Source: Ministeria vibrans ATCC 50519 (Eukaryota; Protista; Filasterea). From it: a stretch of 43,932 nt of DNA. The translations under genes and the position numbers were made by a program. This document shows positions 1 through 43,932 of the stretch, one piece after another. A model generated the notes under the pieces. The model was not told the origin of the DNA. It worked only from the letters and a program-made list of their open reading frames with translations, and searched no databases. Within the stretch, counting starts at the first letter, position 1. The number at the start of each line of letters is the position of its first letter. The DNA lies in the NCBI GenBank assembly GCA_943704425.1, contig CALSCP010002225.1, forward strand, positions 1 through 43,932. The letters run 5' to 3'.

Positions 1-1090
1 TTGCCCTGGTGCACATGGCCCGACATCGCACGCCACAATCGTTCACGTTGCACGTCCTTCAATTGCCGTTTTGCATTATGATCCTGCAAATCTAGACCGG
101 CAGTAGCACCAGCCCTATCAACAGGCACCTGATTGGTCGCTTCGGCATCCGCGCGCTCCACTCGACGGCTCCGGCCATCACCACCTAAGCGAACGCACAC
201 GCCACTGATTGGCATGGACCCCAATAATGCACACAAGTCCCAACGCATGGCCAGGTCCGCCAAATAACCATTGTTTCCTTCCACATTACGCACCCAAACG
301 CTCAAAACCACCGCGAGCAATCTCATCAGCACGCTCATTCCACTCCACTTCACGCGTCCGAGCGCGATCCGTCACATGTGCCTTACGTGCAAACCCTCCG
401 TCTTGGCGTGAAACTCTTCACGCACCAACAAAACGTCCCGCACTTTAATCCTAACCCCATATGTCGCGCGATCAGTGCTTTTTCGCACAGCTGGGCGAGT
501 ATAGTAGAGCAGAAAGCGTTCTGAAATTTCCAGCGGTGATTGTTGTAGATGTTTTCCTCGTTGCTGCTACTGTTGTGGGTATGGTATGGCTGCGCACGGT
601 CGACACGTAAACGTGTTGATGTCGGCTGTCGCTAATTTTGAAGCGAGCGAGAGCGAGGTCTTTTCATTCATTCCGCAGCGGATGCAGGTTGGAAGCAGGC
701 TGGGCTTAGGTGGTCCCCATGATGAGAGTGTTGCAACAAAGCAGCACCAGCACCTCTCTCAATTGTAACCTTTTCCGCATTTTGCTCCGGTAGTTTGACG
801 CCTCCAGCGGGGGGGGGAGTATCTATCTGTCTCTAAGTGGCGACGCTTTCGTGGTCTATTCATAATAGTTATGGCGATGTTATAAAATTATCTTTATTTT
901 CTCTTCATAAGAACTCAGTTTGTCTCTATAGCTATGTACATGTACAGGAGCTTGAGCCCCTCACTATGTAATCATTAGATTTTGACCAATTGCAAACGTC
1001 AATGCACTGATTGGACATTAACTATCTAAGCGCGTACACGGAACGTACTGTGTTTTTTTTTTGTTTACATTTAATTCATATAATATTTTT

Positions 1091-2580
1091 TTAATTTGAC
1101 TTCGTGAGCTTATAGAGACCAAAAAGGCAGTAGGCGGCGCAACCGATGGCAAACCCATTGTGGAGGACCTTTCGGACAGAGTCATCACGGCGCACGAGCA
1201 CCACTGGGTTGGACGAGCGCAAGTGCTCCACGGGAATACTGCGGAACTCGGAGCCATCCCAGTCGACCTGCGCATGAGGAGAGATACGGGGATAAATTAT
1301 TAAGTAGGGTGAGGGTTTGCTCCGAGTCACATACCTGATACTTGCACAGAGGGTCCTTGCGCCATTCTAAGTGATATGCAAGCGCACAGACAACGCTGGC
1401 CGCGCCAAAGGGAAGCGTGAAAAACGAAAAAGACACACTCATGTACTTGGAACACACGGGTGACATCTGCGCGCAAACAGGAGTAGAGGGAGACAAATCA
1501 GTACAAGCGGGCCAGCGAGTCGGAAAAAATTAGAATCGATGTAGATCGAATGAAAAGCGCACCACATCAGAGTTTACGTGAGAAAAGACGCAACTATTAT
1601 AATGACTGACAAAACATCACAACAATAATACAGAAACAAGCGTCATCGTCGAAGAAGGGACACTTCGAGTACAAATAACTACATTATAAATCACACAGAA
1701 TAAAAATACAAGACGTATGTACAAACAGAGTGGCTACTGACGGACCGCTCCACACTGCGATACATTCAGTTAGAAAATGGACTGGCCAAAAGCACCACAA
1801 TACAATCCGTTAGAAAATGAACGGAGCACATAGAGCAATACATTCAGTTTGAAAACAATCAATAACAAGACGTAATGATACATTGAAATGGATTGGTCAA
1901 AAATTAGTATACATACAGTTTGAAAACAGACTGATTAAGAACACCACAAAACAATCAGTTTGGAAGTGGACCAAGTACCGCCGGCGATAGATTCGGTTGG
2001 AAATGGAGGGGTCAAATCAAATGATAGCCGTTCTTACCAAGCACAGCAATCCGGACAGGACAGCCGACTTGTGCATTGTGTTGCCGATGCGAATGGTTGC
2101 TGCCGATTCCTTTCCGACACTCTACAGCAGTAGACATTAGCATACAGCATAGACTACATGTGGAGGAGGCCATGGCCTCGACAGCCTTTGCGCATTCGCA
2201 ACAAGCACAAAACGTTTCTTTTTTTTTTTTGAAACACAGGGTGACAATTGGGCCAAGTGGGCGTCTTCACGACACGTACCTCGTCGTCGATTACAATGAG
2301 ACTGACTTGCTCTTTCATTGACGCGTCGAGCTCCTCCCACATTTCATCGCGGTTCGTTCCCTGAAGGTGCTTGAAATGTTTCAAACTGTGCCGACCGACA
2401 CGACAAATGCTTTACCTGTAAGATCACGTACGACTCGATGTCCTCACTATCCACTGACTCCTCGTCACTCTCCGCATTGGAAACAACCTCGTCGTCAACT
2501 GGTGTGCTGGTTGCACTTCAGCAAGTTCAGCAGTGTATTGGATGTTCTTTTATGTCATCTTCGTACTTATCGGCTGACAT
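1091..2580 (-). CDS. TMEM11: Mitochondrial transmembrane protein 11 (TMEM11/PMI family), about 6 exons
   Basis: Spliced translation ...YVILQ|GTNRDEMWEELDASMKEQVSLIVIDDE|SVGKESAATIRIGNTMHKSAVLSGLLCL|...WRKDPLCKYQ|VDWDGS...SSNPVVLVRRDDSVRKVLHN matches the TMEM11 motifs GNCLHKTAVL, DPCCKYQV and STPVVLVRKDD. GT-AG sites keep frame. The first exon is tentative. Confidence 0.9.
1760..2013. repeat. Degenerate tandem array of about 7 units (31-40 bp) inside the 571-nt TMEM11 intron
   Basis: Core ATACA(T/A)TCAGTT(T/A)GAAAA(TG/CA)GAC recurs at about 1760, 1800, 1838, 1878, 1909, 1949 and 1987. Confidence 0.75.
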
Positions 2581-2794
2581 TACTCCTGTGTCTATCTGTC
2601 TAAACTATCTTTCTTCTACAATCTATGCGACCAAGTCAGTCGATTAATTAATTTCTGACTTGTGAGATGATGATTTTTTTTGTGTTATTGTTGATGAGCT
2701 TTGTGAGAGAGACTGAGTCAAAGAGATAATCAGATAATTAATAATAATTAATAATAATAATAAATTTGTTAATCGTCTCCTGTGGGTTCTCGAT

Positions 2795-3076
2795 ATGCAA
2801 GCGTCTCGACTCCTGTTAGGCACCCTTCGCCAGACGCCGTCGGCCTCGCGCGCCGCCGCCCTGCGTCTCCCTCAATCTTCTTTTCGTCGAACACTCTCAA
2901 CCGTTGCTATTCCGCCAGCGCCCCGCTCGAGCCCCGTCACTGCTATCGGCTTCTTTGGCGTCACCAGCGCGTGCATCTACGTCGGCGGCAAATGCTCCAA
3001 GGCGGTCACCGATTTTCTTGAAGAAACCGATTTGTTCATTTATGAGGACGACGACGACGACGACGACGACGATTAG
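2795..3076 (+). CDS. SMDT1: Essential MCU regulator EMRE (mitochondrial calcium uniporter subunit)
   Basis: 93 aa single exon with an Arg/Ser-rich presequence, AIPPAP (cf. ILPKP), a TM helix with YVGxxxSK, FLEETDLF and a C-terminal poly-Asp tail. Confidence 0.88.
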   Translation: MQASRLLLGTLRQTPSASRAAALRLPQSSFRRTLSTVAIPPAPRSSPVTAIGFFGVTSACIYVGGKCSKAVTDFLEETDLFIYEDDDDDDDDD

Positions 3077-3411
3077 GCTCTCATTGTACCAACCATTACA
3101 CACCTCACGCATTTGTACTTCTTATATGCCCAACTGTGTCCTTCTTGACGATCTTCTTGAGGTTTTTTTTTTCTTTTTCCCTCTCTCCTTTTCTCTTTCC
3201 TCTCCTTCAATCAGCAGATAGAAGAGAAGATGATCACAGTATCACCACTCTCTATCCTGCAATGAGCAATCCGATTCAGTGGCGCGGCGCCAGTAATTCA
3301 CACTCACTGGCATAACTAACATAACAACGACCAAAATCACCAAAATTGAAAAATGAAAATTCCAAATTCATTCGTTTTTTATATCTTTACTCTACCGCGC
3401 ACGTAGTACGT

Positions 3412-4099
3412 ATGGGAAACGCAGAATCTGTCCCGGTCCAGACGACCATCGTGCCAAAGGCACAAGATCCACTTGTATGACTCTCCCTTGCAATATGACG
3501 AACCAAAAATAAAACCGCTCATCGCTCGCTTTATCCAAGTAGACTGGCCCGTACAGCGAACAGCACCCTCCACCGTACACACCGGTACATTGGTTCACAA
3601 CATCATTGCATCTCCTCACTCAAGTCTTTTCCTTCACTTTCTTCCCTCTGGGAATTTTTCTTGCACTCAAGGACAGACTGCTCAACCGGCTCCAGCACAT
3701 CGATACACGCAACAACAACAGCAGCAGTACCCGCCACAGCAACCTTATGCATCACAACAACAACAGTATGCGCCACAGCAGCACTATGCATCGCAACAAC
3801 AACAGTATCCGCCACAGCAGCAGTATCCGCCCCAGCAGCCGTACCCACCACAACAACCTCAGTATGCTACGCAGCAGTACGCCCCGCAGTACCCACAGCA
3901 GCAGGTAGTAGGCGTGTCTTCTTTTGAGCCTGGCTATCGCGCTGGTGCACCGGGAGCCCGGGCAGGACACGTTCCTCCCCCACCTCCTGGTTGTGCACCG
4001 GTGGCGGCGCAACACGCTGTCGCTGCCGGTGGCACTGCAATCGTTCAGCCTCAACGGGGTTCTTTTTGGACCGGTGGTGGTGATGGAGGTCTTCACTGA
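3412..4099 (+). CDS. DAZAP2: DAZAP2-like Pro/Gln/Tyr-rich protein, about 3 exons
   Basis: The C-terminus VPPPPPGCAPVAAQHAVAAGGTAIVQPQRGSFWTGGGDGG matches DAZAP2 (IPPPPPGCPPNAAQLA...KGNFFMGGSDGG). ATG at 3412 gives MGNAES. Confidence 0.8.
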
Positions 4100-4234
4100 G
4101 AGTGATGCTGTCCACTATACGCAACTTAGACGAACTTCAACGAACAATAAAAATAAACTGATATTATTGTTATAATGTTATTATTATAATACACATGCTA
4201 TTTTTTGTCCGTAGCGTTTCACTTAGTGTACAGG

Positions 4235-5035
4235 TCAAATGGCATCGTCCTCGTGCAGGATTGACTGCGGAACGCTGCTCGGGGGCTGTGCCAGTGCGTC
4301 TGACGCTGGCAGGGGCGACGTTGAAGGGTTGCGTCGCGTGTCCCGCGCCACCTCCGCAATAATACTCTGCGCAATCTAACGTACAATACCAATAATAATT
4401 GTAACATTAGTATAATTGAGATCAATCACACCAGAATCACACCTCGAGTGCCTTTTGATCTCGCTCTCGACGATCAACCGTCTTGAACAGCCCAACACGC
4501 GACACCTGAGGCTCTACAGGAACAGCAAACGGACATTAGACAACTGGGTGGCATGCCGCATCCGTGCAAAAGAGAGTTACTACCATTGAGCGACGGCTCT
4601 AGCGCCACCATGGCCTGCTCCGTAGTTTGGTCGCGCACGTACACTCCCCACTCGTTGACGCGCCCCAGCGCAAAGCGTTGTCGTCGTTCGCTCTCTTCGC
4701 GGGCGAGACGCGCCTTACGCTCCGCATCAGACTCGGCTGCGTCGTGTCCCGTTCGCCCTTCGTGTACAGCAGACGCATCGTCGTGCTCGCTGTCCGAGTG
4801 GCTCTCCTCAGACTCTAGCTGCCCTTCGCTGTCCCGTCCGCCCTGTCGTGCCGTGCCGTCAATCTCTCGCACGTACTGCTGCCAAAGAGGACTCTGCAGA
4901 AACGTTTGCAAGTGCTTCTCTTCAAGCTTGGCAAACACAACCGCCTAAAATAACAATAAAATGAATAATAATATTATTATTAATAATAATTTTTATTATT
5001 ATTTTTCTTAGTATTAATATTATTATTATTATTTT

Positions 5036-5070
<35 letters not shown>

Positions 5071-5071
5071 A

Positions 5072-5107
<36 letters not shown>

Positions 5108-5126
5108 GTTGTTGTTGTTGTTGTTG

Positions 5127-5157
<31 letters not shown>

Positions 5158-6539
5158 GATAAAAAACACATACACACAAAAAAAAGTTCACCTGAAGTTT
5201 TGCAAAAGTGCTGGGTGGTGGACCATCTTCGGCGCAAATGTTACACTCGATTTCAATGCGGGCTCGATCGGCAGCGCCGACGGGTGCGCGTGCCTGCATG
5301 CTCACGTGGCGCTCATAGATAGCCATGGCATCCTCCTGGTTACGCATCGCTGCTGCCGCCCGCTCCGTTTCCTCCGCCCACGCCGCACTGCCTCCCCCTG
5401 ATCGCGCTTCGTCGCCGTCGTCGTCCTCCTCCTCCTCCTTTTCCTCTAATCGTCTCGTCTCCTCGATGCTCACCCCCACTACCACAAGGTTGTGCACCCA
5501 TGCATCGACGGTGAGCCAGAATTGCAGCTGTGCGCTGCCATATGAACCTCCTGAACGCTCAAGGTGTTCGCGCAAGCAGGCCATTGTGTCGTGGTTCAAT
5601 AAAATGTCCAACAATGTTAGTTGGCCGTGCTCGAGAACCCGCATAATGTGTCCTGCAAACTCACGACTACGTCGAAACGCGGGCCACACGCGCGACTCCA
5701 TTTTGTGCATGAGAAAATCGACAGCCGGATCAAACGCGTCGTGTGGCGGATCGCCATCCTCCTTGCTGATGTTGAGCACCACTTGCTGACGTACGCTCGC
5801 CGGAATCCTCAGCGGCTGCGTTGCTTGCATCGAAATGAACCGTTCGTAGAGCGACAACGCCAGTGACATAGCGTCCTCAATCGCTTCCGCCCGTGCCGCC
5901 GCCAACGCCTCCGCGTCCAGCTCCGCCCCACTAGGCTTGCGCGAGCCAGATAAATACGTGCTCTGGTCTACCACTGTCGCCGCTGTTGCTGTGGCAGGCA
6001 CGTCTCCCAACAGTGCCAAAGGGGGTCGGCGGGCAATGGCTCGGCGATAAGATGCGACTTGCATACAAAACTGAAATGACGCGACAGTTCGCGGCGCGCA
6101 TCGTTCAAGGAACGGCACAAACGCGCTGATGCAAGAGTGGCCACGCATCACGGCCCCCAGCGTGGGCGACAATGCACTCAGGCGGCGAGTGCCACGTACA
6201 GAGGTCCGGAACTCCGCGAGCGCTTTTCGAAACGTTTGCGGCGTGTGTGCAGCCGGATCGCTGTTGCGCATCGATGTCGCCGATGTGCGTCTTGTAGAGG
6301 GTAATGCGGCAGGCCCAGCTGCAGCGGACCGTGTCGCTTGATTCGACGTGCGACTGGCCGTGCGCGTTCCCGTTAGAAGTGAGCCAGACCTTGTGTTTGG
6401 CCTGCTTTGTTGCGGCGGCCGCGACCCTGCCGTCGAATCTACTTTCCCTCCAACTCCTGAAGGGGTGAAACGTCAAACAAAAACAGGCACTGGATCAAGT
6501 ACCTGAAGCAGAACTTGAGGTAGACGGTGGGCGCGACAT
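4235..6539 (-). CDS. AKAP10: AKAP10 (D-AKAP2)-like protein with two RGS domains and a C-terminal PKA-anchoring helix
   Basis: Two RGS repeats (QFCMQVASY...LYERFISMQA; LQFWLTVDAW...AMAIYERHVSMQA), a GRVNEWGVYV motif, and spliced KALE|IAQSIIAEV resembling the AKB helix. Exon 1 (6539-6503) splices in frame to 6456. Confidence 0.8.
4950..5160. repeat. (AAT)n/(AAC)n microsatellite inside AKAP10 intron 4945-5191
   Basis: Directly visible; flanked by a GTGAAC donor and TTTTAG acceptor on the minus strand. Confidence 0.9.
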
Positions 6540-6808
6540 CTTTGCACGCGATGAGAAAAAAATAAACAATAATAATTTATATGAATAAACAAGGCACACA
6601 CGTCACACGCCACACGTCTCACGTCACACGTCTCACGTCACACGTAAACACACACACACACACGAACAATCTATGAAGCAAAACAATTGATCAACTTATT
6701 ATAATCAAATAAATCAATGCTCGTTTGTTTTGTTTTGATAGCCCGTAGGGGTTTGAGTTTTTAGTAGTCACACGCGAACACTTGACATTGCGTAGGGTGT
6801 TTCATTGT

Positions 6809-7861
6809 TTAATGCTCATTGCTCAATGCTGAATGTTTGGAAAGTAACGAATGTATGAGGGCATGTGTTTTGAGTTCTGAACGAGACTGAATCACACTGT
6901 TGAAGTTGCGAAACTTGCATCGTGTCACAAATTTCAAAATATCTCGATTCATGTACATTTTTCAACAGTATCCCAAAATGTCCTCACTCGGATCTGATCC
7001 AAATGACGTTGACCACGAGGAATCTACAAAAAGAAAGAAAAAAGAATCAAGAACAAATTCATGCCTCTGCGCACACTCACCGAAAGCACTTTGACATTCC
7101 ATTTGGTCACATTAGAATCGGTTACTTGATCATCAAATTTCAAGTGAAACCCACAAGCTACACAACCCGGGGAAAAAAAAAAAAGCTAAAGTGGTCAGAA
7201 AGAGAGAGAGACGGACGCAAAAAAGAAAAACAAACACCACACACACCTTTGGAAAAGATGTCGGTGGGAGATGAATAGGGCCAGCCTTTAAACTGCCAGG
7301 TCTTTCCATCGGTGAAGACAGCAACAACGCGCTTCCAGTCGTCGGGAGTCAGGTGCTCAACAGAGTCAATGACCTGGTACGGCAGTAGCCGCTGGTCTGT
7401 TGTCGTGCGCTGACGGTGCGCAATCGTCACGTTCTGCGGCTTCTTCCCTGCCTCCTCCTTGCGCTTCTGCTCTGCCGGCACGTAAATTAGATCTTGCAGA
7501 AACGCCGACACATTGTAAATGTTGATCATCGACGTGAGCGACGCTGGCACAATGATGATGGGGGTACTCGACACTAAAGCACACAATCACTTCAGATCAG
7601 ATGCAGTTTTTGTTGATGCACCGAAAAAACGTACCCTTCTTCTTAGGCTTGGACGGCGATTTGGACGATGATGTGCGCGACGATGTCTTGCGCGACGACG
7701 ACGACGACGACGACGACGAAGCATGCGTCGACCTATACAAGCACGTTCATCAGCACCAACAAGCCATCACACCACAACCACCAATCAATCAAACAGATAT
7801 CATACCGTGATGCCGAGGACGATGATGATAAGGGGGCTGGTGACGAAGCACTAGACTCGTT
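6809..7861 (-). CDS. CDC73: CDC73/parafibromin, C-terminal part only; 3' end approximate
   Basis: KKKVSSTPIIIVP, DDWKRVVAVFTDGKTWQFKGWP, CGFHLKFDD, KWNVKVL and RHLDQIRVRTFW are CDC73_C motifs. No N-terminal exons were found. Confidence 0.85.
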
Positions 7862-7918
7862 CTATTTAAAAATGACAAACCTGGTTAGAAACAAACAACA
7901 AAATAATAACAACAACAA

Positions 7919-7968
<50 letters not shown>

Positions 7969-8086
7969 ATAGTAGAAAATGTAGTGGAGCGTTTGGGGCT
8001 GCGGTGCGCGCAGACATTGTATAAACACACGCAGTTGCACGTGGGAGAGGAAGGCAGGCCGCTACTTGTGCTGATTTTTGCAAGCG

Positions 8087-8122
<36 letters not shown>

Positions 8123-8126
8123 ACAA

Positions 8127-9371
8127 ATGTCCTTTCGAGAACTGGTGGAGGGTGACCGGTTTGATGAAGCAGAAGGAGTTGAATGCGACGCAAATGAGGA
8201 TGTTTCCTGGCTACTGGAGCGGGCGGTGCAGCAGACGACGGCCGTGGCACAGCGAGAGAGTCTGTTGCGATTGAGTGCGCAACGCGCTGCGCTCCTTTCG
8301 ACAGGCCAAAGCAGGTGCCAATCGATGCTATATTGCCTGGCGCTCATGGATGACGCCTACGACACGTCGGACGCCACCGACGAGTCACTTGCGGGGCTTG
8401 TGACCACACTCGGTGGCGACAGGACACTCCGGGACTTTCTCGATCGCCACTTTGACACCCTTCTGCAACAGTTGAGGCCCTTCCTCGCCTGCAACGACAA
8501 TTCACACGCCCAGTCGTGGCACACTCATCTGTGGGTTGTGCCTGCTTTCAAGGGCGTCGTGACGCGTCTTCCACGGCCCCATTTGCACGAACGAGTCGTT
8601 TGGATTTTGCCGGGGCTCATGCGACTGCTACAGGACTATCGTGAAGCGAACAAGCGCGATGGCATTGCCATTTGCGATCATGTGGTTCAACACGTGGACG
8701 CTGCCGAGTTGCGCTGGAATGGACATGCCGAGGTTCTCTTGCAGTCGCTCGAAAATCAGGTGTACGTCCACGATGCACAGGTGTTACACGCTCTCGCCGG
8801 ACCACTTGTCGACCTGCTGGCGTCGCTGGAGCCCTGGCGATTGCACGCCAAAATTACTCGTACCTCTGTTGCTGAAGGCGGCGGTACTACGACTAGCACG
8901 GTTTTACCGAGTGCCGTGTACGTGGTGGAAACACGACGCGAGGCGGACAGCAAAGGCGATGGGCACAAGAGCGACGCGACCATGCGCAAAGTCATGCAGA
9001 GCATCGCCATGAATCTCAAGCGTGACCAAGCCACACGCACCGCCTATGTACACCTACTTTCGTCCATGGTCACACTTCTGGGTGCCGACACCATCCGTCA
9101 TCTGCGCGTCCTCTTGCCCCTCCTGTGCACACTCCTCGTTGACACGCGCACTCCCGATATTGTCGACTTGCTGCGTCTTGTCACCGCCGTCTGCTGGCCT
9201 CGCATTCCCGCACACACCGGTCAACTTATGGCCGCTCTCACGGCTGCCACCAGTGCGCCCTACACACCCGTCTCTGCCGACTTTGCCAAGGCCATTGAGC
9301 TCTTCAAGGACCACTTGCGAGACATTGGGTGTCGTCTCGAAGATTTTGTACACAAACCCCCTTGTAAATAA
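8127..9371 (+). CDS. TTI2: TELO2-interacting protein 2 (TTT complex), single exon
   Basis: LQDYREANKRDGIAICDHVVQHVDAAELRWNGHAEVL and CWPRIPAH match TTI2 family motifs; helical HEAT-like composition. Confidence 0.8.
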   Translation: MSFRELVEGDRFDEAEGVECDANEDVSWLLERAVQQTTAVAQRESLLRLSAQRAALLSTGQSRCQSMLYCLALMDDAYDTSDATDESLAGLVTTLGGDRTLRDFLDRHFDTLLQQLRPFLACNDNSHAQSWHTHLWVVPAFKGVVTRLPRPHLHERVVWILPGLMRLLQDYREANKRDGIAICDHVVQHVDAAELRWNGHAEVLLQSLENQVYVHDAQVLHALAGPLVDLLASLEPWRLHAKITRTSVAEGGGTTTSTVLPSAVYVVETRREADSKGDGHKSDATMRKVMQSIAMNLKRDQATRTAYVHLLSSMVTLLGADTIRHLRVLLPLLCTLLVDTRTPDIVDLLRLVTAVCWPRIPAHTGQLMAALTAATSAPYTPVSADFAKAIELFKDHLRDIGCRLEDFVHKPPCK

Positions 9372-9514
9372 TAATAATAATGTAATAATATGAATAATAG
9401 TGGTTGTATAATAATATTGATAATAATATACACAATCAATGTGGATCAAACAAGGAGTTAGGAGGACTCTTTTATTACAAGCTTTAAACTTACTCTTATT
9501 TGACTTCTCCTTCA

Positions 9515-12500
9515 ATGGCTGATCCATTCAGCTTTGCTCGAAGCAGCGCGCAGCACCAGTCCGTCTATCGCGGCACCAAAGACTCCGTGGCGGCAAGTTC
9601 GGCCGGTGACTTTGATCATGGAGTACGCAGCACCCACGCCACGCCTCGCTGCCACTCTCATCTCACCCTGTGCGTTGTTGCTTTGTGTTTTGCCTTCCGC
9701 AGCCCGAAATGTCGGAAAGCATCCGGACGCGGAGGGACCGCATCTTTACTGACACCATCTCCTGCCCCGTCAAATTCGCAAAACAAACGGGTATGGGCTC
9801 GCCACATTGCCTCATTCGCTGCGGCACACTCACCCATTCCATGTATTGTGTCACTCAGCCAAGAAACGCGACGATCGCTGGGCCGTCGTCTGTGAGGATT
9901 TCCGTATCCGCATTTTCGTATGACTCGTTTTTTTTTCTTTTTTTTTTGCCTAACTTTAACTTTGATGACCGCTTCGTTTGCCCTTGTTTGTGCGTGTAGG
10001 CCAGCAAGAAGGACGCTCCACGAAAGCCCCTGCACCGCTTCCACGCATCCGACTTTTACATTCGCGAGTAGGAGAGGAGAGAGAGAGAGAGAGAGGAGAG
10101 ACTCTCGGGACCTAAAGAGGGTGTTTTGTTGCAGTCCCGTTTCGCGCGAGATTTGTCTCTTTGACCTGGTCCAGAGCAAGATTTACATCATGCAGCTTGA
10201 AGCGATTGCCTTTAATGACTTTTGCATTGCGCTGAGGCGTTGTCGGTAACGTAGAGCGAGAGAAGCAAAGGCATTGCAACATGGATTGTATTCATACTAC
10301 TATCATGATTGTGCGTTGTAGCGAGAACGGATCGATTCCACAGGCGCACTCTCTATGCGACGAGCGCGTGCACAAGGTGGGCTGGGTCTACTTGTGTGCC
10401 GGCAAAGGGTTTGATCCAGCCTACGTCTTTGTCATGGTCGTCAACATGCACTTGATCATGTGCCAATCGTCAGTGGTAAGACAAATGTTTTTGCAATCAC
10501 CCCTTCTCTCTCTATTACTTTTTGTTTCTCCCTCAACCCTCCTTACTCTGTTGCTTTGTTTCTCCCTCACCCCTCCGCCCTCTATTTACCTTTTGTTTCC
10601 CTCACCCCTCCTATCTTTCTCGCTCGATTTTGCGGCACAGTTTGACGCAAACCAGACGGCGTGGCGTGCACTGATGATCGCTGAGTGTGGCTTTGAGCAG
10701 ACCAACACGGGATTTATCATCTGCGATCGTGACTCCGTCTACACCTTTATCTGCTCCGATTCGGAGATCCCCGAGTGGCGCGAGGCCCTCTTTGAGTCGA
10801 TCCGCCTCAGTGCCGCTCGTGTCATCTCTACGTGGGGCTCATGGAACAACGAAAAGGCCTACCTCTCGCTCAACATCAGCGATGGCATTTCCATCCGTCA
10901 AAACCGAATTGATGTAAATCCTATTCATTGCATGTACACAACCGTATAGATATCTTCTCTGTTGCGTTTGTAGGGCACTGAAGTGTGGCACCACGACTTT
11001 TTGACACTTCCACCGGCGGAAACGATGCGATTGACAGCCCTGCAGATTGAAAAAGTCGAAGCGGGCGGCGCAAGCAAACGCCCCATCATCTACTACATCA
11101 TCAAGGTGGGTACCACCAGCACCCGTGTCTCCCGCTTGTTCATCACTCCTTCTCTCGCTCCCTTATTCTCTTCTTTTCCTCCTATGTTCTGTGTATCTGC
11201 CCTACGTCACCGATTGTTTTCGCTGCCATCTCTCCTCACACTCTTACGCATACATGCAGATTACCATGCTTAATTATGCAAAGCTGTTGTGGGACCATGC
11301 CGTACAGCTGCTGCGCTCGCTCAAGGACGAGCCGTGGTTCCTGGCCAACCCGGAAGAGCGCGACATTAATCAACAGCTGAGCCGCTCGGACCGCAACTTT
11401 GTCGTCGCGTGGAAGGACGCCGTGCCCCTCGATTTCTGGCTGGCCTTTCGCACGCAGTCGGGCGCTGTTGACTACACTCACATTCAGAATACGTGGGACT
11501 TTTGCTACATGGACGGTCGTGAGTACCTCAGCATTGTCGATTTGGTACGATCCTGTTTATCGTCTGAACTTGCACACTCGTCGTACTTAACACAAAAAAT
11601 TCGCATAATTATAGGTGGATGAGCACAGCGTGATCCCCATTGAAAAGTACCGCGAATGCCTGCGGTGCCCTCGGCCCTCGGCGACATCTATGGCACGCAA
11701 CCAACAGGATCTGTCCGACACACAGCGCAAGATCCGCGCAGGCACATATGGCTATGCGGGCGCACTTTTGTCGACATCCGGCAAGCGCGACTACAATGAG
11801 ATGGGCGAGCTCAGGGTGCCACGCATGCCCCCTCCACCCTCCAGTGTGTACGTATATATATGTGTGTGTGTGTGTGAGTATATATATAATTATATATATA
11901 TATTGTGTGTGTGGGTGTCTTTGTGGTGTGTGTATCTGTGCCAGAGGCAGTGTGGTGGTCCTTACGGTGGTTTGTATTCATTCTCGTCCTTTAGTGCGTC
12001 GAGTGAGACCGCAAAGTCTTTGCCCGACCCTGTGGCCTTGTCACGCGCCCTTGCCAATGCCATGGTCACCAACAACGACTACGGCAATCTCCCCGATAAC
12101 GACGACGACGACGGTATTGTCGAGATGCGCAGTCGTGAGCGACTGCGCGTTGCCGCCGCCCGTGAGGTATGAAATCCCCTCGCCCGTTTCCCAAACAACC
12201 ACTAATCTCCCTCCCAATAACCCAGTCTGGGGCGATTGACCGCACGAGTATGGCGCCGGGCAAATTCTTGTTGCGCTCTGGTGACTTTCTCGAGGGAGGA
12301 AGCGTGGAGCTTAGCGAGGACTATCTGGAGTTTGACGAAGGTGGCGTGACCACCAACTACGACAACCAGCCCGAGACAAGCAACTACAGCAACAATGCCG
12401 CCGGCGGATTCCGCCACGACTACGGCAACATGGGTCCGTCCGACGACGACTACCTGGAGATGGACGTGGGCGGCGCCGAGTCGCAGTCGCTTAAGGCCAT

Positions 12501-13462
12501 GCCTTTGGGCTTGCCCCCGCAGCCCGGGAGCCACACGATGCAGCGGCAGCAAGAGTCAGGCATTTATGCAGCACCGTCTGCGATGGCGCCCGAAAACGAC
12601 GACGAGGACATGAATGTTGCGACGGGGATCATCGCGGGCGCACCCGCCTACCTCTTTTTGCAGTACCAGCAGCGTCAGCGCAGCGAACAGCGCGGCCTCT
12701 ACAGCACTATGCACTACCGCGAGCGACAGGAACGCTCTAAAATCTACGCGGCTGCCAATGTGTATGCGGCGACCGCGGCGGCTGGGGGCGGTGTGCGCGG
12801 GTCGTCCGCACTGGATCTGCTGCGGACGTCGGCTCAGGCAACGTCCGAGGGCAAGGTGCGCGACGCCGATATGCAGGCGGTGTACGACCTGCTCGCGTCG
12901 ATGGACACGACGCTGCGCGACTCAGAGAATCGCGACTACGACCCACTGCCGCTCAGTCGCGAGTCGGCCGTGAATGATCCCGACTACGACCCCATCGCAT
13001 CGTCTGCACGGTCGTCGCGCGTCGGCGGCGAGGGAGCCGACGGCGCCAGCGTCATTTACCAGGCGCGCTCGTCGGCCACGTACGACGACACCGAAGACGT
13101 GCCTTCCATCTATGGCGAGCTCAACTACGAGCCGTACGAGTCATCCATCTATGACGCACCCGGCCAGGTTGCCGCCGATCCCATTCCCGTCGACGATGCT
13201 CATTACGGAGGTACATTATTATATTATAATAATTATTATTTTATTGCGTGCTGGAGGAGAAAGCGATAGAGATATTATATTGACCCTTTTCCATTGTGTA
13301 GTTCCCGCGTACGAACGGTACAAACTACAAAGCAGCGACGACAAGTTTTCGACGTACCGCAGTCTCAAGCGACCCGCTCCCAAGGCCAAGGATGCCGGAT
13401 CGATTCGCGACTTCTTCTCTGCGCGCGTGTCGGGCTCGCTCGAGATGGGTGGAAGTTCGTAG
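9515..13462 (+). CDS. Multi-exon signalling adaptor: PH-like domain(s), SH2-like domain and Tyr-motif-rich disordered tail
   Basis: PH C-terminal pattern GFIICDRDSVYTFICSDSEIPEWREAL; SH2-like EPWF...NFVVAW...FWLAF...YLSIVDLV; about 20 acidic-context Tyr motifs. Internal exon boundaries are approximate. Confidence 0.65.
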
Positions 13463-13614
13463 AAGAGGAGGGTGAAAAAAAAAAAAAAGTAATCGTGTGC
13501 GAGTGACTGTGGTAAACGTGTGTGGCTCGAGAGTAGAATGAAAGCTAAGAAAGAAAGAAACAAAAAAAGGTGTTTGTTGCATTATATTGAATCTGTGATG
13601 TTGCACACAATCGC

Positions 13615-13672
13615 ATCAGACGATGAGGGTTCTTTCGCAGAGACGAAAAGACTTTCCCGCAAACGTCGTCAC
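13615..13672 (-). promoter_or_regulatory. SECIS element (type II, GUGA variant) in the 3' UTR of the YHS gene
   Basis: Transcript strand reads G-UGAC-GACGUUUGCGGG-AAAG-UCUUUUCG-UCUCUG-CGAAAGA-A-CCCUCAUCGUC-UGAU: UGAN/NGAN quartet, 12-nt helix II arm, unpaired AAA and an apical mini-stem. Confidence 0.8.
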
Positions 13673-13808
13673 AAAAAAGAAGAAAGTGGGGAAGAAAGTG
13701 TGAAACGGAGAGTCATAATAATAATAATTTATAGTTTTTGTGTCGTGGTTTGTGTTGTTGACTTTTGTTGTCGCGCATGTTGCAAAACGTGATAAACAGA
13801 CGGATTGT

Positions 13809-14489
13809 TTAGACGTTGATGTCCACTGGGCCCACTGTTGCGTTCGCCGAGCCGTACCACGCCGTCCAGTTGTCGTTAGCAACAGTGATGTAGTGTGACT
13901 CGCGTTCCTTCCACATTGCCTAATGAATGATTGGTTGTGAGCGATGATTAATTGTAAGTGTGTGAGTTCATGTTGAGGGGGTGATTTCAATTTTCTCGTT
14001 CTCTCTTGTGAGTCTTGCTGTAACATACTGCAATCTTTTCGTCGTAGTTCATGTAGAGTGTTCCATTCACAAGCGCTGTACATACGCAGTCAGTTGAAGA
14101 AGAAAAAAAGAACAATCATAAGCAGTCAGTTGAAAGGTCAACACAAACAAACACAGTATCGTACTCCACGCCTTATGCACTGGCTCCAGGCCGCCCTCGA
14201 CGGCGACCGCCCAAGATCAGTATCCACCGTACTTGGGGACAAAGGCAAGGGGGGCAGCAGCAAACTGGTCTCGGTTGGCGGCGGAGGCAAAGTGATAGTG
14301 CATCTGGCGCCATGTCGCGTTGAACGCAGACACGCCCAGCACAGCCGCATCGGCCGCCTTCAGCGAGCGGAACGCAACCACATCAACCCCGTTGAGTGCC
14401 AGTCCACCTGGCGTCTGTGGCGGCATTGGAGGGGCTGGAGGGGCCGCACACGACAGCGCAACAAGTGCCAAGACAACTCCAAGGATCAT
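13809..14489 (-). CDS. Secreted YHS-domain selenoprotein (UGA at 14217-14219 read as Sec); exons 14489-14165, 14075-14029, 13919-13809
   Basis: Signal peptide, then ALNGVDVVAF, YHFASAANRDQFAAAP, PKYGGY*SWAV, AW|TLVNGTLYMNY and WKERESHYITVANDNW. Family similarity continues in frame after the TGA, and a SECIS-like hairpin lies downstream. Confidence 0.85.
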
Positions 14490-14627
14490 AAAATAAATAA
14501 AATATAATAATTGATATTATTTTGATTGAATGAATAATTGAATAGTGAATGACGAATGTTGAAACGTGAAAAATTATTGTACAATATGTACGAAATCTGT
14601 ACACAACAAAATTAACACGAAAAATTA

Positions 14628-16168
14628 TCAGTGTCTCTTCTCTGCGACTTCTCCTTGTAGCGCCTCTTCGTGAAAGAGCGAGTGTGCCTCAGCACAAAAG
14701 AGAGGCAGTCTTTCGTGACACACTGGACACTCAAAGACGTCCGTGCCTTCTACATCGTCTTCTTCTTCCTCCTCCCCTCTTTCGTCTTCCTCTGATCCCT
14801 CGTCATAGCTTTCACCTTGGTCTTCACCGTCAAAAGACTCCGTCTTCTTTGTCGTGGCAAAAAACGCAGTGATGTCACTGCGTGTGCTCATCACTTGGTC
14901 AAAATTGCAGACGGCCACATTCAAAAGAGTAATGTGAAAGGGCTCGCGCACAATCAGCTGTCGCAAGAGACGCACCGACATGGAGTAGAGCAGCGCCGCA
15001 CCAGTCTCGCCTCCGGTAACGACTGTGCGCGGGAGAGGGCTCGACTTAGAGGTGCGTCGCGAGTGGTAGTGGGCCGTTGAGCCCTTGGCAACGTGCTCGA
15101 GGGGACGCGCGTGGCGCAGCGACAAGCGGAGGGTGCGCGGAATACGCTCACGATGACGATGGTACTCGACACTAATGCGTTGCCACAGGTGCTGTGTGAG
15201 CTGGGCCAATCGCGCCTCTGCGTTTTTGTAATTGAAGCACTGTCGAAAGCTATCCTCCACCGAGAGCTGCTTTGGCGGCGCTGCGGGCGTCACTTCTTCT
15301 GTGTCCACGCCACGTGCAAGCTCAAACAACCGATCGCCCACCACCACACCAAACTTTTCAACAAGACACGCACGCGACAGTGACAAGAGTTCTTCACGCG
15401 TTTCCACTTGCAATTCGTCACGTAATCGACGCGCCGTTGAATGCCCCACTCCAATAATGTCACGAGCACGGAGGTCAGCAAGAACCAATTCGGTCGCGGA
15501 CGGCACCACCGCCGTCTGGTCATTGGGTTTGTGGCGACCACTCACGAGTTTGGCCATGAGTTTGTTCCAAGCGACACCGCCACACGTTTGCATGCCCGTG
15601 CGCTCCTCAATTTCCTCTCGAATCTCCTTTGCCAGCTGCGCACCCACCCGCAGTCTATCCACACAATCGCACGACGGTCCAATTGTACACGCACTACGGG
15701 CGCTGCCCACAACGTGCGCCTGCCATTCGAGTGGAGACGAAGAAGCTGCAGTCAGCCTTTGACGCACTAAATCACTCACGTCGAGAAAGAACTCCTCGAG
15801 ACCCAGACGCTCAACGCGAGAGGCCCATCGACTGACAATTTCAAAGATAGCTTCGCTTGCAGCACGGTAGGGCGTGAGGTCCTCGCCGCAGATGAGACGA
15901 AGGTGCGGACAGATCTTCAGTGCCTCCGCTACTTTGGTCATTTTTCGCACGCCCAGATCGCGAGCGACGTAGTTCGACGTGACCAGTAAGTACTTTTGAT
16001 ACACTCCAAACGGTACGGTACGTAGTGAGTCGTCGGCAACCATGTGGACCTGTGTAGAAGACACATTATGATCGGGTGTTTGTTTTTGTTTGTTTGTTGT
16101 GTGTTCGCTACTTGCGCGTAGAAGCAATTCACGTCGATATGGATGATCACACGTGTATGATCATCCAT
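14628..16168 (-). CDS. POLI: Y-family DNA polymerase iota; intron 16050-16111
   Basis: IIHIDVNCFYAQV, QKYLLVTSNYVAR, GEDLTPYR, VERLGLEE and NKLMAKLVSGRHKPNDQT; C-terminal CPVC...H...H finger. Confidence 0.88.
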
Positions 16169-16447
16169 CCTCCAAAGAGCAACAAAGAAGAAATATGATC
16201 ATTCATTCATATTTCATGAGATCAAACGTCAAACGACTGGGTCTCTTTTTTCACTTGACTTGATATCCTTTGCCTTGAGTGCCTCGTCGTTGACAAGCGG
16301 CTGCGACATTTGTGCGGTAGTTTTTTCTTTTCACACTTTATTGTTTTTTTTCTTTCTTTTTTGTATCATTACTGTTTATGTGTGTCATTGTGAACATTAT
16401 GTGAGACAAACTGAAAATGAAAGTTACGATGCGAATGACTTTTATTC

Positions 16448-18562
16448 TCACCAGTCGGTCGGATGAAAGTGTTTCAAGAAAAGGCCGTACGCATAAACAT
16501 GGTCACGCTCACCCACAAACACCGGGTCAAGCACACGTGCGGCGCCGTCAATGTCGTCGATGGGCGGGGTGAACTTCATCTCGGCAGCAACTTCTGTGCC
16601 ATGCTCCTGCGTGATCCAACCTGTGTCGACGCTGTTCATGAAGATCCGTTGAGATGCAAAGTCCGCAGCGCACGTGCGCGTGATCATCTAGATGCGTGTG
16701 TGTGTGTGTGTGATCAATATAAAAATTGTATGCGTTGCGTACGTTTAGAGCGGCCTTTGCCGAATTTGTGTGAACATGCGTGGAATTTTTAAAGGCCCTG
16801 TTGAACTTGCCCTCCATGGCACTAACATTGATGACATAGGCGGCGGCAGGGGGGCGGTCGGGGTGGAGCTGGTGGGCAAGGAGCGGCTGTAGCTGCTGAG
16901 TGAGGTAGAGGGGTGCCATGTAGTTGACCATGGTGACCTCAGCAATCTCACCCAGCTCGACATCCTTGAGACGCAGATCCCAGGTGGTGCGTGGACGCAG
17001 GTCAAGCTGCTGGCCGTCAATGTCAACGTGGTGCGCCGGGAAGTGCGCCGGATCGACGTTGAAGTCGTCTTTAATGACGGGTACTTGGGTGAGAATGGTG
17101 CTCGGGGGCAGGGGCTGCTGTTGCTGCGACTGGGCTATTTGTTGCGTCGCGTGCGTGGTTGCCTGTGCGACAGCGGTGGCGGCGGTGCGTGCGGCATCCT
17201 GGGGCAGGGAAACAACGCCTGGGAGGAAGGCGAGAGAAGGAAAGGCGTCGTTGGAAGGAAGGGTGGCGGCAAAGCCAGCGTCGACGGGAAGCGCGTGGAC
17301 AACGTTAGCGACGCCGGGTGGAAGGGGTGTTGCCTCACCGCGCAAAAGATGCTCGTAAAAGAGGGGGGGGCGGTGGAGGGTCTGTGCTGCATTGTGGATG
17401 AGAATGTCAAGACGTTTGAACTGGCTTGCAACGTTGGTCGCCAGTGAGTGGACCATGGCCAACGAGCGAAAGTCCACGCCAATGACATGTAATCGGTCGC
17501 TAAATGACGCAAAGTCACTCTCTTCGGCATAGCGGCGGGCTGCATCATTGGGAAAGCGGGTGGTCACCAATACTATAGAAAAAAAAATGACATGGGTTAG
17601 AGGACAATGTTCGTATTTACCTAATAATAAAAATACTGTGTGTGCGCTTATTTTCGTACCGGTGGCTCCTTCGCGCAGAAGCTTGAGCGCCGTCTGAAAG
17701 CCAATTTTGACGCGGGCACCGGTGACGAGAGCAACCTTGCCTGGCATGGGGGTCGTCTGGTTGCGCTTTTCGAAGTTGAGCTTGGAACAGGCGGGACACA
17801 GTTGGAAGTAGAAGGCGTCGATTAGAGTAAACATGGCGTTGCATGCGTAGCATTTTTGTTCAAGATGGTAGTGACTCTCCTTTGTGGTGGTCGGGTCGTG
17901 GTTGGCGGCAGACGAGGACGCGCTGCTGCCTGGTGCGTCGTCGCTCGCTGAGACACACAAGGGCGCCTGAACGATGATGGGTGGTCTCAGTGCTGGCTGT
18001 AGTACAGGTGGGGGAGGTGGTGGTGCTGTTGTGGTTGTGGTCGTGGTGGCGGTGGTCAAAGTGGTGGATGGCTTGGTCTTTTCGGCCGTCATGGATGACT
18101 GGGTGGCCACATCGGCGAGCTCGTCATGGTCGTCGTCAGTGGCCATCAGGACACCAAATTGACGCTTCCTGTACATGGCACGGCGTCTCATGTTAATGCC
18201 CGTCTCCTTCTTGGTTTGCTCATCGCGACGCATCTTTTCGGTGCGCATCGCTTTGCGCTGTGCCTTCTTGTCGCCCTTGTCGAGGCGCAGGAAGCGAAAG
18301 GCGGCTGCGCGTAGGCGCTTAACACGAGCACTGTCATTGAACATCGCCTGGGCACACTGGTCGGCGTCCTCGGCCAGCGATTCCAGCACGCGAATGGCAG
18401 CTTCGACCTAACGACGAGAGGATTGCACAGGGGACTTGAGAGGTCAGACGCATTTCATCATCGACTGAGCGCTTACCGTTGCATCGCCATCGACAGCGGG
18501 CTCTGGGCTGCCTCCTGGTGTGGCCTCTATAGACTCCTGCTGTGACGGCTGTTCCGAGCTAT

Positions 18563-18619
<57 letters not shown>

Positions 18620-18703
18620 TGTGAGAGGAAGAGAGAGAGACTGTGTGTGTGTCTATTACATGTCAAAATTTGAATCCGTCGGCGAATCGCTGGGAGACGC
18701 CAT
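16448..18703 (-). CDS. SDR-family oxidoreductase with an N-terminal Zn-ribbon, multi-exon
   Basis: CYAC...QLCPAC, ALVTGARVKIG, LDILIHNAAQT, INVSAMEG, HVHTNSAKAALN, VDTGWIT and PPIDDIDGAARVLDP. Confidence 0.85.
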
Positions 18704-18854
18704 CGTGTGATGGTGAAGGTGGGTAAGGCCTAGGGCGCGAGGGAGATGAGTGTTGTACTAGGGGTCAGTTGGAATCGAGATTAGGCAATTTGAAGTGAAT
18801 GATAATAATTAGTTTCTGATTTTTGTTGATCATTCATTTTCTTTCTGTCTTCTG

Positions 18855-21798
18855 ATGATTTTGCTGGCGCTTCTTCTGAGCGCCTCCGTCGCGTTAGCGT
18901 CGCCGCAACTCTACGTTAATGCAGCTGGTGGAAATATGACGCTCATTCAAGGAGGGAGAACTGTTCTTGGGTCAGAAGACAAACGATATAACGAGAGCAA
19001 ATGTTGTTGACGTGCGCTTCTCTCTCTAGCTACTCAAAAACGCCCCTTCCCGCCGAACTGACGCGCAATCTGGCCAACCGCCAGTTTGGAGACTACGACG
19101 AGAGTCCCTATGTGACGGTCGACGTGAAGTCGTTCCACATGCAGACGACAGAGGTGAGAGAGAGAACGAGACCAAAAACACCCGAACGTCTCACCGCTCC
19201 ACCCACCGCTGTTCAGGTGACCAACGCCGAGTACGAGCAGTACGACCCGGCCCATCGTAAACTCCGGGGACATCAGGGGTTCAGCAAAAACGACGATGAA
19301 GCGGTGGTCTTTGTCAGCTGGCACGACGCAGTGGGCTACGCCGACTGGCTGTCGCGCAAGGAGGGCAAATTGTACGTCTCGCCACCGCCCTTTGTTCGAT
19401 CTATCTATCACTTTGTTTCTCTCTCTCTATCTGCCACTTTGTTTCTCTCTCTCTCCATCTACCACTTTGTTTCTCTCTCTCTCTATCTACCACTTTGTTT
19501 CTCTCTCTCTCCCTCTCTCTCTCCCTATCTATCTATTCCTTTGTTTCTTTCTCCTCTCTCTCTCTCTCTCTGACCTTTTCACCTCCAACCATTGTTTCCA
19601 GATACCGTCTGCCTACCGAGGCCGAATGGGAGTATGCCTGTCGTGCGGGATCAGACGATTACTTTAACACGGGCAATACATTTCCTGTGTCACAACAAAA
19701 GGTTCTCAATTTTCTAGTGGCTTGTGTTTCTCTTGTGCCAACTCTAATTATTCTTTTGACAGAACCAAGCAGTCTCGTGGTACCCTGATCCATCACGCAG
19801 CACCGACAAAGAGGTTGTTCCTCTCACGGTCGCGCAGTTTCCGCCGAACAAGTGGAATCTGCACGATATGCACGGAAACGTCGAAGAGTACACAAGAGCT
19901 GCGAAGCATATTCGCTCACCACCTTCTTTGTGTGTACTAGATGGACCCATGACGACTATCGACTGCGCGACGGCAGTGAGACTCAGGCGAATCGGTTCAA
20001 AGTGACCAAAGGCGGTTCGATGGACACTGAGCTGTACTATTTGCGCTCGGCCAATCGCGCCGGAGCACTCCCACTCGACCGCAGTTGGTACATTGGGTTT
20101 CGCGTTGTCATGACAACAGAACCACTTCTATCCATGACAGCGTCAACGGTTGAGAGGGTGCAACCAAAAGAGGAAGGACGAAAAGAAGAAGAAGGACAAC
20201 TGAGTGAGACTGGTTTTGCACGTCCTCTTCGTTATGTGAACACAATGAGTCTTGTGCGACCCCCGTACTCGGTAAGGGGGGAACGAAGTAGAGTCGTAGC
20301 GCTCTCTATCACGCCTTTACTTTTTTTTTCCTTCCTCCTTTGTTTGTTTATTTCTCCTTTCTCTTTTGTTTGTTAATTCTCCTTTCTCTTTTGTTTTTAT
20401 TCATCCCTGCTCTTTTGTGTCAGTGGTCAAGTCTCATCGCTCTACCTTCCCTCTTAGCATCACAATCACGATCCATCTCTGGCAGTGTGTGCCAATGGTG
20501 ACGTGATTGCCGTGTGGTTCTCAACCTTTGAAGAGAGTGGTCGTGAGTCCATGATGGCGTTTGCAAGCCTGCGCAATGGGACTGCAGAGTGGACCACGGC
20601 CGAACTGTGGTGGGACTCACCAGATCGCATGGACAACGCACCCAACATGCACCACGCGAGCGGCACAGACCGCATCGAAGTGTACTGGGGGGTGTCGGCG
20701 GCAGCGACCTGGGGCAATCTGGCGACGGTGAAGCGTGTGAGCGACGATTGTGGGCGGACTTGGGGCGACGCGCACATTGTGTTCCCCGAGCATAGACTCA
20801 GGTGAGATAGTGAGGAGGAGGGAGAAAGAACAACGTGTTAGAGAGAGAGAGAGAGAGAAAAAAAAAAAAAACAAAGTGTTCGAGAGAGAAACAAAGGGAT
20901 AGATAAAGAACTGCTGCTTGCAATGTGAGCGTGATGTGTGAGTGAGCAGCCATTCGCATGTTCATCTGTGACTGATCGAGTTATGCATGTAGGCACATGC
21001 CAGTCAATACCTTTGTGACTCTGCACGACGGCACACTGTTGATGCCGACCGACAACACGACAGATGGCAGTGGGGGCACGGCAGTGCACCGCAGCACCGA
21101 CGGCGGTGTGACATGGACCGATGCGCTGTACAATCCGGCAGGTGGAGACATCTCGGGGATCCACGGGACCATGGTGCTGCTTTCTAATGACAGTGTGTTG
21201 GCCTTTGGTCGCGGCAACGACGTCAACGGAATGATGGCGCAGAGCCGCAGTGACGATGGTGCTCTCTCCTGGTCCTACGCTGCCAGTCAGGTGTGACCTT
21301 GCTTTCCTTCCTCTTCATTTTGGTCGTTTACCCTTGTGATGGTGTTTAGTTCTTTGGGATCCACGGCGGTCAACGTGCCAGTGTTCTGCGTCTCAAGGAA
21401 GGTCCCATTCTCTTTTGTGGCTTTGCCAATGAGCCAATGGAGATTGCGACGCGCTGTCCTGGACAGTCCATCAATGGCACGGGTGCCTTTTGTGCGCTCT
21501 CTTACGACGACGGCAACTCCTTTCCGCGTCGTCGTCTTGTCTCCGACGACGGCGATGGTACGGTGCTTGAGACGCTGGACGGCGAGCTGTTTATCATGGG
21601 CAAGACAACGGCCGAGCCGAAGGGTTACTCGGGTATGTGTTGACAGAGAGGGTGGAGTCAAAGATGGTGCTGATCCTATCGTTGATTGATGTAGTTGCAC
21701 GCCAAGACACTCGAACTGGCTTGGTGCACTTCATTACGAGTCGGCAGCACTATCGCTTTACCTACGACTGGTTGCATAGTGCACCTCCCTGCGATTAA
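18855..21798 (+). CDS. Secreted FGE-sulfatase-domain plus BNR/Asp-box (sialidase-like) beta-propeller protein, multi-exon
   Basis: Signal peptide; [43 protein letters not shown] and IGFRVV; Asp boxes [24 protein letters not shown] and SYDDGNSF. Confidence 0.85.
19401..19520. repeat. Intronic ~25-bp tandem repeat (CTATCTA[T/C]CACTTTGTTTCTCTCT)
   Basis: Four visible copies. Confidence 0.8.
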
Positions 21799-21869
21799 AA
21801 CAAGCAAACCCAATTTCATTTCAAACTTACATCTTAATTATTACTCATCAGTGAGCACTAACAATAAAG

Positions 21870-24303
21870 ATGCTTGAAGCGCTTGTCAGAGTAAGCGCCC
21901 GTCAAACTCGGTCTGACCCATCTATGTCAGTGGGGGGTTAACTGGGTTTCTACTGATCGTAAACTCAAAATTTAACAAAAAACTGAAACAATTTCAGTTT
22001 TTATCACATTTTGTTAAACACCAACTCAAAACTAAATTACAGGTATGAACTTCGTTTGGGCAACCATCCAGCACGACGTCGAGAGATCGGCTGCATCCTA
22101 CATCGCCAAAGAGCACTCAAAGGTAACAACAGCAGAAAAAAAAAATCTCTTTACTGTCCCATCTCCACCGCTTCATACATACTCTTCGTTGTCTCTTGTC
22201 GTTTCCGCCCCTCTCCCCTTCCTTTCTACATGTGCATGAACACAAAAAACGAATCGCACACAAAAATGTGCAACTTCCACGTGCAGACGGACGCCGGCGA
22301 TTAAACGACCCGCCCTCTCCCCCAATGGCACACTCCTCTCATATCCGAATTGCTCCTTGCCTGCGTTTGCACCTCACAATCGCACTTTTTCTTCAGTTTT
22401 CAACATTCATTTTTTTTTTTTTTTTTTTTCTCTCTCTTAACCTTTCCGCGTTTGCTTGTGGTCTTCTTTGCACTGCATAGAGTCGTGGAGCGATTGATCT
22501 GACCAAAGTGACGCTTGTACGCTGCGCAACGTCGTCGGAAGTGCTGCAGTTTCAGCAACAGTGTCTGTTTCTGATTGAAATGCCAAAACGAACATACTTC
22601 ATCGGTGAGTTTGCAGGGGGCGTTGAGGTGCACCCGTGCCATCCTCCATCTTCTAGTGTTCCCTCCTTGCCCCTGCTATGCTCGTTTTGGGCCTGGACGC
22701 CTCTGGCTGCTTTTTTTTGTTCTTCTTGTCAACCTTTGCATAATGCGCTCTGATGCTTCGCTTTCCTCTCTTGTGCATTAGCTGCCGACTCGGGACGCGA
22801 ACGCGAGCACTGGATCGAAATGATTGAGAAGCAAGTTCAGTTGGTGCGTGAACAGATGGAGAACGGTACGTTGGGGCGGCACCAGTCCATGTCGTTGGGC
22901 GACAGCGAGGACGACAGCGACGACGGCGGTGTCGAGCTGGACGAGCGAGGCTCAGTCAAGCTGGATGGCAAATTACAATTGTCGCTCGACGGCGGAGACT
23001 ACTCTGCCGCGGCCGGTGCGACCGGTGCTGATGCGGTCGGTGACAATCTCTCGCCGGCAGTGGCAGCTTTGGCGATGGCAGACGACCCTGTGGCCAATGG
23101 CACAGGGTCCTCGGTCAACGCTGCAACGGCAGCGGAGGGTGACACTCAAGCACAAGCGGAGGAGGCCGATACCATTGGTGCCGTCCCTCTCCGTTCCGAC
23201 AACACTCGTTCTTTACTCATGAAAGGTATCCCCTCGTTAGCAGTTCGTTCTCTTTTGCATAGTTAAACATCTTTTTTTTTCAGTCGTGTTGATGGGCAAA
23301 CAGGGCACAGGGAAGACGCAACTACGAGTAAGAAAGGAATAGTCTCTTTCCCTTGATCTCGTTTTTTTATTCTTTCTTTCTTTTCTCTCTCTCTCTCTCT
23401 ATCGCTTTCTTCCTCACTCCCTCTTTTCTTTGTGTGTAGAATATTCTGTCGGACCAGCCATTCAAAGAGCCGTGTGCGAGCACCAAAGGAATTGACTTTG
23501 TGGTGACCTTTATGGAGAGTGCGGGGCGTCGCATTAAAGTGCAGGTGTGGGAGGGCGGAGCGGACATTGAGAAGGGCCGCAAGTCTATTGTCAAAGCGTA
23601 CGTTTGACCATCACTTTTCTTTTTCTCTCTCGTTGTCTTCTCCCTCTCTGTCTCTCTCTCTGTCTCTCTCTCTTGTCCCCATTTTTTGTCTTTTTTTTCT
23701 CTCTCTCCTTATCACTTTGGTTCTCTCTCACTGTATGCGTGTCTCTCGCTCTCTGTTTTGATATGTGATGGGTTTGTAATTGTGTTCGTTTTCTCTCTCG
23801 ATGTCTTCTCTCTTTCTTGCCCCCTTTTTTTGTCTTTCTTTTTCTCTCTCTCCTTATCACTTTCGTTCTCTCTCACTGTATGCGTGTCTCTCGCTCTCTG
23901 TTTTGATATGTGATGGGTTTGTAATTGTGTTGTGTGTAGGCTATTGAAAGGCGCTGCTGTGGTTGTGTTGTGCTATGATGTACACAGCCGGGCGTCGCTG
24001 GACCACTGCATTGAGGTTCTTTTGCCGATTGTGATGGAACAGACGGAAGGGCAATCGACTGTGTTGTTGCTGGGGACACGGGAGGACGCAACGGGGCCGT
24101 ATTTGGACGAAGGGCTGGAGGCGGTGGAGGGAGATGCGGCGGTGAACGAGGCTCAGGCCCGCAGCACGGCCGATGCGCATGGTGTACGTTTTGTGGGTGC
24201 CACGTCGTCCAAAGATCGTGGAGACGACGCACGACAGCTTATTGTAGCCGCGGTGCAGACGACCATCCACGACCGTGTCATGAGTCGCCCTGAGGGCTGG
24301 TGA
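21870..24303 (+). CDS. PH domain plus C-terminal divergent Rab/Ras-like domain protein
   Basis: SRGAIDL...FLIEMPKRTYFI|AADSGREREHWIEMI (PH); VVLMGKQGTGKT, STKGIDF, IKVQVWEGG, VVLCYDV, LLLGTRED and ATSSK (G domain). The start is tentative. Confidence 0.75.
23700..23931. repeat. About 85-bp direct duplication within an intron
   Basis: ctctctccttatcacttt..ctgtatgcgtgtctctcgctctctgttttgatatgtgatgggtttgtaattgtgtt occurs at about 23700 and about 23846. Confidence 0.85.
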
Positions 24304-24526
24304 AAGACACACCCAGACACATCCAGTGACTGAACGAATGAGATGTTGTGCGTGCGCCTGCGCCAAAGAAAAATGAGAGAGAGGAGAGAGCGCTTGTGGA
24401 AAAGAAAAACCAAAATATGATTGTATAAATAATAAACACCGTTCCTTTCAAAAAATAACCTGTTTTTCGTTATACTTTTATGTCTGTGTTGCTTTTTGTA
24501 CAAGGATATAATAAGTGTGTGTGGTG

Positions 24527-26555
24527 TCAGTCAAAAAGTGACGTGCAAAGGCGCTTCGGATCGGGCTCGTCAGTCGAGTTATATGTTGCGTCACTCTTGT
24601 CCTCTGTCTCTGTGCCGTCCTCTCGCTCCGTTGACGCTGCCTCGGCATATCGCTTCAGACGCGATGTAGTCTCACGACGGAAGGGAGAGGGCATTGTGAG
24701 CAATGGATCGGACGAGTCAAGGGCACTTGTGATTCCTGCCAGACTCAGTCCCGTCTCCGTCGTTCCTTCCCCTTCTCTTCCCTCGTCCGACTCGGTGCTC
24801 GTCATATTGGTTTCAACACTCTCGTGCATCAATGGCGCGGTCACAACAAAGGGCACATCCGGAGAGGTCAGCAGAGCCGCGGCAAGCGACAGGTCGACGT
24901 GAGCCTCCGAGGCAACGACCGCACTGAGGGTCGCATCGTCAAAGACCTCGGCCAGTGAAGAGTCCACAAAGGATTCCACATGCAACCCATTGTCACTACT
25001 CATGCTGTTGCTGCTGCCCATCCCTACCTCCCCTGTGGTGCTATTCGTGCTGTCCACAAGGGAACGGCTGCCAATCATGTCGGCAAGCGAGGGAAACAAC
25101 GAGTCGCCAATCGCACCCGTTTCGCTGTGCAGCTCCATTCCGCGACTGTTGCTGTTGTAACGTCTCAGCCGATCTGCTTCGTCTTCATCCTCGTCCTCCT
25201 CGTCCTCCTCATCATTGTCGTCTCCTTGCCTTTTCTTCTTCTTCTTCGTCTTATTCTTTGCATTCTTCTTTTTCTCCTCCTCCCCTTCGTCCTTTTCCTC
25301 CTTCTTGCTCTTCTTCTTCTTTAGCTTCTTCGTCTCTTCCGGTCCCCCGCCCCCCGCCTTCAGCAGCTTTTGCTGTTTCTTCTTCTTCTTCTTCAGCTCG
25401 CGTGCCTTCTTCAACTCGCGCGCCCTCTTCTGCTCAAGCGTCTTCTCTGCCTCAAGCGCCAGTTTCTTGCGCGCCTCCTCCTCGCGATGTCGCTTCAACT
25501 CACGCTCCTCCTCGAGCAAACGCGCCAATGGGATGGCCTCCACAAGGAGGGTGCCGTCGTCGAGACGGATGCGCTTCACCGAGACCGGCTCGAAGGTGGG
25601 CACGACACGGAGACAGCGACGACCAAAGGGCATGGGCCGAAAGAGCTCATCGAGCGCGTCCTCCAGCTGCAGCGCGAGTCCCTCGTAGGTGTCGTTGCCG
25701 TGGTTAAAGACGCGACAGTTGGTGACGATGAGACGCAAGTCAGACTCGACCTCGCTTACGTTGTGGTAGGCGCCCACGCGGAGCTTTTCGCGCGCCGAAG
25801 CAAAGTCCATCGGGTTGGGGACAAGACGAGGGTAAAGCGGCAAGTCAAGTTTGACCCAGTTGACAGGGTGTCCAAAGACTTGCGTGAGGACTCGGTAGCG
25901 TGGTGAAGAGAGTTGTGGGAAGACGTGGGAGGCGCAGAAGGCGAGCTGGGCGGTGTGGTGAGTGTTTGCGTCGTGGAACCGTTGCGAATGACGCGGGGGC
26001 AGGCAGCGTCGTAAAAAGACGGGACGCCGCCGCCCGCCGCCGCCGGGCACGTCTTCGACGGCATTTTCTAGCTGGGACTGGACCTCGTCGAGGCGACTGA
26101 GCAGCCTCTGAGCGGCGTCCGTGACATTGGTGTCGGCGCGTCGAACACGCTGCGACACGCGAAAGAGCGTGCGCAGCGCAGCGAAGCACTCTTTGGCGCT
26201 GGCATAGTCGTAGTTGTCGAGTGTCTGGTGAATGGTGGGGATGTCGCCGGGGACGCCGTCGACTTGGCTGCGAAAGTTGCGCGTTCCATGATACCGCACA
26301 AAGGACGGCATCAAGTCGCTGCGCAAATGGCGCAAGTGGAACGAAACGCGGTTCTGGCGCGATGGAATGCCTTTCACCACTTTACGCGCCCCCTTGCGCT
26401 TCGCTTCGGGGCTTTTTTGCCGAGCAGTCCACTGGTGTGCAGAAACGAAGCGGTTGAGCAGCCGTTGCTATTTTTTTTTCTTTCCTTCTTATTCTTCTTT
26501 TTCGCCGCTCCCTCTGTCTTACCTGGGCGACGCGGTCTGCCAGGCACTCTGACAT
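24527..26555 (-). CDS. Bromodomain protein with a Lys/Glu-rich linker and acidic tail
   Basis: FGHPVN...YPRLVPNPMDF...EKL...Y...DLRLIVTNCRVFN is a canonical bromodomain; a degenerate bromo-like segment precedes it. Exon 1 MSECLADRVAQ ends at a gtaag donor. Confidence 0.85.
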
Positions 26556-27039
26556 GGAGAGTGGTATGTATTTCACAGAGGAGTTTGTTAATTGAATAAC
26601 TTTTATTAATTTATCATTTATTTATGACTATGAGTCGAATTCTTGTGACTCGACACAGTCTCAGTCGTCGATCAGCCGTGACTTCACCGTGACTAGTGAC
26701 TACAGGACTAACAGGAGTGAGTCCGCTGAGTCGTCACTCGTCAGTCGCGAGTCGCGACGGGACATAGTTATTAACGTTGAGTCGCTGAAGGGTGTGCATT
26801 GCAAGGCAGTGTATTGCCAAGGGGGTCTGGCCGTGTGTTCACCATTCACCATTTAAAATCAGTAAATCACCAAGGTGTGAAGGTGACTGAATTCTAAGTT
26901 TCTAACAAGTATTATGGGTTTGTCCCTCTCTTCTTTTCATTAATTTATTTATTATTATTATTTTTATTCTATTATCTATATGAGTGTCATTTATTGAGTG
27001 AGATCATAATAAATCATATCAACAAGATCCTATTATTAT

Positions 27040-29417
27040 TCATATGTGCTTGTAAACAACGAGAAAGGCGGGGTAGACCTGCTGGGGATCGTAGACAATG
27101 TACTCGAGGAAGCGATTGACGGTGCCGATGACGCCGTTGCGGGGCTTATGGCCGCACCCCTGGCGGCTGCACCCGCTGCCGGTGGCCGCACACGGAGGGC
27201 GCGTGAACTTGCTGCAACCTGAGTGCCACTTGTCCTGTACGCTGTCGCCCATGAGCGCAAGGAACACGAGAAGGACGCGTTCGCCCGTGTTCTCATCGGC
27301 AACGGTGTACTGATCGGCCTTGCTGACGCTATCGCTGTAGTAGAGCCCATTGCCGAAGGCAAGCCGCTTGTGACGCAAACCCGTCAGCTCGGTCCGGGGC
27401 CCCTCGCGCGCAATAGTCTTGGCAGCCTCAACGCTGCTGGTGCCGTGGAACACGACGCACTCGCCCGTTGCCGTGCGCCACTCAGGCGACGTGCACGCAA
27501 GCCCGCTGAGCACGTCACGACCCCCGACAACCCGATTGCAGGCACTTTCGGTCGATACGTTCCTCTGGAGCACTTTCGATCGACCAAACGAGTCAATGTG
27601 AGCTTTGGCGAACGACACTTGACACGCTTTGAATCGCTGGAAGAGTGCAGGGTTCTCAATCCTGTGTACACGGAGAATGTTAAACGACTTGAACCGCTGT
27701 TGGTGCGAGTCGCGCCCGAAGCCGTGTGTCTGACGCTGCTCGGTGGCCGCGAACAGCTTCCAGACGTAGGCGACCTCATCGTCGTCTGCGTCAAATAGGA
27801 CCGAAGCATGATTTTTCTTTTCGCGATCGCGAGTCCACTGGATGGGAAGGGGGAAGGACTGATGGGCACACGTTGAGAGCTCACGGTCACTCAAGTCAAG
27901 CGTGTTTTGAAACTCGACTAGACGCGCGGTCTTTTGCGCCAGCTCGATCGCGAGTGCGGGGGCGAGCAGCGAGAGAAACCCGAAGCGGAGCACGTGCGAT
28001 GCACCGGGACGGTCGCGTGCCCTGACCAGATTCATGATGATGACGAGCACTCTGTGAGACTGTTCAGTTGGAAGCTGTCCCTTGCAACGAGAAAGCAATG
28101 CGTGGAGCCCCCAGAGGAGGCCCGAGGCGAGCAAGGCAACGGTGTTGTCCTCGCGAGCCGAGAGTGTTTGAAAGAGGCACAGGGCATTGTTGCGTGTCGT
28201 CGAAGATGCCTCGGGGTCGAACGTTGCCGTGGACGGGTTGAGAGTAAGTAGCGTTGCGACTCGGGTCGGCTGTTGGACCGCATTGCCCGTGAGCCAAGTT
28301 GAGATTTTGCGCAGGTAGCAAACACGGTGGAGAGCATACGCATTAAGCCTGAGAGTAACCGTCTCCAAGCAACGACCGTCACTGGCGTCGCTCAAGAGTT
28401 GCTCAAATTCGGCGGAAGAAAAGGAAGCGGTGCGCAAGCGTCTAAACATACTCTTAACCCACGCACCAGCACGCTGGACTATAAGATAACAACACAGGGC
28501 AGTGCATGCAAATACAGTTACAGGCCAAAGAAACGTTGCCGTCAATTTTTTGAGAGGCACATCCTGCACACCGACGACCAAAGCATACAGCAGAGCGAGT
28601 CGCGCCTTGACAAAGCTCGCCAAAAAAGTATATACTGTCAGGCTCGCCGCCTTTGTGCGTGAGATGACATCGTACCAAAGCGGCTTAACAAAAGTATATA
28701 CACTCAAGATCGTCGCCTTTGTGCGTGAGATAACATCGTACCAAAACTGCTTCCAGTCGTGGCGCCAGAATGTATCTGCACCATGCCACAAGGCATATAC
28801 GACGCGAGTTGGGACGTGGAGGAGGCGTTCGTCAAGAATCGAAACAACCGCCTTTTCCACGCAGTCGTAAAAAGAGGAGACGGCTGCGTACTCAACGCAT
28901 CGATATATCAGTTCTCTTTTGAGATCCAGCACCGACCACCGCGTTGGGGTCATGTTTTTGATCTTTGGCACTGTTGGCTCTGTGCACGAGCTGCTCGTCG
29001 AGACACCAAAAAGGCCAGCTTCCGCCAGTGATGGCTCCAACATGATTTCTCCGCAATCGGTTCTGAGCCGAAGTCTGATTTTGTTCGCTCCATCGTGTGC
29101 ATGACACGGTTTTACAAAATTAGCCTCCAAAATTCGTGCGCCTGTGGACGGAGGAGGTGAAATGAGACGATTAAAGGCGAAAAAAAAGAAAAAAAAAATC
29201 GACCATGAAAACCTTGTTGAGAAAAATCTGAGCACGCTTGACCGGTAAAGCACTTGTTGTTACACTTGCACTCGTGCAGCATTGGATCAATGCGATGGGC
29301 AACGCACGTGCTGTCGGGCCCGCACGGCAGGTCCGCGCATGATGATGATGATGATGTGGACGAAGCGACACACAACGCGAAAAAGAACAGCGCGAAAGCC
29401 AAGATCAACAGCCGCAT
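27040..29417 (-). CDS. Membrane-anchored PARP/ART-domain protein with signal peptide and EGF-like module; intron 29142-29212
   Basis: PARP motifs VHRIENPALFQRF, FHGT, FGNGLYYSDSVSKADQY and EYIVYDPQQVYPAFLVVY. The N-terminal exon encodes a hydrophobic signal plus a Cys-rich EGF-like segment, and a phase-1 intron joins the two frames. Confidence 0.8.
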
Positions 29418-29675
29418 CGAGACCTGCTCAGCCTGATCGTTGGTTGACTTGGTTTACTTTGGTGTTATACAAATCTCAACTACCGTTTGTAACTAAAATT
29501 AATGAAGGCGGAGAATAGAAAGTGACTCATTCTTTTCTTATAACAACGCCAAAAAAAATTGTTTTCAAACAGTATGACTATCGACTATAGATATTATTTA
29601 TGGTGAGGGTCATGATGTGGTCTGCGTGAAAGAGATCGGTTTAAAGCCGAAGTATAATTATTATAGTTATTTTAT

Positions 29676-31448
29676 TCATTTTTGCTGTAACAACTCCTTA
29701 CCGAGGCGCTGGACCTCTTCAAAGATGGCAAGGGACTTGGATGGAGTAGTTTGGTCGTGTTCGTGAACTGACGTGGACAGAGGCGAACTGCTGAGGAGCT
29801 CGTCAAAAAGGGCGTTCTTGTCAAGACTGGCGGGAGGAATGGCATAGCCTGCATGGATCTTCGTTTTGCTCTTCTTCTTGGTCGGAGTCACGAGAAGCTT
29901 GGGCGACGAGGAGAGAGCAGTTACAGGAAGAGTCGCGCTAACAGGCTTCTTTGGTGCTGTTGTAGTGGTGAATGTTCCTGCCGCTGCGGGTGTTGGTGTT
30001 GGTGCTGCTGCTACAGCTGCTGGTGTTGTAGTGCGTGGCGTAGATGGTCGACTTGACTTTGCGACTGTTGCGACGCATGTGCGGTTCAACGAGTCGTTTT
30101 CCGCAGGTTGCTCGACAAGGCGGACTTTGGAAGGGAGCAAAATGAGATGGGTAGCTGACGAGTCTGGAAGTTGCGTGAGAAGGGCGGCACACGCGACGCC
30201 TTCGGGGTCGGTCGCGGACGCGGTGGTGATGCTGCGACGGGCGAGCACAGGTGTCGTCTTGGGCGGACGCGCCTCCATGTAGATGGTTGCATGCTCGTGC
30301 TCTGCACGTGTCGCTATCTCTGTGGCACTTGCAAGAGCCTCTTCCAGTCTCGCATGTGCCTCCTTGCCCAGCTTGTGCTTCTTGGCCGCTACCAGCGCGT
30401 CCTGTGCACACTTGAGAGCACGGCGCACATGCGCCAATTCCACACCATAGTCACATGCGTCGTGAGCGACAGTTGCGACAAGCAGGCGCGCGTGTGACTC
30501 ATACAGGTCGCGCTTGACCGTTGCCAGTGGAGTCGCATAGCGGAACAAACGACTGTGCTTCTTCTCGGCCTCGGTCATGCCGACCACTGCCGTGTAGTAC
30601 GCATGACTTGCCTGTGCGCACAGCTGTGCTTTGTCCATTGAGAGTCGCTGTGGCGCGTCAGCGGAAGCTTCGAGCCAGTACAGCTCGTCACACTGCGCTC
30701 GAATCAGCTGAACGGACGCCGATAAGGTGCGTGGGAGCAGGTCGGAGCCGCAGTCGACACGGTCGTGCAACGACGATTCTTGCAGCACCAACAGCACGCG
30801 CAGGCTCTTTTGTAGGAAACGAATAACCTTCTTGCGGTCGTCGGTTGTGTTGAGTGACTGTCGTTCGGCAAGGACACTGTAGAGAGCCGCCAGATTGTAC
30901 AGCGCAACGGCCTTCTCCGCCGCCACATCACACAGGCCAACGGTCGACTGTCCCGCTGCGTCGCTCCAGAAGAAGAACCCCGCCTTCGGCTTTGCCCGTC
31001 GGCCGATCACTGCCTGGATGCGCTCGCTGGCTCCGTTGAGAAACACAATGTAGTCCGTCAACACTTTGATGCAGTTGGGATTCAAGGGCGCCTATAAGTG
31101 GTTTCAGTGTGAGTTGTTACTGGCGCACACTCCGCTGGCCCAAGGGTGGGGGTTTTCACTGCATGCGACCAACAACATGCTTATGGATGTCATCGACGTC
31201 TAATGCGAGTGTGTTTCATAGCGGCGTGTACGCAAGTTCGAGCGTGGCAAACAAACCGGTTTTTATCATCGATTCTTCTGTACCTCAGCGACGGTGTTTC
31301 GCTGCTTTGCAAGTTGCTCCAACACACACGAAGTCTCAGCATAGGGCACCCCTGCTTCTTCGCGTGCAGCGGTGCTGGCAAACGCCGCCGACGACTTTTT
31401 CTTGTCGACTGTTTTCACTGGAAGCGCCAAAAGAGGAAAGGCAGTCAT
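29676..31448 (-). CDS. BRO1-domain protein (BROX-like), 2 exons
   Basis: LLALPVKT, FFWSDA, EKAVALYNLAALY, YGVELA and AEHEHATIYME; Pro/Thr-rich tail. Confidence 0.8.
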
Positions 31449-31641
31449 CAGACGCAAGCAGGAGGGCGTTGAGAAGGGATCGAGGCGAGTGTTGACAGTG
31501 GGTTGACGCTGGCTCGCAGGAATGCGTCGTTCAGCGGCAGCAGAAAAATAATGAGACAAATCAACGGAATGAGTTGAGTTGTTCAGTTCTCAGTTGTCAC
31601 TCTATTCACAATATTGATTCGTCTGTGCTTTCTTGATCTCC

Positions 31642-31790
31642 ATGGGTGTCCCTCGTCTGTTCAAGTGGCTCGTAGAGCGGTAGGGCCCCCCAGCAGCCTG
31701 CAACGCCCTCTGGCTCTCTGACACGTCGCCTCTTTTCCAGTTATCCGCTCATTCTGAGAGGCGCTGCCGCCCAGCCCCGCCCTGAGTTTG
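31642..31790 (+). CDS. XRN1: XRN1-type 5'-3' exoribonuclease, first two exons only
   Basis: Exons 31642-31679 and 31741-31790 give MGVPRLFKWLVERYPLILRGAAAQPRPEF, matching XRN1 MGVPKFYRWISERYP...IPEFD. The expected DNLYLDMN exon is absent. Confidence 0.75.
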
Positions 31791-32264
31791 GTACGTGGTC
31801 CTCCGTGCGAGCGTCCCTCCGTTCCCCACCCCCTCAAGTCGCTCTGTTGCTGGACATAAGTGTCTTGCAAGTCCTTTTTTTTTTTTTTTTGTATTTTCCG
31901 TGACCGCTTTTTTTTTTCGTTTTTTCTCGCTCGTGACTGCCCTTTCCTGCACGCCTTCCGCGCTGTTTCTCAGGCGCACCTGTTAAATCAGTCATCCTCC
32001 ACGTGTATCGGCTGAGACCCTGCGCCGCTGGCCCCGTCTAACGCCGACGCTCCGCTTGCAGTGCTTTTCCCCCATTTTTGGACGAGACAATCTCATCCCT
32101 GCCGCTCCTTGCCGCCGTTCGCTCTGCCGCTTGCTATCGTGTGCCGCTTCCCTCCCCCGCTGCGCGCATTGCGAGGCCGCGTTTTCTTCAAAAACGTCTC
32201 TTTCAGGAGAAGTTAATGATAATAATATAAATTATAACATCTCTTTCTTTTTTTCTTTCTTTAG

Positions 32265-33375
32265 GCGACGGTAACAAGAAGGAGAGACGCAGATCGGAAA
32301 CAATGCAAAAGCGTCGCGTGCAAAGCTTGTGTGTTGAAACGCGACGGTTTCTTTTTTTTTTCTCTCTCTCTCTCTCTCTTGTGTTATTAGATTGGCGTTG
32401 ACTTTGCATTGAAAGTGATGAACTGGAACGACGACACAGTGGTCCGATTGCAGCTGTGGGATATCGCCGGTACGCACAGGAAGCACACACACACACACAC
32501 ACATACATACATACGAAACATGCAATAAGCACACTGAGCACTAGGCTCACGCTATGCATTAAACTAACATACAACCAAACTCACACACGTTTTTGCTTTG
32601 TACAGGTCAAGAGAGGTTTGGAAACATGACACGAGTGTACTACAAAGAGGCAGTTGGAGCTATCATTGTCTTTGATGTGACGCGCGTGAGCACTTTTGAA
32701 GCAGTCCAAAAGGTATAATTATAACAAATTTACCAACAACCCGTCATGATATTAATACTGATTGTATGGGGCTATAATAGTGGAAATATGATATTGATGC
32801 GAAAGTGACATTGGCGGATGGAGCGCCTATTCCCGTTGTGCTGCTTGCAAACAAGGTAACGAGTCAAAGACAGACTCACAACATCTATATTGAGTGTGAG
32901 AGAGTTGGCAAATTTGACGTTTCAGTGTACTTTTTGCGTGTGTCTCTTTGATCTCACATTCATTCACAGTCACCCCACCCACGCCAATGAGTGTTATTTT
33001 CTTCTCTTTTTGTGTCTGTCTTTCTATTTTGCGCTCATCACACAGTGCTTGTTCTGTAGTGTGATTTGGCCAAAGAGGGACTCGTCAAAAACACCGGCCA
33101 AATGGATAAGTTTTGCGAAGACAAGGGATTTGCCGGTCAGCACAAAACGCCAACACATATAACAGAGCGCGCTTTAACACGTATCGATTGACGTTTTAGG
33201 GTGGTTTGAGACTTCGGCCAAGGACAATATCAACATTGACAATGCCTGTCGCTTTCTCGTGGGCAAAATTCTGGACAATGAGAAGAGCAACCCGACAACG
33301 GAGACGCCTGAAGATGATCTGTTGGATCTGTCGAGGGGGCAGGTTGCAAAGCAGACAGGGGGGTGCTGCAGCTAA
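32265..33375 (+). CDS. RAB32: Rab32/38-subfamily GTPase lacking its 5' exons (P-loop)
   Basis: AT|IGVDFALKV...LQLWDIAG|QERFGNMTRVYYKEAVGA...LLANK|CDL...WFETSAKDNINI...GGCCS*. WDIAGQE is characteristic of Rab32/38/29. Confidence 0.9.
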
Positions 33376-33488
33376 GTGCGGGGTTGGGATCCACACAAAG
33401 AGAGAGTAAAAAGGTTGCTTTTACATTTCATTCAGAAGAATCAAAATTATTGAAGATCAGTCTGTTAGTGGCCATCACAGTTTTTCGC

Positions 33489-33811
33489 ATGGCCGTGTAT
33501 GTACAACGCTTCACTCAGTTAGTGCTCTTCTCGTTGATTACCCTGACAAATGCAGCCCTGTGGATCTCCTTCAGGTGGGCATGTGCACGTCGCGTCCCAC
33601 AACAAGTCAAACTGGCTAATTTCTCCCTTTTCAGTCCCATAGCTACAATCGTCGCAGATCGATACAACACTTCGCAGGACAATGTTAACCTCCTCTCCAT
33701 TGTCTACATGGCTATCTACATTCCTTTTGTGTGGCCAGCCGCTGTCGTTTCGCGCAAGGTAGAACGAACAATCTACTTATTTGGTTGTCGCTGTATCGCT
33801 GTCTCTCTCTC

Positions 33812-33867
<56 letters not shown>

Positions 33868-35188
33868 TCTTTCTCCTCTCTCTCTCTGTATCACTTCTTA
33901 CTCTATCACTTTCTCACTCTATCACTTTCTCTCTCAATCACTTTCTCACTCTCTTTCTCTCTAATTCTCTACCACTTTGTTTCTTTCTCGCTCTTCATGA
34001 TAGTCCTTACGTTGGGCCGCGATTGCAGGTGCCACTTTGACAAGTCTGGGGGCATGGATACGCTACGTGGGTGCTAAGCCAACGCTCTTTCCTGTGCTCA
34101 TGGTTGGTCAGTCGTTTGCGGCACTCGGCCAATGCTTCACTCTCGGCCTTCCTCCCTTTCTTGCCGGAATATGGTTTCCAGAGTCCGAACGAGCGATTGC
34201 CACCAGTGTTGGAGTACTTGCAAACCAACTGGGTACAGCACTGGGGTTCCTTGTGAGTGGTCAGACAGTACATTCGTCCGACGATTTGCCGCTCATGTTG
34301 CTTGGCGAGGCGGTCTTCTCCTCCGCCGTCGCCCTTGCTGTCATTCTGTTCTTCCGCGAGGCACCGCCCACACCCCCGTCGCACGCAAGTTCAGTGGTCA
34401 CAGACGAGCGCGGGGAACCCTTTTCCGTGTCACTGCGACAAATGGCGCACAACGGAGCCTTTGTGTTACTTCTCTTTTCCTACGCACTCGCTGTGGGAGT
34501 CTTCTACGCCATCAGCACACTCATTGCGGCAATTCTTCAGAACCGCTTTCCCGGTGAAGAGACCGCTTTTGGCTGGATAGGTTTCACACTGGTAGCAGCG
34601 GGTCTGCCTGCCTTAGTAATTGTAGGTGTGTTTTTGGCGCGCACAGGCGCGTACAAACACCTGACAATGGCGCTCTTTGTTCTCACTCTTCTCACGATGC
34701 TCTTCTTTGCCCTCTCTGCTGTGCGTCTTTCCCTTGTCTTTGCGTATGTCTCCTCCGCCCTTCTGGGTGCTTCGCTGACTGCGCTTTTGCCTGTTGGCTT
34801 TGAGTTTGCTGCAACCCTATCCTTTCCCGTCTCCGAGAGCACATCGGCGGCTGCGCTCAATTCCGCCGCCCAGATTGCTGGCATTGTGTTGATTTTTGCG
34901 TTGGAACAAGCAGCGGCGCCCGTCATTGTGTGGTCACTGCTGGGCACATTGGCAGTGGCCGCTGTACTGGCATTGCTTGTGCGCGAGCGCAAAGGTCGCG
35001 AAGAGGCGCTTGTAATTGGCGATGAAGATTTGGCGCACCGTAGTGCTAGTGGTGGGAAGAAAAAAGATGATAGTGATGGGCGCACTGTTGATGAGCCGAT
35101 GGACGACGCGATTGGGAGTCGTGAGGGGAGTAATGTAATGGATGATGACGACGATCGCACAACTCTGCTCACGCGAAGAGAAGTGTAA
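33489..35188 (+). CDS. MFS transporter, SLC49 (FLVCR/DIRC2)-like
   Basis: Multiple TM helices; WISFSP, LGAWIRY, GQSFAALGQ, WFPESERAIATSVGVLANQLG and PPTPPS. Confidence 0.88.
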
Positions 35189-35323
35189 TGTTGTGAAAGA
35201 CGAAGAGTGTACCAAAATGAAAGCAATACCAATAGTATATAGACCGTTTTTTGATTTTTGTTGTAAAAAAAATCAACAATAATATTAATAAATTTATTAT
35301 TATTATCAATTTTTCATTGTTTT

Positions 35324-37864
35324 TCATTTAAACTGCTTGTATTGCAGGAACGCACTGATGTTGTCAATGACCCCTCGCAAGCGCAGTCGCACCTCTCGCG
35401 CTGCTCTGCGTTTCCCTACTTTCTGGACCTATTCATACAGGATGATAATTTAGTATGCGATATAACTCTCTCTCTCTCTATCTCTATCTCTCTCGTTATG
35501 TTGTGTGTACAAGCAAGTGAAAGTGCGGAAGCAACTGCGCAATGTGAGCAATTGTGTCGTGTTCGTTGGGGATATCGTCACGGCCATACACATCAAAGAG
35601 CGCTGACATGGCCTCACACGCAATCTCAGCGTGGGATTCGCCCGCACAGCTCAACAGTGATTGAGTAATGGACTACACAAAACAGATATAATGAGACGTA
35701 TGGATTTATATTACGCTTCTTGTTGATTTACGGTTCGGCACTGCGTAAACAGTGGATCGCTTTGGCCACAAAGTCCGACAAGAGTACAGGCATTCTCACG
35801 AGCATGGGGCCCAATCAGAGGCACTGATCCTCCACAGATCACAGAGAGTGCTTCCACTTGACTTGCGAGAGGTGTCACCTGACAAACAAACAAAAAAGAA
35901 AACGCACAAACCCCACACAAAGACGTTAGTGCAATCGATCTCTGATTTTCTCTCCTTTCATTACAAGTTTGGTAGAGAGCACAGCACAAAGAGCACTTGT
36001 CACCGCGTCAAAGTACTCCTCCGAGACAGCTGTCTGGCGCTCACCCAACGCAAAGAGGGCCGTCCATAGCTGCTCAAGGACCACTCCATGCTCAGCGAGC
36101 ACTTCCACCGCACTTGCACTCCCTTCAAACCCACTCAGAAGCGCAGCAATGGCCGCCAATGCTCGCTCCTGCACCACACGTGTCCCGTTCAGCAGACGTG
36201 TACCCTGTTCGCCACTGCCCACCAATGCCCCTTCCAGCTCCCCCGCCAGCCCCATACTCCTTGCAATAATCTACCAGTAATACACCAAAACATCATCAGT
36301 CACACAACGCCTTTTTCTTCTCCTTCTCCTTCCTTCTCGACACGTACAATGGACAAAATGTGCTGGGGCAAAAGCAACGCAAGAGTGGCCAGTGCAGCAG
36401 AGCGCTGCTGGGCCTCCTCTGTCTCGTCATCGTCATTATCGATCCACTCTGTGTCATCGGCCTCCCCTTCTGTTGTTTCTGCTGCTGTTGCTGCTGCTTC
36501 GGTTTCGTCGGAGACGGGCACTCCGTCCGAAACCATATTACATATGAGCTCAAGAAGTGTCTTCTGTGCCTCCATCACACCCAGTGCCGCATCAACCAGT
36601 GAAGGGACTGCCTCCGTCGCTTCCGTTGCTACTGTAATTCCTTCAATGGCTCTCTGTGCTGCCTCGGTATCCGACAGTGTGTGAGCCACTGACTGCAAGA
36701 CACACTCTGTGCCGCTCAAATGAACCTCGCGCGACACTGCGCCTCCACAGCCCATCAGCACTCCATACACCACCACTAAAAAGTAGTAAAACAAATAAAA
36801 TAATTATTATTATTATTAAATAAAAAAAATTAATAGTATAATAATAATAATAATAATAATAAATCAAAGCGTTAGGGTAGGACTGTTCGAGTTTGTGTTT
36901 CTGGGCGCTCTGACCCACACAAAAAAAAAGTATTACCGCAAATGTTGGCACGAAGGAGAACTTGAGTGGACTCGGTCGAGAGAAGATGAAGCAGCGGTGA
37001 CAAGAGTGCGTCGGGATTGTTGGCCATGCACGAGCACATGGCGGGGTTGCGATCACAGATGACAGAGAGACATTGTGAGGCAGCGAGTGCTAGAGAGGCG
37101 GGAAAAAGGTCGGCGGAGGCACAGGCGCACGCGACGAGCGTTTGCGCGGCAGCTTCGCCCACAGCATTGACTTGGGCCACGGTCGCCGGGTCGTTCTCAC
37201 AGAGTGTCCACAGTAGCACAAGTGCATGTTCAATGGCACTGGCGTGCACTTCGCGATCATCCACGTCGGTGTGGCTCGCGGCACTCGCCACAGTCGCAAG
37301 CACCGGCATGACAATGGTAGAAAAGGCATCACGCTGCACCAGCATGGTCCAGGCGCCGTCGTCGTCGCCGCCGCTGCCCTCGTGAGTCAGCACAAAGTTG
37401 CGCAGGGCACCCAATGCCTCGGCACGGATGCGCGTGTTGACGTCGCTGGCGGCAGTGCGAACGAGAATGTCGAGTGCCTCGGGACCACACGCGACAAGTT
37501 GCGCTGTCGCTTCCCGCGTCTGCAAAATCAACGCAAGCGACGCCACACTATACTCGCGTGCCCCTTCATCAATGGCATCGTCACTCGAGGGGCCTTTGGC
37601 AAGGGCGCCAATCAGATCGGCGACTTGCAGTGAGCTTGTTTCCACAACGACGTCGTCGACTTGGTCGTGTGCTGCTGCTGCTGCTGCTGCGGCTGCTGCG
37701 GCTGCTGTCGACGCTGCCGATGCCGATGCAAAAGCAGCCGATGCAGTGGGCACGTTGCGTTTCTTTCCGACCCGCTGGAGGCGAGAGGAGAGAGGAGAGA
37801 GAGGAGAGCGTGGGGTGTTGGTGGGGCGATCAGACAAGAACGTGACACCTACCGGCTTTCCCAT
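35324..37864 (-). CDS. HEATR3: HEATR3/Syo1 (symportin)-like ARM/HEAT protein, multi-exon
   Basis: Basic start MGKP|RVGKKR, EALGALRN, LLWTLCEN, ALELICNM-like segment followed by an acidic loop, and C-terminal IDNISAFLQYK. Confidence 0.7.
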
Positions 37865-38067
37865 TGTAGATGCTGGCGCTCAAACCCCCTCCTGTGTGCA
37901 AACTGCAGCTAGTAGTTTGTCGTTTTTTGCAACGTGTGCGTGAACGACGAGAAGAAAGAAAAGAAAGTGATACGAATTACGATCAGGAGTCATTTATTCT
38001 ATCTTCAAAACTATACAAAACAATTAATTATTAACAAAAATCAAAATAATCACGCTCTACTTTCCGT

Positions 38068-39186
38068 ATGTCATACAGTTCAAGAGTGCCCAGTGCTGCA
38101 AGTAGCGCAGCAGGAGATCGATCAGGTAAAATGTGAGTGAATGCTTTAAATGTCACTCAGCACATCCTTCGTCGTTGGTCGTTCCGTAACTCAATCAACT
38201 TTAAACCCGTCCTTTAATCTTTATCACACGCGCGTGTCCTCAATCGATTCGTTGGAGATTCCATCAAAGCTATTTGATTATGTTGCCATGACGATGCGAT
38301 TTTTATAATGTTTTTCTCTTCGATCTCTCCTCTGCTCTCAGGCAAGAGAACTCTGGTAAAGCGACTCTCGATCACCAGTCTCACGGCCAAACCATTGGAC
38401 TACTCGTTTCTCGAACTCAAATGCTTTTCAGGTAGCCAAGTCAACACAAACACAAACACTAGCAAGGCACTAAAATCCCCTGGCTGGACAGACTTGGCCG
38501 ACGCAACGCCCCGCAGCGGCATCCGGCGTCCTCGCGAGAACGACGACGACGCCGCTGCCGCCGCTGGTGATGACGATGACAACGACGACAACAGAAGTGA
38601 AAGAACAGCAAAGACCCCGGCGGAGGAGGGTGCTCCTCCGCAGAGACTGATGAGCAGAAGAGGCAGCATTTCAAACCGAAGTGTTGGGAAGACATTTGCG
38701 CTCCGTGTCAATAACAATCATATTGCCTCGTGGATGGGTCTTGTGCCTACCGTTGCGGCTCTCTTTTCCAGTGTCTCTGATCTTGTGTCGCTTGATCTGT
38801 CCTTTAACAAACTCGCCACAGTAGACGTAGAGGTAGGAGAAAGAAGGATGTGATTCGTGTGATCATTTCCCATCATTTTGTTCCCGTAGGCACTTTGCAC
38901 TCTGACAAGCCTGCTCTCGCTGCATCTACACGGAAACAAGATAGAAAGCCTCAAGAGTGTTCTTGAGCTGGGCCAGCTTGCGCAACTGAGGTCACTCTCC
39001 GTGCACGGCAATCCCTTTTGCGAGACGGACAAGCACTACCGATCCGCTCTGCTTGCCGCAGTCACGCCACAGCTGCGTCAACTCGACTTTTCCACAGTGA
39101 CTCCCAATGAACGTACGGCTGCCGAGTTGCTTCGCGAGAGGCAAGATGAGGCCAAGAAGAGAAAGGCGCTTAGAGAACGAGAATGA
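38068..39186 (+). CDS. LRRC51: LRRC51-like leucine-rich repeat protein
   Basis: PLDYSF, LRVNNN, LDLSFNKL, LHLHGNKI, LSVHGNPF...YR...LDFSTVT match LRRC51. Confidence 0.8.
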
Positions 39187-39529
39187 ATGTGAAATTGAGT
39201 CAATAAAATAGTGTTACTTTTATATTAATCATTAGCATTATTATTTATTATACAGCCTTTGGTATATGGGTCACTGTCATATGTATATACGTATGTATTG
39301 TGTAGCTGACGTCAATCGTGTTGCTTGTGTGGCTATCAGGCAACCTATTTGCCATTACCCCGCTCATTTGGCTACCTTCACTTCTTATCTGGCTCTTCGA
39401 ATTCGCTCTGTAAAAAAAAGCATGATAATATTAATAATTATTATTATTCAACAACTAAATTTCTAAAATAATTAACCTTCTCTGCTTTTTACCATTTTAT
39501 CACCACCTTCCTCCCACAGTATACTTAGT

Positions 39530-41121
39530 ATGCGCAAGATTGCTGCGGGTGTAGTGGCGCTGGCAGTCGTTGCGGTGCTGCTTGTGAGCATGCGAAGTTC
39601 TTCGGGCGACGCAACCGACGCTCTGGACGCCAGCGAGGCCCGCTCGCCGCGCGTTGACGGAAGCACCTTTGTCCAGCAGCTCGATCTCAAAGCAGAAGCG
39701 GCGCGTCTGCGGCACCTCTACTTGATGTCGATCAAAAAGAGCATTCGAAACTTTCTCTATCGCGGTCCGACCTACTCGATTGAGTACTTTGCCGCCGACA
39801 GCCCCTTCTCGCAGCCCGGCAACGTAAGGCGCACACACACACGCATGCGCATGTGGGTCGTCTTCTCTGTGTGGCTGTGGCGGTGTCTGTTTTCGTCGAC
39901 ACGTCCTTTTTTTGCTCTGCAGCAAAAGTGCTGTGAGAGTTTGGCTTTGGGGGATTTTGCAGTGCAATGACTCTGTTTATTGACGCACGCCGATGTATAG
40001 GAGGACGCGTACAAGGAATGGACCGCCGATTACATGTACAAGTATGAGAGTCACTCTCTTGCGTGTCACAACTGGTAAGTGATTTGATTGACTTTTTTGT
40101 GTTTTGATGCCATGATTCTCTCCACAGTATCGAGTTGACGCAAAGAATCATTGAGAGCATTCTTGAGAGCGACATACCCGGTGACGTGGCCGAGCTGGGT
40201 GTATTCAGAGGTGTGTGTGTCTTTGTGGTGTGTATGTGTGTGTGTGCCTTTGTGTGTCTTTGTGATGTGTGTGTCTTTGTAATGTGTGTGTCTTTGTAAT
40301 GTGTGTGTCTTTGTGATGTGTGTGTCTTTGTGATGATGTGTGTGTCTTTGTAATGTGTGTGTCTTTGTGATGTGTGTGTCTTTGTGATGTGTGTGTTTTT
40401 GTAGTGCGTGTGTCTTTGTGATGTGTGTACAAGCGTTGAGCGTTGTGTGTCGATGTGTATGTGAGTGCTTATAAGATTTTATGTCTGTTCGTTTAGGCGG
40501 CATGTCGGTGTGGATGAAGGCGTTGCTGACGGCGCACGGCGACAAGAAGCGTCGCGTGTGGCTCTTTGACACATATGCGGGTATTCCCAAGTCGGTGAAG
40601 AAGAGCTCATCGTCGGAGGAGGTCGACAACTGGAGCAATCGTCACATGGCAACCAAAAACCAAGTGAGATCCGTCTTTATGCGCTACGGTCTGCTCGACA
40701 CCAACGTCAAGTTTGTCCGCGGCACCTTTCATGATACGCTCTCCACTCAAGCGCCCCGCAAGTACTCCCTTATCCGCTTTGACGGCGATACCTACGAGTC
40801 TACCGTGGATGCCCTTGAGCTTGCCTACAGTCGCTTGGCGTACCAAAACAAAACAAAGCACTATTTGAGTGTGCTCTGCTCATTATTATTATTTTTCTCT
40901 CCATTTACAGAGATGGTGGATATTTTATTGTTGACGATTGGCACTTGGCCGGGTGTCGTCAGGCCATTCTTGAGTATCGAGGTAAGACCAATACGTACAT
41001 AAAAAATGAAAATTAACATTATTATATTAATTATTTATGTTGTTGCAGCGAAATTCAAGATTGACGACAAAATCATTCAAGGTAAGAACTACAGTGAATA
41101 CGCTACAATACTAATTGCCGT

Positions 41122-41163
<42 letters not shown>

Positions 41164-41463
41164 ATGTAGTGCAAGGAGGAGGGCAGTGGAGAGAGAAGCT
41201 CAAGAATGGTAAAGAGAGAGTGACAACAACAACAATGATTAAAATAATACTATAATTAATACTGTGCTTTGTTTTGCATAGCGTTCTGGAAGAAGGGCAG
41301 TGGACCTGACTACAAGGGCTTTCCTGAATGGCCAGCACAAGTATTTGTGGATGAACCCACGAGCGAGGCGGCGGGGAGTGGCTCTGGGAGTGGAACGAGC
41401 GCAGACAGTCGAAAGAGTGTTGCACGTTCAGTGACTGAGAAGAGCGCACTCACAAAAACTTAA
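39530..41463 (+). CDS. TylF/MycF/NovP-family O-methyltransferase with an N-terminal signal anchor, multi-exon
   Basis: IPGDVAELGVFRGG, VWLFDTYAGIP, FVRGTFHDTL, IRFDGDTYEST and GGYFIVDDW...CRQAI. Confidence 0.88.
40211..40428. repeat. Intronic minisatellite, ~18-19 bp unit GTGTGTGTCTTTGT(G/A)AT
   Basis: About 10 visible tandem copies. Confidence 0.9.
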
Positions 41464-41593
41464 ATAGATATTATAATAATACTACATTCTATCCCCTATC
41501 ACCTATGAGAAATAAGCTTTTAAGAGTTGAGACCCCTAACAACTATATAATTATATTAAATGATTAAAATATTTATTTTTCACACATTTTGAA

Positions 41594-42885
41594 ATGCAGT
41601 TTGAGGAAGCAGTTTCGTGTGTCTCAGAAGGCGGTGTTGAGATTCACGAGCAGTCTATCTTGCTGCGCGTGTACGCTCTTTACAAGCAGGTACCAATGGA
41701 GTAAAGTCGAAACAGCGACACGAAACTCACACGTATGCGCTTAGGCAACACAAGGACGCTGCAACACTGCGCGACCCAGTCTGCTCAATGTTGCAGCGTC
41801 GAGCAAGTGGGCTGCGTGGCGCGAGCTGGGCGACATGGACAGTGCAACGGCCAAAGCGGACTACATCAAGATTGTGCAAGGCACGTCTCTGCTTCTCTCT
41901 CTCCCTCGCTTCCTCTCACACCTCACACCCCCACACCCCCCACACCTGCACGTGTAGAGCACCGAAAGAGCCCATTGGCAGCCGAGAACGGCGGCGACCA
42001 GAGCACGACAAGCAAGAGCAAAGGCGACCCGCGCGACATGACTTCGTTTGCTGTCACCAGCCGTCTCGAAGCGCCCGTCGAAGAGACTGTTGCCGACTCA
42101 AACAAAACTGTTTTCGACTGGTGTCGCGATGGAAATGTCGAGCGGGTGCGACAGATTCTGCTTACGACCGGAATGGCGGCGAACGCGGTCGAGGAAGACT
42201 CGAATGGCATGACGCTGTTGCACTGGGCATCCGATCGAGGGGATCTCGACATGGTACGGTGTTTACTCAGCGTACAGTGTTCCGTGGACGCCACCGATGA
42301 CGACCAGTACACTCCACTTCATCACGGTGAGTCACATTGTGTGGTAGTATGTGAGCAACTAAGTTCCTTTTGCGTGCAGCTGCTTTGGGTGACCATACTG
42401 AAGTGGTGGCTCTTCTGATCGCTGCTGGAGCCCCGCTGGACGCGCGTAACAGCGAAGGACTGCGTCCGGCTGACTTGACAGAGAGTGTGGCAGTGCAGGC
42501 GGTGCTCAAGGGCGAGCCGATTCCAGAGAGTGCCACGCGAGCGCAACGCACGAGCCACTATGAGCAAAGAGTGCGTGACGACAGTGCCGACTGGGAGGGC
42601 ATCTCTGACCTCGACGACGACGACGACGAAAACAGCAACGAAGTACCTTGTGCTCAAAGCAGAGCAAAGCAATCGCACAGGAAGGAAAGCAACGACGGAG
42701 ACGACGAAGCGCACAACAGACAAGAGGGACTGAGAAAGAGACACACCAACCCGACTAGCACCACGAGTAGTAGTAGTAGTCCGCTCGACACTTCCGCGCT
42801 CCCACATTCACCCCTCCCACGCCCATTCCTTGTGCTCTTCTGTTGTGCCATTATCCTTCTCGCTTATGTCTTCCTTCAACTGTAA
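41594..42885 (+). CDS. ACBD6-like acyl-CoA-binding plus ankyrin protein with a C-terminal TM tail
   Basis: LRVYALYKQ|ATQG...KWAAWRELGDM...YI (ACBP domain); GMTLLHWASDRG and TPLHH|AALGDH (ANK repeats); terminal hydrophobic helix. Confidence 0.85.
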
Positions 42886-42911
42886 ACCGTTTATTTTGAT
42901 TTGGATTTTTG

Positions 42912-43506
42912 TCACTTGTGCTTCTTTCCGCGCTTTCGTGTCGAGGGCGCACTGTCTTCCTCTTCTCCTCCTTCTTCCTCGTCGCCTCTCTTGCGCTTTT
43001 GCAGTGCCCGTTTTTCCTGCCAGTGCGGCACTTTCTTTTCTTGTTTCCGCTTCGGCTCCTGCTTGAACAAATCTGAAATGGAGACAACAAGTGAGAATGG
43101 AGAAGGTCATGGACAAGTTGAGCTCAGAGATTGAAAGAGCCAGAGAGAGAGAAAAAAAATGTAGAAACGCAAAAGGGGAAACACGCAAAGTCAGAGGAGG
43201 CAAGAGAGCAACCGCACAAAGTTTAAGAGTGCGCACACAAAGTGGGGGATACCACAAAAACACCATCTAAATGAGTTTCTCCTGACCTGGCTCGGGCTCT
43301 TCGCCCACCTCCTGCCGGTAGTACTCTGCGTCGTCGTCCTCCTCTACCTCTCCGTCACTCTCGTCCGTTCGCAGCCCCTTCCGTCGACACTTATCCCGAT
43401 GTTTTGCCTTCTCTGCCTTTTTCCGTCGCACATTCTCCTCCTGAATGCGCTTCCGCTCTTCTTTGGCCTTTTCGCTCGACTGTTTCCGTCGCTGAAGTGC
43501 TTCAAT
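42912..43506 (-). CDS. Last exons of an unidentified Lys/Glu/Arg-rich protein; 5' part lies outside the window
   Basis: Exons 43506-43287 and 43072-42912 splice in frame: ...DAEYYRQEVGEEPEP|DLFKQEPKRK...KRGKKHK*. Confidence 0.65.
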
Positions 43507-43619
43507 CTAAACATATAGAACGGATGAAGACCAACTCACACATGTATGCATGTATGTATGTATGTATGTATATATATAATGCAAAACGGATTGAGACAAA
43601 TTCACACACAAACACATCT

Positions 43620-43882
43620 GTCACTTTGTTCTTTCTCCCTCCTTTCTCTCTCTATCACTTTATTTCTTTTTCCCTCCTTTCTCTCTCTCTATCACTTTTT
43701 TCTTTTCCCTCCTTTCTCTCCCTCCTTTTTTCTTTTCCCCCCTCTCTCTCTCTATCACTTTTTTCTTTTTCCCTCCTTTCTCTCTCTCTATCACTTTTTT
43801 TCTTTTTCCCTCCTTTCTCTCTCTCTATCACTTTTTTCTTTTTCCCTCCTTTCTCTCTCTCTATCACTTTTTTTCTTTTTCC

Positions 43883-43932
<50 letters not shown>
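43620..43932. repeat. Pyrimidine-rich ~35-bp tandem repeat ending in (CT)n
   Basis: TTTTCCCTCCTTTCTCTCTCTCTATCACTTTTT recurs several times. Confidence 0.9.

Follow-up and report, generated by a model that had tools for sequence, protein, structure and literature searches.

A very probable eukaryotic-type SECIS element within the 3' UTR of an intron-containing YHS-domain selenoprotein gene of Ministeria vibrans

YHS-domain selenoproteins have been reported from prokaryotes (PMC1976440, PMC2398784, PMC13188914), including an Olavius symbiont and the GOS data sets, and a 2026 review gives the motif of the family as GxU (PMC13188914). The reports that we found are prokaryotic only and make no link between YHS selenoproteins and eukaryotes; likewise, the word YHS is absent from the text of a 2020 survey of 137 algal selenoproteomes and 42 families (PMC7539508). 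The same survey provides a precedent for a bacterial-type selenoprotein family with a eukaryotic SECIS, namely AhpC_b of Thalassiosira oceanica (PMC7539508). This is the same kind of case as the one described below, an otherwise prokaryotic family served by a 3' UTR SECIS, although the protein family is different and the host is an alga, whereas the host here looks holozoan-like. The eukaryotic SECIS of type (form) II, represented in Rfam by RF00031, is located in the 3' UTR and combines a UGA...GA quartet of non-Watson-Crick pairs with a helix II some 12 nt long, an unpaired AAA motif and an additional apical helix.

The window analysed here is the whole stretch of 43,932 nucleotides of the M. 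vibrans genome, and all of the named type II features are found in it in one hairpin on the minus strand (13672..13615). We consider it very likely that this hairpin is the functional SECIS of a nuclear, intron-containing gene for a YHS-domain selenoprotein. The gene shares with the prokaryotic YHS selenoproteins (NF041384) the domain family, the G-x-U position of Sec (here YGGY-U), the small size of the product and an N-terminal leader. In bacterial members, however, the SECIS is part of the coding sequence and directly follows the UGA, where we found no significant hairpin, and, unlike them, the gene described here has two spliceosomal introns and a SECIS in the 3' UTR. The eukaryotic SECIS itself is a known type of element.

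Read on the minus strand, the element starts with GUGAC (13672-13668) and the 5' strand of helix II, GACGUUUGCGGG (13667-13656), which leads to the unpaired AAAG (13655-13652); the fold, the sequence and the alignment described below place its AAA motif at a distance of 12 nt above the quartet. The apical part comprises the 5' strand of the stem, UCUUUUCG (13651-13644), the loop UCUCUG (13643-13638) and the 3' strand CGAAAGA (13637-13631); a single A (13630) separates it from the 3' strand of helix II, CCCUCAUCGUC (13629-13619), and UGAU (13615..13618) closes the element. The 5' UGAN and 3' NGAN of a quartet are thus found, at the sequence level, at 13671-13668 and 13618-13615. The 5' half, UGAC (13668..13671), is invariant in five aligned SECIS elements, and the 3' half is followed by G at 13614 to give the UGAUG common to all five. 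The core from GUGAC to UGAU (13615..13672) was delimited by the sequence, the fold, the best match of two covariance models built without it, R2 and R3, and the alignment with four elements of known families.

Folding of an isolated 91-nt segment gave a minimum-free-energy structure with the pairs GACG/CGUC, UG/CA and GGG/CCC in helix II and an 8-bp apical stem, leaving AAAG and the UGA/GA positions unpaired. The 12-nt 5' arm of helix II forms nine standard pairs before AAAG, in keeping with the usual length of about 9-12 nt; the helix is interrupted by two mismatches (U.U and C.U) and a bulged U. In the same fold, UCUUU-U-CGU pairs with GCGAAAGA beneath a short loop to form the apical helix III (13631..13651) above the AAA internal loop, as in type II elements. 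The letters and parts of the hairpin were exactly as given by an earlier reading of the window made from the sequence alone (the sequence-only reading), and its assignment to the type II geometry of quartet, 12-nt arm, AAAG and apical helix held, including a fit to the SECIS consensus of the genome itself.

The consensus flanks of RF00031, ...UGACG...CUGAUG, are the same as those of the YHS hairpin, which differs from the Rfam element in the G before the quartet, in lacking an adjacent helix I and in the mismatches and bulge of helix II. The base preceding the quartet UGA (13672) is G instead of the usual A, so the customary AUGA is absent. As GUGA also opens the SECIS elements that this genome has for SPS2 and MsrA, the G is, on this comparison, a tolerated variant in M. 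vibrans. Helix I was already described as not obvious in the sequence-only reading, and indeed the immediate flanks of the quartet do not pair. The sole helix I that can be drawn is an uncertain, distal helix of nine pairs between GUUUCACAC (13698..13706) and GUGUGCAAC (13600..13608), across a 25-nt pyrimidine-rich 5' loop, and the fold containing it (13720-13585) disrupts helix II. The hairpin showed no excess stability over shuffled sequences (z 0.10 for the 91-nt segment); the wider context, 13720-13585, gave z -1.07 with a minimum-free-energy fold that rearranges helix II. The folding z-score is uninformative for a short, irregular kink-turn hairpin.

The gene upstream of the element has three exons on the minus strand. 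The coding part of exon 1 (14165..14489) starts with an ATG at 14489-14487, encodes a hydrophobic N-terminus and matches YHS_seleno_dom, and its reading frame goes on past an in-frame TGA (SWAVAVEGGLEPVHKAW). The product of exon 2 (14029..14075), LVNGTLYMNYDEKIA, represents the G-x-LY-x-NY motif conserved in the YHS family and is comparable to VLDGKLYLNYNDKIQ of the homologue P0023, and the coding part of exon 3 (13809..13919) encodes AMWKERESHYITVANDNWTAWYGSANATVGPVDINV and ends with TAA at 13811-13809, as supported by its splice joint in four runs and by translation. The exons are separated by intron 1 (14076..14164, 89 nt) and intron 2 (13920..14028, 109 nt), both GT..AG on the minus strand. 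Both are confirmed by runs X1, X5, X6 and X7, whose spliced RNA contigs have joints at 14075/14165 and 13918/14028 (cut +1), with CT..AC ends on the plus strand. Together, the exons sum to 483 nt in frame and close at the TAA, and the predicted product is a 160-residue YHS-domain protein, probably secreted.

The in-frame TGA (14217..14219), which we propose as the Sec codon, corresponds to residue 91 of 160 in the motif YGGY-U-SWAV (PKYGGY-TGA-SWAVAV). It is found exactly at the Sec/Cys position of the YHS_seleno_dom family (NF041384), with Sec in G-x-U. Bacterial relatives have YGGYC-A/S-WAV at this place, resembling the residues around the proposed Sec, or are called as ending at YGGY. Against NF041384, with its curated whole-protein cut-off of 70 bits, the part of exon 1 before the TGA scored 54 bits (profile positions 2-59, E 1.7e-14), and exon 1 read through the TGA scored 63.8 bits (profile 2-78, reaching the end of the exon). 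Exon 3, searched on its own because the exon pieces were used separately and not as a joined protein, had no match to NF041384 and gave no BLASTP alignment with a bacterial homologue. Two claims of the sequence-only reading are thereby borne out: the gene is of the bacterial type, as it matches the prokaryote-curated NF041384 with its TGA at the GxU Sec position, and it has introns. A 7-bp GC hairpin, GGUCGCC/GGCGGCC (14160-14222 of the window, minus strand), located 11 nt past the Sec UGA, was considered as a bacterial-type SECIS and rejected, being no stabler than shuffled sequences (z 0.64).

The SECIS hairpin begins 136 nt past the TAA (the earlier estimate was about 137 nt). In run X5, a 628-nt contig covers 13617-13918, 14028-14075 and 14165-14439 and includes both YHS splice junctions, so that the 3' UTR segment 13617..13808 (minus strand; record 8 of this run) is transcribed contiguously with the spliced exons. 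Coverage in this run is absent at 13418-13616, and the contig of the convergent gene ends at 13417. Since the spliced contig reaches 13617 and is followed by this void, the hairpin belongs to the YHS mRNA; we therefore observe it in the 3' UTR of a spliced YHS mRNA with an in-frame UGA, from contigs that show neither strand nor poly(A) site. Polyadenylation upstream of 13672, which according to the sequence-only reading would have spoken against the element, is contradicted by the same contig. No base differences within the hairpin were seen in any run. Upstream of it, at 13714 in the 3' UTR (minus strand), the X5 contig carries an ATA insertion in a UUAUUAUUAUUAU tract, which is a microsatellite length polymorphism between strains.

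The neighbouring convergent gene on the plus strand has an intron at 13209-13299 (joint 13208/13300, GT..AG) and, according to this joint and the translation, a stop TAG at 13460..13462. The two convergent stop codons are 346 bp apart, close to the gap of about 350 bp, shared with the 3' end of the convergent gene, that had been noted from the sequence. Runs X1 and X6, which are deeper, contain individual contigs with splice junctions of both genes, and, because these contigs merge both transcripts, the two 3' UTRs must abut or overlap. In addition, an X1 contig of 126 nt and depth 13 in the window segment 13890-14109 (plus strand) joins 13953/14048 with GT..AG on the plus strand; it is a spliced antisense transcript over YHS exons 2-3, perhaps produced by read-through of the convergent gene.

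Such an arrangement raises the alternative that the hairpin is a real RNA structure serving the tail-to-tail gene pair, in 3' end formation, stability or antisense regulation, and not in Sec insertion. Its position inside the gap between the convergent stops, the merged X1/X6 contigs and the existence of the plus-strand spliced contig are all compatible with this role. However, UGAC, AAA and UGAUG occur at SECIS spacing in a strand-specific manner, identical to those in the 3' UTRs of four selenoprotein genes of this genome, and immediately upstream, on the strand that fits, there is a gene of a selenoprotein family with a TGA in frame; moreover, the hairpin has no stability excess. We consider a role confined to the gene pair very improbable.

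The interpretation of the hairpin as a SECIS presupposes an appropriate cellular background. The genome contains tRNA-Sec (RF01852, 55.3 bits, above the Rfam cut-off), although ARAGORN detected nothing at this locus, a multi-exon SepSecS gene, SPS2/SelD with an in-frame TGA, and the fourth domain of eEFSec (55 bits). Judged by this gene content, the genome encodes the eukaryotic Sec machinery (tRNA-Sec, SepSecS, SPS2, eEFSec) and the organism uses selenocysteine. Two GPx genes have TGA at the catalytic position (NVASK-U-GRT and NVATY-U-GET); TGA likewise occupies this position in SelO (which ends ..VAVS-U-SS*), in MsrA (G-U-FW) and in a deiodinase-like gene (T-U-PPY).

For some of these genes the SECIS is less clear. 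The second GPx gene (NVATY-U-GET; L010, G000:C2371:7248-10442) had no convincing element within its 3.2-kb locus when searched with the descriptor scanner and R2, and its SECIS may lie further downstream or differ in form. Downstream of the deiodinase-like gene, a hairpin with AAAG and UGAUG (L049:1821-1889, G000:C1890) has GGAU where the other SECIS elements have UGAC and scores 9.4 bits under R2; it may have a non-canonical quartet or may not be a real element. Searches for the Rdx and Sep15/SelM families gave no matches, probably due to short exons.

Generic SECIS searches contributed little. The Rfam model SECIS_1 (RF00031) had no match either at the locus (E<=10) or in the whole window and found nothing over the 29.7-Mb genome, and its gathering score of 35 bits was not reached by the YHS hairpin. 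When the isolated elements of GPx-a, SPS2, SelO and MsrA were offered to the same model, it found SelO alone, weakly, with 17 bits. As it misses three of the four elements of known families, the Rfam miss is weak evidence against the YHS hairpin. A loose SECIS descriptor was rejected as a test for its lack of stringency, since it matched about 70 times over the window (about 1 per 1.2 kb), coding regions included, and descriptor scanners were used just to find candidates in selenoprotein 3' UTRs. One of the coding look-alikes, near 31009 inside a 469-aa ORF (29676-31085 of the window, minus strand), reads GUGAU, 12 nt, AAAG ... UGAU and folds with -32.9 kcal/mol.

A more appropriate standard was provided by the SECIS elements of the genome itself. 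The 3' UTR hairpins of GPx-a and SPS2 share [A/G]UGAC GAC, then 11-12 nt, AAA and UGAUG, and UGAC-G, 11-12 nt, AAA and UGAUG are common to the GPx-a, SPS2, SelO, MsrA and YHS hairpins. The SECIS elements of GPx-a (C1971), SPS2 (C216), SelO (C313) and MsrA (C173) have the type II architecture, as does the YHS hairpin, but they have a short helix I, read from the flanks, 0-6 nt from the quartet, which the YHS hairpin lacks. Alignment of the hairpins with MAFFT misplaced the AAA motif and was replaced by a model-guided alignment, with the model R1 seeded from a single sequence. Covariance models were then built from GPx-a, SPS2 and SelO (R2) and from these three with MsrA (R3), the YHS hairpin being left out of both.

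Under R2, the YHS hairpin was the top match in the 44-kb window, with 19.9 bits (E 0.0013) and the next match at 12.2 bits. The MsrA SECIS, which is absent from R2, scored 19.8 bits under this model, so that the YHS hairpin is on a par with a genuine element from a known selenoprotein family. R3 again ranked the YHS hairpin first in the window, with 23.0 bits (E 0.0021), a full-length alignment and the next match at 11.3 bits. The coding look-alike near 31009 was not picked up by R2 or R3. At the scale of the genome, 23 bits corresponds to an E of about 1 (scaled from 19.6 bits at E 8.9) and is borderline; the statistical case therefore rests on score and position together, the chance of a match of such score in this 346-nt, strand-specific interval having a probability of the order of 1e-5. 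The genome-wide searches with R2 and R3 were limited to scoring 150 first-look candidates, and their lists do not include the YHS hairpin.

Two genome matches of R2/R3 were rejected: that at C2467 is without UGA, and that at C1920 repeats part of the SelO SECIS next to a stretch of N. The C1920 copy (L039/L054, G000:C1920:47109-47179) covers the 5' half of the SelO SECIS and probably stems from the SelO locus on C313, as a haplotig or a duplicate made in the assembly.

In the alignment of the five elements, UGAC-G, AAA and UGAUG are invariant. Standard pairs fill 87.5% of the pair cells and two-sided changes occur in 15 of 18 pairs, counts that lean towards structure as the alignment was fitted to the model. 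A strict pattern shared by GPx-a, SPS2 and YHS had 18 matches genome-wide versus 2 in the control; 10 of the 18 fall in an EGF-like coding repeat, and a few others are probable chance matches. YHS matches this pattern by construction, and what counts is that the search led, independently, to the hairpin downstream of SelO, a gene that contains Sec. The EGF-like repeat (reading ..DDCASNPCENGATCLD..) is present in near-identical copies on many very short contigs (C757, C770, C1030, C1295, C1889, C2076, C2671 and C2738 of G000; L022-L032), which look like collapsed or fragmented repeats of at least one large EGF-repeat gene.

These comparisons bear on the possibility that the hairpin is a chance SECIS look-alike, with the TGA being a true stop or the gene decaying, and just a 90-residue N-terminal fragment being made. 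The frequency with which loose descriptors match, including the look-alike at 31009, the folding z-score of about 0, the lack of an Rfam match, the expectation of the 23-bit R3 score about once per genome and the missing helix I could all be cited for it. It would have to be reconciled, however, with the low probability of such a score in the interval in question, with the failure of R2 and R3 to respond to the coding look-alike, and with the properties of the gene: the NF041384 match carries on through the TGA, splicing keeps the downstream exons in frame and encoding a family motif, and the TGA coincides with the Sec/Cys position of the family. We regard a chance resemblance as quite improbable.

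For a functional SECIS, a mechanism can be proposed from what is established for Sec decoding in eukaryotes. The quartet (UGAC/UGAU), with its tandem G.A/A.G pairs, would form a kink-turn that binds SBP2, and the quartet together with the AAA motif 12 nt above it would bring eEFSec, loaded with Sec-tRNA(Sec), to the translating ribosome. There, UGA 14219-14217 would be read as selenocysteine in YGGY-U-SWAV rather than ending a product of 90 residues.

The relatives of the gene point to a bacterial type of protein. A search of 1.84 billion representative proteins with exon 1 gave 478 relatives (E<=0.001). The best single-domain relatives, with 43-55% identity, YGGYC-A/S-WAV and signal or Tat-like leaders, look bacterial, while the best-scoring non-self match is a five-domain protein of 1113 residues whose cluster includes an entry from Heterosigma akashiwo. 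TGA-containing, eukaryote-like homologues (GGF-U-SYGIA / AYGIA) were also found on transcript and Tara Oceans contigs. The frames of two Logan transcripts (L042 and L043) and a Tara Oceans contig (L044) stay open long after the TGA, and their YHS-like genes are probably eukaryotic; one of the three has PGPS repeats and a Cys-rich tail. No SECIS was recognised in the short 3' sequences at hand: L042 had no convincing element, and L044 breaks off 85 nt beyond its stop codon. Nor did any orthologue come to light in which the SECIS is conserved. The pol iota gene neighbouring the YHS gene has its best matches in an ichthyosporean (Nk52) and deuterostome animals, with 36-38% identity, which points to a holozoan-like host.

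By these comparisons, the gene is bacterial in type, and its acquisition from bacteria is plausible. On the other hand, a eukaryote (Heterosigma akashiwo) has YHS-like proteins too, and there are TGA-containing homologues of eukaryotic appearance. A specific scenario, in which the gene passed from a bacterium to a holozoan-like protist and Sec was kept or regained through a de novo 3' UTR SECIS working without an adjacent helix I, seems to us rather unlikely. If it were true, the gene would provide a dated example in which the bacterial signal for Sec decoding was exchanged for the eukaryotic one on a single gene, and it would be the first eukaryotic YHS selenoprotein. More generally, if the gene came from bacteria, it would illustrate the survival of a Sec codon when the system that decodes it is changed.

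The locus also illustrates how such genes escape annotation. The in-frame UGA conceals the full 160-residue protein from ordinary gene callers, and the public protein collection that we searched contains just the 90-residue piece ending at the TGA (P0001). Most of the SECIS elements in this genome escape the curated Rfam model but are recovered by a small model made from the genome itself, which is a practical point for the annotation of protist selenoproteomes. The element described here would add the YHS domain family to the list of eukaryotic selenoproteins.

Follow-up and report, generated by a model that had tools for sequence, protein, structure and literature searches.

A spliced eukaryotic gene that very probably encodes a selenoprotein of the bacterial YHS-domain family, with a GUGA-type SECIS element in its 3'UTR

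The window considered here is the whole stretch of DNA that was analyzed, 43,932 nt in length, and the gene under discussion occupies its minus strand with three coding exons, from an ATG at 14489 to a TAA at 13809, and with an in-frame TGA at 14219-14217. Read up to this triplet, the ORF (14489..14217, minus strand) specifies 90 amino acids and ends in ...FVPKYGGY, which reproduces both the coordinates and the reading of the preliminary description, namely a 90-residue ORF that stops after PKYGGY at the TGA of 14217-14219; past the TGA, the same reading frame continues as SWAVAVEGGLEPVHKAW. An in-frame stop is located just 5' of the ATG, the stop-to-stop fragment starting at 14516, and the coding parts add up to 325 + 47 + 111 = 483 nt, i.e., 160 codons and a stop; the TGA is codon 91. 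The upstream neighbor, at 14628-16127 on the minus strand, encodes a DNA polymerase of the Y family, iota type, whose best matches are from an ichthyosporean (Nk52) and from animals, with 36-38% identity, which hints at a host related to animals. The features of the gene are the following:

14490..14512, minus strand: 5'UTR, minimum extent, from an X1 transcript contig that spans 14165-14512
14165..14489, minus strand: exon 1 coding part, with the putative leader, the first YHS-like unit, the proposed Sec codon and the start of the second unit
14217..14219, minus strand: TGA, proposed Sec codon 91, aligning with Cys130 of P0129 and with position 98 of the custom HMM
14076..14164, minus strand: intron 1, 89 nt, GT..AG, phase 1 (GTACGA...TACAG), joint 14075/14165 in RNA
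14029..14075, minus strand: exon 2, 47 nt, ...LVNGTLYMNYDEKIA, with RNA joints on both sides
13920..14028, minus strand: intron 2, 109 nt, GT..AG, phase 0 (GTATGT...TTAG), joint 13918/9 to 14028/9 in RNA
13809..13919, minus strand: exon 3 coding part, AMWKERES...DINV, with the TAA at 13811-13809
13612..13676, minus strand: SECIS element of form 2 in the 3'UTR, matched by a covariance model derived from SPS2 and contained in transcript contigs

According to an HMM search, the gene is present in a single copy in the genome; a second weak match, on C1009 (E 0.009), was examined as a paralogue and rejected because it consists of low-complexity sequence. The only product of the gene in the public protein catalogue is P0001, with 90 residues, in agreement with the earlier expectation that ordinary gene callers would truncate the protein.

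Evidence for transcription and splicing comes from the assembled contigs of four runs, belonging to four studies, that were placed on 13300-14800. The runs are labeled only as "RNA?", and the transcript nature of their contigs is shown by the splicing itself when compared with the intron-containing genome; these contigs give neither transcript ends nor expression levels. In all four runs, the stretches 14076-14164 and 13920-14028 are exactly skipped, and both of them read CT..AC on the plus strand, that is, GT..AG on the strand of the gene; the limit of exon 1 at 14165 is likewise set by RNA joints. The two GT-AG introns and the product of about 160 residues, which had been predicted from the genomic letters, are thus recovered exactly, with 160 codons, and the exons behind the TGA are expressed and spliced as foreseen. 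Some low-depth contigs of X1 retain intron 1. The TGA itself is covered by contigs of X1, X5 and X6 with zero differing letters, and the same 90-aa ORF with the same stop is found, at 99.95-100% identity, in three independent public DNA contigs (L027-L029), consisting of one Logan assembly and two ENA metagenome scaffolds. These three were also considered as transcripts, a possibility that was rejected as they are unspliced genomic DNA; since they share the stop, the TGA is not an assembly error. Hence, the codon is TGA, and neither TGC nor TGT, in the window, in the three DNA contigs and in the transcripts of three runs. All the public copies of the gene are at least 99% identical, which precludes tests of covariation or dN/dS.

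Regarding the 3' side, contigs that start from exon 3 extend to 13617 in X5 and past 13300 in X1 and X8, and in the latter two runs they enter a convergent gene on the plus strand (ORF 12169-13269); either the 3'UTRs of the two convergent genes overlap, or these contigs were merged. In addition, one X1 contig of 126 nt (depth 13) joins 13953 to 14048 with a GT..AG on the plus strand, antisense to the gene discussed here, and may come from the convergent upstream gene, as a read-through transcript that has been spliced.

To appreciate where the TGA falls, it is necessary to consider the protein family. Residues 30-90 of exon 1a, the part of exon 1 that precedes the TGA, match positions 2-59 of the 113 positions of NCBIfam NF041384 with 54 bits (E 1.7e-14), and the match stops at the TGA. 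This model bears the name "YHS domain-containing (seleno)protein" and has a curated cut-off of 70 bits for the whole protein, so that the 54 bits refer to the N-terminal half alone, while full-length Cys members reach 156-167 bits. With the Pfam YHS model PF04945, exon 1a obtains 13.6 bits (E 0.069) and does not reach the gathering threshold of 30.3; the relation to YHS domains is supported only by the NCBIfam name, by weak Pfam matches of the relatives, and by a 28-residue match of a homologue model described below. A phmmer search, run exhaustively on 1.84 billion representatives, returned 478 relatives. After the motif GG[YFW], Cys follows in 144 of the 183 domains that reach the last residue of the query, 11 of the 183 stop at this point, and the remaining ones carry D, S or G in this column; P0002 and P0003, the two closest word-indexed matches, both end in PKYGGY. 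In the alignment of 46 Cys members, Cys130 is invariant (46/46), as are D78, G91, F106, F115, P119, P124, G127, G128 and L154. As judged from these alignments, the TGA falls in the column of the invariant Cys of NF041384, which upholds what had been proposed on the conserved Cys before any search.

The region beyond the TGA was evaluated by searching each exon piece singly, rather than as a joined protein. A custom HMM, built from the 46 Cys members, was run against the 1764 stop-to-stop fragments of the window, and its best match among them was exon 1a (positions 11-97, E 2e-25), the Cys being position 98. The second-best was the fragment that contains exon 2 (HMM 116-140, of which the exon 2 part is 116-131; E 0.038), and the third-best was exon 3 (HMM 133-155, E 0.36); these three best fragments are colinear along the gene. 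When aligned with hmmalign, VNGTLYMNYDEKI of exon 2 falls onto the VDGKLYLNYSKKV block (the VDGKLYLNY block), and MWKERESHYITVANDNW onto EWLKDKEENIAKADANW. Exon 1b, the 17 residues behind the TGA, gives an ungapped alignment with residues 131-147 of P0129, directly past Cys130. All the invariant and near-invariant columns are kept, including P144, G152, L154, Y155, W166 and W181, and the gene has two variants, Y82 to F and A131 to S, each of which is found in other members. Taken singly, exons 1b, 2 and 3 are weak (E 0.04-0.4) and lie under the filters of the NCBIfam model; the C-terminal half of the domain, made of the second YHS-like unit and the terminal helix, is present in pieces that are individually weak. 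What carries weight for the downstream homology is the colinearity of the pieces together with frame-preserving RNA splicing and the retention of the invariant residues, with 69 sense codons open past the TGA across two splice junctions that preserve the frame.

The same facts bear on the possibility that the gene is broken, or makes a truncated protein of 90 residues, after a Cys codon became TGA, in which case exons 1b to 3 would be a spliced 3'UTR. A single base separates TGC or TGT from TGA, and the 90-aa P0001 is all that the gene callers give. However, the 69 codons behind the TGA have stayed open with every invariant family residue kept. Moreover, an mRNA whose translation ends prematurely ahead of two introns would normally be degraded, yet this one is well represented in the contigs of four studies. 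Further arguments against this reading are the close likeness of its 3'UTR SECIS to the candidate behind SPS2, and the recurrence of Sec forms at the same column in bacteria and in eukaryote-like contigs, both discussed below; overall, we regard it as very unlikely.

By identity, the closest relatives of the gene are bacterial (51-55%), and the full-length ones are encoded on densely packed bacterial contigs; moreover, the family model is a bacterial NCBIfam. These circumstances would fit a bacterial contaminant or a misassembled bacterial gene. Against it, RNA shows the removal of two GT-AG spliceosomal introns from the gene, the neighbor on the same 44-kb contig is a DNA polymerase iota with eukaryotic best matches, and a eukaryotic SECIS stands in the 3'UTR, whereas in the bacterial Sec forms the reading frame goes on right past the UGA. 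Because of the introns spliced in RNA and of the polymerase iota neighbor, contamination is excluded, and the chance left to it is vanishingly small.

The SECIS element is located about 140 nt 3' of the TAA stop and lies within transcript contigs of X1 and X8 and within that of X5, whose end is at 13617. Its core GUGA is at 13672-13669, an AAA follows 12 nt past the core, and the 3' UGAU is at 13619-13616. In the fold, the GUGA-C is followed by a helix of GACG..UG.GGG with CCC.CA.CGUC, by the unpaired AAA, and by an apical helix of 8 bp, a layout that is of form 2 and of the GUGA type. Since the stability of the hairpin is ordinary with respect to shuffled sequences (z = 0.1), stability alone proves nothing. 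As an independent test, SECIS candidates were located behind three other selenoprotein genes of the same genome:

L010:2584-2639: SECIS candidate behind SPS2, GUGA-type
L019:2121-2177: SECIS candidate behind a Sec-type MsrA, GUGA-type
L020:506-455: SECIS candidate behind SelK, AUGA-type

The SPS2 and MsrA candidates and the element of the window have GUGAC...AAA...UGAUGA in common. MAFFT did not align the three candidates by structure, and the covariance model was built from the SPS2 candidate alone and applied to both strands of the window with the filters off. It matched 13676-13612 over its full length with 35.5 bits (E 1.6e-7), the runner-up in the window having 13.4 bits, and numerous paired positions differ between the SPS2 candidate and the element of the window while the pairing is preserved. 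On the SelK and MsrA candidates, the same model performs poorly (at most 9.5 bits). A pre-filtered run on the whole genome listed SPS2 itself with 100 bits and two other matches with 23.7 and 19.2 bits; this list is incomplete, as the element of the window is not in it. The second-best match of this run, C2642:7281-7335 (L053; 23.7 bits, E 0.23), may be a further SECIS.

The Rfam models gave a different outcome. No match was obtained with the Rfam SECIS models on 13000-14600, nor with SECIS_1 on the whole 29.7-Mb genome, and a search of three known selenoprotein loci with all the Rfam families returned no SECIS. This blank is uninformative, because Rfam misses every SECIS candidate of the genome.

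The genome also contains genes of the Sec machinery, beginning with that of the tRNA:

C2383:9718-9814 (L001:1501-1597): tRNA-Sec gene, from Rfam

The tRNA-Sec scores 55.3 bits, above the Rfam threshold, and has a UCA anticodon in a loop that reads CUUCAA. Directly past the anticodon loop there is an insert of 12 nt, possibly an intron, and because of this insert in the Rfam alignment ARAGORN makes no call at the locus. SepSecS is represented by five exon-wise matches, and the SelD/SPS2 gene (C216:73612-74562, L009/L010) carries a TGA in frame within its N-terminal exon and is therefore itself a selenoprotein; its SECIS candidate follows the last family match at a distance of about 620 nt. Of the components named after the first inspection of the locus, a tRNA-Sec (UCA), SepSecS and a TGA-bearing SPS2 are present. 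A TGA also lies within the family match of two GPx genes and one deiodinase-like gene; for these genes, our own scan found no SECIS within the 1.5-kb flanks.

Besides Sec, the UGA might be read as Cys or Trp, with no involvement of selenium, either by near-cognate decoding or through a variant genetic code. In favor of such a reading, many systems show a low level of near-cognate Cys or Trp insertion at UGA. On the other hand, TGA does not serve as a sense codon in the long ORFs of the window, the genome has a dedicated Sec machinery and a SECIS stands behind the gene, and in-frame TGAs were observed in this genome inside matches to known selenoprotein families. Read-through of this kind is, in our opinion, extremely unlikely.

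On the basis of this evidence, the locus is an expressed and spliced nuclear gene, which with high probability encodes a protein of 160 residues of the NF041384 family with Sec at UGA codon 91. The Cys column, the retained TGA, the SECIS and the machinery all point to the role of UGA as a Sec codon that had been put forward at the outset, and from them we infer the insertion of Sec itself. The recoding mechanism, which appears to be the standard eukaryotic one and is as such well supported, would have the eukaryotic machinery decode UGA codon 91 as Sec under the direction of the GUGA-type form-2 SECIS. Sec would then replace the one Cys that is invariant in the family, in a motif GG[YFW]-C/U, and this site would lie where the second of the two tandem YHS-like units begins. 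As to the location of the protein, an N-terminal hydrophobic leader would direct it to the secretory pathway, much like the signal or Tat peptides of the bacterial relatives.

The hydrophobic leader of the protein, as seen by inspection, ends in ...LSCAAPP, and signal or Tat peptides are found on the bacterial members. Taken together, these features suggest that an extracytoplasmic location is a trait of the family, and the probable secretion of the protein is well grounded in the same two observations, the leader and the exported relatives. The translated exon pieces also contain four N-x-T sequons (NAT, NGT, NWT and NAT). Of the extracellular glyco-selenoprotein that was originally envisaged, the secreted nature remains probable, while the glycosylation, suggested only by the presence of these sequons, is putative.

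For structural information, the Cys member P0129 was modeled with AlphaFold from the alignment of 46 sequences, and the block-mean pLDDT is at least 95 over residues 71-180. In this model, the domain is predicted to be an internal duplication of two tandem units, each made of a beta-hairpin and a helix, the Cys standing where the second one begins. Its one clear match in the PDB is the C-terminal YHS domain of toluene/o-xylene monooxygenase, on which the model superposes over 28 residues with an rmsd of 0.9 and 39% identity. The best match in the PDB to the whole domain is the C-terminal part of mouse radial-spoke-3 (9d2f_A, Z 5.5), which is not informative, and further whole-domain neighbors are the C-terminal parts of trypanosomatid doublet-microtubule proteins (Z 3.8-3.9). 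By sequence, no related chain was found in the PDB, and by structure no solved entry spans the whole domain. In bacteria, the gene neighborhoods disclose no conserved partner.

The comparison with the YHS/TRASH modules (PF04945) is of interest with regard to function. These modules occur at the N-termini of Cu-ATPases, in the C-terminal domain of toluene/phenol hydroxylases, and in the Cu sensor of the M. phlei adenylyl cyclase, and have been proposed to bind Cu (PMC4626032). The predicted hairpin and helix units of the family resemble them, but the family differs in that one invariant Cys/Sec stands in place of the multi-Cys site, in the tandem arrangement of its units, and in a Pfam score below the cut-off. 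The family has one invariant Cys/Sec and no resolving Cys. Given this single residue and the copper binding proposed for the YHS/TRASH modules, we favor, tentatively and at somewhat less than an even chance at best, a role as a single-selenol extracytoplasmic site that would bind a soft metal, e.g., Cu(I); a redox nucleophile is the possible alternative.

Selenoproteins of this family are already known from bacteria. They were first described in 2007 in the delta-proteobacterial symbionts of Olavius algarvensis (PMC1976440), were also reported from the GOS data (PMC2398784), and are included in the prokaryotic reviews of 2022 and 2026, the latter of which assigns them to NF041384 with the motif GxU (PMC13188914). 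The recognition of Sec-bearing bacterial members, mentioned in the preliminary description, goes back to 2007. Compared with these proteins, the gene discussed here shares the pattern ...FASA.NRD.FAA.P..(Y/F).PKYGG(Y/F)-U/C, with Sec proposed at the same column, the C-terminal continuation DP..W.I..G.LYLNY...W...A.(A/D)NW, and an N-terminal signal that looks suited for export. Unlike them, it is nuclear, has two spliceosomal introns, what looks like an ER-type leader and a SECIS in its 3'UTR, whereas in the bacterial Sec forms the frame simply runs on behind the UGA; furthermore, the (D/N)GK of the LYLNY block is replaced by the sequon NGT.

There are precedents for bacterial-type selenoproteins in algae and protists, such as AhpC_b, a methyltransferase, a peroxiredoxin and Trx-fold proteins of Ostreococcus, Thalassiosira and Aureococcus (PMC2375036, PMC7539508). 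The present gene is similar to these cases in that a family otherwise prokaryotic would appear as a Sec protein in an aquatic eukaryote, with a eukaryotic SECIS that is often of the GUGA type (PMC2375036), this type being the rule in Ostreococcus (PMC2375036). A YHS selenoprotein is absent from the main and supplement text of these algal and protist surveys (PMC2375036, PMC7539508), as it is from the main and supplement text of "The algal selenoproteomes", and Lobanov et al. 2007 give no YHS family for Ostreococcus, Thalassiosira or Dictyostelium. "Hypothetical proteins 1-3" of Ostreococcus were examined as members of the same family and rejected, as their sequences are unrelated. A full-text search of the literature for YHS together with selenoprotein, outside of which lies subscription-only work such as the Aureococcus selenoproteome, found no eukaryotic paper, in keeping with the initial remark that this family is not known among the standard eukaryotic ones. 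With respect to the papers searched, the eukaryotic member is new, whereas the family is already known as a bacterial selenoprotein.

Regarding the distribution of the family, a scan of metagenomes for close eukaryotic orthologues returned only bacterial Cys forms. Other Sec-type sequences were found among the proteins that are cut off at the Sec column. One of them, L039/L040, is bacterial, with a TGA, an in-frame continuation and methyltransferase neighbors. At least two further forms look eukaryotic. The first is represented by L041 and L042 (L041:104-917 and L042:87-912, from two Logan runs, GC 0.57), which have the TGA at the same column, followed by 176-180 residues that include a GPSP-repeat linker and a Cys-rich tail; the 3'UTR of L041 holds a candidate AUGA...UGAG hairpin, a possible SECIS. 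The second is represented by L043 and L044 (L043:1275-1788, from TARA, GC 0.64), again with the TGA at the same column and with 83 residues beyond it that include ...YNGTLYMNRG.... In addition, a group of Cys forms (P0120/P0173) is encoded on TARA contigs with a Kelch-repeat neighbor. The best overall match to exon 1 is P0004, from a Heterosigma akashiwo transcript (P0004/P0169/P0170), a protein of 1113 aa in whose five YHS-like repeats the Cys/Sec column is occupied by D or S.

In a quick tree, the gene of the window groups with these sequences, adjoining the bacterial P0029, P0038 and P0084; with 60 columns, an unfinished careful search and SH-aLRT values of 84-87, this tree is suggestive and offers no basis for a claim on the origin. 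A bacterial origin of the eukaryotic gene is plausible. We consider it slightly better than an even chance that the sequences above belong to an unrecognized eukaryotic family, spread over several aquatic protist lineages, with Sec forms (the gene of the window, L041/L042 and L043/L044), Cys forms (P0120/P0173) and Asp/Ser multi-repeat forms (P0004). Such a family would derive from bacterial periplasmic proteins that were refitted with introns, ER leaders and a SECIS in the 3'UTR.

The genes of selenoproteins are systematically misannotated, with UGA taken as a stop, and here a stump of 90 residues was the result. These findings are of interest to specialists of selenoproteins and of annotation, and leave the concepts of the field unchanged. 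On the practical side, a profile of the YHS family is worth including in tools of the Selenoprofiles type, and the Rfam SECIS models have proved blind to the GUGA-type SECIS candidates of this genome. From the biological point of view, a spliced and expressed eukaryotic version with a SECIS indicates that selection acts in two domains of life on the invariant Cys/Sec site, and the gene offers a tractable eukaryotic system for the role of a putatively exported protein with a single selenol. Finally, if the proposed eukaryotic family is real, and if the host is a relative of animals, a family of bacterial type would be added to the holozoan selenoproteome.
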